Shown: positions 1 through 64,000, numbered from the stretch's first letter. The stretch is 64,000 nt of DNA from Escherichia coli (GCF_003334385.1 NZ_QOWN01000018.1), one strand, 5' to 3'. The notes: a model not told the origin generated them from the letters alone. Translations and numbers: made by a program.

Positions 1-77
1 TGTTTTTGTCATGTGAGTCACCTCTGACTGAGAGTTTACTCACTTAGCCGCGTGTCCACTATTGCTGGGTAAGATCA
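1..77 (-). mobile_element. IS3 terminus (left inverted repeat plus first codons of orfA/insE); the window starts inside the IS
   Basis: Reverse complement of 1-77 reads TGATCTTACCCAGCAATAGTGGACACGCGGCTAAGTGAG...CTCACATGACAAAAACA. I recognise this from memory as the IS3 IRL followed by the MTKT start of orfA. Confidence 0.7.
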
Positions 78-421
78 GTGCCTGGCACACGCGTTTGATG
101 GAAGACGGCGTTCAGGCAATGCGCGATTATCTTGCCGGACTGGATATCGCTTCGCCAGAGCATCAGGTTCTGATGAACGTAACAGCAAAAAGCGAGGTCG
201 CTCCGTCAATTATCAAAGAAAATCTCTCATTACACTTAACTCATACGGTGAAATGGACTGAATCTCTCGATACATTTCTGAATATGCCAACCCCGGTAGC
301 TTTCCTTGAAATAAGTAATAAGCCCTATTTGGGGAATATGTTAAATGATTTTGCTGGCGTGGATCAGCAACGAGTTATGCATTGTCGTAAAGCATTTAGT
401 GATGCAAAGGTATTCAAATGA
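78..421 (+). pseudogene. ymdE: FabD-like (malonyl-CoA:ACP transacylase) C-terminal remnant, 5-prime end removed by the IS3 insertion
   Basis: ORF 62-421 has no credible start and begins inside the IS3 end. Its position before ycdU matches K-12 ymdE as I recall it. Confidence 0.6.
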
Positions 422-1404
422 TTCCTGATTATTTAACTTTTATTCGCTTTCAGGATAAACGAAATCTGATATACATTTATGCTATTGGACTTATTCTGAT
501 AGGCTTTTATTGGAAGAATGCAGGGTTTACTTTTCCATCAGAGGATATTGGTGTAGTTAGTGGGATTCTGGCTCTGGTGCTGTATAATTTTATTTTTGAT
601 CTCAAGGCGTACTGGGCTTATAAATGCGTCACGAAGAATATCGATTTTTCGTGGTTTAAGAAAAAGCAGAACCACAAAATAGAATTATTTCTTACACAAC
701 CTCTGGTGGCAGGATTTCTGTCGTTAATCATGTTGAGTGCAATGAGTTGGGGGCTATACCAGCTTCTACCCTCGTTATATGCGCTGTTCCTGATTTCGTT
801 ACTTGGGCCGTTGGTCATCTTTCTGCTGTTTCGGATGATCCGCACCAGTTATGTCAAGCAGGTCGCTATTTCAGTAGCGAAAAAAGTAAAATATAAAAGT
901 CTGACTCGCTATGTGCTGCTTTCGGTGTGCATCTCAACGGTTGTTAACCTGCTTACTATCAGCCCGTTGCGTAACAGTGATTCTTTTGTGACAGAGGGGC
1001 AGTGGTTAACGTTTAAATCGATAATTGCATTGCTCATTCTTTGTGGCGTAGTGTTGGCGATTAATCTGTTTTTTCTGCGCTTCTCCAAGCGGTACGCTTT
1101 TCTGGGCAGGCTTTTTTTGCAGGAAATCGATCTGTTTTTCTCCAGTGAAAATGCGTTGTCGACCTTTTTTGCCAAGCCGCTTTGGCTTCGGTTATTCATA
1201 TTGCTGGTTATTGAAGTGATGTGGATTACGCTGGTGTCGGTATTGGCAACGCTTGTAGAATGGCGGATTTGGTTTGAAGCCTATTTTTTACTCTGCTATG
1301 TACCGTGCTTAATTTACTATTTTTTCTATTGTCGATTCCTCTGGCATAACGATTTTATGATGGCATGTGACATGTATTTCCGTTGGGGGCATTTTAATAA
1401 GTGA
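418..1404 (+). CDS. ycdU: polytopic inner-membrane protein of unknown function
   Basis: 328-aa ORF, very hydrophobic, ATGA overlap with the previous ORF. Size and position match K-12 YcdU. Confidence 0.85.
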
Positions 1405-1535
1405 GGAAGTGATAGGAAGTGACCAGATAATACATATATGTTCTGTACTCTCTTGCGCATTTTGATTGTTGACTGAGTAACCAGACAGTTGATGTGCACG
1501 ATTTCCCCTCGCCCTAACAGACGTGGGCGGGGGCA

Positions 1536-2158
1536 CCCGGTGTGTGCAATATACGAAAAAAAAGCCCGTACTTTCGTACGAGCTCTTCTTTAAATATGGC
1601 GGTGAGGGGGGGATTGACTCGCTTCGCTCGCCCTGCGGGCAGCCCGCTCACTGCGTTCACGGTCTGTCCAACTGGCTGTCGCCAGTTGTCGACCCCCGGT
1701 CGGGGCTTCTCATCCCCCCGGTGTGTGCAATATACGAAAAAAAAGCCCGTACTTTCGTACGAGCTCTTCTTTAAATATGGCGGTGAGGGGGGGATTGACT
1801 CGCTTCGCTCGCCCTGCGGGCAGCCCGCTCACTGCGTTCACGGTCTGTCCAACTGGCTGTCGCCAGTTGTCGACCCCCGGTCGGGGCTTCTCATCCCCCC
1901 GGTGTGTGCAATATACGAAAAAAAAGCCCGTACTTTCGTACGAGCTCTTCTTTAAATATGGCGGTGAGGGGGGGATTGACTCGCTTCGCTCGCCCTGCGG
2001 GCAGCCCGCTCACTGCGTTCACGGTCTGTCCAACTGGCTGTCGCCAGTTGTCGACCCCCGGTCGGGGCTTCTCATCCCCCCGGTGTGTGCAATATACGAA
2101 AAAAAAGCCCGTACTTTCGTACGAGCTCTTCTTTAAATATGGCGGTGAGGGGGGGATT
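1536..2158. repeat. Tandem array: 181-bp unit x3 plus a partial fourth copy that merges into the 3-prime end of serX
   Basis: The same ORF restarts at 1542, 1723, 1904 and 2085 (period 181). Reading shows copies starting at 1536, 1717, 1898 and 2079. Each copy carries TGGCGGTGAGGGGGGGATT, the last 19 nt of serX (1597, 1778, 1959; genuine copy at 2140), plus the serX terminator hairpin. Confidence 0.95.
2099..2130 (-). terminator. rho-independent terminator of serX (also present in each upstream repeat unit)
   Basis: On the minus strand: GAGCTCGTAC-GAAA-GTACGGGC stem-loop followed by a T-run, immediately 3-prime of the tRNA. Confidence 0.7.
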
Positions 2159-2227
2159 CGAACCCCCGATACGTTGCCGTATACACACTTTCCAGGCGTG
2201 CTCCTTCAGCCACTCGGACACCTCACC
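2140..2227 (-). tRNA. serX: tRNA-Ser (anticodon GGA), 88 nt with long variable arm and encoded CCA
   Basis: The reverse complement reads GGTGAGGTGTCCGAGTGGCTGAAGGAGCACGCCTGGAAAGTGTGTATACGGCAACGTATCGGGGGTTCGAATCCCCCCCTCACCGCCA. The anticodon loop is CTGGAAA. Confidence 0.95.
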
Positions 2228-2421
2228 AAATTGTCGTTCCTGTCTTGCTGGAACGGGCGCTAATTTAGGGAAATCATGACCTGAGGTCAACAAACTTTTT
2301 GAAAAAATCGCGCGTTTATTCAAACTTCAATCAATGTGTGGTTTTAATAAGCGAAATCTGCTTTTTTTGCCACCGACCACGGATTTGTTATGCTGGTGGC
2401 CTTTGTAGATCATAACGATAA

Positions 2422-3399
<978 letters not shown>

Positions 3400-3453
3400 T
3401 AAAGCATCAGGATTCCTGCTATCCTTGGCGGGAATTGAATACAGGAGAGAGTT

Positions 3454-4191
3454 ATGTATCCCGTCGACCTTCATATGCATACCGTTGCCAGCACACATGC
3501 ATATAGCACATTAAGTGATTACATTGCCCAGGCCAAACAAAAGGGCATTAAACTTTTTGCGATCACCGATCATGGCCCGGATATGGAAGATGCGCCGCAT
3601 CACTGGCACTTCATTAACATGCGTATCTGGCCGCGAGTGGTTGATGGGGTAGGGATCCTGCGCGGCATCGAAGCTAACATTAAAAATGTTGATGGTGAAA
3701 TTGACTGCAGCGGTAAAATGTTTGACTCGCTGGATCTAATTATTGCCGGTTTTCATGAGCCGGTTTTTGCGCCACATGACAAAGCGACCAATACACAAGC
3801 GATGATCGCCACTATCGCCAGCGGCAATGTGCATATAATAAGCCATCCCGGAAATCCCAAATATGAAATAGATGTGAAAGCCGTTGCTGAAGCAGCCGCG
3901 AAACATCAGGTGGCGCTGGAAATCAATAATTCCTCATTTTTACACTCACGTAAGGGCAGTGAAGACAACTGTCGTGAGGTAGCCGCAGCGGTACGTGATG
4001 CTGGAGGTTGGGTGGCATTAGGCTCGGATTCTCACACCGCGTTTACCATGGGGGAATTTGAAGAGTGTCTTAAAATCCTCGACGCGGTAGATTTTCCGCC
4101 AGAGCGCATTTTGAATGTTTCTCCGCGCCGCTTACTGAACTTCCTTGAATCTCGCGGTATGGCACCGATTGCGGAATTTGCAGACCTTTAA
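3454..4191 (+). CDS. ycdX: PHP-family zinc phosphatase
   Basis: 245-aa ORF starting [14 protein letters not shown] (PHP motif). Matches K-12 YcdX. Confidence 0.93.
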
Positions 4192-4214
4192 TTACTAGTA
4201 ATGGAAATATATTA

Positions 4215-4769
4215 ATGAACGAGTTTTCTATCCTCTGTCGTGTGCTGGGTTCGCTCTATTACCGCCAACCACAAGATCCTTTACTGGTGCCGCTGTTTAC
4301 CCTGATTCGTGAGGGGAAACTGGCTGCGAACTGGCCACTGGAGCAGGATGAGTTGCTGACACGTTTGCAGAAAAGCTGTGATATGACGCAAGTCTCTGCC
4401 GATTACAATGCGTTGTTTATCGGCGATGAATGTGCTGTGCCGCCATATCGTAGCGCATGGGTTGAGGGCGCGACGGAAGCGGAAGTGCGCGCTTTTCTTT
4501 CTGAGCGAGGGATGCCATTAGCGGATACGCCAGCCGATCACATCGGCACATTGCTGCTCGCAGCTTCCTGGCTGGAAGATCAGTCAACGGAAGATGAGAG
4601 CGAAGCACTGGAAACACTGTTCAGTGAGTATCTGTTACCCTGGTGTGGTGCGTTCCTTGGCAAAGTGGAGGCCCATGCAACCACGCCTTTCTGGCGCACC
4701 ATGGCACCGCTAACCCGCGATGCCATTAGTGCAATGTGGGACGAGCTGGAAGAAGATTCTGAAGAATAA
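4215..4769 (+). CDS. ycdY: TorD-family chaperone for YcdX
   Basis: 184-aa ORF. Position and sequence match K-12 YcdY. Confidence 0.9.
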   Translation: MNEFSILCRVLGSLYYRQPQDPLLVPLFTLIREGKLAANWPLEQDELLTRLQKSCDMTQVSADYNALFIGDECAVPPYRSAWVEGATEAEVRAFLSERGMPLADTPADHIGTLLLAASWLEDQSTEDESEALETLFSEYLLPWCGAFLGKVEAHATTPFWRTMAPLTRDAISAMWDELEEDSEE

Positions 4770-4870
4770 GTGTGATCTACGTCACTCATAACTGCAACGG
4801 ATAATTTGTTGTTGCATAAAATGTGTGCTCGATCTCATTCATGGCCGCGTTTTCTGCTATCATGCGCGGC

Positions 4871-5362
4871 ATGAACATACTTCTCTCTATTGCAATCACA
4901 ACAGGCATTCTCTCCGGTATCTGGGGATGGGTGGCTGTTTCCCTGGGCTTACTAAGCTGGGCGGGCTTCCTGGGCTGTACGGCCTACTTTGCCTGCCCGC
5001 AAGGTGGGCTGAAAGGGCTGGCGATCTCCGCTGCAACCCTGCTTAGTGGCGTGGTGTGGGCGATGGTCATTATTTACGGTAGTGCACTGGCACCACATCT
5101 GGAAATTCTCGGTTATGTCATAACCGGTATTGTCGCGTTTCTGATGTGTATTCAGGCCAAACAGCTGCTGCTTTCATTTGTTCCGGGGACGTTTATAGGC
5201 GCATGCGCGACGTTTTCCGGGCAGGGTGACTGGAAACTGGTGTTACCTTCGCTGGCGCTTGGGCTGATATTTGGTTACGCAATGAAAAACAGTGGCCTGT
5301 GGCTGGCGGCGCGTAGTGCAAAGACGGCGCACCGTGAGCAGGAAATCAAAAATAAAGCGTGA
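4871..5362 (+). CDS. ycdZ: inner-membrane protein (DUF1097 type)
   Basis: Hydrophobic ORF. Start trimmed to MNILLSIAITTG (163 aa) as in K-12 YcdZ. Confidence 0.85.
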   Translation: MNILLSIAITTGILSGIWGWVAVSLGLLSWAGFLGCTAYFACPQGGLKGLAISAATLLSGVVWAMVIIYGSALAPHLEILGYVITGIVAFLMCIQAKQLLLSFVPGTFIGACATFSGQGDWKLVLPSLALGLIFGYAMKNSGLWLAARSAKTAHREQEIKNKA

Positions 5363-5395
5363 GGGGCACTCACGCTTTCGCTTAAACAGTAAAAT

Positions 5396-5421
5396 GCCGG
5401 ATGATAATTCCGGCTTTTTTA
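5396..5421. terminator. hairpin terminator between convergent ycdZ and csgG
   Basis: GCCGGA-TGATAAT-TCCGGC followed by a T-run on the plus strand and preceded by an A-run. Confidence 0.65.
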
Positions 5422-5425
5422 TCTG

Positions 5426-6259
5426 TCAGGATTCCGGTGGAACCGACATATGGCGGTATTTCACCAGAATGTCATTCTGCCGTTCTGCTTTATTTTGCAA
5501 ATCCCACAGACCACGGTCGATACCATCATTAATCAGGAAAATGACCCCTGTTTCGATAGCCGACATCAGGCACAGCATAACAGGTTCGTTCGAGGTGTAA
5601 CCCACTTCCCCTTCAAGCAAGCGCTGGTAGTCAATAAAGCGGAAAACCCCGGCCTGAACTTCATAGGAAAGTATCGTCTTACTGGTGTTCACCGAAGAAA
5701 GGATCTCGCCGGTACTCACATTGACGACGCGCAGGTTCACGGCAATCTGATCGAGCTGGTATTGCGTGTCGGCACCGATGCCAAAATATCTTGCCCCAAC
5801 CCCGCCAGATTTGACGTTGCTTTCATAACCGATAATCGAACCTTCAACCATGATATTTGCCGCCGTTAAAGATTGCAGCGGGATTCGGTTATTAATGGCA
5901 ACCGTGCCGTTTTCTTGTGCCGCACGAATAATCTTGCGCTCGTTAAGCAGGTTTTGTAAGCCCTGGCGCTCCAGCGGTATAAACCAGCGAGAATCTTTCA
6001 GTGCCGTGACCAGCATTGCCGTGGCGCTTTGCGGAACAGCAGTGGAGAAGTTACTTGCCGGGTAGGGTTTAAATTGCCCGGTTTCGTCCTGAATGTTGTA
6101 TACCGAAACAAAGATTTTACCCGTCGGCGCTGGCAGATGGGTCAAATCTTTGTAGCTCTGAGCACGAGGCATTAATGTCGGTCTGGCGGCTTCTTTAGGC
6201 GGGGCGGTTAAGCATCCGCTCAGTAACATGACGGCAACCAAAAGAAATAAGCGCTGCAT
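5426..6259 (-). CDS. csgG: curli secretion channel lipoprotein
   Basis: 277-aa ORF starting MQRLFLLVAVMLLSGC (lipobox). Matches CsgG. Confidence 0.96.
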   Translation of the reverse strand: MQRLFLLVAVMLLSGCLTAPPKEAARPTLMPRAQSYKDLTHLPAPTGKIFVSVYNIQDETGQFKPYPASNFSTAVPQSATAMLVTALKDSRWFIPLERQGLQNLLNERKIIRAAQENGTVAINNRIPLQSLTAANIMVEGSIIGYESNVKSGGVGARYFGIGADTQYQLDQIAVNLRVVNVSTGEILSSVNTSKTILSYEVQAGVFRFIDYQRLLEGEVGYTSNEPVMLCLMSAIETGVIFLINDGIDRGLWDLQNKAERQNDILVKYRHMSVPPES

Positions 6260-6285
6260 GATTATTTTCCTTATGAAGCTGGGGC

Positions 6286-6702
6286 TTAAAAATCGGTTGA
6301 GTTATTTTGTAAACCCGAAACCTGGATGGTCGAGGTTTGTCCGGTTTTACGATCTGTCACGTTCAACTGCAATTGACCATCGCGGTTGGCAATATCGACA
6401 ATATAATCGTTGGTCACCATGCGGCCCGGTTTACCGGTATTAATATTCGACAGTAGCCCACCTAAAATTTGTGACTGGATGGCCTGAGTAAAGTTATCTA
6501 ACGCTGAGGGTGTTTCAATACCAAAGTCATCGTTATAGCTCGGATCTTTATAAGAGTTTTGGGCCTGAGCGCTATTTAATAAAAAAGCGCCATTATTTGG
6601 GTTACCACCAAAGTTTGGATTACGGAACTGGAAAGTCATGGTTCCAGCCCAACTTAATGGCGAAATAAGCATGAGTAGAACTACTGCATGTTTGACACGC
6701 AT
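6286..6702 (-). CDS. csgF: curli assembly component
   Basis: 138-aa ORF with signal peptide, in the csgDEFG operon position. Confidence 0.95.
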
Positions 6703-6726
6703 TGCAGCCTCCGAACAATTTTTTAT

Positions 6727-7116
6727 TTAGAATTCATCATGCGCCAAATCGCCCGTACTTAATAACGCCTGATTTATCTGGCGACGATTTAGTGCTTCTT
6801 CAGTTTGAATCAGTGCAAAGACGACAGTTTTCTCGAAGTCTCTTTTCAACGGAAATAAAAAAGTCTGGAAAATAACGTCCTGATTGACCGTTATAGTGAT
6901 CCAGCTTCCCCATCGTGCACTGGGCCTTTCATTAATCGTTAAGTTACCCGTATAGTCACTTTCCCATTTATCACTAAAGGCTCGGTAAAAATCATGGCCA
7001 ATAGATGAAACAGTATGGTCAGTTAGCAATCCCGGGACTTCTACCTCAACGGCGTGAAGATTCCCTGCGGCGAACAGAAATTCTGCCGCCACAATCCAGC
7101 GTAAATAACGTTTCAT
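6727..7116 (-). CDS. csgE: curli secretion specificity factor
   Basis: 129-aa ORF in the operon position. Confidence 0.95.
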
Positions 7117-7120
7117 GGCT

Positions 7121-7771
<651 letters not shown>

Positions 7772-8525
7772 GATGAAACCCCGCTTTTTTTATTGATCGC
7801 ACACCTGACAGCTGCCTCTAAAATAGAAGCACCAGAAGTACTGACAGATGTTGCACTGCTGTGTGTAGTAATAAATCAGCCCTAAATGGGTAAAATATAA
7901 AACTAATGGATTACATCTGATTTCAATCTAGCCATTACAAATCTTAAATCAAGTGTTAAACATGTAACTAAATGTAACTCGTTATATTAAAATGTTAACC
8001 TTAAGGTTTTATTAAGTTTAGAAATGATAGAAAAGTTGTACATTTGGTTTTTATTGCACAATTTTAAAAAATCATACAAATGGTGATAACTTACTAATAA
8101 TGCATATAAAAAATATTTCGGTGTAGTCCTTTCGTCATGTAAAACGTTCTTGTTTTTTCTCCACACCTCCGTGGACAATTTTTTACTGCAAAAAGACGAG
8201 GTTTGTCACGGCTTGTGCGCAAGACATATCGCAGCAATCAGCGACGGGCAAGAAGAATGACTGTCTGGTGCTTTTTGATAGCGGAAAACGGAGATTTAAA
8301 AGAAAACAAAATATTTTTTTGCGTAGATAACAGCGTATTTACGTGGGTTTTAATACTTTGGTATGAACTAAAAAAGAAAAATACAACGCGCGGGTGAGTT
8401 ATTAAAAATATTTCCGCAGACATACTTTCCATCGTAACGCAGCGTTAACAAAATACAGGTTGCGTTAACAACCAAGTTGAAATGATTTAATTTCTTAAAT
8501 GTACGACCAGGTCCAGGGTGACAAC
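7772..8525. promoter_or_regulatory. csgD-csgB divergent intergenic control region (long AT-rich, curved)
   Basis: About 750 bp of AT-rich non-coding DNA between the divergent csgDEFG and csgBAC operons. This is the known multi-regulator and sRNA-targeted region. Individual sites were not mapped here. Confidence 0.8.
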
Positions 8526-8981
8526 ATGAAAAACAAATTGTTATTTATGATGTTAACAATACTGGGTGCGCCTGGGATTGCAGCCGCAGCAGGTTATGAT
8601 TTAGCTAATTCAGAATATAACTTCGCGGTAAATGAATTGAGTAAGTCTTCATTTAATCAGGCAGCCATAATTGGTCAAGCTGGGACTAATAATAGTGCTC
8701 AGTTACGGCAGGGAGGCTCAAAACTTTTGGCGGTTGTTGCGCAAGAAGGTAGTAGCAACCGGGCAAAGATTGACCAGACAGGAGATTATAACCTTGCATA
8801 TATTGATCAGGCGGGCAGTGCCAACGATGCCAGTATTTCGCAAGGTGCTTATGGTAATACTGCGATGATTATCCAGAAAGGTTCTGGTAATAAAGCAAAT
8901 ATTACACAGTATGGTACTCAAAAAACGGCAATTGTAGTGCAGAGACAGTCGCAAATGGCTATTCGCGTGACACAACGTTAA
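8526..8981 (+). CDS. csgB: minor curlin / nucleator
   Basis: Start trimmed to MKNKLLFMMLTILGAPGIAAA (151 aa). Gln/Asn-rich imperfect repeats. Confidence 0.95.
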   Translation: MKNKLLFMMLTILGAPGIAAAAGYDLANSEYNFAVNELSKSSFNQAAIIGQAGTNNSAQLRQGGSKLLAVVAQEGSSNRAKIDQTGDYNLAYIDQAGSANDASISQGAYGNTAMIIQKGSGNKANITQYGTQKTAIVVQRQSQMAIRVTQR

Positions 8982-9021
8982 TTTCCATTCGACTTTTAAA
9001 TCAATCCGATGGGGGTTTTAC

Positions 9022-9477
9022 ATGAAACTTTTAAAAGTAGCAGCAATTGCAGCAATCGTATTCTCCGGTAGCGCTCTGGCAGGTGTTGTTCCTCAGTACG
9101 GCGGCGGCGGTAACCACGGTGGTGGCGGTAATAATAGCGGCCCAAATTCTGAGCTGAACATTTACCAGTACGGTGGCGGTAACTCTGCACTTGCTCTGCA
9201 AACTGATGCCCGTAACTCTGACTTGACTATTACCCAGCATGGCGGCGGTAATGGTGCAGATGTTGGTCAGGGCTCAGATGACAGCTCAATCGATCTGACC
9301 CAACGTGGCTTCGGTAACAGCGCTACTCTTGATCAGTGGAACGGCAAAAATTCTGAAATGACGGTTAAACAGTTCGGTGGTGGCAACGGTGCTGCAGTTG
9401 ACCAGACTGCATCTAACTCCTCCGTCAACGTGACTCAGGTTGGCTTTGGTAACAACGCGACCGCTCATCAGTACTAA
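9022..9477 (+). CDS. csgA: major curlin subunit
   Basis: 151-aa ORF starting MKLLKVAAIAAIVFSGSALA, with five SX5QXGXGNXAX3Q-type repeats. Confidence 0.97.
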   Translation: MKLLKVAAIAAIVFSGSALAGVVPQYGGGGNHGGGGNNSGPNSELNIYQYGGGNSALALQTDARNSDLTITQHGGGNGADVGQGSDDSSIDLTQRGFGNSATLDQWNGKNSEMTVKQFGGGNGAAVDQTASNSSVNVTQVGFGNNATAHQY

Positions 9478-9499
9478 TACATCATTTGTATTACAGAAA

Positions 9500-9523
9500 C
9501 AGGGCGCAAGCCCTGTTTTTTTT
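9500..9523 (+). terminator. rho-independent terminator after csgA
   Basis: CAGGGC-GCAA-GCCCTG followed by T8. Confidence 0.75.
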
Positions 9524-9535
9524 CGGGAGAAGAAT

Positions 9536-10300
<765 letters not shown>

Positions 10301-10394
10301 GTTTCTGAACAACTCACGTTGCTGAGCAGAAAAATGCGATTTAACCAAAAAGCCTGCTGTACACTTAAGAAACAAGAAGGTGTAAGGAGGCGTT

Positions 10395-10928
10395 ATGAAA
10401 ACGCGTATTCATGTTGTGCAGGGTGATATTACCAAACTGGCCGTTGATGTGATTGTGAATGCGGCTAATCCGTCATTAATGGGAGGCGGCGGCGTCGATG
10501 GGGCCATTCATCGCGCAGCGGGTCCGGCCCTGCTGGATGCTTGTTTAAAAGTCAGGCAACAGCAGGGCGATTGCCCTACGGGGCATGCCGTTATTACGCT
10601 TGCAGGCGATCTTCCCGCTAAAGCCGTAGTGCACACCGTCGGGCCAGTCTGGCGTGGTGGTGAACAAAACGAAGACCAGCTTTTGCAGGATGCCTATCTC
10701 AATAGCCTACGACTGGTGGCGGCAAACAGCTATACGTCAGTGGCTTTTCCTGCAATCAGTACTGGGGTTTATGGTTACCCTCGTGCGGCAGCGGCTGAAA
10801 TCGCAGTAAAAACCGTTTCAGAATTTATTACCCGTCACGCTTTACCCGAACAGGTATACTTTGTCTGTTATGATGAAGAAAACGCCCACCTCTACGAAAG
10901 ACTCCTTACCCAACAAGGAGATGAATGA
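10395..10928 (+). CDS. ymdB: macrodomain O-acetyl-ADP-ribose deacetylase / RNase III modulator
   Basis: 177-aa ORF with the macro-domain motif [23 protein letters not shown]. Confidence 0.95.
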
Positions 10929-10929
10929 T

Positions 10930-12351
10930 TTGCCCCGGCTGGCGAGCGCGGTGCTGCCACTGTGTTCGCAACATCCCGGTCAGTGTGGCCTTTTTCCTCT
11001 GGAGAAAAGTCTGGATGCGTTTGCCGCCCGGTATCGTCTGGCCGAAATGGCAGAGCATACGCTCGATGTTCAGTATTACATCTGGCAGGACGATATGTCG
11101 GGTCGGTTACTGTTTTCCGCCCTGTTAGCCGCAGCAAAGCGTGGCGTTCGCGTCCGTTTGTTGCTGGACGACAACAATACGCCCGGACTTGACGACATTT
11201 TACGCTTGCTTGACAGTCATCCACGCATTGAAGTCCGGCTTTTTAATCCTTTCTCGTTTCGCTTGCTGCGTCCGCTTGGTTATATCACCGACTTTTCCCG
11301 TCTTAATCGCCGTATGCACAATAAAAGTTTCACTGTCGATGGCGTGGTGACCCTGGTGGGAGGACGAAATATTGGTGATGCCTATTTTGGAGCAGGGGAG
11401 GAGCCACTTTTTTCGGATTTAGATGTCATGGCAATAGGACCCGTGGTAGAGGACGTTGCCGATGATTTCGCCCGCTACTGGTATTGCAAATCGGTTTCAC
11501 CCTTACAGCAGGTGCTGGATGTCCCGGAGGGTGAAATGGCGGATCGCATCGAGTTACCCGCCTCCTGGCATAACGATGCCATGACGCATCGTTATTTACG
11601 CAAAATGGAATCCAGTCCATTTATAAATCATCTGGTTGATGGAACATTGCCGCTTATCTGGGCGAAGACACGTTTATTAAGTGATGATCCGGCGAAAGGG
11701 GAGGGCAAGGCAAAACGGCATTCACTGTTACCGCAGCGCCTGTTCGATATCATGGGCTCACCCAGTGAACGCATCGATATTATCTCTTCCTATTTTGTAC
11801 CGACACGCGCAGGTGTGGCGCAACTCTTACGGATGGTGAGAAAAGGGGTAAAGATTGCGATCCTAACCAATTCTCTTGCCGCTAACGATGTTGCTGTCGT
11901 CCATGCCGGATACGCGCGCTGGCGCAAAAAATTGCTCCGCTATGGCGTGGAATTATATGAACTCAAGCCGACGCGTGAACAAAGTAGTACGTTACACGAT
12001 CGCGGCATAACCGGTAATTCCGGAGCCAGCCTGCATGCTAAAACCTTTAGCATCGATGGTAAAACGGTGTTTATCGGCTCTTTCAATTTCGATCCGCGTT
12101 CAACATTGCTCAATACTGAAATGGGCTTCGTGATAGAGAGCGAAACGCTGGCACAGTTAATTGATAAACGCTTTATTCAGAGCCAGTATGATGCGGCCTG
12201 GCAGCTCCGTCTGGACAGGTGGGGACGGATCAACTGGGTTGATCGTCATGCAAAGAAAGAGATTATTCTCAAAAAAGAACCCGCCACCAGTTTCTGGAAG
12301 CGGGTTATGGTCAGACTGGCGTCGATATTGCCCGTGGAATGGTTATTGTAA
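10930..12351 (+). CDS. clsC: cardiolipin synthase C (phospholipase D family)
   Basis: Two HKD motifs (HNKSFTVDG, HAKTFSIDG). Start uncertain: TTG 10930 (473 aa, as I recall the K-12 annotation) or ATG 10921. The ORF track begins earlier at 10861. Confidence 0.9.
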   Translation: MPRLASAVLPLCSQHPGQCGLFPLEKSLDAFAARYRLAEMAEHTLDVQYYIWQDDMSGRLLFSALLAAAKRGVRVRLLLDDNNTPGLDDILRLLDSHPRIEVRLFNPFSFRLLRPLGYITDFSRLNRRMHNKSFTVDGVVTLVGGRNIGDAYFGAGEEPLFSDLDVMAIGPVVEDVADDFARYWYCKSVSPLQQVLDVPEGEMADRIELPASWHNDAMTHRYLRKMESSPFINHLVDGTLPLIWAKTRLLSDDPAKGEGKAKRHSLLPQRLFDIMGSPSERIDIISSYFVPTRAGVAQLLRMVRKGVKIAILTNSLAANDVAVVHAGYARWRKKLLRYGVELYELKPTREQSSTLHDRGITGNSGASLHAKTFSIDGKTVFIGSFNFDPRSTLLNTEMGFVIESETLAQLIDKRFIQSQYDAAWQLRLDRWGRINWVDRHAKKEIILKKEPATSFWKRVMVRLASILPVEWLL

Positions 12352-12358
12352 ATGTGGC

Positions 12359-13516
12359 TTAACGGGCTGGTGCTTTATCGTTCTCACGCTTAACAACCGG
12401 TTTACCAGAGAACAAAAACTTCAGTAACGGGATGCGCAAATGAATTTCATACAGAATTATCGCAATCCCTACTACAAATATCAGGCCACAGAGAAAACCA
12501 AGCCAGTTGGAGGTGATGTGCGGTGTAATGTATGCGCCGAAAAACAGCGTTAACGGGTGGTGAACCAGATAGATAAACAGCGATGCGTTAACAAAATAAG
12601 TCACCCGCGCTGACTGGAAGTTAAGCAAACGGTGGCCAAAGGAGAAGACCACATTCACCATCCACAGACCGAGGACCATGGTGATCACCGACTCGGTTTC
12701 GTACATCCAGGCATCGCCACTGCCATAGCGCTGGTTGAGTAAATAAGCGACAAACGCCAATGCTGCTGCAAGGGTACAGCCACGAGACGGCGTGGTAAAC
12801 AAGGCTTTAAGATGAGGGAAAATGAAAGCCAGTGCGCCGAGGATAAAGAACGGCAAATAAAACAGCGTTTGCATGACAATAAAATTGAACATGCCATTAC
12901 TCAGAATGGGCGGATACACAATAAAAATCGTTCTTCTTATTACCGCATAACCGATGCCGAGGCATAAAAAAATCACCGATAGTTTTACCATCGAGAATTT
13001 TTTATTCGTTTTATCAGAATTTTCTAAATTATTTCTGATGCGCTTAAATATCCATACGCACAGCGTCGTCATGACCACTAACACCAGTAAAAACCACAGG
13101 TGTGATATTAATTCCCAGGCCAACGTATTATATTTGTCATACAATGACAGCCCAGGCCAACTTTCCGCTTTTCCTTTGACATATTGCAGCATAATAAATT
13201 GCGGTAATGTCAGTAGGGGGATGGCTGTTAACATCGGGATACCTACACGTTCGACACGTACTTTCCACCATTTTTTCAAGGGATAGCGTAAAAAAAGCAT
13301 GTAGGAAAAGTAGCCGGATATAACGAAAAATACCTGCATGCGGAACGAGTGGATGAAGTCATTAAAAAGGGTCAGCCACAATGATGATTCGGCGCTATTC
13401 ACATGCCATGTATGGCTCGAATAGATTAAAGAAATATGAAAAGGTATCCCTAACAACATCAGCCAGGCGCGGATGGAGTCGAGGAAATATTCACGTTGCG
13501 CGGGTACTGGGTTCAT
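12359..13516 (-). CDS. opgC: osmoregulated periplasmic glucan succinyltransferase (acyltransferase_3 family)
   Basis: 385-aa polytopic ORF. Matches MdoC/OpgC. Confidence 0.92.
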
Positions 13517-13798
13517 ATATGGTTAACTAATCTCGGATTTTTCGTCTTATCCCTGTCGGGTTATGCCTTTAGGCTTGTTGCCATAGTGACACCGACCTGA
13601 CCGCGCCAGGCGCAGGCTTCAAGGTTTTTATGCATAGCATCATCGCTACCACTAACCAGAATGGAAGCGTCTGTAAGACGGTTGATAAATAAATTTGCTG
13701 GCAAACCCTACACGAAGTCGATGCTTCTGTCTTTAGGAGAAGCACGGAAAGTGAAAACGGTTGCAATCAGGTGCTTAATCCATGAGCCAGCGTGCTGA

Positions 13799-17981
<4,183 letters not shown>

Positions 17982-17991
17982 AAACGTAGTT

Positions 17992-18090
17992 GCCTGATGC
18001 GCTACGCTTATCAGGCCTACATCGTTCCTGCAATTTATTGATTTTGCAAGACTTTGTGGGTCGGATAAGGCGTTCACGCCGCATCCGGCA
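17992..18090. repeat. REP/BIME elements
   Basis: GCCTGATGCGCTACGCTTATCAGGCCTAC and GTCGGATAAGGCGTTCACGCCGCATCCGGCA are classic REP palindromes. Confidence 0.9.
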
Positions 18091-18110
18091 AAAACAACGA
18101 GCCAATAAAA

Positions 18111-18137
18111 ATACCGGCGTTATGCCGGTATTTTTTT
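18111..18137 (+). terminator. rho-independent terminator downstream of opgGH
   Basis: ATACCGGC-GTTAT-GCCGGTAT followed by T7. Confidence 0.75.
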
Positions 18138-18153
18138 ACGAAAGAGGTATCAA

Positions 18154-18381
18154 ATGCGTTTAATTGTGGTGAGCATCATGGTGACCTTGCTGAGTGGCTG
18201 TGGCAGCATTATTAGTCGCACTATACCGGGGCAGGGGCATGGCAACCAATATTATCCCGGTGTGCAATGGGATGTGCGTGACTCCGCCTGGCGTTATGTC
18301 ACGATCCTTGATCTGCCATTCTCTCTGGTTTTTGATACTTTACTGCTGCCGATCGACATTCATCATGGCCCGTATGAGTGA
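18154..18381 (+). CDS. yceK: small lipoprotein
   Basis: 75-aa ORF with lipobox LLSGC. Confidence 0.9.
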   Translation: MRLIVVSIMVTLLSGCGSIISRTIPGQGHGNQYYPGVQWDVRDSAWRYVTILDLPFSLVFDTLLLPIDIHHGPYE

Positions 18382-18756
18382 TTAACGTTCATCCCACTCA
18401 TCAGCTGCTGCGCGTCCTTCCTCGGTATCCAGCGGTGGCTCAAGCTGAAATTCCCCCTCGTCCCATTCATGTAATGTATTCTCTTCCTGCCACTCCTGGC
18501 GTATCTCTATCTCATCATAGTCGCCATCAAAAACACTTTGCGCGGCTTCACCGCTAAGCATAGGTAAACATTCACCTTCTTCCCCTTCGTCGGCAAAAAA
18601 CTCAACTTGCCACATGATGTCGCCGTCCTGCAAAACGTATTTTTGGGCATTGAACTGTTGCACATTCGCATCTTCGGCGTCGATGCCGGGGTTGTCTGCA
18701 AGAAATTCTTCGCGTGCAGCGTCAATGGCTTCTTCAAGCGTTGCGTACATGGTCAT
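18382..18756 (-). CDS. msyB: highly acidic protein (secY suppressor)
   Basis: Start at ATG 18756 (MTMYATLEEAIDAAREEF, 124 aa). Confidence 0.93.
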   Translation of the reverse strand: MTMYATLEEAIDAAREEFLADNPGIDAEDANVQQFNAQKYVLQDGDIMWQVEFFADEGEEGECLPMLSGEAAQSVFDGDYDEIEIRQEWQEENTLHEWDEGEFQLEPPLDTEEGRAAADEWDER

Positions 18757-18838
18757 CACGATTCTCCCTTTGAGTTGATGAGGTTTCAGGGAAAAGGATA
18801 GCTGATTCTCCGCTTTTGCAAGTATGAAAGGCGAAAAA

Positions 18839-19885
18839 TCAGTTCGATACCTGGGGTATTCGACGACGACGTAGACTGTTCCATGAATAGACTGCGTTGA
18901 ATAACACTACGCCAGCGGTGACGAGAAATACCGCTCTGAAACCGTAGTTCGCTGAAATCGCTGCTCCCATCAATGGTCCGGTAACGTTGCCAATATCACG
19001 AAACGATTGGTTATAGCTGAAGATACGCCCGGCGATCTGGTTGCTCGAGTTGTAAACCAACAGTGTCTGTACGGCGGGGAGTAGTGCACCATCGGCGGCA
19101 CCGAGCAAAAAACGTAAAATCCCAAGTTGCAATGGCGTCTGAACGTAAGACATTGGGATCAACAGCAGTACAGAAAAGATCAGCGCTGTAATCAGGATCT
19201 TTTCGGGTCCGATTCGATCGCCAAGTTTGCCGAGTCGTGGTGCACTTAGCAGAGCCGCCACGCCTGGCACCGAGGCGATCATGCCACTGATAAAGGCGAC
19301 GTTACTGACGTTACCCGCCAGTTCGCGGACATACAGCGTCAGAATGGGGGCAATTGAGCCCGTCGCCACCTGGATGATTAACGTAGTGACAAACAGGCTG
19401 AGTACCAGTTTCGGGTTTTTAAGTGATGTCACCACTTCCCGCATGTGCAGCATCTCTTTTTTGCTGACCGGCTGGAATTTTTCTCTGATGCAAAACAGGG
19501 TGACGAAAAAGCAGAGTATGAGCACACTGGCGGTAATAAAGAATACCGGACGTAAGCCGTAGCTATCGGCGAGCAGGCCGCCAGCCATTGGGCCGAGCAA
19601 CGCACCACTAACGCCGCCTGTGGAGAGCGTACCCAGCGCCCAGCCGCTTTTATTACGCGGTACTTGTGTGGCGATAAGAGCATTAGCGTTGGGGACAAAT
19701 CCGCCAAGTAACCCAAGAAGCGCCCGCAGGATCAAAAACTGCCAGATATTTTGTGCCAGCCCCATCAACACCATCACGATGCCCATGCCGAGGGCAGAGC
19801 GTAATAGCATGAGTTTTCGGCCTTTACGGTCGGCGAGTCCACCCCAAAACGGTGAGGCGATGGCCGAAAATAAAAATGTAATGCT
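18839..19885 (-). pseudogene. mdtG: mdtG 3-prime portion (MFS efflux transporter) cut off from its start by the insertion
   Basis: The frame reads ...[34 protein letters not shown]... to stop at 18839. It continues the 62-codon N-terminal piece at 31260-31441. Upstream of 19885 the frame hits a stop inside foreign DNA. Confidence 0.93.
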
Positions 19886-19907
19886 GATATTTGTTCCCTA
19901 AATACAC
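19864..19907. other. attL-type junction: mdtG arm / shared CTGA (proposed CT core 19884-19885) / element arm GATATTTGTTCCCTAAATACAC
   Basis: The host reading frame is lost within 19881-19887. The same CTGA occurs at the other junction (31260-31263). Confidence 0.75.
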
Positions 19908-20048
19908 CATGAGAACATACCTGTTAATAACAGGACAATATCAGGTGAATGATTATGCAATTCAACGGTGTTTTTCCAAGTATCTAAGCAGTTTTACACA
20001 GATTCTATGCAGTATCGGTATAGTCTCTTTTTAGCATAACTTATTGAT

Positions 20049-20080
20049 ATCTATAAAGAATCTGTGAAGTCTCTTTTCAG
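20049..20080 (+). repeat. left copy of a roughly 32-bp direct repeat ATCTATAAAG-A-ATCTGTGAAG-TCTCTTTTCAG flanking the small recombinase gene
   Basis: Aligns with 21162-21191 (ATCTTTAAAG-T-ATCTGTAAAG-ACTTTTAAG), about 25 of 32 positions, same orientation. Degenerate extra copies lie at about 20022-20037, 21127-21140 and 21229-21254. Confidence 0.7.
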
Positions 20081-20287
20081 GGTAAACTGTATCGTGTTAG
20101 TCGTCCCTCTCTCGACTCCTAGAAAAGTGCTATATACAGGGCTATATAACGATATATAGATAGTTGGTCACATGGTGTAACTATCAAGAAACTTAACGAT
20201 TTCCTACGTGAAAGTTAGAAAGTGATGGTTATAGTTACCCTCCTAAAATCTTCATAGCTCCTTCATAACCAGTCTTAAAAGGACTTC

Positions 20288-20393
20288 CTTATGAGACACT
20301 TTCAACGTAACGGTAGAATGCACCTTCCAAGTGTCTCATAAGCTTGTTTTTGAATTATGAGACAGCTAAACTTATGAGACCAACTTTTGAGAC
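20288..20393 (+). promoter_or_regulatory. cluster of five TTATGAGAC-type boxes, including a perfect 14-bp inverted repeat, directly upstream of the small serine recombinase gene
   Basis: Boxes lie at 20289-20297, 20333-20341 (inverted), 20355-20363, 20372-20380 and 20385-20393 (TTTTGAGAC). CTTATGAGACACTT (20288-20301) is the exact reverse complement of 20329-20342. A possible weak promoter TTGAAT-17-TATGAG overlaps the boxes. Confidence 0.6.
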
Positions 20394-20408
20394 TTCTTAG
20401 GGGGATGT

Positions 20409-20957
20409 ATGGCGGTGATTGGTTATTGCAGGGTATCAACACAAGACCAGACTGTAGACAACCAGAAACTACAGATAGAGAAGGTTCACAAGGTCGATAA
20501 ATGGTTTATTGATGAGGCTGTCTCAGGAGCTACAAAGGCCACCAGCAGAGATGGTTTTAGAGACATGATGAACTATGTAAGGTGTGACGATACGTTAGTT
20601 GTGGTAGCTATTGACCGTTTAGGGCGTAATACCGTTGATGTGCTCTCTAACGTGGAGGCACTACAGACTAAAGGTGTGAGGGTTGTTTCTCTACGTGAAG
20701 GTTTCGACTTATTAACACCAATCGGTAGAGCAATGCTTACTATGATGGCTGGTTTAGCTGACCTTGAAAAAGACCTTATCAGTGAACGTAGAAAGGCTGG
20801 TATTGAACGTGCTAAAGCTGAAGGGGTTCACATGGGGAGACCTGTAAAAGCTTCTTCAGAGACTGTAAAGATGCTTATCTCACAAGGTAAAACGAGGTTG
20901 CAGATTCAGGAAGAGCTAGGAATCTCTAGAGCAACTTATTACAGACTTGCTAAATAA
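20409..20957 (+). CDS. small serine recombinase (resolvase/invertase family) with C-terminal HTH
   Basis: 182 aa. N-terminal IGYCRVSTQDQ catalytic-serine motif, DRLGRN, and C-terminal GRP...GISRATYYRL HTH. AGGGGGA RBS 5 nt upstream. Confidence 0.9.
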   Translation: MAVIGYCRVSTQDQTVDNQKLQIEKVHKVDKWFIDEAVSGATKATSRDGFRDMMNYVRCDDTLVVVAIDRLGRNTVDVLSNVEALQTKGVRVVSLREGFDLLTPIGRAMLTMMAGLADLEKDLISERRKAGIERAKAEGVHMGRPVKASSETVKMLISQGKTRLQIQEELGISRATYYRLAK

Positions 20958-21161
20958 GTTACTGAATAGTTACATGGATGTAGCTGATATTTGGCTTTTT
21001 TGCAAAGGGGGTCACATAGCTGGTGTGACGGGTACTTAGCAGGTATAGACCTGTGATAGATATTTTCGAAGATTCGGGGAAGATGAGATTCAAAGAGGGC
21101 TAGTCATTTTTTATAAAAATTTTCAGAATCTGAAAAGTTACTGTACAGAATATATACAGAC

Positions 21162-21191
21162 ATCTTTAAAGTATCTGTAAAGACTTTTAAG
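21162..21191 (+). repeat. right copy of the direct repeat flanking the small recombinase gene
   Basis: See 20049-20080. Confidence 0.7.
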
Positions 21192-21300
21192 ATAAAAGAT
21201 AGATATCCAGAAAGGATATCCGTTTAGAAAGACTGTTAAGTATCTCTTAAAAGAGAGTAAACCTTGTCAATAGTGATTGCAATAAAAATTTTTATTTCTT

Positions 21301-21963
21301 ATGTCAATTGAGCATATTTTAATCGGGAAGCATCATGGGGGTTCTGATTACTGGAGAACTCCATTTTTGTTATTTAAGAATCTAAACTGTGAATATATTT
21401 TCACGCTGGATGGTGCTGCAACTAAGCACGATACGTTATTACCCCGCTTTACGGATGATATTCACAATCAATCGTGGATTGGCGAAAGGGTGTTCTGTAA
21501 CCCGCCGTACAGCGATATTCCGTCGTTCCTCATAAAAGCGTCTGAGGCAGATTTAGCGGTATTCCTGATACCGTATAGAGCCAACACCAGCTACTGGCTT
21601 AGGCACATTTACAGCAATAACCACTGTCATGAAATCCGTATTCTTCATCGTGCAGTTAAATACCTTCCACCAGCAGGCCATAACGGGCTTACTATTCGTT
21701 CACCGTTTCCAAGTGCAGTCATTGTTTTTAAAAAAGAACCACGCAGGCATGAAATTACGCAGATGATTTGCTGTGCTGATACATTGCTACCGTTAACCAT
21801 CATTAACAGAGGAGGCTTAAGAGGAAGACCCACCATTTACCCACCTGAGACGCTCGACAGCTTCATAAAACTATACAGGCAAGGAAAACCCATTAAGTGC
21901 ATTGCAGATGCTCTCAGAATGCCTCTGAGCACGTCATACAGGATTGCGCAAAGGTTGAGCTAA
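21301..21963 (+). CDS. phage-type DNA N6-adenine methyltransferase (NPPY motif) fused to a resolvase-type C-terminal HTH
   Basis: 220 aa. SDYWRTPFLLF...LDGAA...VFCNPPYS is typical of the phage Dam-like family. The C-terminus GRPTIYPPETLDSFIKLYRQGKPIKCIADALRMPLSTSYRI resembles the DNA-binding tail of resolvases. No obvious SD, so the start is uncertain. Confidence 0.7.
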   Translation: MSIEHILIGKHHGGSDYWRTPFLLFKNLNCEYIFTLDGAATKHDTLLPRFTDDIHNQSWIGERVFCNPPYSDIPSFLIKASEADLAVFLIPYRANTSYWLRHIYSNNHCHEIRILHRAVKYLPPAGHNGLTIRSPFPSAVIVFKKEPRRHEITQMICCADTLLPLTIINRGGLRGRPTIYPPETLDSFIKLYRQGKPIKCIADALRMPLSTSYRIAQRLS

Positions 21964-22067
21964 AATTCTCATAAATATGGTCATTTACAAGACAGGTGAT
22001 TCAGATATTAAGAAGTATCCCTGTGAACAATAAATGACCAATCAGTAATTATTCTGTGAAATAATTG

Positions 22068-22096
22068 TTGCAATTTATAATCACATCTGTTATAGT
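22068..22096 (+). promoter_or_regulatory. sigma70-type promoter TTGCAA-17-TATAGT upstream of the replication gene leader
   Basis: Hexamers at 22068-22073 and 22091-22096 with a 17-nt spacer. Confidence 0.55.
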
Positions 22097-22274
22097 TTCT
22101 ATATGGGCTGATAAAAAAGTTCATGTCTTGAAGTGGTAACACTTGGGGAGGTGTCAGATGGTTGGCGTATAAAACCTCTCATTCATGGTATACCTCAGCG
22201 TTTTAATCATCGTACTGTTTCAGGCATGGACTTCTTTATCAGTCCATCAATCCCCCAGATATTTTAATCACACA

Positions 22275-22304
22275 GGCTAATCGGTTTTATCCGGTTGGCC
22301 TTTT
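22275..22304 (+). terminator. terminator-like hairpin (possible attenuator, or end of a roughly 200-nt leader RNA) 20 nt before the rep start
   Basis: GGCTAATCGG-TTTTAT-CCGGTTGGCC (10-bp stem with two G-U pairs) followed by TTTT. Confidence 0.5.
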
Positions 22305-22325
22305 CACATATGAGGTATTTTATGA

Positions 22326-23294
22326 ATGAAAAAAGAAACTAATGCTTTTATTATGGTAGATAAACGAGTTGCACAATTCCCTAAAACATTAAAGCCAATT
22401 GACCGCTTGGTATATTTCACTATGCTGGATGGTGCTGATTATTACGAATCTAAGTTCGGGAGATATGCACCAAGTATTGACTATTTGATGGTTATGTCTG
22501 GTGCTACACGTAATACAGTTATTGACTCTCTGAAAAGACTTGAGTCACACAGGCTTATTGAGAAGACCAATATCAAAGGGCAGCAAAGTATTTTTAAAGT
22601 ATTCACGTTAGATGAGCGTCCAGAAGTCTTATCAGAACCTACCCTTGATGAGCGTCGTAGAGTCAAATTATCAGGTCAACCAGAATCTGACACTAACCCA
22701 ACCAAAAATTGGTTACCTACCCAACCAGAATTTGGTTACCTACCTAACCAGAAATTGGTTACATGTAATACTGAATATAAAGACAAAAATATAAAAACTA
22801 AAGAAGAAAGACTAAAAGGGAACTTTGAAGAAGAATCTCTTAAGAAGGGAGCTTCGCTCTGTGATTCACATGAATGTGATATTAAAGAAGATGACTTTCT
22901 TTCTTTGGATGAATTAAATGATTTTCTCTCTATGAATGAATCTGACCTTGATAGTGAAGCTACTAAAGAGGTCGTTAAAAAGGAAGATAAAATCTCTGAT
23001 GTGATTGCTAGTAGTGACCATAAAAACACACAGTGCCCCGCCACTGATGATGAGATGGACCCCTTCGATGATGATGAAGAGGATGAAGAGTCAGAACGTG
23101 AAAAAGCCATTAAGAGGGTAGAGAAGAAAAAGAGATTCGAGCTTGCAAGACAAAAGAACAAAGTATCGGGTTTAGACCCATTCGATGACAGTGAAGATGA
23201 TTATTATCTTTCACCGAGAAAGAAACAAACCCAGGATGACAAGAAGCAAAAAATTAAACCGAAGATGTATTTTGCTGGTGGAGGTATGCGCTAA
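22326..23294 (+). CDS. putative replication initiator (N-terminal winged-helix-like domain, iteron-encoding linker, acidic/Lys-rich C-terminus)
   Basis: 322 aa with GAGG RBS. Its architecture parallels lambda O: the origin iterons lie inside the gene. Function is inferred, not recognised by homology. Confidence 0.55.
   Translation: MKKETNAFIMVDKRVAQFPKTLKPIDRLVYFTMLDGADYYESKFGRYAPSIDYLMVMSGATRNTVIDSLKRLESHRLIEKTNIKGQQSIFKVFTLDERPEVLSEPTLDERRRVKLSGQPESDTNPTKNWLPTQPEFGYLPNQKLVTCNTEYKDKNIKTKEERLKGNFEEESLKKGASLCDSHECDIKEDDFLSLDELNDFLSMNESDLDSEATKEVVKKEDKISDVIASSDHKNTQCPATDDEMDPFDDDEEDEESEREKAIKRVEKKKRFELARQKNKVSGLDPFDDSEDDYYLSPRKKQTQDDKKQKIKPKMYFAGGGMR
22678..22810. other. putative origin of replication: half-iteron plus three 23-bp-spaced palindromic iterons AACCA-N5-TGGTT, then an AT-rich tract
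   Basis: AACCAAAAATTGGTT at 22700-22714, AACCAGAATTTGGTT at 22723-22737, AACCAGAAATTGGTT at 22746-22760, and a half-site AACCAGAAT at 22678. The A/T-rich run 22761-22810 follows. Confidence 0.65.
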
Positions 23295-23584
23295 TGAGAG
23301 AATATAACGGTGAAAAACGATACAAAGATTATCTATTAAGGCGCTACAGCATTTCTCGTGAAGGTCATCTTCTGAAAGATACTCATGGGGAGGTTTACCG
23401 GATTCGACCGAAGAAGGAAGGAAAGAATTATTTCTTTTTTGATGGTGTGACAGATTTAAAGATTGACGCTTTGAGGTTTGCAGTGCTGTATCATTATGAT
23501 ATCTGGGATTCGGTCCACCAGCTACGATTAAAAGACGGTGACCCCGGTAATCTGAGGGCCACCAATATCATCACAAAACGTTAG
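23294..23584 (+). CDS. small protein of unknown function (weak NUMOD4/HNH_3-like pattern)
   Basis: 96 aa, ATGA-type overlap with the rep stop. YSISREGHLL...LKDGDPGNLRATNI faintly recalls homing-endonuclease-associated DNA-binding modules. Confidence 0.45.
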   Translation: MREYNGEKRYKDYLLRRYSISREGHLLKDTHGEVYRIRPKKEGKNYFFFDGVTDLKIDALRFAVLYHYDIWDSVHQLRLKDGDPGNLRATNIITKR

Positions 23585-23766
23585 TTTGTTTTACCATCAT
23601 CAATCGTAATTGTGATTTCATATTTGAAAAGCTTAATGCTGAAATTGAATCGTGTACTTTTGGCGATAATCATTTTTAAAAGCTGATACACCAGAAGCAC
23701 CAGAAACACAAAGCAACCTAAGCTTGCGAATCTGTGAGATTCAGCAATTGTTTCAAGAAAGCCCAT
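23581..23766 (-). CDS. 61-aa single-pass membrane protein (toxin-, holin- or exclusion-like candidate)
   Basis: It has its own promoter TTGTCA-17-TATTAT and SD AAGGGGA. Hydrophobic core LGCFVFLVLLVYQLLKMII. It is the only minus-strand gene in the element besides the integrase. Confidence 0.5.
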   Translation of the reverse strand: MGFLETIAESHRFASLGCFVFLVLLVYQLLKMIIAKSTRFNFSIKLFKYEITITIDDGKTN

Positions 23767-23816
23767 TAATTCCCCTTATTTATCAAAGGGAATGACCTGT
23801 ATCAGCCCCTATAACC

Positions 23817-23867
23817 ATAATATCATGTAAATGAGATGTTGACAATATGTTAAATAAATGTTAAGAT
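23817..23867. promoter_or_regulatory. back-to-back divergent sigma70 promoters with overlapping -35 hexamers
   Basis: Plus strand: TTGACA (23839-23844)-17-TAAGAT (23862-23867). Minus strand: TTGTCA (complement of 23840-23845)-17-TATTAT (complement of 23817-23822). Confidence 0.65.
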
Positions 23868-23903
23868 TGTAGTATGAGTAAGAGATTTAAGGAGATTTTT
23901 ACA

Positions 23904-24194
23904 ATGACTCACACAGTTACGCGCCTTTTGCCAGAGGCATTTGAACGACTGGCAGCAATCAAAGCCAAATACCCTGATATGAAGCACACGGCGCTTGTTG
24001 GAGAGCTTTTAAAAGAGTCGGTAGCCCTGACCCCTTTCGATAACGTTAAGGGCGTTGCAGAGGGTTCTAAGGCCATCAGAATCACAACAGGCCAACTGGA
24101 ACTACTCAAAGCGCAGTCCGCAGTAGCAGGTTGCTCAATGATTCAGGTGTTAAGCACTAAGGTTCATCAACTGGCGGATAAATTGGAGGTTTAA
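23904..24194 (+). CDS. putative tandem ribbon-helix-helix DNA-binding protein
   Basis: AAGGAG RBS 9 nt before ATG 23904 (the ORF track start 23874 is less likely). Two beta-alpha-alpha-like segments: HTVTRLLPEAFERLAAIKAKY... and AIRITTGQLELLKAQSAVAG.... Confidence 0.5.
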   Translation: MTHTVTRLLPEAFERLAAIKAKYPDMKHTALVGELLKESVALTPFDNVKGVAEGSKAIRITTGQLELLKAQSAVAGCSMIQVLSTKVHQLADKLEV

Positions 24195-24580
24195 TGTATG
24201 ACTTTTATAAACATCGTGACCATTTGGTAAGATTTGACGGTAGAGTCTGGAAAGACATAACAGAAACCAATAAACCCAAGTTTACCCACCAGCAATTAGC
24301 CTCAAGATTTGATATCTGGACTGAAGCACAAAAAGATAATGGTGATTTCGAGTTTATCAGGGGTTTTGATTATGCTTACGAAGATGACCTTAAAGACGCC
24401 ATTAAATTAATTGAAAATTTTAATGGAAATAATTCTGGTGACAAACACAAAGCCAATGGTAATCGGTATGACAGGGAGTTAATTCTTGATGCCATTTCCA
24501 GAGGTCAATCACAAAGTTATATTTCTGAGAAATACGGCTTATCACGTAGTCAATACTACAAGATTAAAGCGTCTGTGTAA
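24194..24580 (+). CDS. hypothetical protein with resolvase-type C-terminal HTH
   Basis: 128 aa, TAATG overlap with the previous gene. C-terminus ISRGQSQSYISEKYGLSRSQYYKI. Confidence 0.55.
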   Translation: MYDFYKHRDHLVRFDGRVWKDITETNKPKFTHQQLASRFDIWTEAQKDNGDFEFIRGFDYAYEDDLKDAIKLIENFNGNNSGDKHKANGNRYDRELILDAISRGQSQSYISEKYGLSRSQYYKIKASV

Positions 24581-24717
24581 GCCTGTGAGAATGAGTGAGA
24601 CTCAAAGATGAGCTACCCTATTACTAAGGTGTCTCACTCCCTCTGTAACCCGCATGGTTACTGGCCTCAGAATGGCTATTTTGGCAGATTTAAGATGTGT
24701 TTTAGAGGAATTTAAAA

Positions 24718-25041
24718 ATGAACAACTTCCCATTACAAATTTTCGTTGATAACGACACCGCTCTGATGATTCAGGCTTTCACTGATTCCGGTGTATCAAT
24801 TGACTTTGACAGGCTGTTAGAGTTGATGGCTGATAATGCAGAAAACATCTCTGACTTTATTCAGTCGGTGGAGTTTAACGAGCCTCGAATGATGCTACCA
24901 ATTAAAGACAGCAACATGAAAAGATTGGTTATCGAGCAAACGAACAAATACAGCGTTAGCCCTGAAAGATATCTCAAGGCAGCTATAGCAATTTTGTGCG
25001 CTGACAATATTTTGGTGACGGATTCGAAGGTGGTGCATTAA
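24718..25041 (+). CDS. hypothetical protein
   Basis: 107 aa, AGAGGA RBS. No recognisable motif. Confidence 0.5.
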   Translation: MNNFPLQIFVDNDTALMIQAFTDSGVSIDFDRLLELMADNAENISDFIQSVEFNEPRMMLPIKDSNMKRLVIEQTNKYSVSPERYLKAAIAILCADNILVTDSKVVH

Positions 25042-25118
25042 TGGGCTTAATAATTGCTTGGACAGCTTTGGGTTTATTTGTTGGTTGCTGGGTAGGTAAC
25101 ACAGTAAATAAGAATTGA
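25041..25118 (+). CDS. possible 25-aa hydrophobic peptide (MGLIIAWTALGLFVGCWVGNTVNKN), translationally coupled
   Basis: TAATG overlap with the preceding stop. Below the ORF-track size cut-off and found by reading. Confidence 0.3.
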   Translation: MGLIIAWTALGLFVGCWVGNTVNKN

Positions 25119-25143
25119 TGTTGCCAATCTGTTAAAAAGCTGT

Positions 25144-25172
25144 TGACAAATAACCTTAAGCATGACATAATT
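25144..25172 (+). promoter_or_regulatory. sigma70-type promoter TTGACA-17-CATAAT heading the late/structural operon leader
   Basis: Hexamers at 25144-25149 and 25167-25172. Confidence 0.6.
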
Positions 25173-25535
25173 TTAATTATGGGAGAGTAATTCTCTCTTA
25201 TATTTCTTTCAATAATCCGATGGATGGATGGATATTCTGAGTTGGTGAGGTATGTTCTATACCGAACATTCTGAAAGGTGCAATGCTTTTCGCTACATGA
25301 CCTCTTATATAACCTGAGAGGTCATCTCGAAAAGTACTCTTGTTCATTCGTTATTGAATCCTTTAGATGTTTTAATTTCTTCACCTTATGAATAGCCCTT
25401 TATAAGAAATTATCTAGGGCTATTCAGTTTTTAAAAAGCATACTTGGCAAACCGCCTTTTAAGTCTCTTCTAAGTTCGTAGGCTGTCAGGTGTGCTTTTT
25501 AAAAACTGAATATACTTAGAAGAGGAAATGAAATA
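25173..25535 (+). promoter_or_regulatory. roughly 360-nt non-coding, hairpin-dense leader (candidate cis-regulatory RNA or packaging/recognition site)
   Basis: No ORF with an RBS. Hairpins at 25184-25198, 25253-25270, 25298-25326 (9 bp) and 25391-25426 (10 bp). A 20-bp perfect inverted repeat (25422-25441 and 25494-25513) overlaps the last hairpin. Confidence 0.55.
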
Positions 25536-26246
25536 ATGGCAAATGACATTTATATTAGTGGAAGAAAAATTGATAGCTTCGGTGACTGGTCGCCACAGAC
25601 TGAACATCCAGCTATCGTTATTCAGCGTAAAGAACACGATGCGAGAATTGAGCTTGAGCAAGAGCTAAAGATGTCACCAAAGCAAATTACCTTTGTGTCT
25701 CCTGAGCCTCAAGAGATGCCTGATGTATGCAAGAGTGAAGCATTGCTTGAGCTTGAAAAGAAATATTTCCCAGCTTTAAAAGCACAGCGTCTTAGATTAG
25801 ATGACGCTTACAGCAAAGTTACCCTGATGCAATCAGCTATTGAACCGTCAGAATTTGAGATTCAGGATGAATTGTCACAGAAACCATTTGTTTATTACCA
25901 ATATGCAGACAATGATGGTTTTGGTACTTTTCCTGAGAATATCCCAGACGCGATTAGTAGTCTTCCTGATGGATATCGAATTGTGAAGATGGTTAAAGCT
26001 TCAAGGGGTGCTGGTCAATTTATTTATATGACCAATAAGAGCGATGAAGAACTCGCTGAACTTGCTAGACAGAACATCTTGGCATCACGTAACAAGCAGC
26101 TTGATAGTGCTAAGTTGTATCTCTCAAGAGAGCTTCAGGCTATGAAAGAGCTTGTTAGTGAATATGAGTCGCAGAAGAAGATTGCTATGCAAGCTGATAT
26201 TGAGCAGTTAGTGAAGATTTCTCAGAAGTATAGTAAAGCACTTTAA
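25536..26246 (+). CDS. hypothetical protein with coiled-coil C-terminus
   Basis: 236 aa, GAGGAA RBS. No recognisable family. Confidence 0.55.
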   Translation: MANDIYISGRKIDSFGDWSPQTEHPAIVIQRKEHDARIELEQELKMSPKQITFVSPEPQEMPDVCKSEALLELEKKYFPALKAQRLRLDDAYSKVTLMQSAIEPSEFEIQDELSQKPFVYYQYADNDGFGTFPENIPDAISSLPDGYRIVKMVKASRGAGQFIYMTNKSDEELAELARQNILASRNKQLDSAKLYLSRELQAMKELVSEYESQKKIAMQADIEQLVKISQKYSKAL

Positions 26247-26270
26247 TTATGAATTAAGAAGAGGTGATTA

Positions 26271-26480
26271 ATGTTTGAAGAACGTTTAGAGACTATTCGG
26301 TCTGTTTGTGAAAACTTAAAGTTACAAACCAAGCCAGCCTTAAGAATTAAAACCAAACATCAAATTATCACCTCACACAAACCAAAAACACGCAAGATTC
26401 CAAAGTGGTGTATTGACCGTATTCCTTCTGATGCTCAAATCATAGGTGAAACGGAATTACATTATCTTGTCCGACATTAA
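26271..26480 (+). CDS. hypothetical basic protein
   Basis: 69 aa, GAGGTG RBS. Confidence 0.45.
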   Translation: MFEERLETIRSVCENLKLQTKPALRIKTKHQIITSHKPKTRKIPKWCIDRIPSDAQIIGETELHYLVRH

Positions 26481-26503
26481 AAATTGGTTGGGTAAAATCA
26501 ACG

Positions 26504-26544
26504 GGAGAGATTATCGAGTGACATCGGTAGTTTCTCCTTTTTTT
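26504..26544 (+). terminator. imperfect hairpin plus T-run (possible terminator or pause) before the tape-measure gene
   Basis: GGAGAGA...TTTCTCC outer stem followed by T7. Confidence 0.4.
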
Positions 26545-26577
26545 GTATATGAACACTTAAGAGGTGAAAAAATATGA

Positions 26578-28749
26578 ATGGCACAGTTTAAAGTTGATGA
26601 TTTTCTGATTGAGCTAGGTTTTAACTCTCAGAGGGTTTTAAAAGGTCTGGAAAAAGCCGAGAAACAAACGATGCAGGTAGCATCACGAATTGAGAAGCGA
26701 TTGAATAAAGCTTTTAAAGTTAACCCTACGCCTTTAAATGATTCTCTCAAGGTCATGGAAAGAAATGTCGATAAAACTGTTTCCAAGATTGAGCAGCGTC
26801 TTAAAAACACTAAAGCGTTTAAGATTAAAACGGAAATTGAGGATACTTTAAAGCCACTTAAACAACCGAGACAGCCACGAATTAGCGGCAACAGAGCAAT
26901 CACAGCAGCACATAGTGTGAATATGTCTAAGCTTGGTGATATTAATCCGCTGATGGCTAAAATGTTTAAAGCACAGTATTACAGCTTAAGCGGTAAGGCT
27001 GGTAATATTGGAAGTGAAAAGTTTAACGCTGAACTTGCAAAATTAAATCAATCTCTTCGTGAAACGTTGAATAAACTCAGGTCACAGACAAAGACCGCCA
27101 GCATCAGCAAAGTAAATGATTCCTTTAATAATCTTGCAAGCAATGCAATTAAGTTATCTGGTGCATTTTACTCTGTGATGGGTGCTCTTAACGCTTACAA
27201 GGCCATTATGAATGCAGGTCTTAAACGAGATTCCGCACAGAGAGCCGCTAAGTTTGTACTTGGTGATAAAGCATCTGAAGCTGAAACATTTATCAGGGGA
27301 CTGGCTGACAAGACAGGTCTTAATATCTCTGAAGGACTATCAAGCTACGCTAAGTTTGCAGCAGGTGCTCAGGGTTCTATGTCACAGGAACAGACACAGG
27401 AGCTATTTGGTAATGCAACGGCTATGAGCCGTTTAATGGGGCTTTCTAACGATGAACTAAACGGCATTTTGAAAGCTTTTGAGCAGATGGCTTCTAAGGG
27501 CAAGATTCAGGCTGAAGAATTACGTGGGCAGTTAGGTGACCGTATGGCTGGTGCATTTAAGCTATTCGCTGAAGCATTGGGTATGACTGCTACAGAGCTT
27601 GATGCAGCCATGAAAAACGGGAAGGTACTTTCCGCTGATACTCTCCCTAAAGTCGCTAAACAGATGGGCTTGATGATTGATAAAGCGGGTGGCTGGGCTG
27701 AAGTCGCTAAGAGCACCCAGACAGCTTTAGGTAAGTTAGCAAACAACTGGGATGATACGATGGTTAAAATCTTCTCAGGTTCACAGGATGAGTTAAACGG
27801 CTTCTTATCCAGCCTGGGTAGCCTGCTTAGTGAAATGGGGATGAGTTCTTCTATCGCTGGTGATGCTATCGGTGGACTTATCGACATGCTTAAAGCTGGT
27901 GTAGATGATATTCGCGTATTCAATAACACCATTGAAGGCTGGATTTTACAGGTTAAAAAGTTCTATTACAGCCTTGATGACACTAAACGAAAACTACTTG
28001 ATGAAGTCGGTGATGGTTTTATCAATTTTGTCAAAGGTCTTGCTATAGCGTTATCTGCAAAGACGCTATTCAGTGCCACTACAGGGGTGATGAACCTGAC
28101 AAGAGCAATCACAACGTTAGGTACAAGAGCTAATCAGGTGGCTGGTCAGGTAACTACTGGTAAAGGTGGTGGAAAACTGAAAGGTGTAGCTGGTGGTGTA
28201 GGTAGTGCTCTTGCAATTGGTTATGCTGATGACGGTTATGAAACAGCGTTAGCATTAGCTTCAATGATTCCACAAATCAGAGGTGTCACCCTTGGTTTAT
28301 ATGCATTGAAGAAAGCACTGGATTTTATGAATCAGGAAGTAGTCAAAAACGCTAATATGCATCCATCTGGGGTAGGTGTGGGTAGTGACTTTAATCCTGT
28401 GTATTCTGGTGACCCTAATAAACCGAATATGATTAACGAAGGATGGAGTAAAATTTTTAATTCAATGGGTGAATTGTTTAACAATGCCACAATGAATATT
28501 GCAAGATTCAATCATCCAGAATTAAACAACATTAAGCAAGATTCAGCATTAACGAGTGCAGATATTCAGAGTCTGAGGGATGAAATTAGTGCTTTGAGTA
28601 AACGTATTCAGGAGCCTGTGAAAGTTTCACTTGGTGGTGAAGTTGCCATTAAACCAGATGAAACCAGCTTTATGACCTTTAGCAGTAATATCTACGACCA
28701 ATATGCAGAAGCTACGCTATTAAGTTCATCATTCCCAGAAGATGATTGA
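26578..28749 (+). CDS. phage tail tape-measure protein
   Basis: 723 aa with a coiled-coil N-terminus. The central tape-measure signature is GKIQAEELRGQLGDRMAGAFKLFAEALGMTATELDAAMKNGKVLSADTLPKVAKQMG. Gly-rich hydrophobic segments lie near the C-terminus. Confidence 0.8.
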   Translation: MAQFKVDDFLIELGFNSQRVLKGLEKAEKQTMQVASRIEKRLNKAFKVNPTPLNDSLKVMERNVDKTVSKIEQRLKNTKAFKIKTEIEDTLKPLKQPRQPRISGNRAITAAHSVNMSKLGDINPLMAKMFKAQYYSLSGKAGNIGSEKFNAELAKLNQSLRETLNKLRSQTKTASISKVNDSFNNLASNAIKLSGAFYSVMGALNAYKAIMNAGLKRDSAQRAAKFVLGDKASEAETFIRGLADKTGLNISEGLSSYAKFAAGAQGSMSQEQTQELFGNATAMSRLMGLSNDELNGILKAFEQMASKGKIQAEELRGQLGDRMAGAFKLFAEALGMTATELDAAMKNGKVLSADTLPKVAKQMGLMIDKAGGWAEVAKSTQTALGKLANNWDDTMVKIFSGSQDELNGFLSSLGSLLSEMGMSSSIAGDAIGGLIDMLKAGVDDIRVFNNTIEGWILQVKKFYYSLDDTKRKLLDEVGDGFINFVKGLAIALSAKTLFSATTGVMNLTRAITTLGTRANQVAGQVTTGKGGGKLKGVAGGVGSALAIGYADDGYETALALASMIPQIRGVTLGLYALKKALDFMNQEVVKNANMHPSGVGVGSDFNPVYSGDPNKPNMINEGWSKIFNSMGELFNNATMNIARFNHPELNNIKQDSALTSADIQSLRDEISALSKRIQEPVKVSLGGEVAIKPDETSFMTFSSNIYDQYAEATLLSSSFPEDD

Positions 28750-28905
28750 TTTAACGGTGTTCTACGTGAATAAAGCAAAGTTAATACCCGCACTAAAAAT
28801 TATTTTTTACGTAGCACACGCTTAACAGAGAAAATACTTATATATCAAAGGCTTGGTTAAAAATGATTAAAATACACTAAGCCTTTGAAATCAAAGGAGA
28901 ATTTA

Positions 28906-29694
28906 ATGATTTACTCTAATCAACTTCGTTACAGTGGCAAAGATGGTGTTTACTTCCATCTACAAGGCCAACCAGATAATTTCTTGTCACTATCAGCAAC
29001 AGAGAACATGGAATTTGACAGCCCTATGATGGTGACCACTCAAAATATGCAATCAGGGCAGACTGTAACAGATAATGTAATGCGTTCACCCAGAACTATT
29101 TCAATCAGTGGTGTGGTTGTAGTTGGTGAATCCGGTAGTATCCTCATCTCAAGAGATAATAAGCTGGTGGAAAACTTCATCGACACTCTTGAAAGCTGGC
29201 GTGACCAGAAGCAAATTATTTCGGTCATCTGTAAAGACGGAATTAAAATTGATGATTCTATTATTACGAGTTTTAAAGCCTCTAAAGATGTTGGTATTTC
29301 AAATGGTCTAAGAGTCCAGCTAACTTTTCAGGAAATTAACTTTAAAGCAATTGTAGGGCAAACTGATGTTTCAGCAGCTACTGGCAAAGCTGCCACCACG
29401 AATGACGGTGGTGTGACCAGTAAGAAGAATGCAGGTAACGTGACCACTGAACGCAATAACGCGCCTATGCTATCGTGCAAAGAGTTAATGAATATTAGCG
29501 ATGTATCCGGTTACGTTCCGGCTATCAGAAATGATATTCTCGATGCTCAGATTAAGTGCAATAAAGCTTGGAAGCTGGACTATTCAGACTTAACAGAAGC
29601 TGAAAAAACCAACGTCACCAATGCTAATAGTAACGCTGGTCGAGTAGCTTCAAAGCTTAAAAAGTACTCAGTGAATCCTAATAAGAGATACTAA
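28906..29694 (+). CDS. putative distal-tail (Dit-like) / baseplate-hub protein
   Basis: AAGGAG RBS before ATG 28906 (the track start 28885 is TTG). The N-terminal pattern [36 protein letters not shown] resembles Dit-like tail proteins, and it sits directly after the tape-measure gene. Confidence 0.45.
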
Positions 29695-31220
29695 ATCTCT
29701 ACTACATCAACATCTATTAAACCCCTCTCAGTGACTTCAGAAAGCGACTGTATAGCCTCTGTAACGTTGTCTGAGGGGTTTTCTGTTATAGGTAGGTCAA
29801 TTACCTTGCCGTTGTGAAAAGTCACTTTACAGCGACGTTTAGCGGCATCTATAACTATTTCTTTGAGTACGCCCTTGATAAGTAGCTGTGTCTCTATCAT
29901 CCCTTCCTTTGTTGTCCTGTCAATATCTTTGAGGCTTCCAGTTGTGATGGCCTTTATCCGCTGTGTTTCCTCTTCGATATCATGATTGAGTTTTGATAGC
30001 GCATTCTTCATATCACGTAATTTCTCTGTGATAATTGTCATGTCATCGAGTTCAATAGCGAGTTCTGCCATTTTTGAGATTTTACGCTGCAAATCTTCAC
30101 GCTGTAATTTAAGGCTATCAATAGTGTCAGTATTTTCAGTTTCAAAACGGTCGCATAATGCGAGCATGTAGAGAATAGTTGCATCCGTTTGCTTACGACT
30201 GATAGCCTTTGCACTACACCTGTTAGCTGAACGATTAGGGCATCTGTACATCCCAAAACGTTTTAAGGCATATCCACCAAGAACAATAGTAGCCCCACAC
30301 TCAGAACATTTGATGATACCCCTGAACAAGTTGACTGATAGCGGATTACTTGATACAGAAGCCCTACCATATTGCCCTGTGTTCAGTTGCTGTACTCGAT
30401 AGAATAGTGACTCACTGATTATTGCGGGGTAGTAACCCTGAACTTCTTCACGTCCAGCAGGTGTGAAACATCCAATCACAGCACGATTTCTGAGTAGTTT
30501 CTTTACAGCAGTATCAGACCACCCCTTTTGTTTGGGTGTGTATTGATTCAATGACAAGTGGCCTTCATCGTTTAAAGTTCTGGTGATAGCCCAAAAGCTT
30601 AAACCCTGTAATCTCAGGTCAAATGCTCGTTTAACAACTTCCACTTTATCGGGGATGATAGTGAATGTTCGACGGTCATCATTCAGCCTTAACCATGCAG
30701 GACAACGCCTAGATACCTTGATACCTTCGGAGATGAGTTCTTTTTTACGGTTCCATGCAGCTTGGACACGCTCAGACTTCCTCAGACTTTCCTCATGCGC
30801 CCGCTGCATTATCAGAATGCTTTTAATCAGGGATAACGGGTCTTTTAAACTTTCTCGTGTGTAATGTTCACCATCGGACAGGGTGACTACATCTACACCA
30901 GCCCTTAAGATACGGCGTAATAGCTCAGAAGCAATATCAATATCCTGACGTGACAGACGGTCTAAACTCTCGATTAGTAGCGTATCACCAGCTTTAACAA
31001 GCCCTTTCTCGATAGCGGTTAGAAAGTCACCTAGACCACCTTTCAGGTGCTTACCACTAAAAGCACTTTTCCCCAAATCTTTAAAGCTCAAGGATGAATC
31101 CAAGTAAAACTCAGGGTTCTTATCAAGCCAGTCAGTAACCAGCTTAGATTGTCTGCGTACAGAGTCCCCTTTTAGTTGTCGTTCACTTGAAAATCTGATG
31201 TAGCTGATTGCCCGTCTCAT
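29691..31220 (-). CDS. large serine recombinase (integrase)
   Basis: About 509 aa from ATG 31220 (the track begins at TTG 31226). [11 protein letters not shown] catalytic motif, DRLSRQ, a recombinase domain, a zinc-ribbon CSECG...[11 protein letters not shown] and a long coiled-coil. It lies 40 bp from the junction. Confidence 0.92.
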
Positions 31221-31239
31221 ATTCAATACCTAAAATGAT

Positions 31240-31281
31240 GTGTTTAGGAACCCATTATACTGAAGACAATACCGGACCACA
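31240..31281. other. attR-type junction: element arm GTGTTTAGGAACCCATTATA / shared CTGA (proposed CT core 31260-31261) / mdtG arm
   Basis: The mdtG frame (…[10 protein letters not shown]) leaves host sequence here and terminates after 3 foreign codons (MGS stop at 31244). Confidence 0.75.
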
Positions 31282-31441
31282 TATTCAGGGCGGAGTGACC
31301 GGTAACGCCAAGCTGCTCAACGTAGAGGGGTAAGAAGGGCATTACCAGACTGAAGGCGGCACCGGTAAGAAAACAGCCTAGCCAGGCGACGATCAGGTTT
31401 CGTTTCCAGTTTATAGGGGTGTCATTTTCACAGGGTGACAT
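31260..31441 (-). pseudogene. mdtG: mdtG 5-prime portion (first ~62 codons)
   Basis: [62 protein letters not shown] matches the MdtG N-terminus. Confidence 0.93.
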
Positions 31442-31612
31442 AGCAATCCGCTGTTGGTGCGCCAGGCGCGGTGAACATAAGAAGAAAAGATAAGCACACT
31501 AATTATGCGCCCGACTTCCAGGGGGCGCAATCCAGAGAGCTTTTATCGCTAAATCAGGGGGATTTGCTGTGGTAATGCCGGATGCCATTCTGAAGCATCC
31601 GGCATGGGAGAT

Positions 31613-32533
31613 TTAATAGCGTGAAGGAACGCCTTCCGGGCGTGTTTTAAAGCGACGGTGTAACCACATATACTGCTCTGGTGCCATCATGATGCATTTT
31701 TCGACCACTTTGTTCATCCACGCGGCGGTAGTTTCGGCATCATCCAGTGGCGGAGAACACTCTGGCGGCAGCATAATCAATTGATACCCTTTGCCATCTG
31801 GCTTACGGCGTGGAACGAAGGGCACCAGACATGCGCCGGACATCCGTGCCAGCATCCAGGTTCCGGTCGTGGTCGCAGCCTGCTCAACGGCAAACAACGG
31901 GACGAAAACGCTTGAGCGCGGGCCGTAATCATGATCCGGTGCGTACCAGACCACTTCGCCTTTTTTCAGGGCTTTAATCATGCCTTTTAAATCTTTGCGG
32001 TCGAGCATCGATTTATTTGAGCGCAAACGGCCCCAGGTTTGTAGCCAGTCAATCAGTGGATTATCGTTCGGGCGATAAACGCCAATACCCGGTTCCTGCA
32101 TACCAAACTGCCGCGCACCCAGCTCCAGTGTCAGAAAATGGATGCCAACTAACAGGATGCCGCGTTTTTGCGCCTGCACGTCACGAATGTGTTCCATGCC
32201 GATCACTTCCGTCCAGCGGGCGATTCGGCGGTCCGGCCAGAACCACGCCATGCCGGTTTCCATCAGGCCCATGCCAACGGATTCGAAATTCTTCACCACC
32301 ATTTTACGGCGTTCTTGTTCGCTCATTTCCGGGAAGCACAGTTCCAGGTTGCGATGCACAATTTTTGCGCGTCGTTTCATAAAACGTAACGCCAGTTTTC
32401 CTAATCCACAACCGAGGCGGTAGATAACCGGGTAGGGCAATTGCACGACTAACCAAAGTACGCCAATACCCAACCAGGTTAACCAATAACGCGGATGAAG
32501 CAGTGCGGTGGAGAACTTGGGTAGATTCGTCAT
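31613..32533 (-). CDS. lpxL: lipid A lauroyl acyltransferase
   Basis: Start trimmed to [17 protein letters not shown] (306 aa). Confidence 0.95.
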
Positions 32534-32757
32534 ATCAATCCTGTTTTTCAACCTATTCGGGCAATTGTATGTATTGTCGCATTTTTTCGCCCGCAACCAA
32601 AATTTGTGGCTGAAGACTGGGCGAAATTGCCGCGCTTGTAAATAACAAATAATTTTTAATGCGCAAATGTAGCGTAAAATGTGTGGATGTTAATTATCGA
32701 TAATTGCTATATCATGCCGCGGATTTTTACTTTCCCATCTCGCAGGAACCGTACACC

Positions 32758-33810
32758 ATGCCAGTGTTACACAACCGCATTTCCAACGACGCGCTAAAAG
32801 CCAAAATGTTGGCTGAGAGCGAACCGCGAACCACCATTTCGTTTTACAAGTATTTCCACATCGCCGATCCTAAGGCGACCCGTGACGCTTTATATCAGCT
32901 GTTTACCGCGCTGAATGTTTTTGGGCGAGTGTATCTGGCGCATGAGGGCATTAACGCGCAAATCAGCGTACCTGCGAGCAATGTTGAAACATTTCGCGCG
33001 CAGCTCTATGCCTTCGACCCGGCTTTAGAGGGTTTACGCCTGAATATCGCGTTGGATGATGACGGGAAATCCTTCTGGGTACTGCGCATGAAGGTACGCG
33101 ATCGCATTGTTGCCGACGGTATTGACGATCCTCACTTTGATGCCAGCAATGTTGGTGAGTATCTGCAAGCGGCGGAAGTGAACGCCATGCTTGACGATCC
33201 CGATGCACTATTTATCGACATGCGTAACCACTATGAGTATGAAGTGGGGCACTTTGAAAACGCGCTCGAAATTCTGGCAGATACCTTCCGTGAGCAGCTG
33301 CCAAAAGCAGTCGAGATGATGCAGGCACATAAAGATAAAAAAATCGTCATGTACTGCACCGGCGGCATTCGTTGTGAAAAGGCCAGTGCCTGGATGAAAC
33401 ATAACGGATTCAACAAAGTCTGGCATATCGAGGGCGGAATTATTGAATACGCCCGTAAGGCGCGCGAGCAGGGCTTGCCGGTGCGTTTTATTGGCAAAAA
33501 TTTTGTTTTTGACGAGCGGATGGGCGAACGTATATCGGATGAGATTATCGCGCATTGCCACCAGTGCGGCGCGCCGTGCGACAGCCATACCAACTGTAAA
33601 AATGATGGCTGCCACCTGCTGTTTATTCAGTGTCCAGTATGCGCGGAAAAATACAAAGGTTGTTGTAGTGAGATTTGCTGCGAAGAAAGCGCGTTACCGC
33701 CAGAAGAACAGCGACGCCGTCGGGCAGGACGTGAAAATGGCAATAAGATCTTTAATAAGTCTCGTGGACGTCTGAATACAACACTGTGCATTCCTGATCC
33801 AACAGAATAA
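32758..33810 (+). CDS. yceA: rhodanese-domain tRNA uridine(34) hydroxylase
   Basis: Start trimmed to [16 protein letters not shown] (350 aa). Active-site loop CTGGIRCE. Confidence 0.93.
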
Positions 33811-33851
33811 ATATCATTGCCGGATGCGTGCCATCCGGCAACATTTCACGC

Positions 33852-34427
33852 TTACTTCTGCTGTACGCCTTCCACTGAAATAATCAGATCCACTTCCTGA
33901 GAAGCTGGACCTAAATCTGTCTTGATATTGAAGTCCTTGAGCTTAATTTTGCCTTCGGCCTCGAAGCCTGCACGTTTACCACCCCATGGGTCGTCGCCCT
34001 GACCAATTAATTTCGCTTCCAGCGTGACGGGTTTGGTTACGCCATTCAGCGTCAGATCGCCGGTAATATCCAGTTCGTCACCGTCTTTCTTCACGCTGGT
34101 GGAGGTGAATGTTGCCTGTGGATATTTTGCGGTATTGAGGAAATCTGCACTGCGAAGATGTTTATCGCGTTCGGCGTGATTAGTATCGACGCTGGTGGTG
34201 TTAATTGTCACATTCACTTTATCGGCAGCCGGATTTTTTTCGTCAAAGGTAAAAGTACCGTCGAAATCTTTAAAGGTGCCGTATAACCAGCTATAGCCAA
34301 GGTGCTGGATGCGGAAATTAACAAAGGCGTGCTGACCTTCTTTGTCAATTTTGTAATCGGCGGCAACCGCTGAACCGGCAGAGAACATCAGGGACGCGAA
34401 GGTTAAACCAAGCAGGCTTTTTTTCAT
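33852..34427 (-). CDS. yceI: periplasmic YceI-family polyisoprenoid-binding protein
   Basis: 191-aa ORF with signal peptide. Confidence 0.93.
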
Positions 34428-34430
34428 TTT

Positions 34431-34997
34431 TTATACTCCATAGTCAGATGACGACTTTCCCAGCATGCGCTTCAGAGTGTCGTCTTTATCGATGAAATGA
34501 TGCTTCAGGGCCATAAATCCGTGCATAACGGACAGTACTACGACGCTCCACGCGAGCCAAAAATGCAGGGCACCGGCAAAGTCTGCCTGTGCGCCAGCGT
34601 CGGCAAGGGTCGCGGGGACGTCAAACCAGCCAAAAACGCTGATCGGTTTACCATCGGCAGTTGAGATCAGATAGCCGCTGATGCCGATGGCGAAAAGCAA
34701 TAGGTACAATGCGAGATGTCCAGCTCTTGCGGCAAGACGAGTCATGGGGGAATAACTCGGCAGCGGACCCGGCGGTGGAGATATGACACGCCACAGAACG
34801 CGAATAACCAGCCCCATCATTAACAAAATACCGATGCTTTTATGCAGTTCGGGTGCTTTGTGATACCAGCCATCGTAATAACTGAGCGTGACCATCCACA
34901 GACCTAAAGCAAACATGCCGTAGACAATAATTGCGCTTAGCCAATGGAAGGCCGCAGATATAACACCATAGCGTTCAGGGGTATTTGTGAATGACAT
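34431..34997 (-). CDS. yceJ: cytochrome b561 homologue
   Basis: Start trimmed to MSFTNTPERYGVISAAFHW (188 aa). Confidence 0.9.
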   Translation of the reverse strand: MSFTNTPERYGVISAAFHWLSAIIVYGMFALGLWMVTLSYYDGWYHKAPELHKSIGILLMMGLVIRVLWRVISPPPGPLPSYSPMTRLAARAGHLALYLLLFAIGISGYLISTADGKPISVFGWFDVPATLADAGAQADFAGALHFWLAWSVVVLSVMHGFMALKHHFIDKDDTLKRMLGKSSSDYGV

Positions 34998-35257
34998 AAG
35001 TGCATCCAAAACGAATTTGCGAGAGAAAGAAAATGGCGTGTCGGAGAATGAATTGCAACACAAAAATAACAAATTGAATGATATTTATTTTTATTTCAAT
35101 AATTTTGAATTAATAATGAAAGAATCTTCATAAGTTTAGTGGGTTCAGCATCAGAGATGTCTGGTGAGTGCTGTAGAAGCAGGAATAATCTCATTCAATT
35201 TTTCACGCTAAATGAAAGGGAGATTAAATATTTGTCAGTTTATGTCAGTGCGGAAAA

Positions 35258-35398
35258 CTAAAAATAAAACACATAGATCAGATCCATAATTGCCAACAAT
35301 CCCCAGAGAAAAAGATAAAGCATCAGATGCTCGCGAATATTATTGATGAGATAGTGCAACAGCCGACGCATTAAATACTCCTGTAAAAACGGCCTCAT
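35258..35398 (-). CDS. yceO: small membrane protein
   Basis: Found by reading, below the track cut-off: [46 protein letters not shown] (46 aa). Matches K-12 YceO as I recall it. Confidence 0.7.
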
Positions 35399-35418
35399 TC
35401 TGGAGGCCGTAATGATGA

Positions 35419-36537
35419 TTATTGGAAGCGGGAAAGCCTGAATGGCGTCAAATCAAAATCGCTTTTTTTGTCTTGCGCAAAATCGGCAGCTATTTCCCCT
35501 AAAACTGACGCAAATTTAAAACCGTGCCCACTCAGGCCGGTAATGAGCAGTGTATTATCGTGGCCGGGTAGGGTATCGATAATAAAATCTTCGTCAGGCG
35601 AATTATCATAGGTGCAGGCAGCGCCGTACAGGCAGCAACCGATACCCGGCAATACATTGCGCAAGAACGGGAAGGCTTCTGACCCATCACTGGCCACTTC
35701 CGCAAACGGAACACGTTCATCCGCTGAATGGATAACCTGGCCTCCGTTATGTTTGCCAATCTTCAACGCGTCGTTTTCTGCCGGAAAACCATAATATTGA
35801 TCGCCATTGGGCAGTTCACCGGTAAACGCCGGGAATTTATTCTTCACGCTATAGCGGCCATCGGCCTGATACCAGGCAAATACTTTGCGTACGGGCTGGA
35901 CAGGCAGCTCCGGGAGCAGGTCTTTTACCCATGTTCCCGCGCAGACAATCGCTTTTTTCGCCTGATACTCACCGTCAGCCGTTTCAATAGTTACGCCATC
36001 ATCGTCATGACGAATTGCGGTGACCGGGCAGTTGAACAGTTGCGCACAGCCCGCTTCCTTCGCCAGTTGGATCCAGGTTTTAATCGCCAGTTCGCTGCGC
36101 AAAAAACCGGAATCAGTTTCAAATAAGCCGATGTAGTTGTCCGGGACGCGTATTTCCGGCCAGCGGGCCATAATCCCTTGCGCATCGAGCTTTTCAACGT
36201 TGAGTTGCCATTGTTCGGCGCTGTGGGCGACGTTGGCGAGAAATGTGGAATCAGCCGGGCCAAGGTTAATGACGCCAGAGCGTACAAAAATGGGATCTTC
36301 TTCGTTGTGGCGGGAGAGTTCATCCCACAGCGTTTGCGCGCGGAGGACCAGCGGGACATACTTTTCGCCTTCACCATAAGCATGGCGAATTAATCGCGTA
36401 TCGCCGTGGTGGCTGCCGTGTTGATGCGGTGGCATATGGGCGTCGGTCATTAGCACGTTTAAACCGGCGCGGGTTGCATAATACCCGGCGGCAGCGCCTA
36501 CGGAACCGCTGCCAATAATGATGAGATCGTATTTCAT
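35419..36537 (-). CDS. solA: N-methyl-L-tryptophan oxidase (FAD)
   Basis: 372 aa with N-terminal GSGSVG dinucleotide fold. Confidence 0.95.
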
Positions 36538-36651
36538 TTTTTTCTCTCTGCTCTCATGGTTTAAGCAGAGTAATTAACTGAATGCAGATATACAACCCAG
36601 AAATGGTAAAGGCACCGGTGAGGTGCCTTTTGGGTGGATGGTCATGTCATG

Positions 36652-36906
36652 TTAATGACGCCGATACTCGTTTACCTGGAAATCACCGGATTCAATTTTG
36701 GCGATTCCTGCTTCTAATATCGAAATAAATTGTCTGGCAACATCAGTGGTTAACCAGAGCGTCTGACCAACTTCAGTCCCTTCCTGCTCGGACTTATTTG
36801 GGGTCTGGTAGTGCAAACGCAACATCAGCGCATCATAACTATCAACGGTGCTGATGTCCCACCCTACGAGCGGATGAGTCTGAATGACTTCATTATTTTT
36901 TTCCAT
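36652..36906 (-). CDS. bssS: biofilm regulator
   Basis: MEKNNEVIQTHPLVGWD (84 aa). Confidence 0.9.
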   Translation of the reverse strand: MEKNNEVIQTHPLVGWDISTVDSYDALMLRLHYQTPNKSEQEGTEVGQTLWLTTDVARQFISILEAGIAKIESGDFQVNEYRRH

Positions 36907-37193
36907 CATGGCCCCCTAATTCGTGTTACTAGACAACGTTATTCGAGGTTCAATGCGTTTTTATCTGAAGCAACTTCAGTATACCAATAAGTAAGGGTAT
37001 TCACCGAATTTTTAAAGGGGGAAACAGATAAATTTCTGCTTTTAAGATTTATATGAACAATAAAACAGCATGTCATTCATATTTTTTTAGCATATTGTGC
37101 AATTATTTTGAGGAAGTGTAGAAATTTTGTACTCAAAATTCGTAAGTAAAATAAAAAAGCCGGGGCGACCCGGCAAAAAAAAATCACTGCATA

Positions 37194-37439
37194 TTATTCG
37201 CTGACAAACCAGTCATCGGCGCTTTCCCACGTTTCCTGGAGAATTTCACTAATGCGCTGTTTATCTTCTTTTGTCGCGCCAATAACCGATAAATTATTCG
37301 CTGCGGCATAACGTACCGATACGTGGCCTTCATTATCAGGAAACGCATACTGAATACGGCGGGAAAGTTCGCCAGCCAGGGCGTCAATAGCCCCAGCTGG
37401 CAATGGAGAAGTTTTCGCTATGGTGACTTCAATTCGCAT
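37194..37439 (-). CDS. dinI: DNA-damage-inducible RecA modulator
   Basis: Start trimmed to MRIEVTIAKTSPLPAGAIDAL (81 aa). Confidence 0.93.
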   Translation of the reverse strand: MRIEVTIAKTSPLPAGAIDALAGELSRRIQYAFPDNEGHVSVRYAAANNLSVIGATKEDKQRISEILQETWESADDWFVSE

Positions 37440-37457
37440 AATAGCCCCCTGTTGAAT

Positions 37458-37477
37458 ATACTGGTTATTTATACAGG
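37458..37477 (-). promoter_or_regulatory. LexA (SOS) box of dinI
   Basis: CTG-N10-CAG (37461-37476) within TACTGGTTATTTATACAGGT, just upstream of dinI. Confidence 0.8.
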
Positions 37478-37512
37478 TAAAATAACCTAATGACAACAGG
37501 AAGCTACGATTT

Positions 37513-38559
37513 TTATTGTTTAACGGACCAGCGTACCGTTTCCCCGGCGAGGAATGGCACCAGCGTGTCATCAGTCAGTGCGATGCTTTCAGCAACCTGT
37601 TGCTCTTCACGTACCAGTTCGATGAATGTGTCGTTGACCGGCAACCCATAGAACTGCGGGCCGTTTACAGAACAGAATGCTTCAAAGTGCTGCAAAGCAT
37701 TCATTTCTTCAAAGACGGTAGCGTAACTGCCCAGCGCGGTTGGGGCGTTGAAGCAGCCCGCGCAGCCGCAACTGCTCTCTTTGCGATGACGTGCATGTGG
37801 CGCAGAATCCGTACCGAGGAATACTCGATTAAAACCGCTGGCGACCAGTTCACGCAATGCCTGTTGGTGAATATTACGTTTGAGGATGGGTAGACAATAC
37901 AGGTGCGGACGCACGCCTCCAACCAGCATATGGTTGCGGTTAAACATCAGATGCTGCGGAGTGATGGTGGCAGCCAGCCGTTCATTTCCGTCACGGACAT
38001 AGTCGGCAGCATCTTTGGTGGTGATGTGCTCAAAAACGACTTTCAGCGCAGTCAGGCGCTGGCGCAGAGGTTCCATCACGCTTTCTATAAAGCGCGCTTC
38101 ACGATCAAAAATGTCGATATCTGCATGTGTCACTTCACCATGCACCAGTAGCGGCATACCGATTTTTTCCATGCGCTCAAGTACCGGCATGATTGCGTCA
38201 ATTGACGTCACGCCGTGGCTGGAGTTAGTGGTTGCGTTTGCCGGGTAAAGTTTTGCAGCGGTGAACACGCCTTCGTTAAATCCGCGCTCCAGCTCATTAG
38301 GATCCAGCGAATCTGTTAAATAACAGGTCATCAATGGGGTGAAATCGTGCCCGGCAGGTACGGCGTCAAGAATACGCTGGCGATACGCCACGGCAGCCTC
38401 AACGGTGGTCACGGGCGGAGCCAGATTGGGCATTACGATAGCCCGTCCATAAATTTCGCTGGTATATGGCACGACAGTTTTTAACATGTCGCCATCGCGG
38501 AGGTGAAGGTGCCAGTCGTCTGGGCGGCGGATCTTTAATACCTGGGATGGTGCAGTCAT
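37513..38559 (-). CDS. pyrC: dihydroorotase
   Basis: 348 aa starting [23 protein letters not shown]. Confidence 0.96.
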
Positions 38560-38664
38560 TAATCTCTATGCTCCGGCTGAAGGGATGTTTTTGCCGGACA
38601 CAAAGGATAAGCGGAAACGTTTTCCTTTGCACGAAAAATAAAGGGCGCGAATGCGCCCTCGTGA

Positions 38665-39225
38665 TTAATCAGTAAATGGAATGACAATTTCGCCTGGCTT
38701 CACTTCAATGCCTTTCGCCAGTTTTTTCGCCATTGCTTCGCCCTGGCTGCCATCTTCGCGCAGGACGTAAGCAGGTTGCTGGTTAAAGTAATTGCGTAAT
38801 GCCTGGTTCAAATAGGGAAGCAACGTTTGCATCACCGTTTGCATTTTTTCCGGTTGTACCGTCGCATCGACCACTTCCATCTCTTTCAGGAAGATCGCAC
38901 CTTTTTCTTTATCAAACACGGGCAGCGCTTTCAGCTTCAGTTTCATGGTCGCTTTCTGACTACCGAACAGGGAGTTCATGTCCAGATTGGCGTCTCCGGT
39001 TAGGGTAACCTTATTCGGCTCTTCGCGACCAATTTGGCTGGTCAGGTTTGTCAGAACAATATGGGCGTCAGCCACGCCGGGTAAACCGATATCTTTTGAG
39101 AAATTATTATGTTTCGCAAGCGACTGGTTAATTTCTTGTTCGGTGATGGTGTATTGGGTGAGTTGATTACAGCCAACGAGCAGGCCACTGACGATCAATG
39201 CAGCGGCAAATAAAAACTTGTTCAT
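38665..39225 (-). CDS. yceB: lipoprotein (DUF1439)
   Basis: Start trimmed to MNKFLFAAALIVSGLLVGC (186 aa). Confidence 0.9.
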   Translation of the reverse strand: MNKFLFAAALIVSGLLVGCNQLTQYTITEQEINQSLAKHNNFSKDIGLPGVADAHIVLTNLTSQIGREEPNKVTLTGDANLDMNSLFGSQKATMKLKLKALPVFDKEKGAIFLKEMEVVDATVQPEKMQTVMQTLLPYLNQALRNYFNQQPAYVLREDGSQGEAMAKKLAKGIEVKPGEIVIPFTD

Positions 39226-39358
39226 GGTAGTCCTCGACATGAAATCTGCGTCAATATCCTGACACAACGCAGCATGTGTCACCAGCGATAAACTCGCCAG
39301 CAGAAAAAACTGAAAACGGCGGCAACCCGCGAATACAGGCTGCCGCGGCGGGTCAGGA

Positions 39359-40006
39359 TTAAATCGCCATTGATGATAACAAATTGATTTGTGTCTGTTT
39401 CGCCATATTATCGCGGTAATCAGCAACGCGGCTTGGCCAGTTAATTCCGGCTACCAGCGTCAGATTACGCAGTAGCGGGAATAGCTGAATATCATCTTCC
39501 GAAAGTTCGCCATTCACGGCGTTCGGTTTGACGATCAGTTTGTCCAGCGCACGTAAATCATCGCTGATATTCTTAATCAGACCGTCAGAGTGGGCCAGCA
39601 GGTCGGCAAAATTACCCGCGCTGGCCTCTTTCTTGTCGACGAAATATTTGCGCGCGGCGGGAGTAGAAAACTCATCAAATGCCGATTTGGCAAAACGCGG
39701 CAACAGCAGTTTGTTGGCGTAGCCATTGACCTTGCGCAGCCACTCTTCAATGGCAGGGGAACGTTTGCCGGTCAGTAACGGTTTGCCGTCGAGTTTATCG
39801 ACATAGTGAACGATGTCCATGCTTTCTGGCATATAGCGGCTGTCATCTTTTTGCAGAATGGGAACCTGTTTTTGACCGACCATCCGGGTGGGTGTTTCTG
39901 CGTCGTCGTTGAGCAGAACATGTAATTCGACGGGGATATTTTTCAGGCCGAAAATCATGCGGGCTTTGAGGCAGTAAGGGCAGTGATCGTAAATGTATAG
40001 CTTCAC
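39359..40006 (-). CDS. grxB: glutaredoxin 2
   Basis: 215 aa with CPYC active site. Confidence 0.95.
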   Translation of the reverse strand: MKLYIYDHCPYCLKARMIFGLKNIPVELHVLLNDDAETPTRMVGQKQVPILQKDDSRYMPESMDIVHYVDKLDGKPLLTGKRSPAIEEWLRKVNGYANKLLLPRFAKSAFDEFSTPAARKYFVDKKEASAGNFADLLAHSDGLIKNISDDLRALDKLIVKPNAVNGELSEDDIQLFPLLRNLTLVAGINWPSRVADYRDNMAKQTQINLLSSMAI

Positions 40007-40069
40007 GTGACTCCTCCATTTGGCTGTCAGTTCACTTTCAGTATGGAGGAGTCAGGGGGGAGTATCAAA

Positions 40070-41278
40070 TCAGGCGTCGCGTTCAAGCAAACGACGCGCG
40101 GCGCGTTTCTGGCTAAACTGCCAACCCAGCGCAAGGAAAGTGAAGATGCCAATAATGCCCAGCATCATCCACGGAAGCTCTGGCTGGTGCGCCGATTTGC
40201 CCAGGTCAAACAGCCAGCCGCCACCGATATAACCAATAGCGCCGCCAATCGCCAGACCCAGACGGCTAAACCCCATATAGCTGCCGCGAGCTCTTGCGTC
40301 CGCCAGCGAAGCACTTAAGGTTTCACGCGCAGGCTCGGCAATGATCGACCCGATATAAAACAGACAAATCAGGGTGAAAAGTTGTTGCAGGCCGCTGACC
40401 ATGCCCACCGGCATCATGCTAAATGACATTATCAACAGCCCAGCCATCAACCGGTGTTCCAGACGAAAATGCTTTTCACTCCAGCGGGCGATAGGGTAGA
40501 GCAACGTTAACGACAGACACGCTTCAATGGCATACATCCATTTAACGGCAGAGGGCGCGCCAGCCACGTCGTTGACCATAATTGGCAGCATCAGCATCAC
40601 TTGTACAGCCAGCATGTAGTAACCCGCCAGCGTCAGAACATAGGTGACAAAACGCTTGTCACGCATCACGCGGGTCATGCCTTCGCGAACGGGCGTGCGT
40701 ACGGTGGAGAGTTTCCATGCTGGTAACAACCACGCATTGAACGCCGCACATAGCACAAATAGAACTGCCCCTGTGGCGCAGACCAGGCGAAAGTCGTATT
40801 GCAACAGCCAGCTCCCCAACAATGCGCCAATGACCGCACCGGCACTGTCCTGCATCATCAACAGCGAGAAAAAACGACCACGCTGCTGTGGACGGATTAA
40901 TTTCACCACCAGCGCCGAACGCGGCGGATCAAACAACGTGCCACCGAGTCCCGAGAGCAGGCATGAAAACCACAATAGCCACGGTTCGTGGGCGATACCC
41001 ATTGTGGCGAATCCGGCGGCGCGCATCAGCATACCGGTAACAATCATCGGTTTGGCACCAAAGCGGTCGGCAATTGCACCGCCGAAAATACCCAGACCTT
41101 GCTGAATAAATTGGCGTAGACCGAGAGCAATACCGACCATGACGGCGGCCCAGCCCATTTGATCAACGAAGCGGATAGAGATCAGCGGGAAGACAACAAA
41201 GAACCCCAGCACGACCAGCATATTATCGATGAGCAGGAAATATTTACCCAGGTTCCTCGCCTGCGACACGCGGGACAT
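40070..41278 (-). CDS. mdtH: MFS multidrug transporter
   Basis: Start trimmed to [16 protein letters not shown] (402 aa). Confidence 0.93.
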
Positions 41279-41513
41279 TTCCCCTCCCGGGAAATAAAAG
41301 ATGAGCACTTTCTATTCTGCATTGCCGCTAAGACTTTTCCCATCACTTCGGGGACAATATTTTTTTATCAAAACGTCGCTTTGATAGAGAGTTTTTATCA
41401 AATATGTGAATAATGCAGAAAATGGCATTTTGGACTTTTCACAGGGTCTGGTTGCGCAGGTATAGTAATACTTACAGCGTATTAAAGACGTTACGGGAAG
41501 GAGTAGGTATAGA

Positions 41514-42756
<1,243 letters not shown>

Positions 42757-42757
42757 A

Positions 42758-43681
42758 GTGAAAAAATTACGTATCGGCGTAGTGGGATTAGGTGGCATTG
42801 CGCAAAAAGCGTGGTTACCGGTGCTGGCGGCAGCGTCTGACTGGACGTTACAAGGAGCCTGGTCGCCTACGCGCGCGAAAGCCCTGCCAATTTGTGAAAG
42901 CTGGCGCATTCCTTATGCCGATTCGGTATCCAGCCTTGCCGCCAGTTGCGATGCGGTTTTTGTGCATTCCAGCACCGCCAGCCACTTTGACGTGGTCAGT
43001 ACGTTACTCAATGCGGGGGTACATGTCTGTGTCGATAAACCGCTGGCAGAAAATCTGCGCGATGCTGAACGGCTGGTGGAACTGGCGGCGCGGAAAAAAC
43101 TGACGTTGATGGTCGGTTTTAACCGTCGTTTCGCACCACTCTACGGTGAGTTAAAAACGCAACTCGCCACCGCAGCCTCGCTAAGAATGGATAAACATCG
43201 TAGCAATAGCGTCGGGCCACACGATCTTTATTTCACGTTGCTGGATGATTATCTGCATGTGGTGGATACCGCGCTGTGGTTGTCGGGCGGCAAAGCCTCT
43301 CTGGATGGCGGTACGCTACTGACTAACGACGCTGGCGAAATGCTGTTTGCCGAGCACCATTTTTCGGCTGGTCCTTTGCAGATCACCACCTGTATGCATC
43401 GCCGTGCCGGAAGTCAGCGTGAAACCGTGCAGGCCGTGACTGACGGTGCGCTCATCGACATTACGGATATGCGCGAATGGCGTGAGGAGCGCGGGCAGGG
43501 CGTAGTGCATAAACCGATTCCTGGTTGGCAGAGTACGCTTGAGCAACGTGGGTTTGTCGGCTGTGCGCGGCACTTCATTGAATGTGTGCAAAACCAGACA
43601 GTTCCGCAAACCGCCGGCGAACAGGCCGTGCTGGCGCAACGTATCGTTGACAAGATCTGGCGCGATGCGATGAGTGAATAA
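42758..43681 (+). CDS. yceM: Gfo/Idh/MocA-family oxidoreductase
   Basis: GTG start 42758 (MKKLRIGVVGLGGIAQKAW, 307 aa). Confidence 0.88.
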   Translation: MKKLRIGVVGLGGIAQKAWLPVLAAASDWTLQGAWSPTRAKALPICESWRIPYADSVSSLAASCDAVFVHSSTASHFDVVSTLLNAGVHVCVDKPLAENLRDAERLVELAARKKLTLMVGFNRRFAPLYGELKTQLATAASLRMDKHRSNSVGPHDLYFTLLDDYLHVVDTALWLSGGKASLDGGTLLTNDAGEMLFAEHHFSAGPLQITTCMHRRAGSQRETVQAVTDGALIDITDMREWREERGQGVVHKPIPGWQSTLEQRGFVGCARHFIECVQNQTVPQTAGEQAVLAQRIVDKIWRDAMSE

Positions 43682-43703
43682 ACCCTGTAACATCTGGCGG
43701 TAG

Positions 43704-45326
<1,623 letters not shown>

Positions 45327-45334
45327 CAATGCAT

Positions 45335-45357
45335 TCCGGCCTGCAGTGCAGGCCGGA
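45335..45357. terminator. bidirectional hairpin between convergent murJ and flgN
   Basis: TCCGGCCTGCA-G-TGCAGGCCGGA perfect palindrome. Confidence 0.65.
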
Positions 45358-45365
45358 GATAATCT

Positions 45366-45782
45366 TCAGATCGAAATCTTTTTACCGCCGCGATGGGTTG
45401 TTGAGGTCTGACCGTTCGCCCCATATAGCGTCGGTTCCTGATGCGGTTTCAACATTTCCAGCGCCTGTTGATTGCGCTCAATCTGTCCTTCCAGTAACCA
45501 GCCGTTATGTTGATTCATTTGGCGTAGTTGCTGCGTTTTCACAGTAATTTCCTGCCAGCGTTGACTAATATCAACGCTATTTGCTGTATTGGGTTCTTTC
45601 CTGCGTAACTGTTCGAGGTAATCCAGCGTCGCCAGCAGTGAGCTTTTTTGTTCTGTAATCCATTGCAACTGGCTGCCGTTGATCTGCCCCATAGAGAGAT
45701 GTTGCTGCTCTTGATCCATTACCGTTTTGAGATCGTTAAGCACAGCGGACATCTGGTCGAGGATCTCTGCAAGACGTGTCAT
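45366..45782 (-). CDS. flgN: flagellar export chaperone for FlgK/FlgL
   Basis: 138-aa ORF. Confidence 0.95.
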   Translation of the reverse strand: MTRLAEILDQMSAVLNDLKTVMDQEQQHLSMGQINGSQLQWITEQKSSLLATLDYLEQLRRKEPNTANSVDISQRWQEITVKTQQLRQMNQHNGWLLEGQIERNQQALEMLKPHQEPTLYGANGQTSTTHRGGKKISI

Positions 45783-45786
45783 ACGA

Positions 45787-46080
45787 TCAGTTACTCTGCA
45801 AGTCTTGCTGCGCTTCGTTGATCAGCGCATCGGCAATTTTGCCGGTGTCCATTTTTAGTTCACCGTTACGAATCGCCAGTTTTAACGCTTCGACACGTTC
45901 AAGATTGATATCACTGCTGCCGGGTTGCATCAGTTTTGCTTGCGCGTCGCTTAACGTCACACTGGTGCTGGTGGAGGCGGTTGTTTTTGCCGCCCGGCTG
46001 TTCGTTACCGGCGCGTCAGTGGTTTCGCGCGGTTGAACGGTGCTTACAGGCTTCAGAGGCGAAGTGCGATCAATACTCAT
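45787..46080 (-). CDS. flgM: anti-sigma-28 factor
   Basis: 97-aa ORF. Confidence 0.95.
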
Positions 46081-46123
46081 GGTTTATTCCTCATTGAGGG
46101 CGCTTTTATCATGTGTTGCTTAT

Positions 46124-46150
46124 TTATCGGCAAGGGACGGGTAATCTTTA
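46124..46150 (-). promoter_or_regulatory. sigma-28 (FliA) class 3 promoter for flgMN
   Basis: The minus strand reads TAAAGATT-N11-GCCGATAA. The consensus is TAAAGTTT-N11-GCCGATAA. Confidence 0.75.
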
Positions 46151-46155
46151 ACAGC

Positions 46156-46815
46156 TTACAGGTTTATAAGAATATTCCCATCTGCATCAACAACGCCGCT
46201 GACTACCTGTCCCGATACCATGCGCACCCGCGCATTCTGTGCGACGGCTGCATTGTTCAGCGCCTGACCTTCTGCGTTGGCGCTAAACCCATCACCGCTG
46301 GCGATCACATTGACGCGTTGTCCCGCTTTTACCCGCCATGCCTGGCGAAACTGGGTTAACTGGATAGGTTGATCGGGTGATAGATCGCGCAGGCTAATGG
46401 CATCAACAAGTTGATTGATATCCAGCACCGTACGCGGTGGCAGGGTATCCAGCCGTCCGCGTTTCAGTTTGACATTGCCAGCTTCCAGCTTTCCTCCCCG
46501 CGCAATGGGCATCGCGGCAACCACATAATTTCCTGTGGCCTGTACATTAACCTGTAAATATCGTTTGTCGTTACCGCAGCGTGCCAACACATTCACATTG
46601 CCCCACAGGCGGGAATTATTGCTCATCGAAAGCAATGGCTGCTCGCATGGCGGTAGTAGATTGGGCGCTGTACGAATAGAAACACGAACCTCATCACTTA
46701 CCCCCGCGAGTTGGGCGCTAAAAAAGTTGTGCAATTGCGATGTGAGATTGCTCGCCGTACTTAACGGACTGAACAGTATCGCGATGATCGCCACGCTACG
46801 TTTTATTATCAGCAT
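46156..46815 (-). CDS. flgA: flagellar P-ring assembly chaperone
   Basis: 219-aa ORF. Confidence 0.95.
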   Translation of the reverse strand: MLIIKRSVAIIAILFSPLSTASNLTSQLHNFFSAQLAGVSDEVRVSIRTAPNLLPPCEQPLLSMSNNSRLWGNVNVLARCGNDKRYLQVNVQATGNYVVAAMPIARGGKLEAGNVKLKRGRLDTLPPRTVLDINQLVDAISLRDLSPDQPIQLTQFRQAWRVKAGQRVNVIASGDGFSANAEGQALNNAAVAQNARVRMVSGQVVSGVVDADGNILINL

Positions 46816-46969
46816 TTTCGCCCCCAGCCATTTCTACAACGTGAATTGTACCTGTCCGCAATGACCATCAACGGCATAAATAGCGACCCATTTTGCGTTT
46901 ATTCCGCCGATAACGCGCGCGTAAAGGCATTTAAGCTGATGGCAGAATTTTGATACCTGCGGAGGAGAT
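46816..46969. promoter_or_regulatory. divergent flgA / flgB class 2 (FlhDC-dependent) promoter region
   Basis: Short intergenic region between the divergent flagellar operons. Individual sites were not mapped. Confidence 0.65.
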
Positions 46970-47386
46970 ATGCTCGATAAGCTCGACGCCGCCTTACGTT
47001 TTCAACAAGAGGCGCTCAATCTGCGCGCCCAGCGTCAGGAAGTGCTGGCAGCAAACATCGCCAATGCCGATACCCCTGGTTATCAGGCGCGCGATATCGA
47101 TTTTGCCAGTGAACTTAAAAAAGTCATGCAACGTGGACGGGATGCAACCAGTGTGGTTGCACTGACGATGACCTCAACGCAACACATTCCGGCGCAGGCG
47201 CTGACGCCTCCTACCGCAGAACTGCAATACCGTATTCCGGACCAGCCTTCGCTTGACGGTAATACCGTCGATATGGATCGCGAACGCACCCAGTTTGCCG
47301 ATAACAGCCTGCAATACCAGATGAGCCTTAGCGCGTTGAGCGGGCAAATCAAAGGCATGATGAACGTTTTACAGAGCGGAAATTAA
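46970..47386 (+). CDS. flgB: flagellar proximal rod protein
   Basis: 138-aa ORF. Confidence 0.96.
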
Positions 47387-47389
47387 CGG

Positions 47390-47794
47390 ATGGCACTGCT
47401 GAATATTTTTGATATCGCCGGGTCGGCGTTAACTGCCCAGTCCCAGCGCCTGAACGTGGCGGCCAGTAATCTGGCGAATGCTGATAGCGTGACCGGTCCC
47501 GATGGACAGCCATATCGGGCAAAACAGGTGGTATTCCAGGTTAACGCTGCACCAGGTGCTGCGACAGGCGGCGTAAAGGTTGCCGATGTTATAGAAAGTC
47601 AGGCCCCGGACAAACTGGTTTATGAACCGGGTAATCCGCTGGCAGATGCAAAGGGCTACGTAAAAATGCCGAACGTTGATGTTGTCGGAGAGATGGTTAA
47701 CACCATGTCGGCGTCACGCAGCTATCAGGCCAATGTTGAAGTGCTCAACACGGTGAAAAGCATGATGCTGAAAACCCTTACGCTCGGTCAATAA
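47390..47794 (+). CDS. flgC: flagellar proximal rod protein
   Basis: 134-aa ORF. Confidence 0.96.
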
Positions 47795-47805
47795 AGGAGA
47801 AAGCT

Positions 47806-48501
47806 ATGTCCATTGCGGTAACCACCACCGATCCGACAAATACCGGCGTCAGTACCACCAGCAGTAGTTCGCTCACGGGCAGCAACGCCGCAGATTTACA
47901 AAGCAGTTTTCTGACTTTGCTGGTGGCGCAGCTGAAAAACCAGGACCCGACCAATCCAATGGAAAACAACGAGCTGACGTCGCAATTGGCACAAATCAGC
48001 ACGGTCAGCGGGATTGAAAAACTCAATACCACGCTCGGATCTATTTCCGGACAGATTGATAACAGCCAGTCGTTACAGGCCAGTAACCTGATCGGTCACG
48101 GCGTGATGATCCCCGGCACCACTGTTCTTGCGGGAACCGGCAGTGAAGAAGGGGCTGTGACCACGACCACGCCGTTTGGTGTTGAGCTGCAACAGGCGGC
48201 AGACAAAGTTACGGCCACCATCACCGATAAAAATGGCGCGGTTGTGCGCACCATTGATATTGGTGAACTGACCGCCGGAGTTCACAGTTTCACCTGGGAC
48301 GGTACGTTGACTGATGGCAGCACTGCGCCGAACGGTTCTTACAATGTAGCGATTAGCGCCAGTAACGGTGGTACACAACTGGTTGCCCAGCCGCTGCAGT
48401 TTGCTCTGGTGCAGGGTGTGATCCGCGGCAACAGCGGTAATACGCTGGATCTCGGCACTTACGGCACCACCACCCTCGACGAAGTACGGCAGATAATTTA
48501 A
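47806..48501 (+). CDS. flgD: flagellar hook cap / scaffolding protein
   Basis: 231-aa ORF. Confidence 0.96.
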   Translation: MSIAVTTTDPTNTGVSTTSSSSLTGSNAADLQSSFLTLLVAQLKNQDPTNPMENNELTSQLAQISTVSGIEKLNTTLGSISGQIDNSQSLQASNLIGHGVMIPGTTVLAGTGSEEGAVTTTTPFGVELQQAADKVTATITDKNGAVVRTIDIGELTAGVHSFTWDGTLTDGSTAPNGSYNVAISASNGGTQLVAQPLQFALVQGVIRGNSGNTLDLGTYGTTTLDEVRQII

Positions 48502-48525
48502 GCCTTCACATTTCAGGAGTCAGTC

Positions 48526-49734
48526 ATGGCCTTTTCTCAAGCGGTTAGCGGATTAAACGCTGCCGCCACCAACCTCGATGTTATTGGCAACAATATCGCC
48601 AACTCCGCCACCTACGGCTTTAAATCAGGCACGGCCTCTTTTGCCGATATGTTTGCCGGTTCGAAAGTGGGACTGGGGGTAAAAGTTGCCGGTATCACTC
48701 AGGACTTTACCGATGGCACGACCACCAACACCGGGCGAGGTCTGGACGTTGCTATCAGCCAGAACGGTTTTTTCCGTCTGGTAGACAGCAACGGTTCGGT
48801 GTTCTACAGCCGTAACGGACAATTTAAGCTGGATGAAAACCGTAACCTGGTGAATATGCAAGGTTTACAGCTGACGGGTTACCCGGCAACCGGTACGCCG
48901 CCGACTATTCAGCAAGGGGCGAATCCGACCAATATTTCGATCCCGAATACCCTGATGGCAGCGAAAACTACCACCACGGCATCGATGCAGATCAACCTGA
49001 ATTCCAGTGATCCGCTTCCTACTGTTACGCCATTCAGCGCCAGCAATGCGGATAGCTATAACAAAAAAGGTTCGGTGACTGTTTTCGACAGTCAGGGTAA
49101 TGCTCATGACATGAGCGTCTACTTTGTGAAGACCGGGGATAATAACTGGCAGGTCTACACCCAGGATAGCAGTGATCCAAACAGCATTGCGAAGACAGCG
49201 ACAACACTGGAATTTAATGCTAATGGCACATTAGTGGATGGTGCGATGGCGAATAATATCGCAACCGGCGCAATTAACGGTGCAGAACCCGCCACGTTTA
49301 GTCTGAGCTTCCTCAACTCCATGCAGCAAAATACCGGCGCTAACAATATTGTGGCAACCACCCAGAACGGCTACAAACCGGGCGATCTGGTGAGTTATCA
49401 AATCAATGATGACGGTACGGTTGTCGGCAACTATTCCAACGAACAAACCCAACTGCTGGGGCAGATTGTACTGGCGAACTTTGCCAACAACGAAGGTCTG
49501 GCATCCGAAGGCGACAACGTCTGGTCTGCGACGCAATCTTCTGGCGTGGCGCTGTTGGGGACAGCCGGGACGGGAAACTTTGGCACCCTGACCAACGGTG
49601 CGCTGGAAGCGTCCAACGTCGATCTCAGTAAAGAACTGGTCAATATGATCGTTGCCCAGCGTAACTATCAGTCTAACGCCCAGACCATCAAAACCCAGGA
49701 CCAGATCCTCAACACGCTGGTTAACTTACGCTAA
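48526..49734 (+). CDS. flgE: flagellar hook protein
   Basis: 402-aa ORF. Confidence 0.96.
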   Translation: MAFSQAVSGLNAAATNLDVIGNNIANSATYGFKSGTASFADMFAGSKVGLGVKVAGITQDFTDGTTTNTGRGLDVAISQNGFFRLVDSNGSVFYSRNGQFKLDENRNLVNMQGLQLTGYPATGTPPTIQQGANPTNISIPNTLMAAKTTTTASMQINLNSSDPLPTVTPFSASNADSYNKKGSVTVFDSQGNAHDMSVYFVKTGDNNWQVYTQDSSDPNSIAKTATTLEFNANGTLVDGAMANNIATGAINGAEPATFSLSFLNSMQQNTGANNIVATTQNGYKPGDLVSYQINDDGTVVGNYSNEQTQLLGQIVLANFANNEGLASEGDNVWSATQSSGVALLGTAGTGNFGTLTNGALEASNVDLSKELVNMIVAQRNYQSNAQTIKTQDQILNTLVNLR

Positions 49735-49753
49735 TCGCTGACGGGATAGCTCA

Positions 49754-50509
49754 ATGGATCACGCAATTTATACCGCGATGGGAGCAGCCAGCCAGACACT
49801 GAATCAACAGGCGGTAACCGCCAGTAATCTGGCCAATGCCTCAACGCCCGGTTTTCGCGCGCAGTTGAATGCTTTACGCGCGGTGCCAGTGGAAGGGCTT
49901 TCTCTGCCCACGCGCACGTTGGTCACGGCGTCAACGCCGGGCGCAGATATGACGCCCGGCAAAATGGATTACACCTCGCGCCCGCTGGACGTCGCGTTGC
50001 AGCAGGATGGCTGGCTGGCCGTGCAGACCGCTGACGGCAGCGAAGGGTATACGCGTAATGGCAGCATTCAGGTTGATCCCACCGGGCAACTGACAATTCA
50101 GGGGCATCCGGTGATAGGCGAGGCTGGGCCAATTGCTGTGCCGGAAGGGGCGGAAATCACTATTGCTGCCGATGGCACAATCTCGGCGCTCAATCCGGGC
50201 GATCCGGCAAATACGGTTGCGCCAGTAGGGCGTCTTAAACTGGTGAAAGCCACGGGCAGCGAAGTGCAGCGCGGTGACGACGGCATTTTTCGTTTAAGCG
50301 CAGAAACCCAGGCCACGCGTGGGCCGGTACTGCAGGCAGATCCAACCTTGCGTGTGATGTCGGGGGTTCTGGAAGGCAGTAACGTCAATGCCGTTGCGGC
50401 AATGAGCGACATGATTGCCAGCGCGCGGCGTTTTGAAATGCAGATGAAGGTGATCAGCAGCGTCGATGATAACGCAGGCCGTGCCAACCAACTGCTGTCG
50501 ATGAGTTAA
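49754..50509 (+). CDS. flgF: flagellar proximal rod protein
   Basis: 251-aa ORF. Confidence 0.96.
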   Translation: MDHAIYTAMGAASQTLNQQAVTASNLANASTPGFRAQLNALRAVPVEGLSLPTRTLVTASTPGADMTPGKMDYTSRPLDVALQQDGWLAVQTADGSEGYTRNGSIQVDPTGQLTIQGHPVIGEAGPIAVPEGAEITIAADGTISALNPGDPANTVAPVGRLKLVKATGSEVQRGDDGIFRLSAETQATRGPVLQADPTLRVMSGVLEGSNVNAVAAMSDMIASARRFEMQMKVISSVDDNAGRANQLLSMS

Positions 50510-50601
50510 TTGAAAGGATACATGACAAGTATAAGTTGCCCGATGCGCAAGTTTATCGGGTCTATGGGGGCAATCGCAATTTATCGATTTTGCGAGCACT
50601 T

Positions 50602-50637
<36 letters not shown>

Positions 50638-50662
50638 GAAGACATATGCACTTTGTCACTAA

Positions 50663-51463
<801 letters not shown>

Positions 51464-51515
51464 GGCTTAACCGGTGGCAGGTTCACCGGTTTACTGATTT
51501 TTGAAGATGATAGCC

Positions 51516-52214
51516 ATGCAAAAAAACGCTGCGCATACTTATGCCATTTCCAGCTTGTTGGTGCTTTCACTAACCGGCTGCGCCTGGATACCCTCCACGC
51601 CGCTGGTGCAGGGGGCGACCAGTGCACAACCGGTTCCCGGTCCGACGCCCGTCGCCAACGGTTCTATTTTCCAGTCTGCTCAGCCGATTAACTATGGCTA
51701 TCAACCGCTGTTTGAAGATCGTCGACCACGCAATATTGGCGATACGCTGACCATCGTGTTGCAGGAGAACGTCAGCGCCAGCAAAAGCTCCTCTGCGAAT
51801 GCCAGCCGTGACGGTAAAACTAATTTTGGCTTTGATACTGTGCCGCGCTATTTGCAGGGGCTGTTTGGTAACGCTCGTGCCGATGTCGAAGCCTCCGGTG
51901 GTAACACGTTCAACGGAAAGGGCGGGGCCAATGCCAGCAATACCTTTAGCGGCACGTTGACGGTGACGGTTGACCAGGTACTGGTCAACGGCAACCTGCA
52001 TGTGGTGGGTGAAAAACAGATTGCCATTAATCAGGGTACCGAATTTATTCGCTTCTCTGGCGTGGTTAATCCACGCACTATCAGCGGCAGCAATACCGTA
52101 CCGTCTACTCAGGTGGCGGATGCGCGCATTGAATACGTAGGCAATGGCTACATTAACGAAGCGCAAAATATGGGCTGGTTGCAGCGTTTCTTCCTTAACC
52201 TGTCGCCAATGTAA
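51516..52214 (+). CDS. flgH: flagellar L-ring lipoprotein
   Basis: Start trimmed to [22 protein letters not shown] (232 aa). Confidence 0.95.
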
Positions 52215-52225
52215 GTGAGGCTGTG

Positions 52226-53323
52226 GTGATTAAATTTCTCTCTGCATTAATTCTTCTACTGGTCACGACGGCGGCTCAGGCTGAGCGTATTCGCGATCTC
52301 ACCAGTGTTCAGGGGGTAAGGCAAAACTCACTGATTGGCTATGGTCTGGTGGTGGGGCTGGATGGCACCGGTGACCAGACAACCCAGACGCCGTTTACCA
52401 CACAAACGCTTAATAACATGCTCTCACAGCTGGGAATTACCGTTCCGACGGGCACCAATATGCAGCTAAAAAACGTCGCTGCGGTAATGGTGACAGCGTC
52501 ACTTCCTCCGTTTGGACGTCAGGGGCAAACCATCGATGTGGTGGTTTCTTCCATGGGAAATGCCAAAAGCTTGCGTGGAGGTACGTTGTTGATGACACCG
52601 CTTAAGGGCGTTGACAGTCAGGTGTATGCGCTGGCGCAGGGCAATATTCTGGTTGGCGGCGCAGGAGCCTCCGCTGGCGGTAGCAGTGTTCAGGTTAACC
52701 AACTGAACGGTGGACGGATCACCAATGGTGCGGTTATTGAACGTGAATTGCCCAGCCAGTTTGGCGTCGGGAATACCCTTAATTTGCAACTTAACGACGA
52801 AGATTTCAGCATGGCGCAGCAAATCGCTGACACCATCAACCGCGTGCGTGGATATGGCAGCGCCACCGCGTTAGATGCGCGGACTATTCAGGTGCGCGTA
52901 CCGAGTGGCAACAGTTCCCAGGTCCGCTTCCTTGCCGATATTCAGAATATGCAGGTTAATGTCACCCCGCAGGACGCTAAAGTAGTGATTAACTCGCGCA
53001 CCGGTTCGGTGGTGATGAATCGCGAAGTGACCCTCGACAGCTGCGCGGTAGCGCAGGGGAATCTCTCAGTAACAGTTAATCGTCAGGCCAATGTCAGCCA
53101 GCCAGATACACCGTTTGGTGGTGGACAGACTGTGGTTACTCCACAAACGCAGATCGATTTACGCCAGAGCGGCGGTTCGCTGCAAAGCGTACGTTCCAGC
53201 GCCAGCCTCAATAACGTGGTGCGCGCGCTCAATGCGCTGGGCGCTACGCCGATGGATCTGATGTCCATACTGCAATCAATGCAAAGTGCGGGATGTCTGC
53301 GGGCAAAACTGGAAATCATCTGA
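52226..53323 (+). CDS. flgI: flagellar P-ring protein
   Basis: GTG start 52226 ([19 protein letters not shown], 365 aa). Confidence 0.95.
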
Positions 53324-54264
53324 TGATCAGCGACAGCAAACTACTGGCAAGTGCGGCCTGGGATGCGCAATCACTCAACGAACTAAAGGCGAAAGCGGGC
53401 GAAGATCCGGCGGCAAATATCCGTCCGGTGGCCCGTCAGGTGGAAGGGATGTTCGTGCAGATGATGTTGAAAAGCATGCGCGACGCTTTACCAAAAGATG
53501 GCCTGTTCAGCAGCGAGCACACTCGCCTGTATACCAGTATGTATGACCAGCAGATTGCCCAACAGATGACGGCGGGCAAAGGTCTGGGGCTTGCAGAGAT
53601 GATGGTTAAACAGATGACGCCAGAACAACCATTGCCAGAGGAGTCCACGCCAGCAGCACCGATGAAATTCCCGCTCGAAACTGTGGTGCGTTATCAAAAT
53701 CAGGCGCTTTCGCAGCTGGTGCAAAAGGCCGTGCCACGTAACTACGATGATTCGCTGCCGGGTGACAGTAAAGAATTCCTCGCGCAACTCTCGCTGCCCG
53801 CCCAACTGGCAAGCCAGCAAAGCGGTGTGCCACATCATTTGATCCTCGCTCAGGCGGCACTGGAATCTGGTTGGGGGCAACGGCAAATCCGCCGCGAAAA
53901 CGGCGAGCCGAGCTATAACCTGTTTGGTGTCAAAGCCTCTGGCAACTGGAAAGGGCCAGTTACTGAAATCACCACGACTGAATATGAAAACGGCGAAGCG
54001 AAGAAAGTAAAAGCGAAGTTTCGCGTCTACAGCTCGTATCTGGAAGCCTTGTCGGATTACGTTGGGCTGTTAACGCGTAACCCGCGCTACGCCGCCGTGA
54101 CGACCGCCGCGAGTGCGGAACAGGGGGCGCAGGCCCTACAGGACGCGGGCTATGCCACCGATCCTCACTATGCCCGCAAACTCACCAACATGATTCAGCA
54201 GATGAAATCGATAAGCGACAAGGTGAGCAAAACCTACAGTATGAACATTGATAATCTGTTCTGA
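53323..54264 (+). CDS. flgJ: flagellar rod cap / peptidoglycan hydrolase
   Basis: Start trimmed to [14 protein letters not shown] (313 aa). ATG overlaps the flgI stop. Confidence 0.95.
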   Translation: MISDSKLLASAAWDAQSLNELKAKAGEDPAANIRPVARQVEGMFVQMMLKSMRDALPKDGLFSSEHTRLYTSMYDQQIAQQMTAGKGLGLAEMMVKQMTPEQPLPEESTPAAPMKFPLETVVRYQNQALSQLVQKAVPRNYDDSLPGDSKEFLAQLSLPAQLASQQSGVPHHLILAQAALESGWGQRQIRRENGEPSYNLFGVKASGNWKGPVTEITTTEYENGEAKKVKAKFRVYSSYLEALSDYVGLLTRNPRYAAVTTAASAEQGAQALQDAGYATDPHYARKLTNMIQQMKSISDKVSKTYSMNIDNLF

Positions 54265-54269
54265 ATAAC

Positions 54270-54296
54270 TCAAGTCCGGCGGGTCGCTGCCGATAA
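54270..54296 (+). promoter_or_regulatory. sigma-28 class 3 promoter for flgKL
   Basis: TCAAGTCC-N11-GCCGATAA. Confidence 0.7.
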
Positions 54297-54329
54297 TACT
54301 CTGTAATTGAAGGCTTATAAGGAACCTCC

Positions 54330-55973
54330 ATGTCCAGCTTGATTAATAACGCCATGAGCGGACTGAACGCGGCCCAGGCGGCGTTAAATACGGCAAGTAA
54401 TAATATCTCCAGCTATAACGTTGCCGGATATACCCGCCAAACCACTATTATGGCGCAGGCCAATAGCACGTTGGGCGCTGGCGGCTGGGTTGGCAATGGT
54501 GTCTACGTTTCTGGTGTGCAGCGTGAGTATGATGCGTTTATTACCAACCAGTTACGTGCGGCGCAGACGCAAAGTAGCGGTCTGACTGCCCGCTATGAGC
54601 AGATGTCGAAAATCGACAATATGCTCTCCACCAGTACCTCTTCGCTGGCAACACAGATGCAGGATTTCTTCACCAGCCTGCAAACGCTGGTGAGTAACGC
54701 GGAAGACCCGGCAGCGCGCCAGGCGCTGATTGGGAAATCAGAAGGATTGGTGAATCAGTTTAAAACCACCGATCAATATCTGCGCGACCAGGACAAACAG
54801 GTCAATATCGCGATAGGTGCCAGCGTTGATCAGATCAACAACTACGCTAAACAAATTGCCAGCCTGAACGATCAAATCTCGCGCCTGACAGGCGTGGGGG
54901 CAGGGGCGTCACCTAACAATCTGCTGGATCAACGCGATCAACTGGTGAGCGAATTAAACCAGATTGTTGGTGTAGAAGTCAGCGTTCAGGATGGCGGCAC
55001 TTATAACATCACGATGGCCAATGGTTACTCACTGGTTCAGGGAAGTACGGCGCGGCAACTGGCGGCAGTTCCTTCCAGCGCTGACCCTTCTCGTACGACT
55101 GTCGCTTATGTTGATGGGACGGCAGGCAATATTGAGATCCCGGAGAAATTACTGAATACCGGGTCGCTGGGCGGCATTCTGACATTCCGTTCTCAGGATC
55201 TGGACCAGACGCGTAATACGCTTGGACAACTGGCGCTGGCATTTGCCGAGGCTTTCAACACCCAACACAAAGCCGGATTTGATGCTAACGGCGATGCCGG
55301 TGAAGATTTCTTTGCTATCGGTAAGCCCGCGGTTCTGCAAAACACGAAAAACAAAGGTGACGTTGCGATCGGTGCCACGGTAACTGATGCCTCCGCGGTA
55401 CTGGCGACAGATTACAAAATCTCGTTCGATAATAATCAGTGGCAGGTCACCCGCCTTGCCAGCAATACCACTTTTACGGTGACGCCGGATGCCAACGGTA
55501 AAGTGGCATTTGATGGTCTGGAGTTGACGTTTACAGGAACGCCTGCCGTTAACGACAGCTTCACGCTGAAACCAGTAAGTGACGCCATCGTCAACATGGA
55601 TGTATTAATCACCGACGAAGCGAAAATAGCGATGGCGAGCGAAGAAGATGCGGGTGATAGCGATAACCGCAACGGTCAGGCCCTGCTGGATCTGCAAAGC
55701 AACAGTAAAACGGTGGGCGGTGCGAAATCCTTTAACGACGCTTATGCCTCGTTAGTGAGTGATATCGGTAATAAAACCGCGACGTTGAAAACCAGTAGCG
55801 CCACGCAAGGTAATGTGGTGACGCAGCTTTCCAATCAGCAGCAGTCGATTTCCGGTGTCAATCTCGATGAGGAGTACGGAAATCTGCAACGTTTTCAGCA
55901 GTATTACCTGGCGAATGCGCAGGTTCTGCAGACGGCAAACGCGATTTTTGATGCGCTGATTAACATTCGCTAA
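54330..55973 (+). CDS. flgK: hook-filament junction protein 1
   Basis: 547-aa ORF. Confidence 0.96.
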   Translation: MSSLINNAMSGLNAAQAALNTASNNISSYNVAGYTRQTTIMAQANSTLGAGGWVGNGVYVSGVQREYDAFITNQLRAAQTQSSGLTARYEQMSKIDNMLSTSTSSLATQMQDFFTSLQTLVSNAEDPAARQALIGKSEGLVNQFKTTDQYLRDQDKQVNIAIGASVDQINNYAKQIASLNDQISRLTGVGAGASPNNLLDQRDQLVSELNQIVGVEVSVQDGGTYNITMANGYSLVQGSTARQLAAVPSSADPSRTTVAYVDGTAGNIEIPEKLLNTGSLGGILTFRSQDLDQTRNTLGQLALAFAEAFNTQHKAGFDANGDAGEDFFAIGKPAVLQNTKNKGDVAIGATVTDASAVLATDYKISFDNNQWQVTRLASNTTFTVTPDANGKVAFDGLELTFTGTPAVNDSFTLKPVSDAIVNMDVLITDEAKIAMASEEDAGDSDNRNGQALLDLQSNSKTVGGAKSFNDAYASLVSDIGNKTATLKTSSATQGNVVTQLSNQQQSISGVNLDEEYGNLQRFQQYYLANAQVLQTANAIFDALINIR

Positions 55974-55984
55974 GGGGAGATAAG

Positions 55985-56938
55985 ATGCGTTTCAGTACAC
56001 AGATGATGTACCAGCAAAACATGCGTGGTATCACCAATTCTCAGGCAGAATGGATGAAGTACGGCGAACAGATGTCGACGGGTAAGCGAGTCGTTAACCC
56101 TTCTGACGATCCCATTGCTGCATCACAAGCCGTAGTTCTCTCCCAGGCACAGGCGCAAAACAGCCAGTACACGCTGGCGCGTACTTTCGCCACTCAAAAA
56201 GTGTCACTGGAAGAGAGTGTACTTAGCCAGGTCACCACTGCTATCCAGAATGCTCAGGAAAAAATTGTCTACGCCAGCAATGGCACCTTGAGTGACGATG
56301 ACCGGGCCTCGCTGGCTACGGATATTCAGGGGCTTCGTGACCAGTTGCTGAATCTGGCAAACACCACTGACGGTAACGGGCGCTACATTTTTGCCGGTTA
56401 TAAAACAGAGACTGCGCCGTTTAGCGAAGAGAAAGGGAAATACGTCGGTGGAGCAGAAAGTATTAAACAACAGGTCGATGCTTCGCGTTCGATGGTGATA
56501 GGGCACACGGGTGACAAAATTTTCGACAGTATTACCAGCAACGCGGTAGCGGAACCAGACGGTAGCGCTTCTGAAACCAATCTTTTTGCCATGCTGGATA
56601 GTGCCATCGCAGCCCTGAAAACGCCGGTCGCGGATAGCGAAGCGGATAAAGAAACCGCCGCTGCGGCGTTAGATAAAACCAACCGCGGACTGAAAAACTC
56701 GCTGAACAATGTGCTGACTGTTCGCGCGGAATTAGGCACGCAGCTGAACGAACTGGAGTCGCTGGATTCATTAGGTAGCGATCGCGCTTTAGGGCAAACG
56801 CAGCAGATGAGCGATCTGGTTGATGTGGACTGGAATGCAACTATTTCATCTTACATCATGCAGCAAACGGCATTGCAGGCATCGTATAAAGCATTTACCG
56901 ATATGCAGGGATTGTCGCTCTTCCAGCTCAGCAAATAA
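55985..56938 (+). CDS. flgL: hook-filament junction protein 3
   Basis: 317-aa ORF. Confidence 0.96.
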   Translation: MRFSTQMMYQQNMRGITNSQAEWMKYGEQMSTGKRVVNPSDDPIAASQAVVLSQAQAQNSQYTLARTFATQKVSLEESVLSQVTTAIQNAQEKIVYASNGTLSDDDRASLATDIQGLRDQLLNLANTTDGNGRYIFAGYKTETAPFSEEKGKYVGGAESIKQQVDASRSMVIGHTGDKIFDSITSNAVAEPDGSASETNLFAMLDSAIAALKTPVADSEADKETAAAALDKTNRGLKNSLNNVLTVRAELGTQLNELESLDSLGSDRALGQTQQMSDLVDVDWNATISSYIMQQTALQASYKAFTDMQGLSLFQLSK

Positions 56939-57082
56939 TTTCGCTTTAAAACATATCATGAAACTGGGTATGTTTTGTCTGCCTGCTCTGGGATCGCTGG
57001 GGCGGGCATTTTTTTGCCTATTTTGCATTGTTGGTTAGCAAGGATGCCATTCGATGAATTTTAATATGTTGATTCAAAGATG

Positions 57083-57114
57083 AAATAAAAAAGCCCTGGC
57101 AGTTACCAGGGCTT
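57083..57114 (-). terminator. rho-independent terminator of rne
   Basis: The minus strand reads AAGCCCTGG-TAACTG-CCAGGGCTT followed by a T-run. Confidence 0.75.
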
Positions 57115-57133
57115 GATTACTTTGAGCTAATTA

Positions 57134-60100
57134 TTACTCAACAGGTTGCGGACGCGCAGGAGCGGCAGAGGCATGATGTGTTGCCGTATGACCACCTGCG
57201 GCACCTTTACCTTCGAAGGCAAAAGTAGGGCGCTGCCAGTCACTGTGACGCGGTGCCTCCGGAACATATTCCGGTGCTGGAGCGCGCGTCATTGGCGCGG
57301 TAGCGTGGTTATGCTCAACGGTGACCTCAGGTTCGACCGCAGCTACCGTTTCAACTTCTGCTGCGACTTCAGCGACTACTGGCGCGGCAGGTTGAGCAAC
57401 AACTTCAGGTTCAGCAACTACAACCTCAGCAGTTTCGACAACTTCTTCAATATCTGCCGTCTCTTCCTGCGGTTCAACCACCGGTTCTGCTTGTTCTGCA
57501 ACTTCCTGGGCTACGGCAACATCAGACTCGGTAATCACCTGCGGCTGTTCAGTTACCGCGGCAGCGATCACTTCAGGATGCGTCGTTTCAACCACTTCCG
57601 GTTGCGGTTCGGCAACCTGAACGGGGGCTTCTACGACACCGGCCACTTCTTCAACAACTGGCGCGCTAACAACCGGTTCGATAGCGGCGGCGACAGGGAC
57701 CTCAGTCACCATCGGCTGCACATGTACTTCTTCCTGTTCGCGCTGCTCTTCAACCTGTACATCTTGCGGACGTACAATTGGATAGCGGATCCAGACTTTG
57801 CCAGAGGCCAGTTCCGGAGACGCGCACGCTACGGTCAACGGCATTGGCGACTGGGTTGGATAACGCTCGTCACGATAGCGACGACGACGCTGACCACTTA
57901 CGCGCAGGTGACGAGGCGAGCGGCGAGAACGACGCGGCATGCCACCGTTGTCACGGTTATCAGCATTGTTCTCTTCTTGCTGTTCTGGTGCAGTTTGCGC
58001 TACGACTGGCAGCGGGACTTTCACCAGTTCTGTGCGTGGAGCTGGCGCTTCCTGAACAATTGGTTCGGCAGCGACAGTTTCTTCAACCACCGGTGCGACT
58101 ACCGCTTCTTCGGCTACGCTTTGCTCGTAACGCACTTTCTGATTGAGCTGACGCTGTTTACGACGCGGCTGAACCGGACGTACACGTTCTTCCTGTTCGG
58201 TTTCCTGAACAGATTGCTCTTCAACATTCAGCGCCTTCGCTTCTTGTTGCGCCTGACGTTTATCATCATTACGGCGGCGGCTACGTTCACGACGCGGCGC
58301 TTGCTGCTCGTCGGCGGTACGCGCTTTTTCCGTTACCTCAGCCTGCTGACGGCTCTCACGCGTCTCGGCAGTCTGCTGCTGTGCCTGGCGACGATTACGA
58401 CGGTTTTCTTCGCGATTATCGCTGCCTTCAGTACGTTCACTACGGGTGTCGCGGCGCTCATTACGGTCACGGCGGTTGTTCTGACGAGGCTTGCGACGAT
58501 CCTGTTGACGTTCCGGTTTCGCTTCTGCTTTCGGTGCTGGTTGCTCGGTCGGTTTGGTTTCTTCACCACCGCTGAACAGCGCTTTCAGTGCGCCGAAGAA
58601 GCGGCTCAACAGCCCAGGTTGTGCAGGAGCTGCTGGTGTTGCCGGTGCAGCTTTCGGTGCTGGAGCTACAACAGGCGCGGCAGGTTCAGCTGGCGTTGGC
58701 GCAGGCGGCACATCCGGCATGGCAAAGGTTGCCAGCGCAGGTTGTTCCGGACGCTTACGTTCAGCGAACTCTTCTTCAGACGGCAGCGCCATCGCTTCTT
58801 CATGCAGCTTCGGCAGCATGTAGCTTAAGGTTGGGGTTTCTTCCCCTTTACGCACGCGCAGCACGTGGTAGTGCGGGGTTTCCATCTGATCGTTTGGCAC
58901 AATTACACAGCGCACACCGTCCTGACGAGTTTCAATGGCATTTACCGCAGAACGTTTTTCATTCAGCAGGTAAGAAGCGATTGGCACAGGAACAATGGCG
59001 TGAACTTCCTGGGTGTTCTCTTTCAGCGCTTCTTCTTCGATCAGACGCAGAATAGAGAGCGACAGCGATTCGTTGTCACGCACGGTGCCAGTACCAGAAC
59101 AACGCGGACAAACGTGATGACTGGATTCACCCAGTGATGGGCTCAGGCGCTGACGGGACATTTCCAGCAGGCCAAAGCGAGAAATATGGCTGATTTGAAT
59201 ACGCGCACGGTCCTGACGCACCGCTTCACGCAGACGGTTTTCTACCGCACGCTGGTGGCGTACTGGCGTCATGTCGATGAAGTCGATAACAATCAGGCCG
59301 CCGAGGTCACGCAGGCGCAGCTGACGAGCAATCTCATCGGCAGCTTCGAGGTTAGTGTTAAACGCGGTTTCTTCGATATCGCCGCCGCGGGTCGCGCGTG
59401 CGGAGTTGATGTCGATGGCCGTTAACGCTTCGGTGCTGTCGATAACAATGGAACCACCAGACGGCAGACGAACTTCACGCTGGAAGGCGGACTCGATCTG
59501 TGACTCGATCTGGTAGTGGCTGAACAGCGGGATCTCGCCGGTGTACAGTTTGATTTTGCTGCTGAAATCCGGGCGACCTAATGCAGCGATATGCTGACGT
59601 GCCAGTTCGAGCACTTTCGGGTTATCGATAAGGATTTCGCCGATGTCCTGACGTAAGTAATCGCGGAATGCGCGAACGATTACGTTGCTCTCCTGATGAA
59701 TCAGGAACGGGGCCGGGCGGCTTTCAGCGGCTTTTTTGATGGCTTCCCAGTGTTTCAGACGGAAGCTTAAATCCCATTGCAGCGCCTCAGCAGATTTGCC
59801 GACGCCAGCGGTGCGCACGATAAGCCCCATGCCTTCCGGCAGTTCAAGGCTTGCCAGTGCTTCTTTTAATTCGGTACGGTCGTCGCCTTCGATACGGCGA
59901 GAAATGCCACCCGCGCGCGGGTTGTTCGGCATCAGAACCAGATAGCTACCCGCCAGACTGATAAAGGTGGTTAATGCCGCGCCTTTGTTGCCGCGCTCTT
60001 CTTTATCGATCTGAACAATGACTTCCTGACCTTCACGCAACACATCTTTAATGTTGGGACGACCATGAGCACTGTAGTTAGCAGGGAAATATTCGCGGGC

Positions 60101-60319
60101 AATTTCTTTTAGTGGGAGGAAACCGTGACGTTCAGCGCCGTAATCAACAAAAGCAGCTTCCAGACTCGGTTCAATGCGGGTGATTTTACCTTTGTAGATG
60201 TTTGCCTTTTTCTGCTCGTGCCCTGGACTTTCGATATCCAGGTCATACAGACGCTGCCCATCTACAAGGGCAACGCGCAACTCTTCCTGCTGAGTTGCGT
60301 TGATTAACATTCTTTTCAT
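57134..60319 (-). CDS. rne: ribonuclease E
   Basis: 1061 aa starting [30 protein letters not shown], with an Arg/Pro/Glu-rich scaffold C-terminal half. Confidence 0.97.
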
Positions 60320-60680
60320 CGTAACTTACTCATTATTCTTACATTGACGACTAAGCTGCGGGCAAAGTAACGCCTTTCCGGGTGTGAACCGATGGCCTCG
60401 TGTCTAGTCGCGTCGCCAACCTCACGGTTATCGTCAGCTCAAAGAGGCGCAGAGTGTCGGTTGCCCGTTTTTCATGCGGAAAAACAGCGCAATTATCAAA
60501 GAAACAGACTGGGTATTACTCTCCAGAAATATTTCCATCTACCGGTAAGGACTGCAACCCGCAGCCCGCTAACTGCCTGAAAGATCAATACGTCTTACGC
60601 CATTGCTGCGTGGATGATCGGTCGGGCAAAATGGGTTATTCCGTAAAATTTCTTGTTTTAACAAGGATGGACACGGAAAC
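60320..60680 (-). promoter_or_regulatory. long autoregulatory 5-prime UTR of rne
   Basis: Established knowledge that rne has a 5-prime UTR of roughly 360 nt with regulatory hairpins. The extent is given from memory and not mapped here. Confidence 0.55.
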
Positions 60681-60891
60681 GGCCTCATTATTCCACTGCA
60701 AGCCTTGTTATAGCAAGATGACTTTTACCATTTATCACCCGCTTACTCACAGTTTTTTCACTTCTTGCTGGTGATTGGTTTAATAACCATCAATAAAGTG
60801 ATCACGCAGTGAAGTAATAAGGTGCAAAAGTAAATATAAGCATAGAAAAATGAGTGGCGCGAATCCTGTTGGCTAATTAGAATCGCCAACC

Positions 60892-61851
60892 ATGAAAACA
60901 GAGACTCCATCCGTAAAAATTGTTGCTATCACCGCTGACGAAGCGGGGCAACGTATCGATAACTTTTTGCGTACCCAATTGAAAGGCGTACCAAAAAGTA
61001 TGATTTACCGTATTTTGCGTAAAGGCGAAGTGCGGGTGAACAAAAAACGTATTAAGCCTGAATATAAACTCGAAGCGGGTGATGAGGTGCGTATTCCACC
61101 GGTTCGCGTTGCTGAGCGGGAAGAAGAGGCGGTTTCGCCACATCTGCAAAAGGTGGCGGCGCTGGCGGACGTCATCTTATATGAAGATGATCACATCCTG
61201 GTGCTGAATAAACCTTCCGGTACGGCGGTACATGGCGGCAGTGGTTTAAGCTTCGGCGTTATTGAAGGTTTGCGGGCGTTGCGCCCGGAAGCGCGGTTCC
61301 TTGAACTGGTTCATCGTCTTGACCGGGACACCTCAGGTGTTTTGCTGGTAGCGAAAAAACGCTCGGCGTTGCGTTCTCTGCATGAGCAATTACGTGAAAA
61401 AGGGATGCAAAAAGATTACCTGGCGCTGGTGCGCGGTCAGTGGCAGTCGCATGTGAAGAGCGTTCAAGCACCGTTACTGAAAAATATTCTGCAAAGCGGC
61501 GAACGTATCGTGCGTGTGAGTCAGGAAGGCAAACCGTCGGAAACACGCTTTAAAGTGGAAGAACGCTATGCATTTGCCACCCTGGTGCGTTGTAGCCCGG
61601 TAACAGGGCGTACTCACCAGATCCGTGTGCATACACAATATGCGGGTCATCCGATTGCCTTTGACGATCGCTACGGTGACCGTGAATTTGACAGGCAGCT
61701 CACTGAAGCAGGCACGGGATTAAATCGCCTGTTCCTGCACGCTGCAGCGTTGAAGTTTACTCATCCGGGGACCGGTGAGGTGATGCGTATCGAAGCTCCG
61801 ATGGATGAAGGTTTGAAGCGTTGTTTGCAAAAGCTGCGTAACGCGCGCTAA
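60892..61851 (+). CDS. rluC: 23S rRNA pseudouridine 955/2504/2580 synthase
   Basis: 319 aa with an S4 domain and the HRLDRDTSG catalytic motif. Confidence 0.95.
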   Translation: MKTETPSVKIVAITADEAGQRIDNFLRTQLKGVPKSMIYRILRKGEVRVNKKRIKPEYKLEAGDEVRIPPVRVAEREEEAVSPHLQKVAALADVILYEDDHILVLNKPSGTAVHGGSGLSFGVIEGLRALRPEARFLELVHRLDRDTSGVLLVAKKRSALRSLHEQLREKGMQKDYLALVRGQWQSHVKSVQAPLLKNILQSGERIVRVSQEGKPSETRFKVEERYAFATLVRCSPVTGRTHQIRVHTQYAGHPIAFDDRYGDREFDRQLTEAGTGLNRLFLHAAALKFTHPGTGEVMRIEAPMDEGLKRCLQKLRNAR

Positions 61852-61882
61852 TACAAGCATATAAACCTGATAATGGGCGGTT

Positions 61883-61955
61883 GGCCTGATAAGGCGTTTA
61901 CGCCGCATCAGGCCGCCAGCACCGATTGCCGGATGCGACGTAACCACATCCGGCG
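61883..61955. repeat. REP elements
   Basis: GGCCTGATAAGGCGTTTACGCCGCATCAGGCC and TGCCGGATGCGACGTAACCACATCCGGCG. Confidence 0.85.
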
Positions 61956-61962
61956 CAAAAAA

Positions 61963-62547
61963 CTATCCCATCAGCGGGTTTTTCCCTTCCCGACGTAACA
62001 TCTGACACAGCGCGATTAGCGGTAAACCAACCAGCGTGTTAGGATCACGCCCCTCTAAACGCTCAAACAGCGTAATGCCAAATCCTTCACTCTTAAAGCT
62101 ACCCGCGCAGTGCAGGGGATGCTCTTTACGCACGTAATTATCAATCTCCGCCTCGCTCAGGTGACGGAAATGGACGTCAAAAGGCTCCACTTCTGTTTGC
62201 AGATGCCCATTCGCCGAATTAAACAACGCCAGTCCAGTATAGAAGGTGACGATATTGCCGCTGGCTTTGCGTAATTGCAGACGGGCATTTTCTTCCGTTA
62301 ACGGTTTACCGGTGATTTCGCCATCAAGAACACATACCTGGTCTGAACCAATAATTAAATGATCCGGATAACGTGACGCCAGAGATTGCGCTTTTTCTTG
62401 TGCCAGTCGAAGCACCAACTGTCGCGGTGATTCGTCGCTGCGTGGGGTTTCGTCGACCTCTGGTGCTGCACATTCAAAAGAGATTTGCAGTTTTTCCAGA
62501 AGAGCGCGACGCCATGGCGAGGTGGAGGCTAAAATAAGTTTAGGCAT
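61963..62547 (-). CDS. yceF: Maf-like nucleoside triphosphate pyrophosphatase
   Basis: Start trimmed to [20 protein letters not shown] (194 aa). Confidence 0.92.
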
Positions 62548-62712
62548 ATTTTTTTCCATCAGATATAGCGTATTGATGATAGCCATTTTAAACTATGCGC
62601 TTCGTTTTGCAGGTTGATGTTTGTTATCAGCACTGAACGAAAATAAAGCAGTAACCCGCAATGTGTGCGAATTATTGGCAAAAGGCAACCACAGGCTGCC
62701 TTTTTCTTTGAC
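62545..62712 (+). ncRNA. sraB: probable SraB small RNA (5-prime end approximate)
   Basis: From memory, SraB maps between yceF and yceD on the yceD strand. The sequence shows a terminator AAAGGCA-ACCACAGGC-TGCCTTT plus T-run ending near 62712. The start was not determined. Confidence 0.4.
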
Positions 62713-62733
62713 TCTATGACGTTACAAAGTTAA

Positions 62734-63267
<534 letters not shown>

Positions 63268-63306
63268 TTGGTGCTCCCCGTTGGATCGGGGATAAACCGT
63301 AATTGA

Positions 63307-63492
<186 letters not shown>

Positions 63493-63572
63493 TCACGCAT
63501 CTGCGTGATGAAGCTTAGTGAGGATTTTCCCCAGGCAACTGGGGAAAGACCAAACCGGGCGGCGACGATACC

Positions 63573-64000
63573 TTGACACGTCTAACCCTGGCGTTAGATG
63601 TCATGGGAGGGGATTTTGGCCCTTCCGTGACAGTGCCTGCAGCATTGCAGGCACTGAATTCTAATTCGCAACTCACTCTTCTTTTAGTCGGCAATCCCGA
63701 CGCCATCACGCCATTACTTGCTAAAGCTGACTTTGAACAACGTTCGCGTCTGCAGATTATTCCTGCGCAGTCAGTTATCGCCAGTGATGCCCGGCCTTCG
63801 CAAGCTATCCGCGCCAGTCGTGGGAGTTCAATGCGCGTGGCCCTGGAGCTGGTGAAAGAAGGTCGAGCGCAAGCCTGTGTCAGTGCCGGTAATACCGGGG
63901 CGCTGATGGGGCTGGCAAAATTATTACTCAAGCCCCTGGAGGGGATTGAGCGTCCGGCGCTGGTGACGGTATTACCACATCAGCAAAAGGGCAAAACGGT
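63573..64000 (+). CDS. plsX: phosphate acyltransferase PlsX (5-prime part, runs off the window)
   Basis: TTG start followed by [30 protein letters not shown]... The frame is open to the window end. Confidence 0.88.

Follow-up and report, generated by a model that had tools for sequence, protein, structure and literature searches.

Positions 25,536–29,694 of a 64,000-nucleotide stretch of Escherichia coli DNA (GCF_003334385.1, NZ_QOWN01000018.1; the window) probably encode the tail module of an 11.4-kb integrative satellite, whose helpers would be Felix O1-like virulent myophages and which would build chimeric tails with them. We give this reading a probability of about 0.55. The island is probably a parasite of Felix O1-type phages that builds hybrid tails, because its genes for a tape measure protein (TMP) and a tube initiator match those of these phages. 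From the same matches, the helper group would be the Ounavirinae, with Felixounavirus, for example Bas63, as the closest. The features of the island and its flanks are as follows.

18839–19887, minus: 3' part of mdtG, a disrupted host gene for an MFS efflux pump (translation, K-12 annotation)
19888–31263, no strand: whole integrative island, 11,376 bp, ~39% GC, inside mdtG (GC profile, junction sequences)
20409–20957, plus: small serine recombinase, 182 aa (Pfam Resolvase, E=3.8e-41), within a variable cargo slot
21160–21260, no strand: intergenic segment with homology to a promoter/5'-UTR region of Ounavirinae; contains a repeat of the GGATATCC type
21301–21963, plus: phage-type Dam DNA adenine methyltransferase with a C-terminal HTH (Pfam Dam, E=1.2e-14; HTH_7; PADLOC orphan methyltransferase)
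22326–23294, plus: HTH replication-initiator-like protein, 322 aa (weak matches to PHROG replication initiation and O-like families, E=5e-8 to 1e-6)
23294–25041, plus: small ORFs of 96, 106, 128, and 107 aa without assigned function; weak C-terminal HTH in the 128-aa ORF
25143–25535, plus: promoter and leader; strong sigma-70-like TTGACA-17-CATAAT with TG, then a structured leader of ~370 nt (promoter/terminator scan)
25536–26246, plus: island-specific protein, 236 aa; helical hairpins/coiled coil and a small alpha/beta unit; always the first cassette gene
26271–26480, plus: basic protein, 69 aa, in every island inspected; dN/dS 0.21
26503–26545, plus: intrinsic-terminator-like hairpin, 15-bp stem (26503–26538) and U7, separating the 69-aa gene from the TMP gene
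26578–28749, plus: TMP, 723 aa, homologue of Felixounavirus gp17 (Pfam TMP_3, TIGR02675, PHROG 4036, PDB 9ndy_F)
28906–29694, plus: tube initiator, 262 aa, homologue of Felixounavirus gp18 (Pfam Dit_like, PF21821; PDB 9ndy_A; DNA mosaic)
29691–31226, minus: large serine recombinase, 511 aa, the island integrase (Pfam Resolvase, Recombinase, Zn_ribbon_recom; PHROG 95 integrase, E=6e-81)
31260–31441, minus: 5' part of mdtG, disrupted (translation, junction sequence, K-12 annotation)

Anatomy of the island and its tail cassette

The island differs in composition from the host background, which lies mostly between 0.45 and 0.55 GC in a profile of the window. The sequence CTGA is duplicated at the two junctions (19884–19887 and 31260–31263), and the predicted attP reads GTGTTTAGGAACCCATTATA-CTGA-TATTTGTTCCCTAAATACAC, with imperfect inverted arms. 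Annotated K-12 supplies the empty mdtG site for comparison, and an island in E. coli strain A1 has ends identical to those of the window island. The predicted attP junctions found no match in IMG/VR or JGI metagenome contigs, a search that had almost no power in controls.

The anatomy is satellite-like, comprising an integrase, att sites, an initiator-like protein with iterons, and an incomplete set of virion genes. The three 23-bp iterons, detected by a tandem-repeat scan, lie inside the initiator-like gene (22696–22764) and form a putative origin of replication. Two slots are variable. The cargo slot (20172–20997) is non-homologous in island L004, which carries another recombinase there on the opposite strand, and the second slot spans 24198–25058. 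The intergenic segment at 21160–21260 is 87% identical to Bas63 79780–79840 over 62 nt, with a core of 35/36. This segment of ~60–100 bp matches Ounavirinae only (253 of 50,697 phage records) and is also kept in islands L004 and L023.

As the earlier note had claimed, the element lacks genes for a tail tube, head, or terminase: the 12 main ORFs have no match to head, terminase, portal, tube, or sheath families in Pfam, PHROGs, and NCBIfam. Nothing in the island is recognisable as a packaging function, a pac/cos site, or a gene for capsid remodelling, and six ORFs have no recognisable function in profile searches including Pfam and PHROGs. PADLOC reports only the orphan methyltransferase, using a 2023 release of PADLOC-DB that predates the tail-blocking defence papers of 2024–2026.

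The tail cassette consists of four ORFs of 236, 69, 723, and 262 aa (25536–26246, 26271–26480, 26578–28749, and 28885/28906–29694, all on the plus strand), exactly as first described. The convergent 4-nt overlap of the last gene with the integrase gene is also confirmed (29691 versus 29694). The term operon is loose for this cassette, given terminator-like hairpins at 25178–25202 and 26503–26538. The first of these, followed by a U-run, lies in the leader downstream of the cassette promoter. The leader also contains a 37-nt inverted repeat (25413–25449/25484–25520) adjoining the ribosome-binding site, and its predicted RNA fold has a z-score of −8.2. Bas63 has a terminator comparable to the second hairpin, between its tube and chaperone genes. 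Judged by these signals, expression of the cassette looks tightly gated.

No tail assembly chaperone is found among the cassette products. The 236-aa and 69-aa proteins match neither Bas63 gp15/gp16 nor chaperone families in HMM, BLASTP, and fold searches, and the 69-aa protein has no similarity to gp16. The 236-aa protein is possibly a TMP chaperone or an assembly factor.

Tape measure protein and tube initiator

Profile and structure searches, proposed in the earlier note, match the two larger cassette proteins to Bas63 gp17 and gp18. The 723-aa protein is a tape measure protein, as had been recognised from its sequence signature. It matches Pfam TMP_3 (PF20155; E=1.4e-21, 77.5 bits, cut-off 41), TIGR02675 (2.6e-14, 53.3 bits, cut-off 21.35), and PHROG 4036 (tail length tape measure; E=6e-88). 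The homology to Bas63 gp017 (PDB 9ndy_F; E=3.3e-68) is full-length, with 33% identity over residues 1–479. The parts common to island and phage are the N-terminal ~50 residues, a central domain, and a C-terminal motif, LLSSSFPED in the island and LLSSSYPEE in the phage, which is conserved in six aligned sequences. In the cryo-EM structure of Bas63, the last 25 TMP residues sit on the puncturing protein and the hub (PMC12609058). The island TMP evolves with a dN/dS of 0.35, and no TMP more than 60% identical to it occurs in the records of 50,697 deposited phage genomes. A change of tail length had been suggested as one effect of the cassette. A large change is unlikely, since the protein has 723 residues compared with 742 in Bas63, and the range in the island family is 679–726.

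The 262-aa protein had been described as Dit-like. It does match Pfam Dit_like (E=3.3e-19, 69.7 bits, cut-off 24.2), and is more exactly a myophage tube initiator, with Bas63 gp018 as structural counterpart (PDB 9ndy_A; E=1.8e-102). Translation from an ATG at 28906, preceded by an AAGGAG ribosome-binding site, gives 262 aa; a TTG at 28885 would give 269 aa. The protein is 66% identical to its Bas63 counterpart, residues 93–178 are identical, and its N-domain has matches in Ounavirinae only. In Bas63, the tube initiator forms a tube-like hexamer and threads a C-terminal extension through the baseplate (PMC12609058). That extension, ~100 residues in the phage, is not conserved in the island protein. 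The last ~80 residues are island-specific, with no more than 44% identity to any phage and a DNA identity of ~40–50%; they are similar in length to those of the phage, and the sole motif kept is the terminal SVNPNK. The dN/dS of the gene is 0.16.

The order of the two genes, TMP followed by tube initiator, is the same in island and phage, and both proteins retain the surfaces that dock into the Felix O1-like hub and tube. At the DNA level, the tube-initiator gene is a mosaic: it contains tracts 93–100% identical to phage DNA, and their location within the gene differs between islands. A previous study reported that Ounavirinae phages have recombined, over 542–544 bp, with loci of E. coli lacking a detected prophage, strain A1 included (PMC11069274). 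Together, these tracts and that report suggest ongoing exchange of DNA between the islands and Ounavirinae phages.

Distribution of the family and competing explanations

The cassette is present in 480 of 5,426 complete E. coli genomes, at 651 places, with up to four per genome; none of the 651 places is on a plasmid. It also occurs in Salmonella, E. albertii, E. marmotae, Citrobacter, and Shigella. Islands of the same architecture, ~11.1–11.7 kb in size, reside at mdtG, wrbA, yecE, and yciI/tonB. Nine islands from E. coli, Salmonella, and metagenomes were fully inspected (the window, L004, L005, L012, L015, L023, L028, L031, and L032). They share the ~11-kb architecture at no fewer than four att sites and have differing recombinases. 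The four genes are kept as a unit down to ~50% TMP identity. Across island genes, dN/dS is 0.16–0.42, and the genes are under purifying selection. No published description of this enterobacterial island family was found in the literature.

The cassette could instead be the stump of a full tail operon, left beside the integrase by a decayed temperate phage. Such operons are the normal setting of TMP and hub genes, and IS elements do interrupt some cassette copies. The relatives speak against this reading, which we consider very improbable. Because the cassette holds together as a unit within islands of ~11 kb, it is not a prophage stump, and the observation named in the earlier note as a refutation, such stumps alone in close relatives, is not borne out. 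The architecture is uniform in 9/9 inspected islands, with no head, tube, or sheath genes at their flanks; the dN/dS values, the lack of close TMPs in phage records, and the strictly virulent lifestyle of the closest phages, the Ounavirinae, point the same way. Even less probable is that the two proteins serve a mobile element outside phage tails, for instance in a contractile or secretion device of the host, or as sensors that set off another function of the island. The six ORFs without recognisable function leave some room for it, but the island has no sheath, tube, baseplate wedge, or effector genes by Pfam and PHROGs, and near-identity to Felixounavirus gp18, with which recombination has recurred, links the proteins to the assembly line of that phage.

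A stronger competitor, though still an unlikely one, is an island devoted to defence. The copies of TMP and tube initiator would then be dominant-negative decoys that occupy the hubs of Felix O1-type baseplates, yield tail-less or non-infectious progeny, and protect the clonal population, and the island would never be packaged. This overlaps with the satellite reading, because PLEs, the satellites of Vibrio cholerae, do both. The tube initiator would suit a decoy, as its tube-like domain is kept but the ~80-residue extension, which threads the baseplate in Bas63, is replaced; such an extension could misfit the helper baseplate. The lack of packaging and capsid genes by Pfam and PHROGs, and of a recognised chaperone gene, likewise weighs against the satellite reading, as does the absence of island-like records from the 50,697 deposited phage genomes. 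The seemingly tight gating of the cassette would also fit defence. Blocking tail assembly is a known defence strategy, exemplified by Tai (PMC11364771), a virion-assembly inhibitor (PMC10884400), and Rta of PLE11 (PMC12987554). These systems resemble the island in being borne on mobile elements and in targeting the tail assembly of an invading phage; the characterised ones, Tai and Rta, are inhibitory proteins and not homologues of tail parts (Rta has 80 aa), whereas the island carries full structural homologues. A decoy, however, would need neither a complete TMP in which every conserved segment is under purifying selection nor a conserved four-gene cassette. The initiator, the iterons, and the strikingly uniform island size suggest amplification and a packaging constraint, and PADLOC offers no defence match besides the orphan methyltransferase.

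Proposed mechanism and comparison with known satellites

As a satellite, the island would excise and replicate upon helper infection, and the cassette would be transcribed past the terminator-like hairpins. The island TMP would dock in the helper baseplate hub via its conserved C-terminal motif. The tube initiator, with a tube-like domain nearly identical to that of the helper, would form a hexamer nucleating polymerisation of the helper tube and sheath. The predicted outcome is a chimeric tail with helper parts around a satellite core, by analogy with the Vibrio PLEs, for which such tails have been demonstrated experimentally. Such tails would equip the particles of the satellite itself, and competition for hubs would leave fewer good helper tails. 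Selectivity or interference may come from the island-specific parts, namely the middle of the TMP, the last ~80 residues of the tube initiator, and the 236-aa and 69-aa proteins. The 11.4-kb genome could be packaged in small capsids or as ~8-mer concatemers in an 87-kb head. The idea that an element's own TMP and hub protein act on helper tail assembly was put forward in the earlier note. Its core fits all the evidence, with a candidate helper group now assigned and docking surfaces kept; of the rest, a large effect on tail length is unlikely. The claim of an undescribed satellite strategy is outdated, as Vibrio PLEs follow this strategy with TAC, TMP, and BhuB (PMC12987554).

PLEs build chimeric tails with parts of ICP1 (PMC12987554, Nature 2026). 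Their TAC, TMP, and BhuB are 20, 20, and 41% identical to those of ICP1; PLE virions contain the PLE TMP and BhuB, and deletion of tmp cuts transduction by 96–99.9% (PMC12987554). Like PLEs, the island is small, sits in the chromosome, and encodes a large serine recombinase, together with an initiator-like protein and a putative origin; its presumed partner is a virulent myophage too. Both also encode part of a tail pathway, built around a TMP of their own and a hub-side protein. In both, the TMP has diverged from the helper far more than the hub-side protein (20% versus 41% identity in PLE11, 33% versus 66% in the island). PLEs reside in Vibrio, have ICP1 as helper, and are ~18 kb in size, whereas the island, of 11.4 kb, resides in Enterobacteriaceae, with Ounavirinae as the likely helper. 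The island also has no recognisable TAC, capsid-remodelling, lysis, or nuclease genes, and its functional steps are predicted where those of PLEs are experimental. With an E. coli host and Ounavirinae as the closest phages, it is a PLE analogue and not a member.

The phage counterpart is the gp15–gp18 module of Felixounavirus Bas63, in which a pair of tail assembly chaperones is followed by gp17 as the TMP and gp18 as the tube initiator (PDB 9ndy, PMC12609058). The likeness extends to the gene order, the TMP N terminus, central domain, and C-terminal motif, initiator residues 93–178, and the DNA tracts of 93–100% identity. The island cassette differs in having no tube, sheath, hub, wedge, fibre, head, or terminase genes alongside, in two upstream genes unrelated to gp15/gp16, in a TMP only ~33% identical, and in the replaced C-terminal extension of the tube initiator. 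Intergenic hairpins also part the island genes, whereas the phage counterparts abut.

TMP genes have also been reported in EPIPs and some cfPICIs, which are likewise satellites or putative satellites. EPIPs have been isolated as free particles and induce a helper that is a prophage, and cfPICIs carry their own capsid and packaging genes; in the literature found, a helper-matched tube initiator is not reported for either. The island was rejected as a cfPICI, as its ORFs have no match to capsid, portal, protease, connector, or small-terminase genes in Pfam and PHROGs. It was also rejected as a P4-like satellite: its integrase is a serine recombinase, and its ORFs have no match in these databases to a tyrosine integrase, alpha primase, or sid/psu/delta. 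PICMIs (PMC10803314) are similarly minimal integrative satellites that depend on virulent phages and have no capsid-remodelling genes, but they reside in Vibrionaceae and have no tail genes.

Satellite-built hybrid tails have so far been demonstrated for cholera-phage satellites alone. What is new here is the candidate partner phage group, the Felix O1-like Ounavirinae, for the two tail proteins of the cassette.

Borders and content of the island

The island is an integrative element of 11,376 bp (19888-31263), with ends set by comparison with the intact mdtG of K-12. It interrupts mdtG, a neighbour of lpxL, and CTGA is present at both junctions. The GC content of the block is about 39%, against mostly 0.45-0.55 in its surroundings. 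The predicted attP, GTGTTTAGGAACCCATTATACTGATATTTGTTCCC, has inverted, imperfect arms. The ends are identical in a related island that occupies this site in E. coli strain A1. Since the insertion splits mdtG, the strain should be without the MdtG efflux pump. Related islands of the wrbA type, unlike those of the mdtG type, bring a substitute 5' end (MSVKARILVLYY...) that leaves wrbA open. The sole tRNA gene in the window, a tRNA-Ser (GGA) at 2140-2227 on the minus strand, lies well away from the island, whose attachment site is elsewhere.

Features of the island in window coordinates
18839-19887 and 31260-31441: parts of mdtG on either side of the insertion
20172-20997 and 24198-25058: variable cargo slots, from comparison with the related island L004
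20176-20195 / 20955-20974: 20-nt inverted repeat flanking a small serine recombinase (182 aa) in the first slot
22696-22764: three 23-bp iterons in tandem, ACCCAACCAAAAATTGGTTACCT, with a palindrome inside each, located in the 322-aa HTH initiator-like gene
25143-25540: strong sigma-70 promoter (near-consensus, 11/12 matches, with TG) and leader, upstream of the cassette
25536-26246: 236-aa gene, first of the cassette
26271-26480: 69-aa gene, second of the cassette
26503-26545: strong intrinsic-terminator-like hairpin (15-bp stem, U7) between the 69-aa and TMP genes
26578-28749: tape measure protein (TMP) gene, 723 aa, third of the cassette
28906-29694: tube-initiator gene, last of the cassette, 262 aa when started at the ATG that an AAGGAG ribosome-binding site precedes (269 aa when started at a TTG further upstream)
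29691-31226, minus strand: large serine recombinase (511 aa) with Resolvase, Recombinase and Zn_ribbon_recom domains; the integrase

From left to right, the island is composed of the small serine recombinase in its variable slot, a phage-type Dam methyltransferase, the HTH initiator-like gene, four small unknown ORFs, the cassette, and the integrase. Placement of the iterons inside the island's own initiator gene resembles the origin arrangement of lambda O. Judged from these sequence features, the island is integrative and probably replicative too. In other islands the cargo consists of AP2 or HNH genes, or of another recombinase on the opposite strand. The idea that the small recombinase acts as an invertible switch was dropped because the slot in L004 is replaced by non-homologous DNA rather than inverted. 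A PADLOC search of the island for known defence systems returned an orphan methyltransferase only, and an Rfam scan gave nothing credible. A 61-aa ORF on the minus strand (23581-23766) contains a hydrophobic stretch that, by eye, is probably membrane-spanning. The same ORF is predicted as a gene in a copy of the island from a metagenome (L024, 3903-4088), and it may encode a small membrane toxin or abortive-infection peptide.

The tail cassette and its counterparts in Felix O1-like phages

ORF calls agree with the four cassette genes and the 4-nt overlap between the end of the tube-initiator gene and the minus-strand integrase gene that had been read from the sequence. The 723-aa protein is a tape measure, as proposed, and matches Pfam TMP_3 (E=1.4e-21, above the curated cut-off), TIGR02675 (2.6e-14) and PHROG 4036 (6e-88). 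The 262-aa protein matches Pfam Dit_like (E=3.3e-19, above the cut-off). These family matches are not due to chance. In protein family searches, no island ORF matched head, portal, terminase, tube or sheath families, and the earlier note was therefore right to describe a tail-only module in an element lacking the rest of a virion.

Island DNA matches 216 phage records, the great majority of them, by organism name, from Felix O1-like phages that infect Escherichia and Salmonella; among the matches listed, the best all lie within the 262-aa gene. The counterpart of this gene is gene 18 of the felixounavirus Bas63 (Escherichia phage JohannRWettstein), located directly after the TMP gene 17. In the cryo-EM structure, Bas63 gp18 is the tube initiator, a hexamer with the fold of a tube protein that serves as adaptor between the threefold hub and the sixfold tube, and its C-terminal extension of ~100 aa runs through the baseplate (PMC12609058). 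The last 25 residues of the Bas63 TMP, gp17, touch the puncturing protein and the hub (PMC12609058). When searched against PDB sequences, the island tube initiator matches 9ndy_A (gp018) with E=1.8e-102, and residues 93-178 are identical. The label 'Dit-like' thus stands at the Pfam level but not functionally, where the match to 9ndy_A identifies the protein, on sequence grounds, as a myophage tube initiator. The island TMP matches 9ndy_F (gp017) with E=3.3e-68. The parts shared with gp017 are the first ~50 residues, a central domain and the extreme C-terminus, which reads LLSSSFPED in the island and LLSSSYPEE in gp017. All five island TMPs in the alignment retain this motif.

Overall, the TMP is 33% and the tube initiator 66% identical to the Bas63 protein. 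A search of 50,697 phage records with the tube-like domain gave matches in Ounavirinae alone, the closest (83-87%) being from Felixounavirus. In no deposited phage does TMP identity to the island exceed 60%. The record GU169904.1 (Staphylococcus phage SA1) holds a Felix O1-like TMP at 75000-77210 with 100% query coverage, and Ounavirinae-specific segments match it too; contamination of this record with DNA of a Felix O1-like phage is probable.

The other two cassette proteins have no such counterparts. HMM, BLASTP and fold searches recognised no tail assembly chaperone, nor any relation of the 236-aa and 69-aa proteins to the Bas63 chaperones gp15 and gp16. Searches with the 236-aa protein gave no family in Pfam, NCBIfam, PHROG or PADLOC and no phage homologue. 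At 90% identity its relatives fall into 3,107 clusters, drawn from E. coli, Salmonella and E. marmotae, with a diverged branch also in Citrobacter and Shigella; at 50% identity there are only about six full-length clusters among 1.84 billion representatives. The protein is an island-specific invention. Its predicted fold is a coiled coil, and the name 'transposase' that it bears in hundreds of NCBI records looks like a widespread mislabelling. The tube initiator is under-named, mostly as just 'phage baseplate protein' or 'hypothetical protein'.

The leader of the cassette, ~370 nt long, has exceptional predicted structure (z=-8.2). It includes an immediate hairpin with a U-run (25178-25202), and a 37-nt inverted repeat adjoins the ribosome-binding site of the 236-aa gene. 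This layout of promoter and leader suggests control by attenuation or antitermination. A terminator similar to that between the 69-aa and TMP genes is located between the tube and chaperone genes in Bas63. The cassette intergenic regions and the Bas63 structural module share no late-promoter motif beyond random 10-mers.

Distribution of the family and exchange with phages

Cassette DNA is present in 480 of 5,426 complete E. coli genomes (~9%, about 1 in 11), at 651 places, all chromosomal, with up to 4 per genome; none was found on PLSDB plasmids. The inspected copies lie at mdtG, the 5' end of wrbA, yecE, and between yciI and tonB. Salmonella enterica contributes one copy, at wrbA. A scan of genome contigs with TMP peptide patterns yielded nothing but E. 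albertii, as the patterns were too strict.

Every inspected copy follows the same plan of ~11 kb: a variable left part, the 236-aa, ~69-aa, TMP and tube-initiator genes, and a convergent serine recombinase. None of these relatives shows the cassette as the leftover of a complete tail operon, the pattern that the earlier note had named as telling against its proposal. Island size stays within ~11.1-11.7 kb despite differing cargo, att sites and hosts (the window island and L004, L005, L023, L028, L031 and L032), and the four-gene order holds even at ~50% TMP identity. Comparison of the window island with L004 yields dN/dS values of 0.16 (tube initiator), 0.21 (69-aa gene), 0.23 (236-aa gene) and 0.35 (TMP). 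The uniform size of ~11.4 kb could, speculatively, hint at a packaging constraint, eight copies amounting to 91 kb against a helper genome of 87.1 kb, or about the content of one Felixounavirus head (87 kb); neither a packaging signal nor a gene for capsid remodelling was recognised in the island. The predicted attP of the mdtG and wrbA types is absent from IMG/VR, in a search without power (no integrated wrbA-type junction occurs there either), and the mdtG-type attP is absent from JGI metagenome contigs, likewise without power (one integrated mdtG-type junction as control). Island-sized Logan and ENA contigs were ruled out as circles, being assembly breaks within the TMP gene or integrated copies.

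Alignment of the islands reveals that the tube-initiator gene is a mosaic relative to Bas63 DNA. In the window gene, alignment columns 271-510 are 93-100% identical to Bas63 and columns 1-270 are 53-83% identical; the genes of islands L005 and L015 display the opposite pattern. The last ~250 nt are 40-50% identical to Bas63 in all islands compared, and the C-terminal ~100 aa of the protein share at most 44% identity with any phage. Recombination with phages therefore renews the tube-like domain, while the extension remains island-specific. TMP segments are also swapped among islands.

An in-silico study reported recombination signals of 542-544 bp between Ounavirinae phages (vB_EcoM_DE7, VSe11 and SP116) and E. 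coli chromosomal loci, strain A1 included, and PHASTER detected no prophage in the donor strains of vB_EcoM_DE7 (PMC11069274). The locus of these signals is probably the island tube-initiator gene; the islands were not recognised as such in that study. The intergenic region 21160-21260 contains a further segment of 60-100 bp with a 35/36 core match to a promoter/5'-UTR region of Bas63 and with GGATATCC repeats. Its phage matches are to Ounavirinae only (253 records), and apart from a 1-nt indel it is conserved in L004 and L023. Such a segment may be a regulatory site common to islands and phages, or no more than a scar of recombination.

Proposed working and relation to known satellites

Sequence comparison shows that the island carries helper-matched copies of two tail-initiation core proteins, plus two conserved proteins of its own. 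Each functional step that follows is our inference from what is known of the Bas63 structure and of tail assembly in general. The island TMP would seat in the helper hub via its conserved C-terminus, and the island tube initiator would nucleate the helper tube and sheath, giving tails of helper parts around a satellite core. The earlier note had also suggested altered tail length. The TMP has 723 aa in the window, 679-726 aa in the family and 742 aa in Bas63, from which a small shortening at most, of 0-2 tube rings, is predicted; with lengths this close, tail length is probably not the point.

We put the probability that the island is a satellite with such chimeric tails at roughly 0.55. This reading overlaps with one in which the island proteins serve defence only, as poison subunits of helper tails, which we consider distinctly less probable. 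That the island is a prophage remnant is improbable in view of the uniform plan at several sites, the gene order kept at ~50% TMP identity, the dN/dS values of the cassette genes, and the lack of a deposited phage with a close TMP. Some other use of the two tail proteins seems slightly less probable still. For the satellite reading in its widest form, we hold tentatively, at somewhat short of even odds, that virulent Felix O1-like phages have in these islands, which occur in E. coli as well as in Salmonella, Citrobacter and Shigella, a widespread and so far undescribed family of satellites. The satellites would spread in particles with helper-part tails around their own TMP and tube initiator, and would be a second, independently evolved case of the chimeric-tail strategy of the Vibrio cholerae PLEs.

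PLEs, satellites of phage ICP1, encode TAC, TMP and BhuB with 20, 20 and 41% identity to those of ICP1; TMP and BhuB in PLE virions are the satellite's own, to the exclusion of the ICP1 versions, and the tails are 10 nm shorter (PMC12987554). Deletion of tmp in PLE reduces transduction by 96-99.9%, and PLE11 also has Rta, a blocker of ICP1's own TMP (PMC12987554). The island has the same signature of a strongly diverged TMP and a hub-side protein near that of the helper. It is likened to PLEs in its proposed working, and is set apart from them by host, helper and a smaller gene set. None of the classes cfPICI, PICI, P4-like element or PICMI applies to it. TMP genes have been published for PLEs, PLE-like elements, some cfPICIs and EPIPs, so the earlier statement that such a strategy was undescribed among satellites no longer holds. 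Full-text searches found no literature on this enterobacterial island family, or on any satellite tied to Felix O1-like phages, Felixounavirus or Ounavirinae, and a paper on small serine recombinases as defence markers mentions none of tape measure, baseplate, Felix, Dam and mdtG.

If the satellite reading is true, the building of chimeric tails is not confined to the cholera PLEs but is a strategy on which satellites of virulent myophages have converged. E. coli K-12 and Bas63, with baseplate, TMP tip and tube initiator resolved by cryo-EM (PDB 9ndy), offer a tractable model, in which the questions raised by PLEs of why a satellite needs its own tape measure and by what means this is selectively incorporated are open to testing. 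Felix O1-like phages have been proposed, at least in part of the literature, for biocontrol and therapy of Salmonella and E. coli. If the island takes over or spoils the tails of such phages, it would count as a resistance determinant of practical relevance, carried by about 1 in 11 complete E. coli genomes. It could also be a reason why Felix O1-type phages for biocontrol and therapy fail on some strains and not on others.
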